Assembly: GCA_050084515.1 (NCBI GenBank)
Contig: CM114271.1
Span: 14,322,001-14,386,000, forward strand
Direction: 5' to 3'
Origin: Blasia pusilla
Taxonomy: Eukaryota
Length of the DNA stretch: 64,000 nt
Below, piece after piece: positions 1 through 64,000 of this stretch. Both the position numbers and the translations under genes were made by a program. The stretch's first letter is position 1. Every line of letters begins with the position of its first letter. A model generated the notes under the pieces. The model saw only the letters and a list, made by a program, of their open reading frames with translations. It was not told where the DNA came from and ran no database searches.

Positions 1-112
1 TACTTCTTGCCTCTGTGTTTGGATGCCATGAGTTAGCATGGGATCGTGCGTGTTTGTTTATGTGTTCGGTGACAGAGATGTATGTTGTGTAGCGATATGT
101 ATGCGCACGACA
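1..112 (+). mobile_element. 3' end of an LTR (family ending ...GCGCACGACA), running off the window start
   Basis: 1-112 is the near-exact reverse complement of 62945-63056 and ends ATGCGCACGACA. No PBS follows, so it is a 3' or solo LTR. Confidence 0.8.
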
Positions 113-287
113 CATATCGTGTGTCTCCTTCAAGAGACCTCTCCAACACGCAACCATCATAGCGTGAGACTACCAAAGTTCGGTTGTTCCATTTGGCGCT
201 CGTTTGGGTAAGTGGGACGCAACACACATGATGGGTTGGGCCCCCGCGGCTAGGCCGTGTGCAGGCCTAGCCGTCTAGCGGTGGACC

Positions 288-492
288 CAAGGTTGCACGG
301 AAATGCAAAGTCCGGACGTGCCCGGCCCGCACCCGAGCCTGATGCCTAGATCCGAGATCCCACATCAATTGTGTGGCGCGTAAGGGGTACGGGTTCCGTT
401 AGCCCTGGTCTACATGGCAGACTCTATGGAGGCTTGGGTACGGGCCACGAGTACTCGAGTACGGACACGGACTTTGTTCGTGTGCAACCGCG
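288..492. mobile_element. Small hAT-type MITE (GGTTGCAC terminal-repeat family)
   Basis: Starts CAAGGTTGCACGGAAA and ends GACTTTGTTCGTGTGCAACCGCG. Same two end types as 18877-19253. TSD not convincing. Confidence 0.55.
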
Positions 493-821
493 CGTGGGTT
501 GTGGAGCTAGCCTTGGGCCCGACATCAATTGGGCACAGTCTTCAGCCCGCCCAACAGGAGCCAAATGCGCCCTACCTGCCAGGCAAGGGCTCATAGCCTG
601 CACAAGATCCTTTCAACCACTACCCTTCTAAGCCTGCACCCATTCCCATATCCCAAGCCCACATGGGCAGTCGAGGTGCCAAAAAAATCCAAGCGGGCAA
701 GGTTGCAGGGAAACGAATAAGTCTGCATGTGTGGGCTCGTTAGCATGAGCAAGCCTAGGGCCCGCCATACGCAGGGCTGAGCCCACCCAATGGGGGCCCA
801 GCCTGCCACGTGGGGGCCTAG

Positions 822-1150
822 TGTAGAAAATTGCTAAAGAAGCATAATTGATTGGATACAACTCTCACACTCACACACCACCATGGAGAACAAAATTTTA
901 CAATGAGAGAATGAGCGAAGGCTCGTCCCCTTCTCAATCATATAGGGTATGTATAAGCAATCCTAATCCTAATCCTTATCTTGATCCTAATCCTAATCCT
1001 AATCATAGTCTTGAGTTAGACTAACAGTGATTAACTAATCCTAGTTAAGATAATCATGCTTAACTGACTAACCAAGATTAAACTTCTTGTGAGTACCAAA
1101 TACAATAGTGCGGGTGTCCAATGAGCTTGACTTTAACTTATTCTTCAATA
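822..1150 (-). repeat. 3' LTR of the copia element, with PPT at 1151-1159
   Basis: On the minus strand PPT GAGGGGGAG is followed by TATTGAAGAA (mutated TGTTG) and the LTR ends TTCTACA at 822. Contains a (TCCTAA)n tract at 961-1003. Confidence 0.7.
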
Positions 1151-4100
1151 CTCCCCCTCATGCTCATATCGATATTTCTAATACCTAAATTTTTTCTAGA
1201 CAACTCAAACTTATATGTAAACAATGCCTTGGTAAATATATCAACAATTTGCTGATATGTACCTATATGCACAAGATCAATTTCTCGTGGAAGCACTTTC
1301 TCTTTGATAAAATGATAGTGCACCTCCACATGTTTTGTTCGAGCATGAAACATAGGATTATTAGCAAGCTTGATGTTACTAATATTTTTTGCATATATTA
1401 CACTAGATCATAAGTTACTAACACCAATATCAACAAGTAATCAATGAAGCCACACCGCCTCACATGCTGCATTGGTTGCTCCTCTGTACTCAACCTCTAT
1501 TGAAGATATAGCAGTTGTAGATTGCTTCTATGAAGCCCAACTTATAATTGCGCTTCCCAAGGTAAATGAATAACCAGATGTGGAGTGTCTATCAGACACG
1601 CTTTTTGCCCAATCAGCATCTATGAATCACTATAATTGTAAACTCGAAGAAGGTTCAAATTGAAGCCCAAATTGAATAGAGAATTTCACATACCGCATAA
1701 TATTCTTCACATCATCAAGGTGAGGTTTTCGAGGTGCTTGTATAAATTGGCTCACTAGGCCAACTACAAAGCTCAAGTCTGGCCTGGTTATAGTCAGATA
1801 AATCAAATTTCCAACCATGAGCCAGTATGTATTAAAATCTGCAAGCAACTCTTCTTCATCCACTCTTAGCTTCACACTTTCGTCCAATGGTGTAGAGATT
1901 AGCTTACAAGCCGCCCTACCATATTTTGAAAGCATGTGAAGAGCATATTATCATTGTAACAACCACATGCTCTCTCTAGCTCTGATAAACTCAACACCAA
2001 GGAAGTACTTGAGTTCTCACAAGTCCTTCATATCAAATTCTGCCTGTAATTTTAGCTTGACTTGTTGTACCATATCCTCAGTAATTCCAATAATCAAGAG
2101 CTTGTCAACATACAACACAATGATAACCATATGATCTTGTCCTCTCAAGACATATAACGAGGAGTTAGAATCACATATCCTAAAACCCAACTCTTGTAGA
2201 ACGCATGTAATTTTGCCATACCTAGCTCATGCTTGTATAGAGCTTTTTATAATCTGTATGTACGGAATGGAAACTCTCGATGCTCATATTAAGATGTTTG
2301 AGTCATGTATACCTCCTCATATAGATCTTCATTCAAGAAGGCATTCTTGACGTTCATGTGATGTAATCTCCACTTCTTACTTACTGCAATTGCAACCATT
2401 GTTCTCGTAGTCGCCATCTTTGAAACAAGGCTAAGTATCTCCTCATAATTGATGCCATATTGTTATGCATAGCCCTTGCTACCAATCTGGCTTTATATTT
2501 GTTCAATGTATCATCTTGATTACATTTGACTTTATAAACCTATTTGCAACCAATAGTTTTTGTATCGCCAAGTATACCAACCAACTCCCAAGTCTGTTGA
2601 TGTCTTAATGCAACAAGCTCTTCTTGTATAGCTTCAATCCACTTGACCTTGCTTGCAGCTTCTTCAAAACAACTTCGATCTTGTTCTTAAAAGATAGTCA
2701 TTATATATGCATGATGTGTCACAAGAATCCTTCATTTATGAATCTATGAAGAGGATGTGTGACTCTACTTGAACTACGAAGTTGTTGTTCAAAGGTGGAT
2801 GTCTCTAACACCTGACTAGTGTCAATTGATTGAATACGTACTCTTCTTGACCATGGACGGATAGATTTATCTGATGAATCTAGGACCTCTCATACTCATG
2901 TACTAGTACTTGGCGAATTTGTAGGCAATGTCTGTTGGTTTATCGTCATATTCTCCTCCTCAACAAATGAGTTTAGAGGTGGAATAGGCTCACACGGAGC
3001 ATACCATGATTTAAGTTCATAAAAAAAAATACTATGACTAATAATAAGCTGCTTAGAGGATAGAATCTAGCACTCATATCTCTTAGTTCCATCATCGTAT
3101 CCAATGAAAATACATCTTTCAAATTCGGTGTCTAATTTTTGACATCTTTTAGGAGGAACATGAGCACAACAAATACTTTCAGGAAGGAAAAATCATGTTC
3201 ACTTCTTGTGAAGACTTCAAATGGAGTCTTATCATGAACTCTTAGTGTTGGAGTTTGGTTGATTAAGAAGACTCCACATGTTATAGCCTCTACCCAATAC
3301 ACCTTAGGTATGTTTTTCTCATTCAACATCGTACGTAACGCCTCAACAATATGTCGATTCTCCCTCTCAACCACTCCATTTTTTTGTGATATAACGGCAA
3401 GTGACTTGTCGTTGGATGCTATTCTTATGTAAAAAGTCATGAAACTCTGTTGAAAGGTAGTCTCTTCCTCCATCACAACGCAATTTGAGAATGTGTTCTC
3501 TAGTCTATTTCTCTGCCAGAATTCAAAATGTCTCTTATGCCATGCATTTAAATCTGTGACTTGTTGGCTAGTTTGACCATATATTGTTATTTGAATTTCT
3601 GACATACAAACATCTAATTTTGATATTCTGCCAGATCTAGTTTTTTTAGCTATCATAGTCTAGTCATCTATTATTTCAATGAAACAACCATCTATATTAA
3701 ACTTCATTTGATAACCTTGTTCTACTATCTGTTCTACAGAGATCAAATTTCTTGCAATAGTAGGAAGATAGAGAACATTTCCAAGAGCACAAAGACCATC
3801 TGATGCAATTGGAATTTTACCCGTATACGTGATATAATATTGATTATAATCTCCTCTAAGCAGTATTGTAGGATCTTTCACCAGCTCTGTACTACTTAAC
3901 CATTTAGCTTGTGAGATTATGGAATTTGATGCACCGAGTTGATGTACCAATATATTGTCGAGTCTTTCTTGAGTATTGCTCCCATATGATGAGTCATGAC
4001 CAAGAGGTGCTCAATTTGTAAATGTTGTTGTTCTTGATACTGCCCTTGGTGTTGTTGCACCATATAGTTTTGTTGTTGTAAGGCTTCCGTTCTCATATCT

Positions 4101-5126
4101 GCCTTCTTCTTGAAGCAAAACTTTACATAGTGACTCTTCATCCCATAGTAATTGCAAGATACAAGGATCCTCTTTTGTTGATCTCGATCCCAACGGTTCC
4201 TACCATCACCACCTTGTGATTATGTCTTGTACTGGTTCGCAATTGATGAAGTAAAGTTATGTTGAGCGCCTCTTCCTTCAAATGCTTGATGTCCACCACC
4301 GCCATGGAAGCTTCTACCACGACCTCTATATGTGTTTGATCCATTACTTGCAAATAGCGCACTCTCTTGCATAGTAATCGAGCTATTGTTGCATGTTAGG
4401 TGTATCTCCTCACTAATTAACTTTAGGACTCACTTTTGAAAGGTTAGATACTTTTCTCTCATAGAGATAGAGGTCTCAAAAGACTTGTAATGTTTTGGAA
4501 GACCTTGAAGAGTGAACAAAATCATATCATCATCTTCTACGATCATTCGAATGTTATTCAATTGATCAACAATATCTTTCATACTCAAAACATAGTCATT
4601 CATGCTTTGCAATCCTTTCCTCACTTCATTAAATTGTTGTTTTATTGAAGCTTTCTAGACATTATAGATGTCTCGAAGAACTTTTCCAATGTATCCCACG
4701 CCTCCTTTGGAATATCAACAGCTTGTATGTGACCCATCATTGGCGAACTAATCGTTATTAAAATATATTGGATTACTTATCTTACGCGTTTGTTCCAAAC
4801 GCAAACATTCAAATCTCTTGAGTTATCTTCTAGCTTGGCCTCATCACCTATAACTATCTCCCATAGTTCTTGACCCATGAGAAATTTCTTCATACGGAAC
4901 TTCCAGACATTGTAATTTTTCTTATCTAACTTCTCGTTTGGGATTGTTGTTGAGGAATACTCCATGAAAAATGATTTTACTCAAAAAAAGGTAATTTCAG
5001 GCTCTCCACTGCTCCAATTGAAGCATAGGCCACTCCTACATAGAAATTGACATGAAAATTTCCAAAATTGACCAAGTGTATGGAAGAACTGGTCGAAATT
5101 GGCATGTAGAGAGCAAACTGCACAAT

Positions 5127-5448
5127 TTTCCTTCACTAATTGGACTTTCTTACACTCAAATTGCTATTGCAAGAGCTCAGAATGTGAGAATCGAATAATT
5201 TTGGATGCGTTGGAAAGCTCTCGACGAATTCTACAAGAAAATCAAAGTTGTAATGGATTAAAAAATTCCTGAGAAATTTAATTCAGAAATCTAGGTCCGC
5301 TTCGATCTAAACGACTCCAAAGGTAGGTTTTGATTGTCTTGTAGAATTCGTCAAGAGCTTTCCAACGCATCCAAAACCGCCCGATTCTGATATTTTGAGC
5401 TCATGCAATAGCAATTTCAATGTACGAAAGTCCAATTAGTGAAGGAAA
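5127..5448. repeat. ~120-bp inverted repeat pair with ~82-bp spacer in the copia leader
   Basis: 5127-5246 is the reverse complement of 5329-5448 with scattered mismatches (e.g. TTGGATGCGTTGGAAAGCTC / GAGCTTTCCAACGCATCCAA; CCTTCACTAATTGGACTTTC / GAAAGTCCAATTAGTGAAGG). Confidence 0.92.
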
Positions 5449-6577
5449 TGTGTAAACCGGTGCGGGCTCGGCTAGACCGGGTATCCACTACGAGCTTGGC
5501 AGGCTCCGGTGCGGGCCACAGGTATTTGTGTCTGGACATAGATATCCATCCTAGGGACGGACATAAGTCTGCGGACATGGATATATCCATAGATACGGAC
5601 TTTGTCTGCGTGCAACCCTACAAGCCGGGCACCAATTGGGCATGTCCATGGACATGTTCGGACTTGTCCGTTTTCGTGCAACCCTCTTCTAGCCTCCTTG
5701 GATTTCACTCTTTGTGGGGCTTGAATTCTCCTCAAGTTCCAGCCCATATTTTTTCATGCTCTTCTAGGTCAAAACCTTCATTGGCACAAATCCATTTATG
5801 CTCACATTTTGCAATCAGGAACGCATGCCTCATTTCTAAGACTTAGACACGTTTCAATCCTAATGTGAGCCCACTTGAGTTTTCAAATTCAATGTTGATG
5901 CATGTTTGGATAGGAGGGTTATAACATCATGAATATAATGCCTGAATGCACACATGGCTAATCTCAAATAATCTTGGCTCTATGCCTTTAATTTTACTCC
6001 ACCTTCCAACAATCTAATATGCTTAAAATATGATGTGTTTTTCTTCAAATGAAGAAAATATAGTAGAGAAAGAATACGCCATCCTTCAAACTCTAAAGAT
6101 ACTCATAAACCCATATATACAATGTCTAGGTGGTGACATAAGCTTCTCAATTATCACCTTGTTCATCGAAATGTGTGTCTTTTGCTCTCACTTAATTGAC
6201 AACGCTTTCTTGGGATTCCAAGAATGTCTTAGCTTGGATATTTTTTTGATCTAGCTACAATGTCATGTACATGCTTCAAGGCTACCATCCGTACCCTATA
6301 CTCTTTAGAGCTACAAGTGAAAAGTCAATAGCCACAAGTAGTGGGTCGTTCAATCATATAAGATTAGCCTCTTACTCACTATCTCACATTTTTTTGGCAC
6401 GCAATGCACCCAATGGTATTGAATGCAATCTAAAAAATAATTACAACTTCTAGCTTCTTCTTACATGAACTGCCCACAAGTCTGGGTCATTGTTACAAGT
6501 GATATTACGTAAGTGCCTCCTTTTGAGCTGCAAATGTGTACTTACCATTCTATATGCCAAGGGTTGGTGGCAACCTG

Positions 6578-6701
6578 CAAGGTTGCACAATGACAAAGTC
6601 CATGTCTATGCCTTGTTTGCTTGCCTAACCCTCATAGAGCCCACACTAGAAGGGCTAGATGCATAGGCAAGGCCTTGTCCATTAATTTCCATGCAACCTT
6701 G
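6578..6701. mobile_element. Very short hAT-type MITE derivative
   Basis: CAAGGTTGCACAATGACAAAGTCC ... TGCAACCTTG; no clear TSD. Confidence 0.5.
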
Positions 6702-6849
6702 CCTATTTAGCACTTAGATATATTTGAGTTCCATGGTAGTATCCACATATCTAAGTGCTATAGAACTTACTCTATTGGCTCAAATGAAACTTAGCATGCA
6801 ATCCAAATGTTGGTCGTTTATCAAGTATTTTTTTCAAATTTGTCATTAC

Positions 6850-7903
6850 TTTACATGTCCATATTTGCGAGGTGACTTTGTGCAAGCCATTTTTGAATCC
6901 ATTGTAATTTGCAACCATTATGAACTTTGCAAGTCAATTTCAAGTGAGTTAAGAGTCTCATGTATTTGCGAGTTCTGTGATCTGCAAATTATTTGCAAAC
7001 AACTTGCATTGAGATTTGTGAGTGTGCCTTGCAAACAACTGGGAAAATGTATGTACATAGCATTGTAGATTGCAAAGCCCGAGAAAGATGGAGACTCAAA
7101 GTGTTTGCAAAACTCTTGCAAGGTGTGGTTTTTTGCACATGTAGAAAACTACCACATACAGTCGCAAACAACCAAACCTCGACCGTAAATTCCCCTTAAG
7201 CTTTCACCTAGACCATAAATTCCTTTTTCGCCTCGAAAATTATTCAATTTTTTCTTTTCCTCCCAACTTAGTGAGACTCCTCTAATTACTTTGAAACTAG
7301 TTTCTTTCTATAATAGAGTTAAGTCTTGAGTATTTTTTGTTATGCATTTTTTAAATGTTTCAGGAGATCTAGATGTGTAAGATTCTTAGTATTGGTACAT
7401 GTTTTTTCCAAATTATTATTTCTAAACTATAAGAGAGAAATGGGAAAAAGAAAGCAAGGGCATCCCAAATAATAACTTTGAATGAGCCAAATCTATTGTT
7501 ATTGATTTTTGCCATTGCATTGCAGATTTGTTTTTAAAGCTTTCTACAAGTTACTTAGGAGTAATCAGATCAAAATGACTAAATAGACTTGCAATTGAAA
7601 AGTCGTGAAATCGACTCGTAAAATTGCAAAAAAGCATGTTGTGAGTGACTTTTGAATACCTTGGGAGTCTTTCATGACTTAAATGCAACTGAATTAGGAA
7701 TGTAAGAGAACTACTGAATTTATTGGAACACCTATTGCTCAATGTGTAATTACGATTGAACTTCGAGTGGATTTCTATCACTTGCAACGACTTTGTAAGT
7801 GTTGGACTCATAAGCTTATGATTGGTTTGCAACTACCTTGCAAGTAAATTACGAGCTTTTTGCAACTTTTGGGGCTTGCAAATTGATCACGAATCTTATA
7901 GTG
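6850..7903. mobile_element. Possible CACTA-type non-autonomous remnant
   Basis: Dense TTGCAA/GCAAGT short repeats in both orientations. The right end TCTTATAGTG reads CACTATAAGA on the minus strand. Left terminus not identified. Confidence 0.3.
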
Positions 7904-8436
7904 ATCTTTTTCATATAAACTTTCAACTCATGTATTGTACTATAGTACTCCCACAAGTGTGTCTCCACTAACTTGACAACGGCTAATTATTTATTCTAGA
8001 AAAAAAAAGTTGCACTTTGAGTACATGATCCATGTTCACTATGCATTCTTGAACCAGAAATTTAGAAGCCTACATGTAAACATTTTCTACCCCTCTTTCC
8101 ATTTAAGACTCCGATTGCACCAATAAATCAACCAATGTTTTGTTGGATTGATGGTTAACACCAAGAAATTGGCATCTAATTCTAACACATTGCTAGGAAA
8201 ATAAATCCTCCATAAATTGTTCCACTATTCCCCTATCAAAACTCCCCTATCCGCTAACTTAAATCTATTGTTAGGGTGGACTTGTGTGGTCATGTCCATA
8301 GATATGCAATGTGGCCCCTATCCATGGATCTCTATTGAACGTAGGTTGCTTGCAAAGGGCTGTACAAGAGGGTCGGGGTACAGGAAAGTTTTTCCATGTC
8401 GAGGAGTTGGTCCTATGGACAGACATGAGTCAATGG

Positions 8437-9182
8437 TGTCATGGTAGATGAGGCGTGGGGCGAGATAGTATCGAGGCCATAGAGGGATCTTGTACTTCCC
8501 TATTTGGAGAGGTCATAAGTGACTTGCTCTTAGGAGGTGACCTATGAGTGTAGGTCACCCTTCCCTTTATGAGGAGTGGCAACCTTGGAGAGGTTGAACT
8601 TCCCACCCATGTATGGCTCCACTTGGACCTATAGGATCGTGGGTTAGTTGGTAGTTGGTCTCATGAGGGGACCACATGTGTAGTTGTTAGGGAGTTAGTA
8701 CTTAGGTACTACAGGTCATTAGTGACCTGCTAAGGGGAGGTGACCTGTGTGTACAAGTCACCCATGGAGGTGCCCAAGGGGGATAAACCTCAGAGAAGCT
8801 CATTTGGAGCTCATCTCCTTAGGATTACAGACCCTTGTTGAGATCCGTGATATAGTGCAGCTTGCATGTGTTGAGCTTGGATTCTCTCTTGAAGATTGGG
8901 CTAGGAGCGATCAATAAGGAAGATCACACATGTTTTGGGAATCCTTGTGTACACTTTCTCTTGTTGTTATACCAGTGTGTATCAGATTCATGTATATGGC
9001 TGTTTGGATGAAGCATGGTTGATTGCAGATTTCATCAGAGTTTACAATGCATATTCAACTTTATATTGGGGTTGTTATGTCGTTCATGTGTAGAGATGTT
9101 AGGATTCATAACTAGATGGATCTTAGACATGTATGTGCATGACAGCCAATGTATGTTGGCAGCGATGTGTATTCGCACGAAA
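8437..9182 (+). mobile_element. Solo LTR (746 bp) with 4-bp TSD ATGG, inserted in a MITE end
   Basis: ATGG|TGTCATGG...GCGATGTGTATTCGCACGAAA|ATGG. The 3' end matches 1-112 and 62945ff. Removing it rejoins a MITE terminus ending TCTGCGTGCAACCTAG (9214). Confidence 0.75.
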
Positions 9183-11446
9183 ATGGATACACACTTGGTC
9201 TGCGTGCAACCTAGTTCTTGGTTCACTAGCAAGAAAGTTAGATACCCTACAAAAACTCTTGATTCTTCCTATCTTATGAATTACACTCAATTTTCTTAAT
9301 CTACCATGATAAAAAATGCATACAAGTAAACAAGACACTAAAACAATGCACAAAATTAACTTCATGGGTCCCATGGATCTTTCTATATTGAATATCAGTT
9401 AAGAAACATATCAATCTCTAATACATTGTATAACTACTTCTACATTAACAGCCACTTTGTGAACCCTAGAAGCTATATCTTAGGCACAAAATAGTTTCAA
9501 AATAGTCACACTAAACTTACAACTTTGCAAGTCCTGTACTTGCAATAGACTCGGAAAACCTAAAAAATTGGAGTTGCAAACTATAATTACAACACAATCC
9601 GAATTTTTTTCTTACACTTGGAGGTTAGTTGCAAAATACTCATAAGGTGCTTGTAACAACTTGCACCTTTTTTTGTAGCTTTTCAAGTCATTTGAGGATG
9701 ATTGCGAGTCTGAGTAGTCGCAAACTAGGACCTAAAATTCACTCGAAAAATAATAGCAAATGAGACGTTTTATCCACATAAGTTGATAACGGAGGCCAAT
9801 CAAGAAACACTATCTACTTTTGCTTGACTTTAAATATCATGATTCACTAAGAATTAGGTTTAAGAGACCCAAACCAAATCTTCCATAATGCACTCACCGG
9901 TTTGAAGGAAGCCATGTTAATTATAATGAACTTGCATTTTGGCATGTGAAGGCCTGCCAAATTCAAGGTGGGATATTCATCATATAGCTAGCAAGGATGA
10001 ATGAAGAGGAGATTTTATAGGGAAGACTTCCCATCAATATGTATTGAATTTGGATTCTCATGCTAATAAAAATGGCTTTTTTCATGTCATCACATTTCAA
10101 TATTCGATGTAATTTACTTGTATAAAATTTGGATTCTATTTTTGTTTTATATATGTTATCAATCAATGTCATAACCTCATTTGATTCAATTCGTTTAGGA
10201 TATATATGATACTAAACATCATATCTTGCTGATGGAATGTGTAATACCCAAGCAAATCAAATAATTTGACCCATTCTTACTCTATACATTCTTATCATTT
10301 GGTGGTTTCAATACATTTATGTTGGCGAGAATGTTTTTGGCGTATGATCACACACTCACTGCAACTCACGATTCTTACATTTTCAGTTCAAAAATTTGAT
10401 CCCAATATAATGCTTTAATCAATCTAAATTATATTTACGATCCTCGTCTTTCGAAATGGATGGCATTTAGCCCTTCCAAAATTGACCACCGAATGTAAAA
10501 AAGTACCTAGTATCCCATTTTCTACATGAGTTTCAAAGAAAGAAACTCACACTAAAGACGCACACGCACTCCGGCTGAAAAGTTTTCTTCACCAACAAAG
10601 AGTGCTCTCTTTCCACTCCAAAATTTGCGAGGGGATAAAACTGACATTCAATGGAAAGGAATCAATCCCCCCATTCCTCTATTGCTAATGCTCCACCTCC
10701 CGTCCTAAGTATTAACCGAGTACTCGATCTAATCCACCCCTCCCTACATGAGTTCCTACAAATGAATGGATGTCAAAACACCACCTTGCTGTTCTTGGAA
10801 GAGTACAACGAGGACTTCATCCATTCCCTACGTCTTCCCAAATTGCATCCTCTGAAGGAATGTGGATGGAAAATCACCATTGGGCTAACCTACTTCTCTG
10901 GAGAGTTTAATAAGGACGTCATCCATTCTTTCCCTCCAAATTTAAAAGCTCACATTGCATCCTCATTCCTTCCTTATAAACAAGAAAGGATGAATGTCAT
11001 CTTGGGCAATAGTAGATTTCCTGGATGATGACCCAATGTCGCAACCTTTTGGTCATTGGTGTCTTTTGGGTCCCACAAAGTGACTTTCATTCCTAGGAAG
11101 TTACTTCTATGGAACTGACATCTGGGGTTGTAATACTGGAGGTGTTCCATTTCACCTCACACATCTCTTCCGCATTTTGTGCACCCAAGAATTCAGTTGG
11201 GACTTCTCCAACTATGACACCAAGTCCGTCGTCCTCAATAACAAATATTGCATCTATACAGATTTTGAATGTGATTTTTACATCATTGGGACTGCATCTA
11301 CAATTGAGTTGAACCTGCAAGCAACAAACCTCATTACTTTCAAAGACATAAAAGCTGGTTGGCCTTTACACTGATAGCTAATCTCGCTGGAAAAAAGAAG
11401 AACCCTCCTCTGAGGGAAAGAACTATCTCTTCTCAACCTTTAGACC

Positions 11447-14400
11447 CTACCCAATCACTCCAGTTTTGTACCCATTGGGATATTTTTGTTGCCATTTCCA
11501 GGCCATTTCGAGCGTCTCAGTTAGGTTGACATGCTTTGCACGCCATCCAAGATCAAGATTGATTTTCTCTGGGTGGCTGTAGACCTCGGCGTAGTCACCT
11601 GGTCTTCGATCTAGAATAGTCACATTGATGTTGACCTTTGTTGCAAGCTTGCAAGCTTCCACAAACTCCTTCACAGACACTCCTGCAACAACCAGTGTCC
11701 AGAGATTCCAATTAAGAGTGCACAGGAATTGTCACAACATAAATCTGCCACCTCATGAACAGAGAAATGATAGATCCTAGCAGTACAGTTCAGAATAAAC
11801 TTGTACAGGGACATCTTCGGAAAGTAAAACTTAACTGATCCATTAAGCAAGCTAGAAAGGTTAGAATGAAAAAGAGGTCAACGAGATCAGAGTTTAAAAA
11901 TACCTTGGCCAGTGCCTACGTTGTAGATTCCCACCTTCCCTACTTTAGCATGGACTAATGACTTCATGTGTGCCTCAACCAGGTCCGTGACATGGATATA
12001 GTCCCTCACACAGGTTCCATCTTTAGTGCTATAGTCATCTCCTCTTATCTGGAATAGGCCACAATCTCCTAAGCACAAGAATATGAATGCGTTCAACCAT
12101 TTTCTTTCTGACTTTTCTACAGAAACCTCCTCATTGCAAATAGACAGTAAAATACAAGTACTAAAAATTCCTTGAAGCCCTCGGAAGTTGTATTCAAGAA
12201 GTAAAAGGGGGAGATATGGCCAATGCATACCGTGAGGCCACCAAGAAAACCTCTTGCGACATCAAAGCAAGCACCAGATATACGGCCATGAACCCTAAGC
12301 TCTGGCCGTGGTGCTTCTCCAAGTCGTCCTTTAGGATCAGAACCAATTACATTAAAGTACCTGCAATAAACACTGAAGATAATAAGTATGGAGCAAATTT
12401 CCCTCAATCCAACATCATCTTGCCTGGAGTGGACTACATCCCACCCTTAAAATATCAAGTTTCACATATCAGGACACTCGATAATAGACAACAACGCAAC
12501 TACAGTTCAGTTCGTTTCTTTAACAAATATTTTTATTCTTGTCTGTGAGACTGCTTGATCGCAATTATTGTAAGAAGTTTCACTACAAGATCAGCGCCTG
12601 CAAGATTTGTATGGGTAAGATACAGGAAATCAATATATCCACTATAAAATTGGAGTTAATTACCTCAAAATCATTACAGCCATTGTCCCACTTGCAGCAT
12701 AATCCTTTATGATCTCCTCAGCCATTTTCTTGGCCTTGCCATAAGGATTTATTGGCATCTACACAAGTACATTAAAAGTTTTTTTCAACCTAACGAGTCT
12801 TTAGCACTTTCGTTTACTTTCCTACTCAAAAGAGTTATGCGAGAATCTCAGAGTATTTTAGAGAATCAAAAAGATTTGTGAAGAGACGACTTACTGACAA
12901 CCCTGATAAGCTGTATTAAGTATACGGAGATGAACTACCCATCAGGTAGAAAGTATGGGATTCACCTTTGTAAGTAAATTACACAACCCAACCCATCTCA
13001 CTACGAACAGGAGACCAAAGATTCCGGAAGCACAGGCTTTCTTAATCACGGAGTCATGAACTATTTCCGTGTGAAATCAAACCATGATGTGTTCAAGAAC
13101 ACATTTATGACAGATCACACACAAGGAAGATGGATGAGCACTTAAAGTAAGCACACGATAATCCTCAGGACCTGGGATTATTTATACCTGAGGAGTATCT
13201 TCTGTTATGGGCATTTTTGCAGGTTCCCCATATGTTGCACAAGTACTTGAGTATATCAGTGTAGGAACTTTGTGCCTGACCATGGCCTCCAATACTATCA
13301 ATGTGTTGGTAGTAATATTGTGGTAGTATCTGCAAAAAATTCCCATATCCATATGTAAGCAGGAAAGCCCATCTTAACAGAGGAAACCTGCCATGTCACA
13401 GCTTTCTACTTAACTCTTCAACAATTGACCGTTTTTCGACTCTACTCATGGAATCGTCATTTCTCTTAGGTCACCCTCACATCTTCACAGGAGTTCATCA
13501 GTTCTCCAGTTTGCAATTCATTCTACGTCAGTGAATGTCTTTATACACTACTCAAACTTTTGAGATACTTGGTAAATAAAACTTACATTATTGCACACAA
13601 ATTCTGTTCTCCGGAGTCCTGACAATGCTCTCTATATGACTTAATTAGCCATTAGGTGACCAAGGCTTTACTACTGGTTGTTGAAGAACCTATAAATTCA
13701 GCAGCTCCAAACTTGGAAAAATTAGTCCCATCTGAACATGATGACAGTGGTAGCTGATGACCATACCGCAAAGGCTCAGCCATGCTCTCTCCCACATAAG
13801 CAATGGCAGCAAAGTGCATCACCGAATCAAAAGCATTTTTTGAAAATACCTCCTCAACCTGCAGAGTAGTCAAGGTATGACCTTCCAAATTTTGTGCTCA
13901 AGCACTCAAAAGGAATGAAATTATTGCTAAAATTTGAAGGGAGAGCATTGAATCGTTAACTGGAACAAGGATACAGCACTGGCATCTCCAAGATCTGCAT
14001 ATAGAAATTGAAGACGTCCTGGTTCCGGAAATAACTCTTGCAGTACGTGTATAGCCCCTAGATTTCCACGAGAGAGGTTATCCTGCCAGCAATAACCCAA
14101 ACTAGGTCAGTTTGGGTAGCAATAACTGAGTTTGACTGAACCTCTGAGTGGTCAGATGGTAGCCAGAGCAGACCTGAAATTCGTGCAGAAGGGTGCATAA
14201 ACTGGCAGAAAAGCAGAGTTTTTCTCCTCCTTTAATACTTATCGAGATAACAAGGTGGAAGGTTCAAAAATTGATCATGCAGCAGAAGGCAAGCAAAAGG
14301 AATTTCCTGGACAAACTTGACAGAAATATCTGCAATCAAATGACAATCTGAAGATTAATTCAGGAGGTACATACCACAATTGTGACCCTGTAGTTGTTTT

Positions 14401-16381
14401 CCAAAAGGAGCAAAGCTGCATGTGATCCAATAAAACCAGCCCCTCCTGTGACGAGCACATGTTGCACAGCATTTTCTGGTTTTGAGAACTGCCATCAAGC
14501 GAAATTATCTTAGGGTACTTTCTGTGCCTCGAAAATGCTCGCCCATTAGGTCAACTTCTACTCTTCCTGACAAACCACTTGTTCAGATGCCACTTGCGAA
14601 TGTGAGAGTTCCCCGACTCAATTGGCCACCCAATTCAAGTGACCACGGTGGAAATGTAACATAATGGAATTAACCTCCTTTAAACCCTTTGTTAAGCTTC
14701 CAATCAGAGGAGTTTCACTTCTTCGCATTGTGTAGGAGTCAGAAAATTTCTCAACAAATCATTGAAATTAATGTGCAGGCAATCGTCTGACATAAAATTA
14801 AGTGTACCTACTTCAATAACTCCAGCTGCAGTGTTTCCAGCTTGGATAAGCACTACAATGTCCAAATTCTTTATGGCAACCAAGGCCGATTCACACCAAA
14901 TCCACTGATCTCATTTGAAAATGCTATACTCACTGCCGATTCTTCACTGACTACCATCGGCATTGGTTTTTGGGTGTCGAACTCAAAAGAACCTGCATTC
15001 TAGACACTAGGATTGAATCCGCTGGCAGAGGAACAGTCATTTTGGAATTTTGAAATCAAAAGTTTGGGCACAACATGTACTGGTGTACCTTAAAGTCAGC
15101 TATTTTCTACTCCTCCAAAAGAATTCTCACAAACGCTCGTCCTTAGGTTAATTTAAGAGACACAAATGAGAGGAGTAAAAAGTAAAACCACAACAATAAG
15201 ATCTTCTACTGGGTGATGTGCGGGTAATGTAAGATGGGGTGACCTCGTTCCCAGAATACAGGCTACCATTCCTCACTGAAATACCTCTGCTATATAAGTT
15301 CCAAGAAATCGCCTTCCAACCGAGAGCTGAGGTTCGTAGTTTGGACCAGCAATAGGATCGATCATTGGCAGCAACCATTTACTCGGTTCAAGGGACCCTT
15401 ACACCATTAATGGCCCATGAGAGTCATAAGAGAGGCAAAATCAATATTCTTCCTAAAAACATCGACAACAAGCGCAACAAGGTCCTAGAAAGATCTCTTA
15501 CCACACTCACACTCGCAGATGGAGATGAAGATGAAGATGACTGGCGGAGTATGAACATGCAGAGTGCGGTTAAAGTTGCGGCCACCACGACTTTCACCAC
15601 CAGTTGTGACCTTGGCCGAGACATCCCGTGGTCAAAACCTGATATCACGGAAAGTGAATTCTTTTCAAGACAAGGAAAGGATGACTCGATGAATGCCTTC
15701 TGTTGTCAGTGAAAACCCAATCGCCAAAGAATGTCTGCCTCCTGTCGTCCTAGGGAGATGCGTTTGTGAGTCTTGAACAAGACCCAATCTGCTCACTGTA
15801 CTGCGATGTGTGTAAGGCACTTTGAACCTCAGAACGAGGTCCAACTTCCGCTCACTAAACTTCAGCTGCTACTTACGATGGAATAGAAAAGCTGAAGAGT
15901 CCAATCTAGTCAGACTTCCGGGCTCCAAATTGAATCGAAGGAAGAGAAGACATAGGACAATGTACAAGGCTGGCGACTGGACTCCCTTCACAAATTCCTG
16001 AGTCATCCACACAATTCTCTCTACACATCCGTCCAGTGCCTACAGAGAGACCTCCACGCTCCATTAACCCAAGCCACACATGAGTCGATGGTGTGAAGAT
16101 GGGAGCGTAGATGGCTTGACTAAGTGGCTGGAGAGCTACCGGGAGTCCCACAGTCTCAAGCCTCTTAGCGCATTGACGAAGAAACGCGTTGGAACATTTG
16201 AATTACAGTTAACTTTGAGAATGAGGTGGCGAAGTACCGGAAAAAGACCAAAGACGGGAGCCTCTGGTCGGCGGAGTCCTGCGGCGATAGAAAGGAGAGC
16301 CTGGCATGACTCCGGCGTATCTCAATACTCACACTCCGAAGCAGATCTGCCTTCAGTCCGCAGAGCTGCCAATTGCAACAT
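11447..16381 (-). CDS. MUR4: UDP-arabinose 4-epimerase / UDP-xylose 4-epimerase (MUR4/UXE-like), type II membrane SDR enzyme
   Basis: Exons (minus): 16381-16333 (tentative first coding exon), 15638-15511 (or -15502), 14488-14375, 14082-13975, 13858-13767, 13329-13188, 12758-12664, 12360-12231, 12048-11904, 11682-11447; all GT-AG and in frame. Motifs: TM anchor [77 protein letters not shown]. Likely 5' UTR donor at 16782. Confidence 0.93.
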
Positions 16382-17132
16382 GTGCCCAAGCGGAAAGTTC
16401 TCCAGCAAACCCTCCCGAAACTGAATGCAAACGAGAATGCAAACCACGGGAAAGTCAACCTTCTGATGGGCAAAACTTGCAGCAAACAGACGATCAAATC
16501 TCCACCATAAAGTTCGTGGATCGATCCTGCCAAACGTCATCCAACCACTGGCAACTCCACCGGCCAATTCACTCCTCAAAAATCCTTCCATCCATCCATA
16601 TAGCAAATAATCTCAACATCATCCCTTTTTCTGTTCCTTCCACAAATCTGAGCGCATATAATCCCGAGCTCAGAGACGCTTCCAGACGGGAATCAATCCA
16701 CACAGAATTACGCAATTCATGAGGCAACACCTCTCGATCGCACTAAATCCACGCACGCAAGCCACAGCCACGCGCTACTTACCTTCTTCCCAAACTTGAA
16801 TCCACTCTACACTCCAGCAAAACTCGGAGACCGCCACTTTCCTGATCGGAGCAGCAACCTGCGACAATCACATACTGTCCACCTGAAACGTGGCCACCGC
16901 AGCAATTTCAACTCATTAGGAAGAGGGGGATGGATGCGGGAGAAACGTGCTCGCTCGCTCTCTCCCTCTAACTCCCCCACACACACACACAAGTTAGCAG
17001 CACATTTGCTCTGGCAACGCACGCAGCGACTAGCATACGTATACCTCAACCTTCGCACCTTGTCACGAGCATCATCACCGTCATCGTCATCTTCGAATTG
17101 TATGCATGTATATACATAGGTAGAGATCGATA

Positions 17133-17678
17133 TCTATACATGCATGCATACCGGGACAGATACCTCTACTTCGGCACCACATACATACATACATACATAC
17201 ACCATTGGCACGCCAGTCCACGTAGATTCGCCGTCTGTCATTCCAGACTGGGAATCTCCGTTCCTGTGGATCCTGCCTTCAGTGGGTGAGAGAAATTCAC
17301 CCATGGTTAGTTTAGAACCCATGGTTACTTTAGAACCATGATGATTCGGCCTCTTTCCTTCCCGAATGGGAGTCTCTCTATTCCTGGAGCGAAGTTCGCC
17401 CCAGGTTATTTTAGAACCACTTACCGAATAGGAAAATCTCCCTTCATAGAACAAAATTCACCCATGGTAATTCGAGAACCACTGACTGCAGGTGCGCCCC
17501 CTTTTCTCCCCCCGCCCTTATGATCCTCAGAATCGTCCCCTTCTGAAGGTGGGCCCTGGGCGGAAGTCCCCCGGGCTTGTTTTAGAATTGTCCGTATTCT
17601 ATTTATTGGTGGTCCTCCAGTTCATTTCTACTTCCAGCTCTGTTTATCCTATTTATTCCCGAGCCTCTCCCGCACTAG
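17133..17678 (+). mobile_element. Possible non-autonomous Helitron-like element upstream of the epimerase
   Basis: A|TCTATAC...CACTAG|T boundaries. Internal ~18-bp repeats CCCATGGTTAnTTTAGAA at 17300, 17318, ~17400, 17461. Terminal hairpin weak. Followed by (TA)n at ~17700-17721. Confidence 0.3.
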
Positions 17679-17699
17679 TATATACTCTATATCTAAATC

Positions 17700-17731
<32 letters not shown>

Positions 17732-18876
17732 TAAACTCCGGCGATATGTGAGAGTCCTCCTGGCATAACACCAAGTTCCAAGCTTGAATGTTACATGGGC
17801 ATGGGCCGCATGTACGAGCCCTCTTGTAGAGCGCGGAGTTCCATATTTGAATGCACGTTGCATGAGCGTGATCATGATGGGCTACATATGAGAGTGAGAG
17901 AGAGGTTGCAAGTTTCCATTTACGTGAGGGTAAGTATGGACTCGTCCATGCACTATGCGCCTGTTACGGCCCCCGGATGTTTTCGTTGTTTTTTTGCATG
18001 GCCATCTAGAGTGTCCTCTACACGGATGTATAAATTACTTTCTTCTCCCCGTGTTACCCGTCTCAAAGGAAAGGATCGCGGACTGGTTTATATTACGTCC
18101 CATAATTAGTTTTTATGATTTTCAAGTGTCATTTGAAACCATTTTGAGTGATCTTATTGGTAGCATCCCACTATGATGTGGCCATCTAGAGCCATATCGT
18201 ATGTGGCAAGATAGACACACTTAATTTCAAATTATCTTGAAACAAGTCATCCACCGTTGTAGTTTGTGGCTCTTATGAGGCTTCAAACCCTTGTTCTTGG
18301 ACATTCGTGACATATTTGGCAATATACTCTTGTAACTATTTCCAATTATAAAAAAAAAATTGAGACTTGAAAATGGGAAAAAAATTGGGTTGGTCAAGGT
18401 TTTGTTGTCCGAACATTCTTAATTCCATGGATCTATTGTCAATTTCCAACTCAAGAATTAATATTTATGGACAAATCGGAAAGCCACGTGCAAACTTTAA
18501 ATATTTTTTAAAACTTATCAAGAAATGGAGAAAATATTTATAAACATGAGTCTTTTCGAAGGTTGGCTAGGTTTTTCACCATTATATAAATCCTTGATCG
18601 TCTACTCAAGGACCTATATAAATGACTCACTATATAAGTAAGTACTAGCTACACTCACCCATATTTGTAAGTCAAAGGCTAGCACTATCTATTGGTGGTC
18701 ATGAAGTCGCTTTCTCCCATGACCATATGGATCTCTAGTTGGAGTAGTTGATAGTGCTCTATGACTTGCCTTTGTAGGAGACGGATTTATGTATGTATGC
18801 TAGCCTTTTAAGGCAACACTTGTGTAGTAGTGTCCACTTGAGGGAGCTCTATGCGTGCTATTTGAGGTGGTTATTG

Positions 18877-19253
18877 CAAGGTTGCACGAAAATAGACTTG
18901 TCCGTCCATATGATGGAATTGTCCAAACAAGTCCGAACATGCCATCCCACACCCAATCCCATGCCCATTCTTGCACTACGCCCCACCCCGCCAACATTCC
19001 TACCGTGATCCCCGCCTACGTCTGGCCCACGCATGCCAGAAAAGAAAAGAAAAGAAAAAAGAGCCCCCTGTGCAAGTAGGGTGTGTGCTTGCGCATCCCA
19101 CATCCTACCCGTGCCCCTTTGGCACGGGTTGGGGTTGAGGGCACGTTGTGGGATTTGGTGCAGGGATGAGGGCACGGAGAGCACAGAATGCGAGCAGTCG
19201 AGCCTGCATGGACATGTCCGTCCCTTGGATGCAAATAAGTCTGTGCAACCTTG
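18877..19253. mobile_element. hAT-type MITE (377 bp)
   Basis: Perfect 11-bp TIRs CAAGGTTGCAC / GTGCAACCTTG; 8-bp TSD GGTTATTG (18869-18876) / GGTTACTG (19254-19261). Confidence 0.85.
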
Positions 19254-19897
19254 GGTTACTGACTACAACCACGATTATGCCCAACCTAAAGTACAACTAA
19301 ATCAACAACAAGATGATGGAGATCAACTCCACCGTTGTCCATATTATGGTGGTGAAGGGTGGCTCTCACATCATTCTTTCAACATCCTCCTACATTGACT
19401 CTCCTTCCGAGTCTTCAAAAAAGTAACCATATTGAGAAACAAGGTTCAAGATCCATTTGTCGTCCTCTTTATTTATCATTATCAACCCCGTAGGCTAGAT
19501 CATAATGTAACTCCTTCTAATCCAATAATAAAGGTAGTTCATTCTTTGAGTTACAACATCTTGTGTCATGCAAGGACCTCTATCTATGAGTCAACTGGAT
19601 AATGGGTATTATTTAATCCTCAACCAGGCTAGCTCTGGAGTAGGGCATACTTTGTGAGAAGAAAAAAATACTAAGTAGTACTACTAAAATGATTCCATAA
19701 CCAACTTTGAAGATTGAATGAGATTAGTATGGCATGCATAGTTATATTCTCACATATCCACATCTCAAGCATCTTGTCTAGATCTATTAGTGTAAATACA
19801 TGCTCTTTTGTTCCCACACACATGTGTATGTCATGCATGTGCTAAACGGTGGGATACTCTCTATTTTGGACATACTATCCCATAGTAAAAATGTGGA

Positions 19898-22800
19898 ATT
19901 TTTAGAGATCCCTCTGCGATTCCCACCCGCGACTCAATTACTTGGGTCCCGATTAGGAACTCGCGCGAGGTCCGTTGAACAGTTGGAACCACTAGGCACA
20001 AAGGTTCCATTTTATGTTCCCAGACTAACCAGAAAGTCTGTTCCAAGTCTTGAAGGACTTGCCATGTTGGGAACCTAGGACGTAAGGAAGGTTGAGCTTG
20101 ATGAGATGCCAAGTTGGGAACTCGGTGGGTTGGAAGGCCGTGTGACCCAAAGCCAGACTAATGTGAGTGCATTTGGGGTGCAAGTCGGCGATGAGAGCGT
20201 GTCCTACTGAACGTACGCTTCCGCAATACTAGAGATTGACGTTCAAGGAGAGTAGGCGCACGACAAGTGGTATCAGAGCTAATCCTTGGTGAGCGAGAAC
20301 TTGGGGTCATGGGATCGAGTGGAGGCTTGGGGAAACTCAAGGTAGCGGCTAGGCCTAGACGCTCGAGGAGGGAGGCAAGAAATAAGGAGGAGATCTGAGT
20401 GTGGCCGCTTGAAGATGGCGATCGAGGGAGACGAACCCAAGAAGCACCGAATCAAGCAACGAGAACTGAGTATCAAACCAATGCCGGACCGTGAAGCTAT
20501 GGAGGAGACGGAGACTCCCGAGGAGCCGAGTGACGGACTTGAGGATGTTCCAGAGGCGAATCCTTCTGCAGGGGCCATCGGCTCCAAACTCAAGGGAACC
20601 GACTAAGTCAAGTCAGACGTTGGACTTGTTGAAGTTGTTGGTAGAGCAGATGTCCCAGCAAAGCAAGCGGATAGTAGAGCTAGAGGCAGATCGAACCTCG
20701 GGTGCAGGCAAAAAGCTTTGCAAGACGAACTTGCCCACGCCATTCACTGGGGTGGGGCGTTCTCGGAAAGTGAAGGATTTCCTTACGGAGTTGGAACTGT
20801 ACTTCAAGGCGCAGAGGGCAGTTGAGCAGGACAAGGTGACGGTAGCTGTTACTTTCCTAAAGGATCATGCGCTACAATGGTGGACAACTCAACGAAAGGA
20901 ACATCTAGACGGCGAGTCACCTTTGAGTTGGGAGGAGTTTAAGGTGTTGATTGGTGACCGATTCACTCCGGAGTACCAAGGGTTGCGCGACACGGTGGAA
21001 TGCATATGGTTGCGACAGAGTGGTTCCTTAAGCGCTTATGTGAGGGAGTTTAGTGCAAAATTGTCTTTTCTTCCTAAAATGGATGAGCACGCAAATAAGG
21101 CTATCTTCATTAGCGGACTTAAACCAAGTGCTGAAAAGGCCCTTTACCGAATGTCGGCATTTCCAGATACCTGTGTGGACCTTCTGAAGCTAGCGGAGCG
21201 GATCGGGGACGATGAAGTCCAAACCCATAAGCCCTTTGAGCGAAAAGGTTTTTTGAAGAATGCGAAAAATAAGGAGACATCCAAGAGAGTCTGGAGTGGG
21301 GGCTCGCGCGACCAAGGAGAGTCGCTTGCCCCAGCAGCAAAACGAGTGGAACTTCATGCGAAGCCAAGAGGAGGACAACATTCTAAGTCAGGAAATGGCA
21401 AGGTGATATGCTATAACTGTGGCGAGCCTGGGCACATGGCAAAAGGGTATTCGAAACCGAAGGTTAGTAATAGGAGTATGATTGCGTTTGCTACTAAGCA
21501 CTTGTCGGCGGGTGGTCTCAAGACGTCCCTTCACGTCACGAAGAGGACGCCCAATTTGGTGTACCTAAGATCCAAGATTTCTGATCGCGATGTGTTGTTG
21601 CTCGTGGATACAGGTGCTTCGCACTCCTTCCTAAGCCCAAGAATCGTGAAGGAGCAAGGTTTGTCCACCTCTAAGGCGGACGAACCCATTCGAGTGGGAT
21701 TTGCTAGAGGCAAGTCTCATCGGACTTCTGAGTTGGTCTTGGGTTTAACCATAGGATGCGGAGTATTCGAGTTGAAGGAGAATTTCACTGTGTGCGAGAT
21801 GGATGGCATTGACTGAGTCTTGGGGAATACATTCCTGGACGCGTATGAGGTGGAGTTAAGATGTAGACCATTGAGGTTGAGCATCTTGCTGAAAGGCAAA
21901 CGGTTGCAGGTAGGGTTGGTTCGTCAAGTTCTGATGAAGAAGGAGTTGGTGAATACTTTTACAGGGAGGAGCATGACCGAGTTAGAGGATGAATTTCTCT
22001 GCTTGATGAGACAAGTGGAGGAGGCTACAAGTGAAATACGCAAAGATCAGGACACTGCTTCAAGGGGAATCCCAACACTACTTCAGAAAGTGGTCAAGGA
22101 GTTTAAGGATGTCTTGACAAATGAGCTTCCAACTGAGTTGCCGCCACATAGAGCAGTTGATCATAAGATAGAGATCATACATGGTTCCCAACCGCCTTCC
22201 AAGGCACCATATAGGTTGAATCAAGAAGAACTTCTTGATTTAAAAGGGCAGTTAAGTGAGCTCTTGGAACAGGGTTACATTTGGACTAGCAAGTCACCTT
22301 ATGGAGCACCCGTTCTCTTTGAAAAGAAGAAGGATGGGAAGATGAGGCTGTGTGTTGATTATCGTGGGCTGAATAAAGTGATGGTTCAGAACAACTATCC
22401 TCTTCTGAGGATAGATGATCTCTTTGATAGGTTGGCAGGCGCAAGATACTTCAGTAAGATTGACTTGAAGTCAAGATATTACCAGATCCGGATTGCCGAG
22501 GCAGATCTGGAGAAGACTGCGTCTAGGACAAGATATGGGTCCTTTGAGTTTTTAGTGATGCCTTTTGGTCTATGCAATGCGCCTCTGACGTTCACCACAT
22601 TGATGAACTCCATTTTTCATAAGGAGATGGATGAGTATGTGATCATCTACATTGATGATATACTTATCTATTCAAAGTCACTGGAGGAGCACGCTCAACA
22701 TGTGAGAGTGGTTTTGTCAAAACTAAGGGCGAATCAGTTATATGCGAATGTAGAGAAGAGTGAATTCGGGTTGAGCAAGATCAAATTCTTGGGTCACGTG

Positions 22801-25800
22801 GTTAGTGCAGATGGTGTCACTCCAGACATGGAGAAGGTGAAAGCGATTTTCGAGTGGGAACCGCCGTCCACCGTAAAGGGGATGAGGAAGTTCATAGGTG
22901 CGGTGCAGTTCTATCGCAATTATGTGAAGAACTTTTATGGAATTGTGAGACCTCTCACGGATTGGACAGCAAATTTTTCCAACACGACATGGACCCAAGA
23001 AGTTAATGAGGCGTTCAACCGAGTGAAGCAGATTCTATCGCAAGAACTAGTACTGAAGCTGCCGGAGTGACACAAACAATTCGAGGTGCATACTGATGCT
23101 AGTGATTTTGCAATTGCAGGAATGTTGGTGCAAGAAGGGAGACCTGTGTCATAGGAGGGCAAGAAGCTTAGCGACACTCAAAGAAGATGGCCTACTCATG
23201 AGAAAGAGTTGTTTGCGGTGGTCCATTGTTTGAGGAAGTGGCATCACTATTTGGGACTTCACAGAACTCGAGTGTTCACCGATAACATATCGCTCAAGTA
23301 TTTTAAGACCTAGGAACGAGTGACACCGAAACAACTGCGATGGCATGATACCTTGGCGTTGATGGGTGTTGAGTTGATTCACAAGCCAGGTAAAGATAAT
23401 GTGATTCCAAATGCCTTGAGTCGTAAGGAGGAATACATATCATCGACGACACAGTTCTTGAGAGCAATGTTCCCTAAAGAAACTGATTTGGAGAGAAGGA
23501 TTCGTGAAGGATACATGAGAGACGACCAAGCATTGGAGTTTTTGAGGAGGTTGAAGCAGGGTGAGAAGGTGGCCAACATAAGTTTGAGGCACGGTTTACT
23601 AAGGTTCAAGCAGAGCAGGATCTATGTGGGGCAAGGCAGGATGCGGACCAAGGTGTTAGTGGAATATCAGACGGACCCTTGGCAGGACATAATTGAGAGA
23701 AATCTACGATGGTTGTTCTGTCTAAGCGGTTCTTCTAGCCCAACATGAAAGAGGATGTTGCTCAATATGTAAAGACCTGTGTGACCTGCCAAGTGAACAG
23801 AGTTTCTTATGATAAGAGACAAAGCCTACTGCATCCCTTGCCGATTCCAGAAGGACCCTTGCAAAGTGTGAGTATGGATTTCATCACGAGTCTTCCGGAA
23901 TCTGAGGGATACAACACTATACTTGTGATTGTGGATCGGTTTAGCAAGTGGCGAGATTCGTGCCGACGGTGGATTCCGCAACGACTTATACGACTGCGCA
24001 ATTGTTCCTGGATGGATGGTGGCGGACTTACGGTTTTTCGAGGAGTATTGTTTCAGATCGAGATCCAAAGTTTACCAGTGCTTTTTGGAAGCATTTATTC
24101 AAAAGGTTTAAGACCAAGTTGAGTTTCACCACTGCCTTCCATCCACAAACGGATGGGCAGACTGAAAAGGTAAATTTGATCGTGAATCAGTACTTAAGGG
24201 ATTATGTAAGTGCGGATCAGCGAGATTGGGTCAAGTGGCTAAGCATGACAAAGTACTGCTACAACTCGACCAAGCATTCTGCAACTGGAGAATCTTCGTT
24301 TCTCCTGGCAAATGGACGAGAGCTAGAAGGGCCTCTTGACCTAGCCCTTTCGAAGGGTACTACATTGGCACGAATACGACAAGCGACGGCAAAAGGATTT
24401 TTAGTAGAGATGCGAGAACGGAAAGAGCGAGCAAGACGAAGTCTTGAAAAGGCTCAAATGAGGTACGTTAAGCATGTGAACAAGAGTTGGCGCCAAGTAC
24501 GATTCCAAGTTGGAGAGCAAGTATGGTTGAGTGTGAAGAATCTCACTCTACCAAAAGAGTTGTCTACGAAGTTTTCTGCCAAGTATGCTGGACCGTATGT
24601 GATTATGGCAAACTCGTTTTAGGACATGTAGACATTGGAGCTGCCGGATGAGTTCAAGATTCACCCAACCTTTCATGTGTCATTGTTGAAGAAATATCTT
24701 CAAGATAATGGGCGCTTCGAGCGGAGACAAGTGTTGAGACCGCAACCTGTAATCGTGGACGAAGAACCGGAGTTTGAGGTGGAGACCATCTTGAGTTTGG
24801 CCAACAAGTATGAGTACTTGGAAACAGGTTCAAGTGTTGGATGACACTCGGACTCGCCCTAGCGTCGGCGGGGCAGATGAATCTGTCTTGGGGCTTGGGG
24901 TGATCTTACTTGTGATAGCATGAGTAAACTTAGTAACGCGCATAAGTTGAATACAAGAGCGACCCAATAATAGTACGATTTGTGGACCGGGTAAACATAT
25001 GTGATGTTTACGAGAGTGAGCAAGAAGAGTCTTAGGTTGCACACTTAGTTAGCTTATTTGATAGGTTAGTTCTCCAGAACGTGTCCAAGCTTATTGAAGA
25101 GGAGATGCTAATAATTCTAAGTGGTGCAAAGCAACAACTTCAGACTTAAGAGGAATTGCGGATTAGGCACCAGAACGCAATTCGATGTCAAGGGGTAGGC
25201 TGCCTAGGAGACTTGACATAACGAAGGTTTGCGTTGATGAGGGCATCAACCTCTAAAAAGGGGTGAGTGTCGCGACCCTCATGACCAAACGAGTGCCAAA
25301 GCGGAACATCGGAACACTAGCGGGCTCATGCTAAGATGGTTTGCTCGTTGGAGTGGTCTCGGAGAAGAGACAGGAGACGAGATGCAAGCGAGGCTTCGTG
25401 GTTCATATGTTGTTGTCGCGACTGAGAAACCAGGACCAAATGCGGATCAAGACTTGAGAAGAGTCAAGTCTAGGAAGTGGGTTGCCAAAGGAAGGAATCC
25501 GGATTTGGGACGCCACTAGCGTTTGAGAGTTTTCGATTGTATTTATGGCCATAACTTTTAGCGCCAATATGCGTTTGGGACGAGTAAGGATGCGTTGGAA
25601 AGCCTATGGAAAGCCTACAGACGCACTAAATTTCTCTGAAAATGCACAAGTAGCAGCTGAGAAACAACCCAAAAACGACTGTAAGTAGAGTCGGTTTGAG
25701 GGCCACAATGAAGGGCTCGACCATCCTTTTCCAAAGGTAGGGGGTGTTTGGAGATCCTCAGAAGTAATAGTAAGGGGGAAGGTCTCCAAGGGTGTTTGGG

Positions 25801-26269
25801 ACTCGAACCCCACTTTGGGCGCCACAGGGCGGCTCAAGGGCATGGAACGGATCGGGAGTTTGGAGTTGGGCTTGAAAACCTGAACCAAGTCCATTGAGGT
25901 GATTTTTAGAGATCCCTCTTGGATTCCCACCCGCGACTCAATTACTTGGGTCCCGATTAGGAACTCGCACGAGGTCCGTTGGACAGTTGGAACCGCTAGG
26001 CGCGCAGGTGCCATTTTAGGTTCCCGGACTAACCAAAAAGTGTGTTCCAAGTCTTGAAGGACTTGCCATGTCGGGAACCTAGGACGTAAGGAAGGTTGAG
26101 CTTGATGAGATGCCGAATTGAGAACTCGGTGGGTTGGAAGGCCGTGTGACCCAAAGCCAGACTAATGTGAGTGCGTTTCGGATGCAGGTCGGCGATGAGA
26201 GCGTGTCCTACTGAACGTACGCTTCCGCAATACTAGAGATTGACGTTCAAGGAAAATAGGCGCATGACA
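19898..26269 (+). mobile_element. Ty3/gypsy chromovirus-type LTR retrotransposon, inactivated
   Basis: Truncated 5' LTR 19898-20265; PBS TGGTATCAGAGC (tRNA-iMet) 20268-20279; PPT AAAAAGGGGTGAG ending 25267; full 3' LTR 25268-26269 (TGTCG...TGACA). Confidence 0.96.
20481..24844 (+). pseudogene. Gypsy gag-pol polyprotein (gag, Zn knuckle, protease, RT, RNase H, integrase, partial chromodomain)
   Basis: [96 protein letters not shown]. Interrupted by stops (21814, 23068, 23152, 23311) and frameshifts. Confidence 0.95.
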
Positions 26270-28873
26270 ATATGGCTATTTCCTTGACATCGATTGGTAC
26301 TTGCTTCAATAAATTCCCTATTATAACCGTGATCTGAGATTTTTGGTCCGAGGTAATTTTTTTCAAATAGTTCCCAATACAAGCCTATGATAGAAAAGAG
26401 TCATTCTGAAACTTATGGCGGATGGTGGCAATAAGGATATATGTTGCTATCTCATCCATATCCTGCCATGTGATTATGACAAGTAGACTATGATGGCACA
26501 TCTTACAAACCTCATCCCAAAAAATTTAGTGGACATTTGATCCATCGAGATAGCCTTCATAATTGCAAGTTATCATGGGTCACATCAAAGTTGCCCTCAA
26601 TCAAGGGACATTTGCGTGAGCCATTCTACCCACTTTAGCCAAATCCCTTTATGTGTGGGGCTAATGCCACACTCCATATGACCTAGCATATGGGCCAAGT
26701 ACTAGTCCACTTTCACCACCAGCTAAATTGGTTCAACAATACTATGAGCCATCACGTCGACTACCTCTCAAATGTACTGATGGAATTGCGCCTTTATCCA
26801 CATATAAAACCACTAAATCAAATTCCCAATGAATGATCCTCCCAAGCTAGTCCCCCTCCTTAGAATCCACAAAAAGGCCAATCATCTTATCCTAGATGGT
26901 CACCTGCGCACATAGGTTACTCTACATGTCACTATATAAATTAAATGAGTTCTCTTGAGTATATGTCAACAAGATTTCTCACAATCCTCTTATTAGCTTG
27001 TGTAATCCTAGATGGCACATCCTTCTATATGTTGAAAAGTATTAATGCTTCGTTTAATCATACACTTGTAGCATTTTCTTGAAGAAATATTATAATTTTT
27101 GGTTTCTAGCTCATCCTAAGGATCTGATGATTGAACATACCTCGTCTCTTAGTTAAGTCTTGGCATTTCTTTCAAGCACAATTGATCCGTAAACATGCAT
27201 CAAATGTTGATGCTTTCCATCTTACAAAAAAATTATAAGTTTATTGAATATGGTCTCGATGGAGAATCCATTAGGAAAAAGTGTGATTCTTACAAAGAAT
27301 GCTTTGAGTAGAGCTATGGTAAGTTGAGGAAGAGTTACCAAACACCAAGTATATTCCATTATAAGAGAAATTTAGGAAGATACTTATATATACTATTTGA
27401 GTCCTTCATTTATGTTACCATTTTATAGCATGCTAATTTTATATTTGTTAACTCCTAAGAAATCTAGAAAATTGTATGAATACCAACTTGAAGTGCTTTT
27501 TTTTCATCGTTGAATTATTTTTGTTCGAAAAAAGAAGTTGGGTATACTATGGTATCCATGATTCCTTCTATAGATTTCTTCCTAGCTACTTTTGACATGA
27601 AAATTTTCACTCTCCACTTTTCAATTCTCAAAAATTTCCTATTTTATTAAAAAAAAACCTTCATCCATCACATCTACACGCGCAATTTCCCTTCTGCAAT
27701 TCAAAGAGAGAAAAATTTCCTAACGCCAATATTCTTGCTCAATTGACACTCCTCATTATATCATATTTCTCATTTATGTCGAAAAGTAGTACTATTTCCC
27801 ACCAAGACCAATTTTTTTGTTTAATTTGATGGATGCGCGTGTATGAAATAAAGATTCTTATGTAAAATGTAGCTTTTAATATTTAAAAGTACTAATTTTA
27901 TAATAAGATATCATTAATTAAGGAGATGCTATTTTATCCTCTTTGCCAAAAACTTTAACACAAGCATGAATTTTATATTCATACAATTATTGTTATCACT
28001 ACATGCATAGTAAGAAAAAAAATAACAAAGGTACTTTTTTTTTCCCTTCCCTGCCATTTACTAATTCGAATTTGATATTTTGGAGAGGCGGAATGAATTG
28101 AAATATTGGGAGAGGGGAAGTGATATAATAAATCAAGTGGACGTTATAAGTTGGGAAGGGATGAAGTTATTGGGGAAAGAGACTGCAAGATTATTTCTAA
28201 AAGTCTTTTACAAAAAATAACCCTTATTTGCACAACACGAGCATAACTAGTATAAGAAAATATCATTGAATTTCAAGTAAAATAATAGTCATAAAGTACG
28301 TATGGGATTATTTCCAAATCTAAAAATCCAGACTAGTCCATAATGCCCCGTTGTATGAAATGCATTCAGCCACCTCTTTCTTTTTAATAGGACTATTTTG
28401 TGGTATTCGAGTTTGGAAAAAATTAGATGGAAGCATACATGATAATTTTTCCAGAAAATATTAAGGATAATTATGAGGCCTAGGAAAAAAAATTCTTCCA
28501 CAAAAAGAGAAATGGTGAAATCCAAAAATACAACGGGAACATGAAATAACAACAATGGAAAGCGAATAGAAAAGAAGCTTCCTTGATCCAAAATTTTCTT
28601 CCCTCCTCTTTTGAATATCTAGGAATCCATTGGATGAACATCTTCATAATCCCAAGAGTGAAAATTGAATCGAAGTAAATTATGGGATTCCATTCTCTTC
28701 CAGCAATGCACAAACCTGATCACTTAGAGTTATTTTTTAAGTGTACACCTATCATAGAGTCACTAGTTATATAATTTACATAATCAACATATGTTTGGTT
28801 GGGAGCCATAATCATCTCTAAACTATTCCAAAGCCAAGAAATATTGAGGGTAATGTTTGAACTTCCTCATCTA

Positions 28874-29482
28874 TAAGGTTGCATATGGACAAAGTCCATG
28901 TCCGTGGACTTATGTCCGTCTTGTGGAAGGACTCCTCCATATAGGTCCCATCTCCCCCATGTCTTGTCCTCCCCACTCGCCTATGTGTTATATGATTACT
29001 TGTTGCCTCCTCCTTCCACCTCCACTTCCTTCTCTCTTCTACCTTACCTCCCCCCATCCTACCTCCCACCACGAACAATCAGTGTGGACACCCATCTCTT
29101 GCAGTCCATGTCCGTGGACATATCCTAATTGGTCCATCTACGTCGATCTCGAAACACATAAATATCTGATTGTATACATTTATCGCTTGTGGGGGCATCT
29201 TGAATACAAATAGCCTAGTAGCCCTACGGAGGAATCGAAAGATGACACATGAGGATTTGAACCCAACTCATCGTGCCCGCACTCAATGATCAACCTCTCT
29301 AGCCTACCATTGATTTTTGATGTTGAACAGAGGAATTTTGATATTTAGTTATGAAAATGTTTTTTTTTGCGTGCGTGGATCTTGTTGCCTGTTCAAGCGA
29401 GCCCTACAGGCAATAAATGCCTCTAGTTGGATGTTTATGTGTCCATCTTAGGGACGGACTTGTCTATTTTTGTGCAACCATG
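28874..29482. mobile_element. hAT-type MITE (~610 bp), same terminal family
   Basis: TAAGGTTGCATATGGACAAAGTCC ... GGACTTGTCTATTTTTGTGCAACCATG. Flanks resemble each other (TTCCTCATCT / TTCCTCCATCT) but are not a clean 8-bp TSD. Confidence 0.65.
29240..29312 (-). other. Degenerate tRNA-like / SINE-head sequence
   Basis: Minus strand has an A-box-like TAGGCTAGAGAGG and a B-box GGTTCAAATCC at tRNA-like spacing; the cloverleaf does not close well. Confidence 0.35.
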
Positions 29483-30472
29483 TTCCTCCATCTGACTCAA
29501 CTCCAGAAATTCCCTTACAATATGAGATCCAACATCCACAATTGGTGGATATGTTCAGCCCACTCGAGGATATGATCAATGTACACCTATTACCAATCTA
29601 ATCCTAATCTAGGTACCATATTAGATCAAGGATCACCAGTCCCATGTCAAAGAATAGTAATTAGATTATTATGAATCCACTCCTTGATTAGGGATAATAT
29701 GAGTGACTTGATCACTTTGGTTACCATCCACCCTAGTAGGTCATTCTTGACATATACGGATGAATGCTCAACTCTCATGTAGATATTCTTTGTTTAAATA
29801 TAGTTCAAGTTACAATGGAAAAAATTAGCAATATTGGTATGCCTAAAGGGTTATCAACAATTAATACTTCCTACAATTTATATACTTTCAAGAGGAAAAA
29901 AAAAAACTTCAAAATTTCACAATGATTTTACTTGTTAGAAAGGGAGTAGGGATGGAAGGTTGGAGGTTCTTTGTTCCTTTCAAAATGGAAAGATGGAGAT
30001 GGGGTCCTCAAATGAAGAGGTGGAAAATAGGACTTAGAAACAGCAAGGTGATTTTTAAAAAAGGTTGGAATTTTTTAATACGTTATGCATTCTATATACA
30101 TGCGGACCAATTATATAAAAAGCAGCAAATAAATCAATTTGAGATCAAATTGCTTTTCTTTGAAACCATTCTTTCCGCGCCGTCTAACTTTCCCTTCTAA
30201 GGAAATTGTATTCCTAACAATCTATGTTATCATTGTATATCCCCTTTTTATTTCCACGCACCTCTCCTCTTGACAATTGTCCCTTCCAACCATAAGATGA
30301 CTCGCCCTCTCAACCGAAAAGAGCAATTGATTTAAAAATTGATTTAAAAAATAAAATCACTCAATTCCTCATAACATTGATAGGCATTTCAAAATTACCA
30401 CTCATTTTTTAACATGACTCGTAAATGAGGACACATAAGGTGAAGTGTGAACGATCCACCGACTAGGATTAC

Positions 30473-30726
30473 CTCATAGAGAAGGAGAGCAAACTCACCT
30501 CAGAGCTCCTACTGCAGTCACCATGTGAACTATGTGGGCTCATAGAGAAGGAGAGCAAACTCACCTCAGAGCTCCATCTGCAGTCACCGTGTGAACTATG
30601 TGGGCTCATAGAGAAGGAGAGCAAACTCACCTCAGAGCTCCTATTGCAGTCACCATGTGAACTATGTGGGCTCATAGAGAAGGAGAGCAAACTCACCTCA
30701 GAGCTCCAACTGCAGTCACCATGTGA
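30473..30726. repeat. Tandem repeat, 66-bp unit x ~3.8
   Basis: CTCATAGAGAAGGAGAGCAAACTCACCTCAGAGCTCCnnnTGCAGTCACCrTGTGAACTATGTGGG starting at 30473, 30539, 30605, 30671. Confidence 0.97.
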
Positions 30727-32268
30727 TCCCGACAACCTCATCTTCCGGCATGCTAACTTCGCGAAGCAGGAAATGAAACTCACACAGAGTGCTGAGTGCG
30801 GGTTGCACTGCGATTTCGACCTTTACTTAATTCCTCGCGGGAGGCCAAACCGTAAAGATCGACCGATTTGCGCACTGAGTCGTCGAGTCCAGGATCTTGG
30901 AGTGGTGTTGCGAAGGTGATCTGATGATTTCGCCGCGTTCACGTTTGTTCGGAGGAGAGAGTTGGGACAAGATGTCGAATCTGGAGGACCGCCGTAAATT
31001 GGGGAGCGTCCGGGTGTCGGAGAGAGTGCGAGAGGAGCTGTGAAGTCCGTAAGGTTGTTTTAGATACTTCCGCTCTAAGAAGAAACTTCGTACTTTTCAC
31101 GTTGCGTCTTCAACGTTCGGAGGTTTTTAATAGAGCGACGACGGGCTGTGAAATCCGCGCTTCATTGTGATTCCGTCAGCTTCAGGTTTTGAGAGGGCAT
31201 GCCGTACAGTTTCAGAAAGTTCTACGTATTCCGTGACTAGCACGTTTCGGAATCACGGAGCAAGCTATGATATCGTCAGCTGTGCATCTCTCGACAATTC
31301 ACATTGCGATCTCCACGTGAAAAAGCTCAGGCCCGTCCAAAACCTGTCTAATTCTTCCAGCCTGTGTCTCCGTGGGGTGGCATGTGTTTTGGCGCCGGCC
31401 GTCGTGATCTGGAGGAAATGAATTATGGCCTCCTCTTGCGATGGACCCAGTGAACCCTGTGCTGACGTTACATAAAGCACTGCTACTGTGTGAATCACTG
31501 CTCACGCGATCCAATCCACCAGCCAGCCGTAGAACCAGCGCCATGACAATGGAGATGAGGGGGGAATCCTCCAATGGCGAGGTAATAGTGTAGCTGCAGA
31601 GTGGGCAGGATGTGGCCAGATTTTGGGTGTCGAGGGTCACAAAGCTCATCTTAACCTTCTGCCTTTCCTCCATTCCATCAACGGTCAGAGTTGTGTGCCC
31701 CTCGATGACAGGTATCGTTCCTCTTGATGGCGGAAACCCCGCCGGTCCTTCCTGAATTAGAAATGTCTATCATCGCAATTGTGTCCTTGCGAAAACTGGG
31801 GCTTGTGGAGCGGAGAGGAGTACAAGTGCAGCCGCATGACAATTCTCGAGGGCTCCAACTCCTGTTCCCAGCTATCATAAAGTCTTGGGTGCGCCTTGAC
31901 AAGCTACCTCTCAACCAATCAAAGCGGATAACTACGCCAACCCGAATCAAATTTATGCCAAGCCATACCGCTGCAACTTTACCACGAAACTCTCAACCCT
32001 ATCACATTGGAAATCCGAACAGTGTGTTGACACCCTGAATGCACGGGCGTTGATCTGGCCAGGGAGAAAGCACTGACTTAAGGGTTTCATATGAGCTCTG
32101 ACTCTCACCAGTCACCAGGGGAAAACTCCTCAGAGCTGCATATGGATTGACATGAATTCACTATCATACCCGCTGTGGGCTTGGTGGAAGGGCTTCAGAA
32201 ATCTAAATCAACTACATTGTAGATTCCTCAGTTGCATTTTGCAAAAATTGTTACAACGTAGATTACTT

Positions 32269-35200
32269 CTACACGTCATCCTGCCGAGTAGCTGTCTCGC
32301 TGTCCCTGTCTGATCCAAGTTTCTCATCTCCTGCATTTCCTGAACTCTTAAGTGTAATACCTGCAGTTGCTTCAGGACTCTCTTTGGCTATTGCTACAGC
32401 CGGAGGAGGGCTTCTCATGCGAGGATTTGGACCATCCGCATCTTGTACATTGGCTTTAGGAGGATCTGGGGGCTGGACTTCCACTTCTGGATAAGCTGAT
32501 TTGAAACGAGCTCGCAGCTCCTCATCTACGAGACGTACACCATTCAGCTGATTGCCCAGAGAAATCCATCTGCAACCCAACACCACAACCGATGAACAAA
32601 GAACAGACTTAAAAGCTGTTCGATACGTACATGCGTTTTGAAATCTACCTACACCTCTGGGGTATGGTCCCTGTTTTACTTTACTCTACGATGGACATGG
32701 ACAAACCTCCAACCTTAGTAAACTGAGAACATCTCCCGCATTGACCATACCATCTGTAACTTGGGATCCACAAAAGACTAGCAAATTCCAAAGTACTAAA
32801 TCTGCACCAGGCTCCTGCATGTAGCTCTGCTGGTAAATCTGCTGATGTTGTGGGGAGAGTCAAGCAGATTAATCTACTCAGTCAAAATGAAATAGAAAAA
32901 GTTTTTCGTGAGTACCCAGCATGTGTGTTGTGCATGCGTGCAAAGAGCTCCAACTTTCGAGTTCGTGGACTGATTCTCTCCAGCAAAGGATACATCTGCC
33001 CAAATTTCAAGTCAGAATTTCCAGCAACCCTGGACCATTGCAAAGATTGATCACTTTTCTGGCATTTCCCTAATCCTGTGCTTTAGGTGGAAATGTTTGC
33101 GGTAGCGGTAGCACAACTATTCCTTAATCATCTTTCACACCTATCAATTATCAAGAATTCTGATGAGAGCAGCATGCACAGCTGACTAAGACAAAGAGCT
33201 GAATCATACCTCATCTGGTTTGCGACTAGTTTCCCGTACTTCCGCAACAATTACATCTGTATCAATATTGCGATTCAATTCAGGACTCCCTTTTATTCCT
33301 ACAAGGCAGTGCTCTTTGCTATGATTCAGCCAATGACCCGTTCTACCAGTCCTTATGATGCGCTGCAGTTGATTGGTCTTCACCCAAATCATTTCTTCAA
33401 CCCTCCGATAACCCCAGAGCTCTAAACTGCAATACCCGGAACAGATAAGTAAGCTTGCTTGGCTTCAATATACAGTTCGTGAGAGCCAAGCCAAATATCC
33501 GCAGGAGATGGAGAAAACTCAAAGTCACCAGATATCCTTCAGTATATTGTGACTCCAAAGTTAACGACAAGGGCCCTACAATATCATCCAGCTTCCAAAA
33601 AAAGTGTAAAGACCCCCCAAAGCCACTGTAAAGAGAAATAGGAATTGGATGAAATTCAATATTGACTACTTTCTCTCTGAGAACATCAAGAATTTTGTGC
33701 AATCTACGGAACAGCTGTAAATCACCTAACACTATTGTCCAACATACCATTCACGTCCAAGCTCCATGGCACGACCAGTGACCCAGAGGAAAATTAGCCC
33801 ATCTGTCTGCAAAGCTGGCACATTCAAGTTGCGCATCTCATCATCTGCCATGGTCCCATACGGCAGCTCCATATGGATATCCCACGGAGGGTCTGCCATG
33901 ATGACCCCAAACTGACCTAATACATCCATTTTGAATGTCCTTATATCACAATTTATCCATTGGGGCTCCCCAAGCTCTGCATCCGAACAGTATTCTGCTC
34001 GTCTAGGCCTCAATGGAGGTCTTTGAGGAGGAGGTAGTCCAGGTATCCCAGCCATCATACCCCGTACATCTTGAGTTGGGTCCAATTCATAATGGACATA
34101 TTTACAAGTCTACAAACCATCAAAGCAAACGGCTATATCATAAACAGGCTCCAGGATCAACACAGTCAACTCAACACGTACAGCATAAAGCTGAATAGTG
34201 TATGTAATATTTTCAGTGGCCCCAAACTACTAACCTACTCATGGGCATTCGGTTAAGACTTCACCCACATCAAGAACAAGTGCAAAAGAATAGGTGAAGA
34301 TGCTTTCTCATGTGCACAGAAGTTTGCTAGAGGGAAGAAACAAAGACTTCTTGTACCTTCATGTGACGGCAAGTATCAAGAAATGAGCAGTCCCCAAGAT
34401 TGCTGTCGGTGTGGGGCGCAATGATTCGTCGAAAGTGTACCTGGGATAAGTGCCTGTGGTCAGAAAATTTTCTGAGGCATATGTCATTGGACACAGATGA
34501 AAATATCAAGGACCAACAGTACAGCAACACTGAAAGAGAGACCCATATGACCTGATTGAACTTTGTTACAGAAAGACAACAGAAGCACGCACAAACATCA
34601 CAAGGATATCCTCCATTCCACAAGCCAGAGAGCCCAGACAGTTGAATAAGAAGCAAACGAGAACTGTAAAGACTTTCCCACACTGAGGACACATAAATGG
34701 ATGCAGAAGTCCACAAAAAGGGTAACCAGCAACTACACAGGTACATGATTAAAAGTGTATCCACAACCAACAGGAGTAGTGCTGAGTAAAAACCTTCTCA
34801 CAAGCCATGAATGAAGCCCTCTGACGCCGACAATCTTCCTTTGTAAGAGCTGGACAGTACTCCTTCAGTGCTGAGCCCCCTTTCGTTTTGAACTGCACAG
34901 CATGAATGTCGCATATGAGTTTTATCACTCTCGACTACACTGGAGAGAATCACCAAGATCTCCCAGCTGGACCATTGCTGGAAAAAATATTGAAAAGAAG
35001 CCAAAGCTAACCTTTGCTGCAACAGCAGTTTCTTTGGCTGTTGGTCTGTGAAGCAGCTCTAAAAGCTCCTCCCCTGTCTTTGACTGCTGCAGCTCTCTGA
35101 ATGACTTCTTATTTAATAAGGCCTCCAAATCTTTCATCTCATCCTCCTCTCCCATCCGCTTCCCACCTACCCCAGGTGGTCCAGGTCCTAATCCTGGTCC

Positions 35201-36310
35201 CAAAGGAGGCCTCTGAAAAGGGGGCATTCCTCCAAAACCCATTTGCATCCCAGGCCCTGGCATTCCCATCATGCCTTGCATACCTCGTGGCCCACCTCTC
35301 TGTACCATTGATGGAGGCAGACCACCACCAGGAAACATGGGTGGCCCTGGTCCAGGCAAAGGGGGTACTTGGAGATGAGGGTCGCTGCCACCACCCCACA
35401 TATCTGGCCTTGGAGGCCCAGGTCCCAGATTCATAGGGACAGGACCACCATTGCCTTCCAAATTTCCTCCTGGACCCATCACCATCCCCATCATATCTAG
35501 GGGCCCATCACCTTGCATACGATATGAGGGTGGTGCCAGGACTTCTTTCGACAATCTATTCCTATCAATTCCAAGGACCATCAAGCGTGTCTTGCCACTC
35601 ACTGCAAATTCTTCTATATCAACACTCCCGTTTTGACCATCACTCAAGGCCTTGAGAGCAATCTCTACAGCCTTCACTCCACCTCCCTCTGCCCCAAGTT
35701 CTCCTAATGCATCTCTCTCAGCGCCTGTTGGTTCTTTTGACAGTCTTCTATGAAGACCAGCCGAATCTATGGGTATAGAAGTGGTAGGAGCCAGTAAACA
35801 AGAAGCAACCATTCCCTTCACAAAGGTAAGGGCTTCCATCCTACCCCCTTCTTTCTCTGCCCAAGTTTCTGAGCCCCAATTCCGTGATTCTCCAGAATCA
35901 CCACCCCAGTTCTCACCTCTTCGACCAAATCGATTCTCATTCTCCCCATTTACTTTTGATAAGAGCTCCCGACCAGGAAACCTGTTTTCAGATCCGTTTG
36001 TGACACCACCCATCCCACCGTGACCGCTTCTCAATCCACCTCCAGCCACCCTGCTTACATAATCTACTCCTTTTGAATCTGCCCGGGGTATGCTTGCTCG
36101 CTCCCGTTTTTTCATAGTCATCCCTCCAAAGGATGTAGCAACCTTCAATGATAACTCAAGCGATGTAACAAGGTCTGGTACAATTGAGTTGAGACTCGTC
36201 ATCAAATCCTCACAGGACTGGCGTTGGTTCTCTATGCTCTCACGAAGCTGTCTCCTCTGCTCTCTGAGAAGCATGATTTCCTCATTTTCCTCTTCATCTT
36301 GTCCCTCCAT
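32269..36310 (-). CDS. MTA: N6-adenosine mRNA methyltransferase MT-A70 (METTL3 ortholog)
   Basis: Exons (minus): 36310-35012, 34892-34794, 34440-34357, 34109-33748, 33426-33210, 32995-32916, 32569-32269; GT-AG and in frame. CCCH fingers ([10 protein letters not shown]...[22 protein letters not shown]), catalytic [54 protein letters not shown]-rich low-complexity linker. Confidence 0.97.
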
Positions 36311-38024
36311 GTTGCTACCACTTACAATACAGAGACTAAGGTGTCCCTGCCCCTGCAAGGTCCTCACCCCTCGTCCACTGGTGTGTCATGCAAGCGACTT
36401 GATGTTTTGCAGAAGTCCAGCACAATGGGACAGCTCCATTGAGAACAAACGGTGAAAATTGAGTCACTTACTCCCTAATTTCACAACTTCTTCGAGACTA
36501 ATCAGCATGCCTACTCACAAACGACACTTGGAGAAGGATTGTACACAAAACTTGCATAGTCACTCAACAGGTATCTTCACTGGTTTTCAGCCCTCTGACC
36601 TGCAAAGCGCAGCTACACAAGTCAATAAAAAGAAGTACAAGACGCATCAGTTCCTGTCATTGAGGAGTGGAATTTGTCATAATTCAACTCGGATATCCCT
36701 GGACAGAAGGTGGAATCTGTCCAGGGACATCGGGGGACAGCCCAACCGGACAAACCTCTTCTCAAGTAATTCAAGTTAACCACATCAAGCGACTAACCAT
36801 CGCACGAACTTCTTGGGATGCAATCAGAATGACCAAATGCAAAGAATTCCCTCCGTGCTTGGCAACTCAATCGACCACCGTTACTCTTATCCACATCCGG
36901 AGTTCAAGAGTACTACATTCGAATGTGAAGCAGTAACAGATGAGAAGAAAATCACATTTTTCTGCAAGACACGCTCTGCGACTTCAAACTGAGTTTCTTA
37001 TTTTCAGAGAGAGCAAGTTGAGAAGATTCGGTGAAAAATTGGAGTCGTAGGCCATTCCGTACCTTTCCTGAAAGCACTCTACAGATAAAAGAGACGATAC
37101 CCAAAAGTTTTTCAATCAAATATTGCATTCCAGAAATTTTCGAAAATTTTCGAATATCGACACCCAAAACCACGGCAGCGCCAATACATTCTTTACTAAC
37201 AATAGACAATCGTACACCAGGACCGACATTAAGAGTGGATCTGGACAATTTTGAACCGCTAAAACGCCCTACAGATTGGTGGAATGAATGAACGGCTGAG
37301 TGGTTACATCCTGATTGACCTTTTGTGTCCCTGCATCTCTTGTGCAAGTTCCTGGTCACGCAAGGTCCGAAGAAAATTAGATGCCAACACGTTCACGTAG
37401 TGCATTTCCTCTCAGAAGAAACTTCCAAAACCATTTCACAACGTGAAATACCAAACGGGGAAAATGTGTGCAACGCTGAGTTTCACTACAAGGAACGTCA
37501 GAGGAGGAGACGTTGCAACCAGAACGGCATAAAATCCACGAAGAAATTCCCAAGAGCTTCTACTCAGAAGACCCAAGGTTTACGACGTGAGTCGCATCAC
37601 TTCAGGAACGGTCAAGTGCGAAAGATGCTTACTGTTCCCAAGTGCATCCGTGAACCTTCGCTAGAGTTGAAGCAGACAGAAAGGCCATAAACGTATGGAG
37701 GAAAAATCTCAATCTAGAGCTCTGCTGCTCACCATCGTAAATTGTACAAAGAAAAGCTCCAATTCGATCATAAAGCGGAGAAACAGAGGATCATCAATTC
37801 CGCATCCTCGCAGCCTATTACTCCTCGCCAACTCATCTCAAGAACCACCAAAACCCTGCAGCTCGCGTAGCCAGCAGCTGCTCATGTTCTCGGCATCGGG
37901 CACTGATGCAATGAATGGCGAGACGTTCCAGTGTAATTTCTCTTCCAAGAATTGCAAGATCATCTACAGCGTCATTCCAGTCCAGTGAAATTAAGCAATC
38001 GGGGCGCTTAAATCTCCCTCGTCC

Positions 38025-38033
38025 AAACCCTAA
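38025..38033. promoter_or_regulatory. Telo-box (AAACCCTAA) near the presumed MTA transcription start
   Basis: Exact AAACCCTAA in the GC-richer region ~1.7 kb upstream of the MTA ATG. Telo-boxes are established plant promoter/5' UTR elements. Confidence 0.4.
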
Positions 38034-38439
38034 ACTCGGGACAATAACATCACCACTGGACGAGAGAACAGACTTTCTGTCCGGAGGCGGTGCAAACAAT
38101 CCCTACAAGAGCCTGACGGAGAACGAAGGAACGGGGGGGTATCAGTTTACTAGGACGTGTCACGATGCAGCCCGCGGTGTAGCGACGGGAAGGGACAGAA
38201 CGGCTGTTAGCAATTTCCGTTTGTGATCGACCGGAATAGGGGGGCTTGCGTCCCTCGCGCTCTTATGGAGCTTATTCCAGTAGGGCCCCTCAAAGCTCCG
38301 CCATAGGAATTCATATGGATGAAAATTAATGATGTAAGTAATGTTTCATGAAACTAGCTAGTGTTATGGGCGGATGGGTAATTTTGAGTGTATCATTGAA
38401 CTCAAATGATTTTATTGGTTTAGACAAGGATTTTAATGG

Positions 38440-39195
38440 ATAGAAAGGACATGTGTCAAAAAGAAAATGGCAACAAGCTAACACAAACACCACCTGAATA
38501 AGCTACACAATTGATTGCTTGACATAAATGTCACAAAAATACTAGTGGTTGGTCAAACATGAATGGAAGACAAGATAAGTGACCCCCCGACCACTTCCGC
38601 TCTACGTATCAACGGTAAAGCTTGTGCATGTTGTAAGATCATCGAGATGTATTGCCAAAAAAAAAGTTGTCAGTACAAAGAGAGAAGGAGTACTAGAAGG
38701 GGCAAGGTGATGATTCTCAAGGGAGCGGTGAGCACATGTTTTAAGGAAAGTATGAAGAGATACATGCAAGTGCCTAAACACTTCCAATGCAAAGGGAATA
38801 AATCCATCGGTTATATGTCTCACAACATAACTAAACTCCTTGATTCGGCTGTTGCTTTGGCCGCAAAACCTTTAGTATATGTTGTTCAATACACCAAGTC
38901 CAAACGTGTTGGATCATCAATCATCACATCACCCAATACCCAAATTCCACCTCGAGACAAAACAAGATCAAGTCTGCTACGAGAGGTTGCTTGTGTAGTT
39001 GAAGGTAGGACATGGAAGTGCACTTGCCGAATTGTGTACCCTGGTGTACGAGCCAACGATGTTATCACCTCTCTAATTACATCATGTATGGTTGTTTGTC
39101 CTCCACCGTGTTCAAATCGAAGATATGAATACCCTTTGCATCAATGGGTTCTTTGCATACACAATTCGACACACCTATCGGAGAAGGATGGATAA
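38440..39195 (-). mobile_element. 5'-truncated fragment of an RLE-type (CRE-like) non-LTR retrotransposon: CCHC + endonuclease
   Basis: Minus translation across stop/frameshifts: CVCKEPIDAKGIHILRFEHGGGQTTIHDVIREVITSLAR...RLDLVLSRGGIWVLGDVMIDDPTR...GFAAKATAE/KEFSY...FIPFALEVF...FLKTCAH...QYISMILQHAQA. Collinear with the C-terminus of the 40113-43237 element. Confidence 0.85.
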
Positions 39196-39699
39196 GTCCG
39201 AGGAGCAATTGCTAATCTGTCGAAAATATATTTTAATGAAGACAAAATGAAAGAAGAACAAAAATTTGCAATAAACCATGCCCCCCTTTTAACCACGCAT
39301 GGACACAAATGATAAGAGATGCCTTGTGGAGAAAACTTTTATTAATCTGATTATTAATGCAAATTCTGGAAGCCCATAATTTGCACCACATCGAATAGAA
39401 AGTATGAAGACATATATTCGAGAACTGGGTTTTCTCGAGTTTTGAGTTTTGAGTTTGGGACGGGGGCGGCGGGAGGCATGGACGGGGACGGCGGGAGGAA
39501 GAACGGTGGGCGCCAGGGAAGAGAAGGGACATGGTACATATCGAAACGGAGAGCGTGACGAGGGCTTTGTTTTGATCCGGACCTTAATGCATGGCGTGAA
39601 GTATTTTTTTTTTATTCATCTTTTTAGAATTCGGTTCATATAAGGGTTCCAAATGTGAGTATTAGGGCTTTGCTTATTGTCATTTGGAGAAATTTCCCA

Positions 39700-42600
39700 A
39701 GGTAACGTCCTCTATTCACTCACCCTTCCCCTCCTTTCCCAAGTCCTTCCTTGTTTGTCGTATTTTTCGTATGTGCTTCTCATTTTGGTTCGATTCACGT
39801 TTGTATTTGTTACCCCTCCCGTAGATATACTTTTCTTCTCATCTATTTTATCTCGATTGGCCCATGATCTTTTCACACTCTTAGCAACTCTAGGTATTCA
39901 TGAGTTCATTTTTGGGAGTGGGTTGGGACTAGAAGTCCTAGGTGATGTCAGTAGGTGAGAGTTTATGTTAGAGGGAGCATTACCGTGGACGGAAAGAGAG
40001 TTGTTTGCTAGGACCGCTCGTTCGAATGGGGATGATAGGACAGTTATTGGCAGGGGATTGTCGCACGATTCTATTGGAGGGGGCCATGTCCTCTTCTTGG
40101 TGAGTTGCATCCATGCCTCGATCCGCATCGGCTCTCCGTGTGGGGACCCGTGGGTTGTCTAGTCGGGATACTAAATGCCCATGTTGTCACGAATTCTTCA
40201 CTTGTTCAAGAATTCGAAACCACTTAGCGGCTAAACATCCTGACTTTGATAGATTTGGATAGGTGGTCCCTCCGGTCGACCATGGATGCTCTCCGATGCT
40301 TCCCGCATCATCGCCCCCTCCTGAGGCATGGGAGTGATTGAGGTCCCACCAGGGCAGCAGTATAGGTCTCTTCGAGGCCCGTTTTCCCTGCCCGAGGTTG
40401 TTCCATAGGATCCCCCATGCTATTCGGGATGACCTCTGCCACGCATTCCTCCTTCCCCTAGCTAGGATCGCTCTTGATCCTATGGATGAGCTCTCTTGGT
40501 ACCTACTACTTCTCCTTCCACGATGGTGTCTTCGTTACACTCGGGGAGGGAAGGCCGGTCATAGAGAGGTTGTGGCACGTCTGAGATGCTTTCGAGGAGG
40601 TGATTGGGACTCTCTGCAGAGTGAGTTTGTGGCATTCGCCAGAGGTAGTAGTTCACTTGGTTTCCCGACGGAAGATCTTGGAGCAGCCAGGTTGCGACGA
40701 TGTAGGACATTGGGGCGAGCATGTGAATACTCGCGAGCTGCATGTGCTCTTCACCCGATGGACATGGCTCCTTCTTCAACTGTTACCATCGATGCCCTCC
40801 GGAGGTTACATCCTCGTCCAACGATTGACATTCCAGCTTTTGCACGTGACTTCCATCCTGACACGACTATATGCCTTGACCCGTCCCTCTTTGCACGGGC
40901 ACTCGGACGTTCTCCGAGGATTGCGGCCGGAGGTTTGTCTGGTATGGTGTACGAACACCTTCGTGATTGCTTTCCTTCCGAGGACACCGCTAGCGGCTTC
41001 TCCGAGTTGCTTCAGGTTGCCTCTCACCTAGCTCAAGGGAGAGTGCCAACAGCAGTGGCCCAAGTATTAGGGGCGGGGCGACTTTTGGCGTTGTCGAAGG
41101 AGGGTGGTGGTATCCGTCCGATTGCCATAGGTGAGGTGCTCTTGCGGTTGGTGAGTCGTACTCTCGCTTTGCAATTCCGTGAGGCTTTCCAGTCACATCT
41201 GAGTTGGCATCAGTTTGGAGTTGCCACGCCAGCCGAATGTGATACGGTTGCCTTAGGTTTGAGGGCTTGTCTAGATGTACATCCAGAGTGGGTGGTTCTC
41301 CAAGTGGACGTGGAGAACGCCTTCAACTCAGTATCTCGGGCTACTATATTCACAGAGTTGAGGGACGCGGGTGGCCCCATGGCGAGCCTCATTCCCTTTG
41401 TGCAAGCTTTCTATGGGGCCCCTTCGGCCCTCTATTTCCACCATGGTCGATTCGAGGAGGAGGTCACTGTCTTGGAGTCCTCACAGGGACTCGGGGTGAC
41501 CCTCTGGGTGGCGCGTTGTTTGCTGTGGCTCATTACCGAGCGGTTCTTTCTACGGTGGAGGCTTTCCCGGGTTGCATGTTCCCTTCGTTGGCAGATGATA
41601 CTCATATTGTTGGTCCTAGAGATCTGGTTGTCCCTGCATTCGAGCACTTTTCAGCACAGTTGGCACGTGTCGGCCTGGCGGTGAAGGTGGGAAAGTGCAA
41701 GGCTTGGTCTCCATCAGGCCTACGTGATGATCTACATTTACCCGACGGCTTCTTGTGACTTTTCGGAGGGCTTCGAGTCTTGGGAGTCCCGCTCGGGAGC
41801 CAGGACTTTGTATCGAGTTTTGTGGCAGCGGCTCTTACCAAGGATCTTCTCCACGTTGATGATCTTACGAGGATTGGTGACCCTCAAGTCGCCTTTGGCA
41901 TTCTCTCTTCTTGTTTTGCTCGTAGACCTGGTTACCTCACTAGAACGGTCTGGACATCTAGTCACCTTTCTTCCCTATATAGATCCTTTGATAGGAAGCT
42001 CATGCAGGTGTTTGGGGATCTTCTAGGACCCGGCTCCTTAGAGTGCCCCATGGGGTAGTTAGCTTGTAGACAGGCCTCTTGGCCGATTTATTTTGGTGGA
42101 GTAGGTCTTCTCTCGACCGAGTTAGTGGGGCCCTCCGCTTTTTTAGGGAGTTGGGCCACAGTGGCACTCCTCCTTTGCTCCCGATTTTGGTTAGAGATAG
42201 ACCGCTCCTTCTACACTACGTCTCCCAGGTTGAGGATGGCTCTTTCCCACTTCAGTCTTCACTCACAGCTTGTAGAGATTCCGTTCGAGTTGAGGCCAGA
42301 GCCGTTCTCCCCACTTTCTCCTCCTTAGTTACCTCCGGTTAGTCTGGGCTCCAATCTTCCTTGATGGAAGCCCACTTTGAGGCAGTTTTTAGAGGCACTA
42401 TGTCTGACGGGAATATCCCCATGGAGGTTAGGGCCCGTATTCGCTCTTGCTCCGGAGAGGGGATTAGGCTCATGGGTAGGGGCGCGCCCCCTTCTCCTGG
42501 CTTTCCGTATTGCACCACTTACCTATACCACAGTGATGCGGTTCCGCTTGGGCCTCCCCCAACCATCGGTGGTTGGTTCCACACATTGAGAGTATCGCCG

Positions 42601-43345
42601 GAGCCTGGATCCACTTGGTGTGCATTTGGCACGCTGTCCAGTTGGGGGTGAGAGGATAGCCACTCACGATGCAGTGCGGGATATCATGTTCAGTATTGCT
42701 CGGGAGAGTGGCTTCCATGTGTAGAGAGAGAGGCACTACTCCATGCGGGATTCCCTTATTCGTGCTGATCTTTACATGACACGAGAGGCTGAGGTGGTGG
42801 TGGTGGCGGACGTGGTAGTCACAAATCCTACGCGGGAGGCAGTGCGAGCCCAAGTGGTGGCCCAAGGGAGAATGCTACAAGGAGCGGCGGCGGCGGCGGT
42901 GGTGGTGAAGAAGACACATATCTACAGTCGACTTCACGAGGGACATATCTTCATCCCCCTGGCCATAGAGATGTATGGGGCTATGGGGGAGAGGTTCGAC
43001 TCGTTCCTTACGGACTGCGCCCATCATCTCCACTCGAGAAATGGGTTGTCCTTAGCTACTGCGATTCTCTATTGTAAGCAGCGGGTCTCCATAGCGTTGC
43101 AGCGTGCCCAGGCTAATGGGCTTTTGCGGCGGGCTCAGGCTGTGGGAGACGCCAGCGCTAGAGGCCCACTTAGTAGTAGTCATAGCTCTCTTGTTGTTGC
43201 TGATATTGTCTCTACTGTTGGTGAGTTTCGTCGTTAGGGGGGGAATACCCCCCTCTTCCTTTTCTGGTCTTGTTGTGGCCTTCAGGTTATGACTGTTTGA
43301 GTCCCCTCTTTTGTACTTCCGATGAGTTTTCCATCACACGTTTAT
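39700..43345 (+). mobile_element. Near-full-length RLE-type (CRE-like) non-LTR retrotransposon; boundaries approximate
   Basis: One disrupted ORF with ZnF, RT, CCHC and RLE in that order; no APE endonuclease, no LTRs. TSD and tail not identified. Confidence 0.85.
40113..43237 (+). pseudogene. C2H2 zinc finger - reverse transcriptase - CCHC - restriction-like endonuclease polyprotein
   Basis: ATG 40113 is in frame with CPCCHEFFTCSRIRNHLAAKH (40176-40238) and with the 40338 ORF. RT motifs GGIRPIAIGEVLLRLVSR, QFGV, QVDVENAFNSVSR, G(T)R-GDPLGGALF, SLADD (41588-41599), LGVPLGS. C-terminus VHLARCPVGGERIATHDAVRD, RADL, ADVVVTNP, KKTHIY, FIPLAIEMYG, QRVSIALQRAQA. Confidence 0.9.
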
Positions 43346-43663
43346 ATCGAAGTGCACCTTTATTTACCTAAGCCATTGCATGACATGCATGTAATCTTAG
43401 AATAATATTCTTAAGTCATAAATTAAATTCTTTTGCTCCTTATCATGGCCTAGCGCCACCGTGGGCTACCTACTACTAAGCATTCGTATACTACTAAGCA
43501 TTCGTAGGAGTTACCCCATTAGTCGAAGTCCTGGCTTCCTTCCAACAATTCCTTTTTTCTTGCAATGGAACCAACAACAAGTGCTCCCTTTTAAGCCACG
43601 TGGATTTTGGCATCTTTTTTATTCACATTCCCTCTCCCCGTGAGATACCACCACAGTAGCACG

Positions 43664-44317
43664 GTTAGTCCGAAGCTAGTCGGACTGAATGAAGCCTGCC
43701 ACGTAGGATTTCCATCCGCTGGAGTATGATACGGTCAGTGTAGACTGAGAAGTTACTGGGGAAGTTCCGACACCCGCGTAGACATTGCCGATGCATTACA
43801 GCGTATGTGTCATCATCACGCATCCGGAGTAAGCTTTCAGACGCTGCCCGCAGCCCGTTCCTCCGGCCGACGGTTGCTTTCCGATCTCTTGCCGGCGTCG
43901 ACGCCGAAGGAGCAGTTCCCAAATCCATCCCAATGCGACGGCACTTTCCAGCAACGAGGAGCTCGGACGGAACACGGAGACCGTGGCGTGGAAAGCCGCA
44001 AGAGATAGGAGGGTTAGGGACGGACGGAGCCAGGGAGGGAAGGGAGGATCGGACGGACGGAGGAAGGGAAGGGAAGGGGACGGACGGAGGAAGGGCATGG
44101 AGGATCGGACGAACGGAAGAAGGGAAGGGACGGACGGAGGAGGGAGGGATCCTCGAGAAGGCGAGGAGCGATGACATATGAGGAGCAGCAGCACGAGCTG
44201 GAGTCGACGGTGTTGTGTTTCTCCCGGGTGGTTTGGGATGAGTTGCTTCCAACCATAGCCGCAGCAGCATACAGCGACAGATGTACAAACAAACAAACGG
44301 TATAGCTTCGGACGAAC
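43664..44317. repeat. 654-bp segment bounded by 15-bp inverted repeats, with GGA/GGACGGA-rich interior
   Basis: GTTAGTCCGAAGCTA (43664-43678) vs TAGCTTCGGACGAAC (44303-44317), 14/15 match; purine-rich repeats 44005-44170; no TSD. Confidence 0.45.
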
Positions 44318-44543
44318 AATAAGAGCTTGGGACGTCGCTAGGCGCGCCAGGGGTCTTCGTGATGGTGCTGCAGTAGCTGTGAATTATCTGTTGCTTTTTG
44401 CTCCTCTGTTCGCTCTCGGGATTCTGTGAATCGCTGGGGATTATTGTTGTGTGTGTGCTAATCCCGGAGCTCTGTTCTGGAGTCCGAGGATCTGGTTTCG
44501 GACGCCAGGAATTGCGTAGGAGGGGGAGCGGGAGTGAGGCAAG

Positions 44544-45536
44544 ATGGATAAGGAACCGGAGGAGATGCAGTACCTCGGGGTGTGGGGGATCATGAAGGAG
44601 GGGTGGAAATTGATGAGATCGTATGGAAGGTTGCTAGCGTCGTTGACAGCAACATTGGTGCTGCCGCTTTGCTTCGTGGTCCTGGCGCACCATCTTCTGT
44701 CTGACCCGTTGGCGAGGAAGCTCCAGCGGCAGGAGGATGTGGAGATGACGGAGGAAGGGACTCCCGCCGGTGAAAGACTGAGGCAGCAGATGGACAAGGA
44801 GACTATAGGATTGATTGTCATGGGGATAGTCTATGTCCTCTTTGTGCTGTCGTTTTCTATGCTCGCATTCGCGGCCATTGTGTACAGCGTGGCCTGCATC
44901 TACACAGGCAAAGGCGTGTCTTACTCCAAGGTTTTGAGTGTGGTGCCGAAAGTGTGGAGGCGTCTCATGGTGACTTTGTTGTGGTCCTACTTGGGGATGT
45001 TTGCGTACGAGGTGGTAGGGTTGGTGGGTATCGTTCTGATAGCCATCCTTTCGCCGGCCCTCGGTGTGCTCACTCCTCTTGTGTTCTTCTTATTCTTGGG
45101 TGCATTCTTTGTTGTGCTGCTGTACTTGATCATGATCTGGGACTTGGCCAACGTCATATCGGTGCTAGAGGAATCGTATGGCTTGGGCGCTGTCAAGAAG
45201 AGCGTACATCTGCTCAAGGGCAAGCGATTAGTTGCGTGCGCCCTCGTGCTTATCTACGGGCTACCTCACATTATTATCTCAGAGCTCTTCCAAGGGCAGG
45301 TGGTGGACTCGCAGGGGAGCGGGTGGGCTCGAGTCCTCTATGCAGCTCTGCTCATCTCGTTGTTTTCTTCGGTGTGGTTGATGGGACTCATCGTGCAAAG
45401 CGTCCTTTACTTCGTTTGTAAGGCTCATCACCACGAGAGCATCGACAGATATGCTTTAGGCGATCACCTAGATGGATATTTGGGAGAGTACATGCCTCTC
45501 AAGGACCCGATTCCGTTGGAAACACTTGAGCCGTGA
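44544..45536 (+). CDS. Uncharacterised multi-pass membrane protein, At5g44860/At4g19950/At1g31130-like ('PAB1-B-binding protein' annotation family)
   Basis: Intronless 330-aa ORF with ~6 hydrophobic segments. Family motifs MD..PEEMQYL, LVLPLCFVVLAH, VYSVACIYTGK, VVPKVWRRL, VISVLE..YG..A..KS..LLKGK, YFVCKAHHHESID, DHLDGYLGEYMPLK. Confidence 0.9.
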   Translation: MDKEPEEMQYLGVWGIMKEGWKLMRSYGRLLASLTATLVLPLCFVVLAHHLLSDPLARKLQRQEDVEMTEEGTPAGERLRQQMDKETIGLIVMGIVYVLFVLSFSMLAFAAIVYSVACIYTGKGVSYSKVLSVVPKVWRRLMVTLLWSYLGMFAYEVVGLVGIVLIAILSPALGVLTPLVFFLFLGAFFVVLLYLIMIWDLANVISVLEESYGLGAVKKSVHLLKGKRLVACALVLIYGLPHIIISELFQGQVVDSQGSGWARVLYAALLISLFSSVWLMGLIVQSVLYFVCKAHHHESIDRYALGDHLDGYLGEYMPLKDPIPLETLEP

Positions 45537-48500
45537 TTCACTCAATCTGTTTGATTGTTGCATAGCTGCATGACTGGGATCGTTCGGAGCTTCTTCCGTA
45601 TTCCCTGTTGATTTACCTGCATGCCTCTTCGCGGGCAGGACGGGACGAGCTTCCGGTATTTTAATCTGTGGGGCTAAGTTGGTTATGTATATTTCAAGCT
45701 TTTGAGAAACCCAAAGAAATTATTCTGCTTCGGACTAGTATTCCAACTTGTTACGAGGTGAGCACCCCTCCTTGTAAATACGCATGTCTCTTTGAGAACT
45801 CCCACTAGATTCGGTGGTTCAAGTGATACTGGGAGTAAAGTATGGGGTATATCGTTATTTCACTCGGGACATGAATTGCTTTTGTTCGGTTTACGTACCT
45901 CGACTTTCTCTCTCCTGATTTCACCAATCATTCCGTAGAAGAATTTCTGTATGGTGCAACATGAATGGTCCTGGTTGTTGATGCCGATGTGTGTTCCGGC
46001 CCCAAATTCTTGCTCTTCTCTGTGCTGGAGTTCGCAATGCGTAATTTTTCGTACGGTTATTCACCGTCACAAACTTCAGTGCCATGTTTGTCCAAATCTG
46101 GGGGGTTCATCCTCGGAGCCTTGAAATTCTGTCACTCATCCAGCTCAAAACATTCGGCATCCGGACAGATCGAAACATCCTACAAGGAAATTGCTGGAGA
46201 GCCCGAAGAGACTCCCGCCTGTCGCATATCCCTGCCGTGGTTTTCTTGTTGAAGTGACTTTTTTCTTGTATCCCCAGATATGCTTGCATTGATCAGCGGG
46301 CCAAGTCGATTCCGGAGGGCAATCGACATTACTCATCTTTTCCTGCTGTTTGTCCTATGGAGGAACGCCATCCTCATTCTGCGAGGGAACTGGTGATTTT
46401 ACTGGGCCAGGCTTTGTGGTTATGTTTTGGAAGTAGTCGAAATCGTTGTAAATGCCTGGGAGGTCGAACACTCTGGGGGATTTTCATGGGTATGCTGATT
46501 ACTGCGCGCAGCCACTCCACCACGCTGCGGTCTGAAGATTTGGCCGGGATACATGGGTGTGCCGAGCCTCTCACCGTTCCTTGAGCGCAAAGTCGCCTTC
46601 GGCAACTCGAAGTGATGCGTTGCTTCAACGTGGATTTGGACGTCCATCAATGTGGTCAGTCTTCCCAGTTTGTACTTTGGGCCGGTAAGATGATTGTTGA
46701 CAACTGATTGGCCTACAGCTGGACTATCGAACTACATCATGGACTTCGTCGTCACCGTGTAGTAAGCGAATTACCGCGCACGAGTCGAACCTGTAAAATC
46801 CTGAACTTTTCAGCGTGGCCAAGGTGTCGTCTCGTGATTGTACACTTTCTGGTTGTGTGAAATTCGGATTGATATGTAGGTGTCTACGCATCCTAAAGTA
46901 CGCAGGGGATCCCAAACCGAACGTATCATCCACTGGAGTAGCATTCCTGGTCGAGCCTCCAACATCACCGACTGTTAGCAAACACGACTGCAAGTTTAGG
47001 TTGCATTCAAGGGCCTACTTACATCCCTCCGGCTCGCTGGAAATCTCCTTGGGATTCGGGGCGATGACCGCGGATAATCTCAGTTGACGATCACGGATAT
47101 GTTCTCCTGGAGCTCGACAGCGGCGGAACTCTGAAAGTGGCCAGTTCGCACGGATCCGACTCACAGGTCCATCAAGCCAAGGCGTGCGCGCAGAGCATGG
47201 CAAGGACGAATGTTCGTGAAGACTTTTTCTCTCCTCCCCAATCGCCCGAATAGTCCCCATCTCCTGTTCGATTTTTCCATCCGCTGGTAAATAATTCCCT
47301 TACACTGCAGGAAGCCGCTGGATGGTTCTTCCGCTCGAAACAATCGGGTAATTGGACTCACGTGACCATCCGTACTTCAACATCCGAAACGATTTTTATG
47401 GCGTTTCCGCGCCTTTTACAAGTCTTGCGCCTCTGACTTGCAGACGAGTGTGGGGGCGGGGCAAAATACGCTCTCAGTTGACGGGATTGCCCACTCCAGG
47501 CCTCGGCAATTGCGCCTCTCTAACTTGCAGACGAATGTGCGGGCAGGAAATACACGCTCTCAGTTCACGAGCTTGTCTACTGCAGACCTTACAAACCCGC
47601 GAAAAGTGGGATGTCACATGAGGGAGTTCGCAACTCGAGCGGTGGCAGAGAGCATGGATGATAATGAAGGTTGATTGAGGGATTCGAAACACGTTCCGGC
47701 TGAGCGACGGTTTCGTCTCAAACACGACGTCTGCTTGGACTTCAACTCCCTACAGCAAGATGTGTGCCGCGATGTCTGCGATGCCGCGATGGATGGAAGA
47801 TTACGGACGATTCAAGAGATTAGGAGTCGGAGAGTAAAGAAAAACAGTAAATGTGAACGGTTTCGAAATTGCGTGATGCTTAAGGAAGCTTGCCGTGCTT
47901 AGAGCAACACACTTCCCAGGTTTCCCGGTTTACGTGCGACTCCCTCGTCAGATCCTTCGGATCCGCATGCTGCGAATGAGACGGAGGTGATGGAATTGAA
48001 GTCTAGATGAGACGGAAACATTCGCCTCGACATTTGGGAAACATTAGGAAACTTACCACTGGCTGTTCCATCGATCCCCACTGGAACTCCCGCATCATGT
48101 TTCCATTCATTGTTTTCATTTGTCAAGGTTACAACGCCGCCCTAGGAATAAGTGTGATTCGAATCTGATTTCCCGGGAATGTGACGAAGGTGCTATCTAC
48201 CGTCAGAGACGGGCTTATCTCCTGGAGAACGTGATACAGCAACGCTTTCACCTCGAGATCGGATCGGAAGGAAAGCTGTGGAATTGACAGTGAGAAAAAC
48301 GGAATGAAGCGACCAGGAAACACGTCTACGCAAAGCTAAGCTGTGTCTACTCACAGTAAGCCAAAACAACAACGCTTCCTTAGATTATCCAGTAGCTTCT
48401 CGAAAACAAGCCTCTTGCTGAAAAGATCATACGAGTGTCGGTTCCTTCTACCTTCTTCACAAGCTACGGACGAAGAGTCGGACGTCCATGTCCGTATGAA

Positions 48501-48912
48501 ATTTTATGGGCGGAGGAGGTGGACGTCTAAGTTGACTCCCAACTCTTTAATGAGTGGCTAATGAGAAGAACGTCATTTTACAAACTCGGACCCTTGGGAC
48601 GCGGAAGTAGGCCGTTTTTATTTTAGGGCCTCCGTAGAGATTGCGGCCACCTCATTTCCGCGACAATTTACACTTCCGTCGGACAATACAAAAAATAATA
48701 GTTCCAAGTCCTTCGCAGAAATTGTTAGACATTCAATAATAGCGGACGTTAGGACGTTGGACAGTTTTTGCGCCCAAAGGGCACTAAGAGTAATAGGGCG
48801 TCTCAAGTTGTAGATCGTAGCACTAGACGTTCAATCCATAACTTTTATTTATGGATTCACGTGTGGTTGAATGCGGGGTGCCGGATGAGATGGACTTGCA
48901 CCTCTTACGAAT

Positions 48913-49538
48913 TGTCGTGTGTATACACATCGCTACACAACTCACACCGCTGATCACATCTACACACCACACAACACCGATATTCCCCAACATACGGGTA
49001 CATCCACACATAAACAAAATATACTCATGCATATACAAAAGGACCCCACAACAAAATCAAGAGTAGTAAAAACGGCTCATCCGGCCTAAAACTCCACTCA
49101 TGAATCTACATCGGCATATCAAACCACATCCACCCTCTGCTATGAGGAAATCCGGACACTAGCACCCTAACTCCTACACGCCCACACACCTCTATGCAAG
49201 AGAGACGCTCCTAAGGCTCAACATGAGAAAGATGGCTTGAGAAAGCCATCTTCCTCACTCTTATACCCTTGGAAAGAGCCAAAAGGCTCTTCTCCCAAAA
49301 ATAGCCTTACCAACGGTAACCTGACAGCCTAAAACCAAAATAGGGAAATCGCCATAAACGGGTCACCTAACAACCTAAGACCAAAATATGGAAATTTCCA
49401 TAAACGACGCTTCAGACATATTAGACGTGTTTCCAACCTCATCCGACATCTCGAGATGAAGTTACACCCGAAAAGCCTGTTGACTCTCCATATCGTCGAC
49501 GCGATAGAACTCTACCTACATCGAAATAAGATGTGGCA
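48913..49538 (-). mobile_element. LTR (~626 bp) of the ...GCGCACGACA family
   Basis: Plus strand starts TGTCGTGTGTATACACATCGCTACAC, matching 62945. The other end TGTGGCA resembles TGTGACA at 63587. Length is similar to the 643-bp solo LTR. Confidence 0.65.
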
Positions 49539-49540
49539 AT

Positions 49541-50368
49541 TATTGTGCGCATACACATCGCTACACAACCAACATAGCTGGTCACATCTACACACCACAC
49601 AACACCGATCTTCCCCAACATACGGGTAGATCCACACATAAACAAAATATACTCACGCATATACAAAGGGATCCCACAACCGCCCCGCTAGTTGGCACTT
49701 GGGTCCCCCGAACTCCATATAGCACACACATATGTCCCCGACATGATCTCCTATCCTATACACATTTAGCACCATCGGTGTTGTCATCCCCGCAACACTG
49801 CAACAACCCGTTGTGTTGATCCCTCTGAAGAGATCTAACACTCTCGTACCCTACTCCAAACATAGACACGGCTCCACGCATGCCTGACGAGCTCGTCTGC
49901 ACTCCACGCATCTCAACGCTCGTCCCCAATAACGCCAACGAAGCTCCGCACTATAGGAAGAGACATCCACCCTAGTATGTCTCTCTGTGGGACTATCCAC
50001 TACGGGAATGTTCTCCGCATGTGTGCTCCTCTCCCCAAATCCTCATGATCAGCCAACACTACTTGTGAACGCGGCCAACGTGATCACCGTATCCTTACGT
50101 GATCGACCATCACTACTCCCTGCAGACAACACCGGTAGATGGCTCATCCGTCTAGCACCCGATCGCCACCCTGGCCGATAAGAAACCGTCTCCTCCCAAA
50201 ATTCCATAATGAAACCAAGGGGATACAACACTGTACTCCCTACCAACACATCATACGACTCTGTTGGTGTCGTTATCTCCCGTGTGCGCACCATCGCACT
50301 ATCCGAGTCATTCTCTGGCTAGAGTCTAACCACCAACTCCTGTCGAGTCATGAACAACGTGGATGATA
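49541..50368 (-). mobile_element. Second LTR-related segment abutting the first; 49541-49680 repeats 48913-49052
   Basis: ~140-bp direct repeat of the LTR 3' end, followed by ~690 bp of unrelated-looking retroelement-like sequence. Far boundary tentative (minus GGGGGCG|TATCA). Confidence 0.5.
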
Positions 50369-51677
50369 CGCCCCCAATAGAGGTGTGTATATGAAAGGAA
50401 CAACGCTGAATGTTATTCCTTTCATATTATTTAAATTATGAAGTATTTCAATCATATATGAACACATGTTATTTCGTGTCTATGGATGAGGGGTTTTTAT
50501 ATTCTGTGAGTAGAATATTTTCTAGAAGATATTAGAATCTTTTGGAAAGGGAAACATCAAATTTCTTTTCATAATTTTTGGAAAGAAAAAAAATTACTTA
50601 GTTACATGTAACTATCCATATATATAATATGGGGTATATATATATATATGAAACTAGTGTGAGAGACCCTTGAGAGGGGTGGGATAATAATATTATTAAT
50701 TACCAAACACGTGTGGAGTCCACGTGGATAGTTTAGACGACGAGAAAAAAAATGGTTTTTTCACAATTTTTTAAGAAAGGAAGATTATCACTATGAAAAA
50801 ATAGGTAATTTAGAATTGGAAAGATTATCTAATTATTATCCCTTATTTTCTCCATGGAAATATTTTGAAAAATTGAAAGCAAAATCATATAAAAAGTGCA
50901 AATTATTTTTTTCAACTCTTGTAGATCCATGCCATTATATTATAACGGGAGACATGCCTTCTTGACAAGTGTTTCAATTTTTTTTTTCACATGCTACGGC
51001 AACGAATTTTTTTTTTAGAGTTTGTGTGAATTTCCTAAATGATCATGACTTTTCGCAAAATTAGTTTTCCGAGCTCCAATGGGGGACAAACAAGTGAGTG
51101 CTCTACACGTGGAGACGAAGCCACTACGACTCGGACAGTTGTGGCAACGCATGTCCGTCGTGTGACACTGGACAAGATTTCATAGGAGCAAGAAGTCACC
51201 TCGTAAACCCGGCTTTAAAACCGGCCCAAGTCTAGAGGGAGTGCAAATACCACCACAACGAGAGAGACTAGTTTAACTCGAATCATACGATTGTAAGAGG
51301 CCGTGTCACACTCTTCTCAGGAGGGGGTTCGTCAAATGTGCAATTTCCTGTTGCGAGCCACGCTCATACTTTATAGCGTTGATCTTAAATAAATGAGAGT
51401 TGATGACTAATCCTCCCACACACGCACCATCAGCACTAGGTTCATCTTTGCTTCGTTGGGAAAGCCCGTGCACACTTTTCACCCGGAGAATCCAAAGCTT
51501 CAGCTATGGAGAGGGCACTCTCCAAACGATTAGAGATACCAGACAAATCCATTCCTTATTACATTAAGACAAGAATTGATCACGTGGGCACGATTGATCA
51601 TACTGATTCTTGTTTGGAAATTGGGGGCTTGAGCACAAAATGCTCTTCAACAAATGATTGCCTTAACGTATTCATAA

Positions 51678-54600
51678 TCACAAAACAAGCTCATCCTCCA
51701 GGAAACTATACTCAAAGGTAAATTCAGTTTTGATTCGCTGACACCTGCACAAAACATGCGGTCGCAACTTGTTACTACCTACCGACTTGAAAGCTAGGAA
51801 CGGAGAAATAACCTGTGCCCTAGTCCTCCGGAATTCGAAGGACATCTAAAGTACAATATATACACTATTCCGGAGGATGGTGCACTACAACAGGCCAAAG
51901 AAAACATGTCATTTCAGTACTACATTATCACATGGGTAGGTTATCTTTCTTCCGAAGAGAAATAGACAGCAATTGCTACACTTTTCCAAAGCTTTGTGCA
52001 GGATGGTTTCGTTTCGCTTTGCATGGGGAATCGGTCACAAAGCTTGGCTTTAATTACCGACAAGAGACAAAACAAGAGAAACAGGAGAATCACCTACCAG
52101 CCCTGCTGGAGGTCATCATGCACAATGTGGAAATCGAAGTAGACATATGTGCCCTGCTCGAACTCGTCTGTGGTCACCTTAGGCTCCTCATGTCGTTGGA
52201 ACCATGTGTTATACTTTTTGTGGTATCTCCAAGATTGTTTCTTTAGCTCACGAGCTGCCAAATATTGCTGGTAAGTACCCTGTGGCGCACAGTTAAGTAC
52301 ACTTGCTGTTAAGATGATAACAGATAGATCGGGGGATAGTCGGTGCGGGGAAGAACTACGGCGATGAAAATCAACAAAGATGAATTAGCTCATTACCTGA
52401 TGGAAGTAGAAAGAAAAGAAAAGAACGTCAGTCTCCAGACGTTCCCAAAGGGCCAGATTTTCCACAATAGGAGCTGGGACTTGAGGGTAGCTTGCAGGTG
52501 TAACAGCTGGATTTCTCTGAAAATCATTCATTGAAATCCAGAGTCAGGTGAAGAAACAGAGGTCAGCAGACAGGTCGCACTTAGTTGGCCAGAAAAATCT
52601 TTCCTGCCATATCATTTGAAGATGACAGGAGTGAAGACTCGTCTCATCAAAATTACGAAGAAAAGAAAATTCGGTTAGAAAGGAAACAACATACAGGAGT
52701 ATAGTTCTTGGGCCGTTCTGAATCCGTGAGCAATGGTGTATTTAGGTAAGCAGCCTCAAGGGCCTGCAAATTAAACATGCGCTCATGTTCAATTGTGCTT
52801 CCTGGAGGACTGCTACTGATTGCTCCTAGATCATTCATAGATCGCCTGCCAATTACACTAGAACCTGGCACAGGTATTCCAACTTGACTTGAGTGACCAC
52901 AGCTGAAATTCACGTCCCTGGAAAGTTCGCTGAAATCTGCAAGTGTTCCAGGTCGCCCAACCTGCAGAACCACTCAGCATGCCCGTCAGAACCCATTCCA
53001 ACCAAAGTCACTGTGTTGATTGCTTTTCACTAGCACTACAGTAGCATAGAAGCTCTCCTAAACTTGTAAACCAAACTCTGAACAGTGAAATTTGCCGCCC
53101 AACTGTGTGAGGTACTCACCACAACGTCAAATGTATCAGCATTTTTTGAATCTTCTTCACTCATAGAAAGACTTCTTGAGAATGATGTTACAGGACCTAC
53201 TTCCGTGTCCCTATCCTCTACTAGTTTATGATCTGAATGCAACTGTTGTTGATGTTCTGCAGCTCCGCTAGCTGCTGAATCTGGGACATCAGACAACGGA
53301 AGGATAAGGCAATAGTCTCCTGTAAAAGTACGAGGCCTAATCTAGGACAATCCAGTAAATGTACTTATATCCCCAGAGGATCCCATTCTCAAGAGATAAC
53401 CTTGCTGCAGTTGCTGCGAAGATATGGGCAAATGTGGATTTCGCTCCTGTTGTTGAGCCTGTGATGAGGTTGCTGACAAATGTGTCACTTCTCGTCCAAG
53501 TGCTAAACTGGGATGTTTTTGTTGAGTTGTGAATGTTTGTCCGATGGAAGCCTGTAGCTCTTGATGCTGCTGAAAACTTTGAAGCTGTACATTTCAAACG
53601 TGGAAGTGAGTGATTAAATCCAAAGTGCTAAAAGTGAAAGCTAACTACTTAAAATGCGAAAATAACAACCATGTTTCAGCTATCTGTGTATCATTTTTAC
53701 GAGTCACATGCTTGTATTCTGTATGGTAAAATACGAACATTCCCACTTTCCAAATTCTTCACTCCTCAAATTAATTAAATCTACCTTCCCACTCTCCAAC
53801 TCTAATTCTAACTCCCACTGAACAATTGAAATTCAAAGGTTTTAGCCTAAAAGCAAAGAGAACTGTCGGGAAAAAAAGGGATGACTCCTTAAGTGTTACT
53901 ATTTTGTCTTGTAGCATTCACTGCTTATAATATAGATTGACAGCATTGCCCTGAAGTGTTATAGCAGAAACTGTTGCTCATTTGAAAAAAGCTAGATAGC
54001 CATCCATGACTTCTGTAGAAAGATGGTCCTTGTTTTCTTTCCAGAAAGCAACGCAGGACATAAACGACATTGTTCAGTGTAGAATTGATCGGATTCTTCG
54101 TCTCATAGTTCCAGTTCCAGTTGAAACCACAAGCACTCTTAAAACTAGGGTAACAAGGTTTCTCACATCTAAAGAATAGACAGGAACTTCTCCAGTACAA
54201 AATAAGACATCGATATGATTCATGTTCTCATCCGATTTCCGTAAATTAACTCCAGAAAAAAATCGATAAGAATAAATGAACTAACTTAGTTAGGAGAATG
54301 TATGTTATTGTAATGATGGAGAACTGTTACATATTATTCCAGCATTAAAAGATCCTCATACTTTGTTTTAAATTGCTAATATATAACATCTGAGAACAGA
54401 TTCCTTTAGGCTGCAGAGCAACATCAATCTGGAACCTGCTAGATTGGACATACAGGTAGAAGTATGCAACTGAAAATTTCACACCACCTGTGATCTTGTT
54501 GAACTCTGCTGCATAGGGGTGAGAGCATTTTGTGATTTGTCATTCACAGTTGAAAGATTTGACAATTTTCCTGGAGCCGTACTGAGCAAAGAAGCACTCT

Positions 54601-57600
54601 GGCCCTGCTGCTGCACTTGCAAGCGCTGCAGATACTTCTGCTTCTGATCTGGAGCAATTTCTGTCCTTCCTTGATATTGTCCCTTCAATCCAAACAGAAT
54701 CAACTTGGAAAGTTACTTTGAGTAAACTCCAAGGAAATGACCCAAAGAAATACAGAAGCAACCAACTTCTGAGACACCAGACGACAGTTCACATACTCCT
54801 ACTCAAGATACCAAAACACCACCAACAACAAGAATTTAGTGACAGTGAGTGACTTTCTCTTCACATCTGCTTTTGGTCTCCAACTTTTTTCCGAACTTAG
54901 CATGAAGTCCAGATACTCACAAGTTCATGCAGAGTCAAAATATGAAGTCAAACATTCCTGACTTCCAATAGCAAATCTTTACCAGTCATGAGCTAGTGAA
55001 TCATGACATCAAACTGGACGAGAAATCTCCTCTTCATGCACAGCATATTCCTTAGGATTATTGACGTCAAAGAAAATGCGAGCAGTTTGATTCAGCTCGC
55101 ATGAATATCCTCATATTATTCCAGTTAAGAAGAGCCTATACCCTTACTATTCATAAACGCCACATTACGTTCGGCCGATTCATCACACATTCCTGACGTC
55201 AAATTTCCAGCAGAAGAAGAAAAGGTAGCCCCAAAAATGGTAAGGAATAAAAGTTCGCTGAGCTGATAGCATGAAACAGAGTTCTGGACCTCTGGTACTT
55301 TGTGTACCACCCATGGACACAACCCAAGATGCTAGCAACAGAAAAGCTTTGTGCGTCAATTTTCTTAATAAATTTGAATGTAACAGCAGTGTGGTAAGGG
55401 TATTGTTTGCATGTAACAGGAGTCTGAACCGCAAGCAGCAACGAACATGGTAGTGGCAAATACAAGGATAGATCTCTGCCTTCACCAGCTCCTGCCAGTG
55501 GTTTTGGGGAAGTGCTTAAGGCTTTTTCAAGTGCTCCAAGTTTCTGCCACTGCTCTGTGGAAAACCTTGAAATTGTTGTTGGCTAGATTAGTCGTAGGAA
55601 TATACAAAGAGACAACAAGAATTAAGTGAAATTAATTATTGTGTATATTCATGGAGATACTATGGGAATCGTAAGAGAACAAACAGCGAATTGGAGTTTA
55701 GAAAAGTTTAAAAAAAGAGAAGGGGGAGTGAATATAAAGTAAGAATCACCTTTGGCGAACTCGAGGACAGAAGACACAATTCTGAAATAGACAAAAAGCT
55801 TTCCTGAAATAGATATAGCGTGGTCCTAGAAAACAGGAGGAAGACGAGAAAAACGCATATGGAATGTAACTCACAAGAGTAATAAGCATCACAGCGACAA
55901 ACAGAGAAATCTGGTGGGTTAACTTGTCCAACACGTTTCCATAGAATTACATAATACCATGTCCATGCTGGAAACAGTAACTTCATCCACGAAACAATAC
56001 CAAATGATTTTGTAGTGAAATGACTTTAATAAGCAGAACAAGTAAACACTTACCAATTCTGCTTGGTTTTGGAACGTACTTGCAGTTGGTAGCCTCCAAT
56101 GCCCTCCAACAGACTGAGAGAACATCCTGCTTCCAATCATCCCTCCTTCTGGATCTCCCACGCTCTCACTTGTGCCACCCGATTGCCCAAATACTCTATT
56201 CTGGCTCCCAAAAGGAGTTCCAACCTCTTGCGAAAGTATCCCGGTACCTATTCTATCATCATCCAACTTTCCTGCTTCTTCAAGATCAGAAACTGCTGCT
56301 GCTGCAGTTTCTTTCCCATTACTACCAGCAGTACTACTGGAGTATAAAGACCCTCCCTTGACAGAAACAGGTGGAGACTGAGCTGAGTAAACACCCCTTC
56401 CCATTGCTGCTCTTGCCAAGCATCCATCTCCAACACTACCCACGAACCTCAAATTACCATACGACTCCTCCTTGGATGAGACCTCTCCACTGACTGGAAC
56501 TTGAGAGGTTATGTTTGCAGGCTTTGATAGACCGATCTCAGATGAAGTGCCTGGGAGTGACTTGACAGGGGAAGTGATAGAAACCGACCCAGGTGGAAGA
56601 AAAGGAGCTGCAGCTCCAGTCACCGTTCCAGCAACAGTGACACTTGCTACAACAGCACTCGTGGGTGCATCCACATTTCCAGTTTGTATAAGAGGTGTGA
56701 CAGATCCTGAATCCCTGGAAGCCTCTGGGGTAGGACCCTCCTCGAGCGGCAATGATGAAGGAGAGACACGTTGCACCACTGCAACTGCAGCTGCTGCTGC
56801 AACTGCAGCAGCTGCGACCTGTTTATGACGACCATAGAAATTGCAAATAAGAGATAAAGGTAACAAATTTTCCTACACAAACGCATTTTATTACTGCCAC
56901 TTGACATATGATACAATGAATGCTTACAGTATCTTTGACATCCTACTTCACAAGATGAATCATTGTCAAGTTGTCAATGGATGTTCTTGAGCAAAACTCG
57001 ACTAAATGGCCGAGCACACCATCTACTAGCCAACACATCTCTCTTGACCATGCACACCTCCGTCATTTCCCTCAATCTCTCTCCTCTCCAAGGTTATCGT
57101 CCAGGCTCTTGCTCTTCTACATATCACACATAAATCCCAAAGAATTCAATCAGCTCGGGACGATAAGCAAAAAATAGAAATAAGTAATTCTTGCAGATGG
57201 ACATCTCAATGAGATTCTCTTTTTAAGTTTTCAGATTGGGAAAGTGTCGCTAATTTGTTCGCTTCTTGAGGTTAAAGAATATCTAGATATACGAAGACTT
57301 GATATATAGTCTTTAAAATTGTACCAAGTATATTATCTTCAAAAGCCTAGCGAATGCAAAACTTTTCCTTCGTTACCTCGTTGAAAACCAGTTACAATCT
57401 GAAGCTTATAGTTTAGAGCTTGCCCAATCTAAACAGAACTGCACACCAGTTGGAGTTCACACAATCTAGAACAAAATGTATGGCTGCATATCTGAAAACA
57501 ACGGAGTAATTTTGACTTGAATGCCAAATACATTTTGGCAGAGCCGATGGTCAAACTAAACAGAATGATTACCCTAAATTTATTTCCCTAGTTAGTCCGT

Positions 57601-60600
57601 AATCATAGCTGCTCGCTCTCTTTCATAATTAGAACTTACAACTTGTTGAGCAGTGGGAGCAAGAACAGGAGACTTCAAGCTCACACCATTTGCAGCAGAT
57701 ACCCCAGAAGCTGCTGCGACAGCAGCCTGCAGTACCAGACTAACCTGTTAGAATGTTCTAAACAAGTGATCTAGAATAAAGATACAATCACTGAATAAGA
57801 GTGGAGTACATCAAATTTGCATGCCGAACAAGTGACACAAAAGTCCTACCTTCTCCTTGACCACAATTGCCGGGGCAACATTGGGGATTGCTTCCAATGC
57901 TTCAAGAGCCTCGATTTTATCAAGAGGTAAAGATTGGTAAAGATCGTCCACTACACCAAACTCATCAAAATCATCCTTAACACCCAAGCCACAAGATCTG
58001 TTTCAGACGATAGAAACCTGTGACATTAACTGGCAACTGAAAACATCTTAAAGAAAATGATGTAATTCTGCTTTAGGGATGCGTAAGGAAACAGAGATTT
58101 ACCAAGCTATCCCAACAAATCAAAGATACGCTTAATCTTTTGACTAAGTATTGAGGACAACATGACTATCAGCTGTATGTATCAGCCAGTTCCTCCAATT
58201 AATTGTGGAAATTTGAAGTGTTAAATATGACGACGGTCGCAGACAATTTGTAACTGCAACCATAATGGCCAAAAAAACCATCAAGTCCCTTACCATATGG
58301 AACTGATTCTGAGAATATCTACCTGATTGCGCTCTTTATAATCTTCCACGAATTCCTTCACGTCATTGACCTGCTCCGGACTTAGCTCATCATTGTCCAG
58401 CAAACGAAGAATCAGCTCCAACTTGATAATGTGCTGCTTGTGGCGTGATATAGATTCCTCTAAATGTGTCTGAATAGAATAGAACATCACCATTAGTGAA
58501 CCTGTCAAGAAGAAAAAAAGTCTTTGCCTGAACAGAAACTGCAAATGCGTGGTCAATGAGGTTTAGATGTATCTTCCAGTTATCCACATCCACGTCTTAC
58601 CTCCAACGGACTCCAGATGACAGAAGCAATGGAGAACATAACAAATGCTGTGCATAGGGTGTACCAGGCGTGGAGGCCTTGTCTTGCCTTTCTTTACTGT
58701 CAGGCCTTCCATTTCTGCTTCAAACGCATCGGTCTGTAATTCTAGATCACCAACCTGTGAAACACGAGTAACCTAAAAATAAACAGCTGTAAAGATTGCA
58801 ATGTAAATCGAGCATCATATGTATTCTTGTGTGACCCTTGCGTCTAGAGGAAGTGTCATCCCCTTAAGGCGTGGGATGCAGTTCTTCCATCTGTATTTGG
58901 AGAGAATAGTTCCACACTTCATAAGTCTCATAGGTCTATCATGAGTCCAGATTATGCTCACAAGAATTTTTGGTGAATTTTTGAAGAATGCGCCTGAGCT
59001 CAAAGCAAAGGGGAAGAAACACGTGTACAACTGCAACCCAATAAGGTTCAATACGAAACTTTCTGGGTTCCAGAACATGGAATGCACAAGATGCACATAC
59101 AGATTATAACATTTTGAGAACCAAATAGATCATAAAGTCTACAGAAAATTGCAAGAGACAGAATTTGGACATGCTGCTAAGCAACCATTGAGCTGACGGT
59201 AATTAAGGAAAGATAAGATCAGACCATGGTGTTTAACCAGTCCCGTGCCTCGCCTTTTGCTCTTTCTCTAGGATCCTGTAAAAGTAAGCAAACTTGTGAG
59301 CTTGACGCGCGAGTTCAGCATAAAGACAGACTGGAGCTACTAACTTTTGTAGTAAACAAATGCACGCCTGAAATTACCAGAGGCGTCACAGAACACAGGA
59401 TCACTTCCAGTTACCCAGGATGAGCTAAATCAGAGGTCAACGGTAGTAGTGAACGTATGCATCACGGCAGCTCGCTGACAAGTCGAGTAAGAACAATTCA
59501 CCATCAAGCAAAGGCCTTTCCATCACTCCGATGTTGGAAGTCTTGATATCACAGACAGATCATGGAGATGGAGGAAGAAGTGTTGAGTGCTAATCACAAA
59601 AATCTTTTATGATGTGCGAAAAAGACTGTGGTTTCTAAGTAATATCACAGCACTACAAAGTAACTTACGGTCTTGGGCTGCTGACCAAGTCCTTCCTTTG
59701 AGAAGGCTTTGGTTTTGGTTTCTTTCTCACATATTTTAAAACGCTCCATCTCTCGTTCTATGAGCTTTCGTGCTTCTAAGAGTGCCTGCTCATACAACAT
59801 GGGAATCATGGGTGTTGTCCATCAGTTAGCACGACGCTCCTTGTACCCGCTGTGTTTGAGGTTGAAAATCGTCCAGATTTCCACAATGGTCGTGGTTCAT
59901 ATTATCAGATCTCTATAGGAGCTCCGTCAGAATTTTTCTCCTCCTCCAAAACTTCATAGATCACACATATTCATACAACGGTGACTTAAACACTTCAAAA
60001 TATAAGCAGAAGGCAAGAAGCGAAAGGATATCGTGAACAAACCTTTTTATCTTTGATTTCACTCGACTGTATCCATGATTTGATTTGATCTCTATATCTC
60101 TGTAGCTTCTTGATTTCTTTCTTCAGATCGGCTTCAAACTTCTCCTTTTGATTGGCATTTTCGGTGTCGTAAACCTGCTTACGAGATGTGAACTGTTTAT
60201 CTATCAGATTACATAGAGTATTGTAGCTAGTCTAACGTTGAGAGATCGGACAGAAACGTCGATTGGAATAAAATTCGATAGGATCAGACTTTAAATCGAG
60301 TTTACGATATTGTGAACAAAGGACGTTCACGAAGACTGCGAGCAGAGTTTCATGATAGCCAGGATACCAAGTCAACGACTTGCATGGAGGTTCCTTCGCG
60401 TTCCATGCCAAACTTCCTTAAAGCTGGTAAATTCCCCGAGATTTTGAGCAATAACTAGAATCTTACGTAAGTTCACGATCAAAAAATATTAGGCAGTAAT
60501 TTTGCTTCCATGGAGATTTTCGCATGTAAGAAGATAATTAGAGATCTACGACAACGTACAGGTGGAAACGTACGACTTGAGAGAATCAAAGCGACGGGAC

Positions 60601-60918
60601 CAAAAAGACGATGAGAGCTTGTAATCGATCATAGAATGAAGACAAGCGATCCGATAGATAAGTCACGCACTCTCAACATAACAACAGTGAGTACCTAATA
60701 TGATGTGAAGTAGGACTACAATATCTTCTGAACGGCACTCGCTAGAATTCAAAGGCCAAGTCACAACGATCGAGAGAGAATCGATAAAAGGATTTATTAT
60801 CACAGAGAGGGACAGAGAAACTGACTTTATTCCAGATGCTATCAAAGACATCTACGCCCTCCTGGACTTTCTTCAGAATCCGGTCAATCTCTCCCTGCAG
60901 CTTCCGAGTAGCTGCCAT
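51678..60918 (-). CDS. NOT3: CCR4-NOT transcription complex subunit 3 (NOT3/NOT5 family)
   Basis: Exons (minus): 60918-60826, 60174-60043, 59785-59669, 59275-59225, 58754-58665, 58469-58323, 57975-57850, 57726(or 57744)-57640, 56818-56054, 54682-54488, 53584-53401, 53319-53120, 52961-52695, 52516-52397, 52279-52098, 51744-51678. N-terminus [59 protein letters not shown] box [42 protein letters not shown]...[12 protein letters not shown]. Middle low-complexity exons are less certain. Confidence 0.95.
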
Positions 60919-62020
60919 TCTGCTACTCTGTTTGTACTGATCGAGTCCAATTAAAAAGATATTCTGTTGCAGTGTCTTCCTTCGCTACAGCGTTCTTCTG
61001 ATTCAACACGAGACGCGATAGTAATTGCCAGTACTCCCATCCGAGTCGCTCTGATCTCTGCATTCTCTCCTCTCTCGCCGATCTTAATTCCCCTCCAACT
61101 GTAAAATTCCCTTCTGCTCTCCTCCGTCCCTCCTCCGTCCTTCCTCCTCCTTCCTCCTCCTCCGCTGTCCCACACTGTCCCTCGCGCATTCACCAGCGAG
61201 CATCTTGTGTACTCAACTTGCCACCCTTTCTTTCCTCTCTTCTGAAAACCGATATATTTCTTAAGATGAGAACGTCCAAACCCGGGGAAAAAAAAACGAA
61301 GAGTAATAAAAAACGCGAAACGCCTGAAAATTTTCAATCTGCTCGGATCTCCTTCCCACTAAATCCTCCGCTGCGATCAGATCATCGGAAATCAATCGAG
61401 CAACAGCCCCGTGTGGCCTTCGCTCTCTCCTGACGCACTTCTCAAATTCTCCACCAGCAGTTCTGTCCACTCAATTCGAAATCTGCTTGGCTTTCTCTCT
61501 TCTCCCTTGCTCGTCTTGGGATTGACCGCGGTTCCTTACGATCGGATCGTGGAGCGAGTCCCTCTCTATTTTCTTTCGTTCGTTCGTTCGCTCTCCTCTC
61601 CTTGCACGACCGTTAACTTACCAGACAATGAATGCACATAGAGCGATGGCACAAATGAATCAAGAGGTCAGACAGGTCCCATGGGAGCGGAGCGGCGGAG
61701 GAGGAGCCCTATTTCGGGTATTCCGTTGCCTGCAATGTATCCCCGCAATACAGTACAAAAAATGCAGCGTCATTAATACTCTGCTTCTCTGAGCTTATCA
61801 AGGACAGTCCAGGATCGCCTTATGTCACGCTTTCCGGCGTTTCTGTAGTGTACGCAGTGCTACGCACCATCCTAGATTCCTATGGTACTCAGAGATTCTT
61901 TTCTCTTCTTTAATGCACGCCCGTTACTCAGACCGTACTAAAAGTACGTGAACGGGCCGCGCAAGCAGAGAACCGGTACATTCCCGGTATGTGTACAGCC
62001 GGGCGGTTGAAGGTATATAT

Positions 62021-62092
62021 TCACCAACTGAATATACTCCTTCGTATATCTTTGATACAAATACGAAGGAGACCCGTATATTCAGTTGGTGA
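62021..62092. repeat. 72-nt near-perfect foldback upstream of NOT3
   Basis: TCACCAACTGAATATAC pairs perfectly with GTATATTCAGTTGGTGA; inner CTCCTTCGTAT pairs with ATACGAAGGAG; small bulge, 13-nt loop. Confidence 0.9.
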
Positions 62093-62353
62093 TTCATAAA
62101 TGGAAACGGGAATTCAAAAATTCAACCGGCTGCCAACAGGTGAACTCCTTTCTTTTCGGACGTTCCCCAAGAGGATTACCAAATATGCAAATAGGCAACA
62201 AGGAATCAATTTTTTATCTGATTTTTAAATATTTATTTTATTCAAATATTTTTTTATATACTATATTTCATGTATAGTTATTTTTCTTATTTGAATGTTT
62301 ATCGCTTTCAATTGTAATGTGGATAGAATTTATCTATTCTATTTTAAATAATG

Positions 62354-63834
62354 CTACATACAATTGGTCATGAGAAAATACTGAGTAGGCAAGTAAATGC
62401 TCACCTTATACAAAGTTTGACTTTGGGACTTATTGATAGTCATAGCAAAAGTCAGTCGAAGAGGGAATAGAAACCTACGTAAATCAAATGGCAAACGTGA
62501 ATCTGATGCAATCAATGGGATACGTGGAACAAAAATTTGATCTCCAATATTCTTCAATGTGAAAATTTCAGCATCTATGCAATGTTGCATAAATCCATGA
62601 ATCACCAATCTTGTCACGTTTGCTTGTCCATGTACTCCTTTCATGTTTCGTAACGGCATGATTGGTGCCCCAATCTTACAACACAATCGGTGCGGAGGAA
62701 GTCCTGAAGGCAAGCATGTGTTGAAAAATTCAGTTGGATATATATGAGTCACCCCCTCGTTTGGAATAGAGTCGACGTTGAGGTAAACTTGCTCCTGTAC
62801 ACAAATATAATAAGTTTGTAAGAAAATTTAATATTAATATCTAAACTTGTAATTGAATAACTCTTTTATAAAAGTTAAAGGGATTAACTCTCTTGGAAAC
62901 CGCGACATTACGCTTGCATTTATGTTATCTACATCTTTATTTCTTGTCGTGCGCATACACATCGCCACATAACATACATCGATGTCATCGAACACACACA
63001 CAAACACACACGATCCTATGCTAACTCATGGCATCCATACACAGAGGCAAGAAGTACCAAAATATCTCCAATAAAGTAAGATCAAATCTCTCTCACAACA
63101 CTATAGTTCTCATATGTGTGCACTCTCACATGTGTCTCTTAATGTCAAACCAAACCCACTCTCCTAATGAGAGGTTTGGGTTACACACAAAAGGCAAGCA
63201 AGACCATAGCTCCGCCGCCTCATGCCAAGAGGTTCAACAAAGAGAGAATGAGCTCTCAAGCTCTCTCTCTTGGAGGTATACCCCCTTCCCTCTCCCAAGC
63301 CCTCTCAACGGTAACCTATGCTCACAGGTCACCTCCTTGGCTCTTGATCTGCTGTAGTGGATCAAAGGCCACTTCCCAAAGTGGAAAGTCAACTATCCCC
63401 AAAATAAAACTTACCCGAAATAGTAAGTTTCTCTATATGGCTCCAAATGAGCCGAAACGAAGGGGAAACATGCTCTCTCAGGTTTCCCGAGGCCTTAACT
63501 GGTCATCCTCGACCTCTTGCGTCTGTCCTCCAGTACTCGTGCAGACGCTTTGCTAGATCCCACCGATCTATCCTAACAGTTGTGACATTCTCAAAGTGAA
63601 AATTTCCTTATCTCTCAAGAAATCAATGTCATTGAATTCGGATGGAAAATTTCCATATATCAAATCAATAAGATCACATATCTTATTACTTCTAGTAACA
63701 ATTTCAGATGGTAATTGTATAAAGTCTTCTCCCAAATTTGGATGCAAAGGTACACGACCCAATCGCTTCTAATAACCAATCAGCAAAAGCTTGTTGTTCA
63801 CTATGCAAGTAACCTTCCAACCTTTGAACTCGCT
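62354..63834 (-). pseudogene. Helitron Rep/Helicase fragment (Pif1-family helicase C-terminal half), interrupted by a solo LTR
   Basis: RVQRLE...EQQAFADWLLE, LIDLIYG, IFTLR|NKDVDNIN, YPTEFFNTCLPSGLPPHRL, GAPIMPLRN, VPRIPL, LPFDLRR.LFPLRLTFAMTINKSQSQTL. AT-rich intron ~62796-62891. Confidence 0.88.
62945..63587 (-). mobile_element. Solo LTR (643 bp) with 4-bp TSD TTCT
   Basis: TTCT|TGTCGTGCGC...TGTGACA|TTCT. Removing it plus one TSD copy restores the helicase frame (F-T-L-R-N-K-D-V). Confidence 0.92.
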
Positions 63835-64000
63835 CCAATCATGCATTAGCAACATGGTTCCCTCCTTCATCTCATGTAGATAGTCCGTTCAGTAGCAACC
63901 GGCTTAGAGGTGGTAGCAGGGTTCCTCAAGGCAAGATCATTGTTGCAATGATTATTGGACGCAAAAGTCAATAGCCACAAACACTAACACTGGGTCTTCA

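Follow-up and report, generated by a model that had tools for sequence, protein, structure and literature searches.

The broken reading frame at 40113..43237 of the 64-kb window (the whole stretch of DNA that was analysed) raises the question of what type of retrotransposon it came from, and whether the leucine in its catalytic box, SLADD, belongs to the lineage or to the decay of this one copy. Our main reading, to which we give a probability of about 0.88, is that a non-LTR retrotransposon (LINE) of the type with a restriction-like endonuclease (RLE), the group of R2, CRE, R4, NeSL/Utopia and Hero, left here a nearly full-length copy that has become a pseudogene. On this reading its lineage has no name; the nearest named members are two protein fragments from the liverwort Riccia fluitans, and full-length ORFs from the streptophyte alga Closterium fall in the wider clade.

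Reading frame, domains and lesions

The frame starts with the ATG at 40113, shortly 3' of a TGA at 40101, and ends with a TAG at 43235-43237 on the + strand; it is read in frame 3 from 40104 to about 41482 and in frame 2 from 41483 to 43237, and is interrupted by in-frame stops at 40260 (TAG), 40335 (TGA), 41756 (TGA), 42056 (TAG), 42326 (TAG), 42362 (TGA), 42587 (TGA) and 42722 (TAG). The sequence-only reading had described a reconstructable ORF of ~1040 codons in a dead copy, and both points hold, the first with exact coordinates from the ATG to the terminal stop and the second with eight premature stops plus a frameshift. The features, in positions of the window, are listed below.

38580..39259, - strand: second, diverged, 5'-truncated RLE-LINE fragment that retains just the CCHC and nuclease part and faces the main copy head-to-head
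40113..43237, + strand: broken single ORF of about 1041 codons with 8 in-frame stops and 1 frameshift, from alignment to P0026 and P0027
40176..40238, + strand: N-terminal C2H2-type zinc finger, CPCC...H...H (C-x2-C-x11-H-x4-H), aligned with the fingers of P0025, P0001, P0002 and P0027
40326..40337, + strand: AWE-stop, a conserved W-x-W whose second W codon is now TGA (AWEW, PWHW, PWDW and SWDW in relatives)
41094..41797, + strand: reverse transcriptase (RT) core with RPIAIG, QFGV, motif A D-x-x-NAFN, motif B GTR(Q)GDPLGG, motif C SLADD, motif D GKCKAW and motif E LGVPLG, from Pfam RVT_1 and alignment
41106-41135, + strand: GGIRPIAIGE
41208-41222, + strand: HQFGV
41298-41330, + strand: motif A, LQVDVENAFNS
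41483..41492, + strand: frameshift from frame 3 to frame 2 inside RT motif B, a single event, from alignment with relatives
41585..41599, + strand: catalytic box SLADD (TCG TTG GCA GAT GAT), with L where most RTs carry Y or F, from alignment
41771-41797, + strand: LRVLGVPLG
42578..42637, + strand: CCHC zinc-knuckle remnant, aligned with the C-x-C...H...C of P0026, P0027, P0025, P0001, P0002 and P0028
42662..42979, + strand: restriction-like (PD-(D/E)XK) endonuclease with THDAVRD, RAD, ADV, KK..Y and FIPLAIE, from alignment and from the profile match of relatives to the R2 nuclease
42758-42772, + strand: nuclease motif IRADL
42803-42829, + strand: nuclease motif VADVVVTNP
42908-42925, + strand: nuclease motif KKTHIY
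42950-42979, + strand: nuclease motif FIPLAIEMYG
43238..43400, + strand: probable 3' untranslated region, from RNA fold and skew

When full-length P0026 (931 aa) and P0027 (1096 aa) were compared with the window by tblastn, they matched with E-values of 3e-116 and 4e-117 at 33-42% identity, and their alignments span 40293/40497 to 43159/43222, that is, the whole element, with conservation persisting to the last helices (QRVSIALQRAQ). Alignment with relatives gives the domain order zinc finger, RT, CCHC remnant and RLE, so the single-ORF architecture that had been proposed for this locus is present. The finger begins 21 codons past the ATG, and ~290 residues lie between it and the RT motifs. 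Among the Pfam matches of the window's own fragments, RVT_1 is the only one above its cutoff (30.2 bits against 29.6; residues 253-347 of the 40338 fragment), and it scores 41.8-71.2 bits in 9/9 relatives scanned; the zinc finger gave matches below the cutoff only (E 0.0066 and 0.07). The nuclease D, D, K and E positions are retained in the alignment with relatives. The CCHC remnant has Ser and a stop at its first two Cys positions and keeps its His and last Cys, and the GTRQGDP box of motif B is without its Q. Because of the premature stops, the motif B frameshift and the destroyed CCHC knuckle, this copy can do no retrotransposition step; it is functionless, an ordinary genomic fossil.

We found no element ends, target-site duplication, poly(A) or 3' repeat around the main copy. 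Exact repeats of at least 9 nt between 39300-40150 and 43200-43700 number three. The best of them, an 11-bp direct repeat at 39608 and 43615, was tried as a target-site duplication and was not accepted, because 46 of 500 local-composition shuffles equalled or beat it. Directly 3' of the stop codon, a G7-AATA-C6 hairpin is predicted (fold z -2.1, with 4 of 200 shuffles as good), which is suggestive at most of a structured 3' untranslated region, and a T-over-A skew extends from about 39650 to about 43400. Insertion of RLE LINEs is commonly, not universally, directed at a specific repeated target. The 64-kb window contains no Rfam family at the gathering score, no rRNA, no spliced-leader gene and no tRNA, and neither a microsatellite at the element junctions nor a telomere-type repeat adjoining the element was found. 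Tandem repeats near the element form short arrays only, and an exact 18-bp duplication at 43471-43506 abuts no defined end.

DNA comparison across the window returned the self-match only, leaving one near-full copy. At the protein level, the fragment at 38580..39259 matches the C-terminus of the main copy (26% amino-acid identity, E 1.3e-10) and is itself matched by 26 of 259 relatives at E ≤ 1e-2. No shared target of the two copies was seen, their 3' flanks having nothing in common beyond 9 nt.

Relatives and type of element

To place the element, a profile (A1) built from 15 relatives was searched against proteins of solved structure. It matched solved R2 proteins with E-values of 3.4e-44 and 4.1e-44 over two stretches, the RT (109.2 bits) and the CCHC plus nuclease (43.5 bits, i-Evalue 1.5e-10), and human L1 ORF2p with E 7.3e-12 over the RT only. 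An AlphaFold2 model of the relative P0027 (mean pLDDT 89.8, pTM 0.89) gave the same order in Foldseek, with R2 proteins from B. mori, T. guttata and P. megacephalum at all of ranks 1-7 (E 1.5e-21 to 3.7e-18, TM 0.46-0.62) and L1 ORF2p from E 8.5e-15 at ranks 8 and lower. In a single-sequence search of PDB sequences, the window's own RT piece reached a best E of 0.16 and its nuclease piece had no matches, so the R2 link rests on the relatives, through the profile and the model. Among solved structures R2 comes closest, at 14-17% identity, and profile and predicted fold place the element in the RLE-bearing group.

R2 (Bombyx mori R2Bm, Taeniopygia guttata R2Tg and Platysternon R2; 8gh6, 9dou, 9nl3, 9nl2) likewise has a single ORF with an N-terminal zinc finger, RT, CCHC and C-terminal PD-(D/E)XK nuclease, and target-primed reverse transcription is presumed to be common to both. 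The two differ at motif C, where L in the window copy and I or V in its relatives stand against F in the aligned R2 chain, and in their surroundings, as the 28S rDNA insertion of R2 has no counterpart here and the window has no rRNA match. Members of the R2 clade carry a Myb domain behind one or more N-terminal fingers and insert at a 28S rDNA site; no Myb-family Pfam domain was matched in nine relatives at E ≤ 0.05, and the P0027 model shows a predicted helical region spanning residues 73-190. Plant L1 and RTE LINEs are also plant non-LTR elements that use target-primed reverse transcription, but the APE endonuclease that they carry at the N-terminus is absent from the window copy and its relatives: Pfam gave no match to the APE endonuclease (Exo_endo_phos) or to RNase H in 8/8 window fragments (E ≤ 1) or in 9/9 relatives (E ≤ 0.05), corroborating the earlier judgement against an APE-type L1 or RTE element.

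By analogy with R2, the single protein of an active copy would bind its own RNA, target DNA would be held by its N-terminal zinc finger together with the helical region behind it, its C-terminal PD-(D/E)XK nuclease would nick one strand, and its RT would prime cDNA synthesis at the nick, that is, by target-primed reverse transcription. On the same analogy, incomplete copying would leave 5'-truncated insertions, of which the fragment at 38580-39259 may be an example.

At E ≤ 1e-3 the protein relatives number 7286 representatives, of which 88 reach E ≤ 1e-30; the suspicion that similar proteins might already be in databases was correct. Among the 16 named matches, 14 are 'hypothetical', 'unnamed' or 'uncharacterized' and two, from Porphyridium, are called 'Retrotransposable element' only, and none of the 16 carries the label of a named LINE clade. 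The precomputed Pfam annotation of nearly all matches is PF00078 alone, and in the ESM Atlas P0027 has no neighbours but unnamed RVT_1 clusters. The nearest named relatives are Riccia fluitans R1flu_017480 (P0176, 316 aa) and R1flu_015020 (P0029, 237 aa), which share 53-65% identity with the window copy over the RT; both are fragments annotated as genes, and neither has the finger or the nuclease part. Hypothetical or unnamed proteins of Closterium spp. (P0002, P0003, P0004 and P0169) are full-length ORFs of ~980-1340 aa that align with the window RT region at 29-37% identity; all of them read YADD and are algal, not land-plant. The complete P0002 aligns with the window through finger, RT, CCHC and RLE. 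P0025 (1361 aa) and P0001 (1160 aa) are complete ORFs with CCHC and nuclease intact. An ORF neighbouring the element falls in a Streptophyta protein cluster. The land-plant host suggested by the sequence-only reading is consistent with that cluster and with the nearest named relatives coming from a liverwort, both of which are indirect support.

In the trees, the window copy and the two Riccia fluitans proteins group with support of 89 (FastTree, 147 rows) and 91 (IQ-TREE quick, 39 rows), values that lie below the starred level and involve Riccia rows that are fragments of 237 and 316 aa. This group nests in an 11-row clade with support of 94 (FastTree) and 90 (IQ-TREE), and above it stands a 32-row clade, including Closterium NIES-68 and P0002, with support of 98 in FastTree and of 83 for its 26 retained rows in IQ-TREE.

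The catalytic box

The SLADD box at 41585-41599 is genuine, and its leucine is most likely older than the death of the copy, in a clade where the aromatic requirement at this position is relaxed to I, V or L. The same 13-residue string, FPSLADDTHIVGP, is found in P0176 and in the window copy at ~53% overall identity between the two, and I, V or L occupies the position in 5 of the 10 relatives in the 11-row clade as compared with 5 of 136 others, where some of the non-aromatic calls come from a regular expression only. These two results suggest that the leucine is probably no decay product. Two of the complete ORFs of the 11-row clade carry aliphatic residues as well, P0025 with IADD and P0001 with VADD; the residue in the nearest intact ORFs is I, V, F or Y. 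Telomerase also has an aliphatic residue at this position of Y/F-x-DD, which in other RTs is nearly always aromatic.

That the leucine is instead a mutation in a dead copy whose active ancestor read YADD or FADD seems to us improbable, although there are reasons to consider it. The copy has many further lesions, an aromatic Y or F is found in 131 of 146 relatives, and P0029, one of the two nearest relatives, carries YADD, reading PSYADDTHIVGP. However, decay of this copy would leave the identical string of P0176 and the I and V of complete ORFs in the same clade to be accounted for, TAT or TAC would have to change at two positions to give the TTG of this copy, and the 39-row tree requires at least six switches between aromatic and aliphatic. 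P0176 itself looks decayed and is therefore no proof of an active enzyme bearing leucine. As a trait of the lineage, LADD thus stands as genuine and as present also in P0176, whereas its fixation does not, given the YADD of P0029 and the I, V, F or Y of the nearest intact ORFs.

Clade assignment and meaning

Which clade of RLE elements the copy belongs to is a separate matter from its type. The CRE clade carries an N-terminal C2H2 finger; its founding members insert in spliced-leader genes and its fungal members at telomeres, which is not a strict definition. The sequence-only reading put the element closest to CRE on motif resemblance (IRPIAIG, QFGV, LGVPLG). We regard membership in CRE (CRE1/CRE2, SLACS, CZAR, Cnl1, MoTeR), a clade compared here by description only and likewise made up of RLE-type LINEs, as unlikely. 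The single ORF with N-terminal C2H2 finger, RT, CCHC and RLE is compatible with CRE, and the wider relatives include the euglenozoan Diplonema papillatum, from the phylum of the trypanosomatid hosts of CRE. However, the same architecture is common to other RLE clades, none of the named database relatives bears the name CRE, SLACS or CZAR, and the spliced-leader or telomeric target of the known members is absent at the window copy, with no spliced-leader gene, telomeric repeat or Rfam family at or near the element. CRE is listed among the RLE clades, together with R2, R4, NeSL and Hero, in the relevant passages of Kojima and Jurka 2015 (PMC4640811) and of PMC3636483.

Dualen/RandI is the RLE-bearing group reported from the green lineage, and that a Dualen/RandI element with both APE and RLE might have lost or hidden its APE domain would fit a host of that lineage. 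Even so, this origin is highly improbable: the finger stands 21 codons past the ATG, and the ~290 residues leading to the RT motifs align with non-APE sequence of the relatives; no Exo_endo_phos, RNase H or peptidase match was found in 9/9 relatives, and PF00078 alone annotates nearly all matches. The domain set of Dualen/RandI is described in a passage of the Tara Oceans RT study (PMC5029228).

A further reading, which we hold tentatively and at somewhat under even odds, assigns the copy to a separate RLE-LINE clade that has no name yet, occurs in Streptophyta and other protists and differs from the five named ones. It is favoured by the thousands of relatives, down to the 88 at E ≤ 1e-30, by the lack of a named LINE clade among all 16 named matches, by the unnamed clusters that make up the ESM Atlas neighbourhood of P0027, and by the identity of only 14-17% with the R2 structures. 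The literature points the same way, as far as it goes: a passage of a 2024 paper (PMC11288735) has plant LINEs falling into the L1 and RTE clades, and the literature searched yielded no account of RLE LINEs from bryophytes, liverworts among them, or from streptophyte algae, part of that search being too broad to inform. In excerpts of the Riccia genome papers (PMC11735767, PMC12131699), LINEs are not discussed, and most entries in the inventory of RLE elements by Fell et al. are arthropod, according to a passage of a review (PMC13580325). On the other side, families of this kind may already be present in Repbase or Dfam, labelled CRE, Hero, NeSL or otherwise, and nameless entries are normal for transposon ORFs in protein databases. 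The fuller proposal, that the window copy, Riccia, Closterium and their unnamed kin form a distinct clade outside CRE, R2, R4, NeSL and Hero, passed vertically from zygnematophyte-grade algae to liverworts, with active enzymes that tolerate aliphatic L, I or V at Y/F-x-DD, is speculative and, taken as a whole, rather doubtful. If the distinct clade is real, the aliphatic residue may go with a change in nucleotide selection or in processivity, and the clade's elements may favour a kind of target that is as yet unseen.

For enzymology, the natural Y/F/I/V/L series at the catalytic box is useful, and the complete ORFs P0026, P0027, P0025 and P0001 and the Closterium proteins are candidates for screening as RNA-templated insertion enzymes from the green lineage. 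For the family, the fossil in the window and its Riccia relatives mean that an R2-like RLE LINE lineage reached at least the liverworts, and full-length open relatives exist in streptophyte algae, which closes a gap in where the oldest type of LINE occurs.

Reading frame and domain order of the element

The sequence-only reading had described a dead element with a single reading frame of ~1040 codons and a zinc finger, reverse transcriptase (RT), CCHC knuckle and restriction-like endonuclease (RLE), in that order. The coordinates and length proved right, with the start ATG at 40113 and the terminal TAG at 43235-43237. The copy is indeed dead: it carries eight in-frame stops, and the frame is interrupted, running in frame 3 up to ~41482 and in frame 2 from 41483, and therefore contains one frameshift. 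To locate the domains we combined an alignment with six relatives and motif coordinates; the proposed order was found in this alignment, with the CCHC knuckle now partly destroyed.

Features of the element
40113, +: start ATG, three codons past a TGA at 40101
40176-40238, +: C2H2-type finger, C-x2-C-x11-H-x4-H (six-relative alignment)
40326-40337, +: conserved W-x-W motif, second W codon now TGA (six-relative alignment)
after W-x-W and before the RT motifs, +: helical N-terminal region (alignment)
41106, +: RT motif GGIRPIAIGE
41208, +: RT motif HQFGV
41298, +: RT motif A, LQVDVENAFNS
41486, +: RT motif B, GTR-GDPLGG, Q gone and frameshift inside
41585-41599, +: RT motif C, SLADD
41690, +: RT motif GKCKAW
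41771, +: RT motif LRVLGVPLG
between the RT motifs and the CCHC knuckle, +: thumb and linker region (alignment)
42578-42637, +: CCHC knuckle, first two Cys positions now Ser and a stop
42662-42979, +: nuclease region, retaining THDAVRD, R-A-D, A-D-V, K-K-x-x-x-Y and FIPLAIE
43079, +: conserved terminal helices, QRVSIALQRAQ
43235-43237, +: terminal TAG
40260, 40335, 41756, 42056, 42326, 42362, 42587 and 42722, +: in-frame stops

In tblastn, residues 6-338 and 337-924 of P0026, a related full-length database protein of 931 aa, matched 40497-41489 at 42% and 41483-43222 at 35% identity (E 3e-116), and residues 64-484 and 486-1068 of a second full-length relative, P0027 (1096 aa), matched 40293-43159 (E 4e-117). 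These alignments indicate nearly whole-element homology, far above chance. The sole Pfam match on the window's own fragments was a marginal RVT_1 (30.2 bits, cutoff 29.6), and the finger matched below cutoff only. No APE (apurinic/apyrimidinic-type endonuclease) or RNase H domain was found by Pfam in the window fragments or in any of the nine relatives scanned.

Element type and relation to R2

We ran A1, a profile built from 15 relatives, against all PDB sequences. R2 proteins were the top matches (9nl3, 3.4e-44; 9dou, 4.1e-44; 9nl2, 4.5e-33; Bombyx mori 8gh6, 3.5e-22), aligned over two stretches, the RT and the CCHC plus nuclease, the latter with 43.5 bits (i-Evalue 1.5e-10). In the alignment the family's R-x-D, D-V-T-V and K-x-x-K-Y fall onto K-P-D, D-V-T-V and K-V-R-K-Y of R2. 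The match to human L1 ORF2p (7.3e-12) was confined to the RT. The AlphaFold2 model of P0027, computed from a 72-sequence alignment, is a confident prediction (mean pLDDT 89.8, pTM 0.89), and its best seven Foldseek matches in the PDB were all R2 (E 1.5e-21 to 3.7e-18, TM 0.46-0.62), at an identity of just 14-17%; L1 ORF2p ranked after them, from 8.5e-15.

The window's own fragments gave nothing significant against PDB sequences (best E 0.16; no match for the nuclease piece), and therefore the RLE/R2 assignment rests on transitive homology via the relatives, which as aligned is very strong. Profile and predicted structure together identify the element as an RLE-type LINE, with R2 the nearest among the PDB sequences and structures compared. 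Dualen/RandI families are reported from the green lineage; we set aside an L1, RTE or Dualen identity, with R2 matching both RT and nuclease and no APE domain in the window fragments or the nine relatives. By analogy with R2, the protein of an active copy would bind RNA, its PD-(D/E)XK domain would nick DNA, and target-primed reverse transcription would follow the R2 scheme.

Second fragment, ends and neighbouring features

An older, much more diverged fragment of a similar element lies directly upstream, head-to-head with the main copy, the 5' sides being ~800 bp apart.

~39259-38580, -: second RLE-type LINE fragment, CCHC and nuclease part only

It shares 26% amino acid identity with the main copy (E 1.3e-10), is matched by 26 of the 259 stored relatives at E<=1e-2, and retains RLGLP, C-x-C...H, GG..IHD, R-x-DL, GDV, FIP-A-E and a QxAQA helix among several stops and frame changes. 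It is a 5'-truncated insertion of the same superfamily, of the kind that target-primed reverse transcription typically leaves behind.

No sign of a common target emerged: the 3' flanks of the two copies have no match longer than 9 nt, and the 64-kb window contains no Rfam family or tRNA. At the end of the main frame there is no microsatellite or poly(A); a G7-AATA-C6 hairpin follows the stop directly (43237-43254), and folding of 43230-43400 was a little stronger than that of shuffled sequences (z -2.1). The element may extend over ~39650 to ~43400, the span of a T-over-A strand skew. For an 11-bp direct repeat pair (39608 and 43615), 46 of 500 shuffles did as well or better.

The following were also observed in the window.

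20470-24622, +: Ty3/gypsy-type LTR retrotransposon coding region with gag/capsid, CCHC knuckle, aspartic protease and RT (RVT_1 118.6 bits; weak Tf2-type SH3 match; strongly positive GC skew)
43471-43506: exact 18-bp tandem duplication, TACTACTAAGCATTCGTA x2, ~235 bp 3' of the main-copy stop
44016-44149: tandem array of purine-rich GGA/GGGA-type units repeating every 29 and 56 bp, shortly before the next ORF; GC and AT skew are both extreme
44544-45533, +: intact 330-aa ORF ~1.3 kb downstream of the main copy, probably a host gene; no Pfam family, resembling unnamed transmembrane-protein clusters from Streptophyta (ESM Atlas score 0.98)
62354-62827, -: partial ORF carrying a Pif1 helicase 2B domain (E 1.8e-9), perhaps left over from a Helitron or part of a host Pif1

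Lineage and the LADD catalytic box

As the sequence-only reading had allowed, similar proteins are already in databases: phmmer with a 448-aa window fragment against 1.84 billion representative proteins found 7286 at E<=1e-3, of which 2308 reached E<=1e-10 and 88 reached E<=1e-30, with a top identity of at most 56%. The family is large but anonymous. A name-reporting profile search gave 95 matches at E<=1e-10 with 16 named entries, 14 of them titled hypothetical, unnamed or uncharacterized and the remaining two (Porphyridium) only 'Retrotransposable element'; no ESM Atlas neighbour of P0027 was named. The named sources include a liverwort, Riccia fluitans (P0029, R1flu_015020; P0176, R1flu_017480), Closterium species, Cymbomonas tetramitiformis, Symbiodinium natans, a tardigrade, Diplonema papillatum, Porphyridium purpureum and Pyropia yezoensis. 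Four giant proteins (P0022, P0024, P0040, P0047; 3716-5900 aa) each carry at least two copies of the same RT segment and are probably gene models fusing adjacent copies of this LINE family.

For a tree we took the window and the 146 of 259 stored proteins with RPI, QGDP and xxDD motifs by regular expression, excluding 113, mostly fragments. In the 147-row FastTree the window grouped with the two Riccia proteins (support 89), within an 11-row clade (94) and a 32-row clade including Closterium NIES-68 (98), and an IQ-TREE quick run on 39 hand-chosen rows (11/11 of the inner clade, 15/21 others of the 32-row clade, 7/9 of a second Closterium clade, 6 outliers) gave the same groupings (91, 90, 83). 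All of these supports stay below the starred level, and the sequences in the Riccia rows are short. A land-plant host, as in the sequence-only reading, is consistent with the Streptophyta clusters of the adjoining ORF (44544-45533), if indirectly; the closest named kin come from a liverwort.

TCG TTG GCA GAT GAT at 41585-41599 encodes SLADD, and the L is real. At this position the 146 relatives have Y in 104, F in 27, L in 4, I and V in 3 each, Q in 2, and W, A and C in 1 each, residues beyond the 11-row clade not all being eye-checked. Aliphatic residues occur in 5 of 10 relatives within that clade vs 5 of 136 outside, and the 39-row tree requires at least six aromatic/aliphatic switches.

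Motif C residue in relatives of the 11-row clade
I: P0023, P0025
V: P0001, P0055
L: P0176
F: P0026
Y: P0027, P0016, P0205, P0029

The L could be decay of a YxDD box or could be ancestral. No intact ORF bearing L was seen among the relatives examined. The 13-residue FPSLADDTHIVGP is identical in the window and P0176 at an overall identity of ~53%, P0025 (I) and P0001 (V) are complete ORFs with CCHC and nuclease intact, the TTG codon is two substitutions away from any Tyr codon, and aliphatics are frequent in the clade. We therefore consider that the L was probably inherited from a working ancestor, the position being relaxed in the clade. Sharing with P0176 thus argues against decay; fixation of LADD across relatives did not hold, because Riccia P0029 reads YADD in a clade mixed for I, V, L, F and Y.

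In published work, Kojima and Jurka 2015 (PMC4640811) recognise five RLE clades (CRE, R2, R4, NeSL, Hero) with Dualen additional, and the nuclease, a PD-(D/E)XK domain together with the CCHC knuckle, is described by Mukha et al. 2013 (PMC3636483). A 2026 review (PMC13580325) calls the largest RLE-element inventory mainly arthropod, and a 2024 poplar study (PMC11288735) names L1 and RTE as the clades of plant LINEs. Our literature search found no description of RLE LINEs in bryophytes or streptophyte algae. In summary, the element is a real, correctly delimited, dead RLE-type LINE with a probably genuine aliphatic replacement in its catalytic box, and the comparisons place it in a lineage unnamed in protein entries and common to a liverwort and, more distantly, Closterium.
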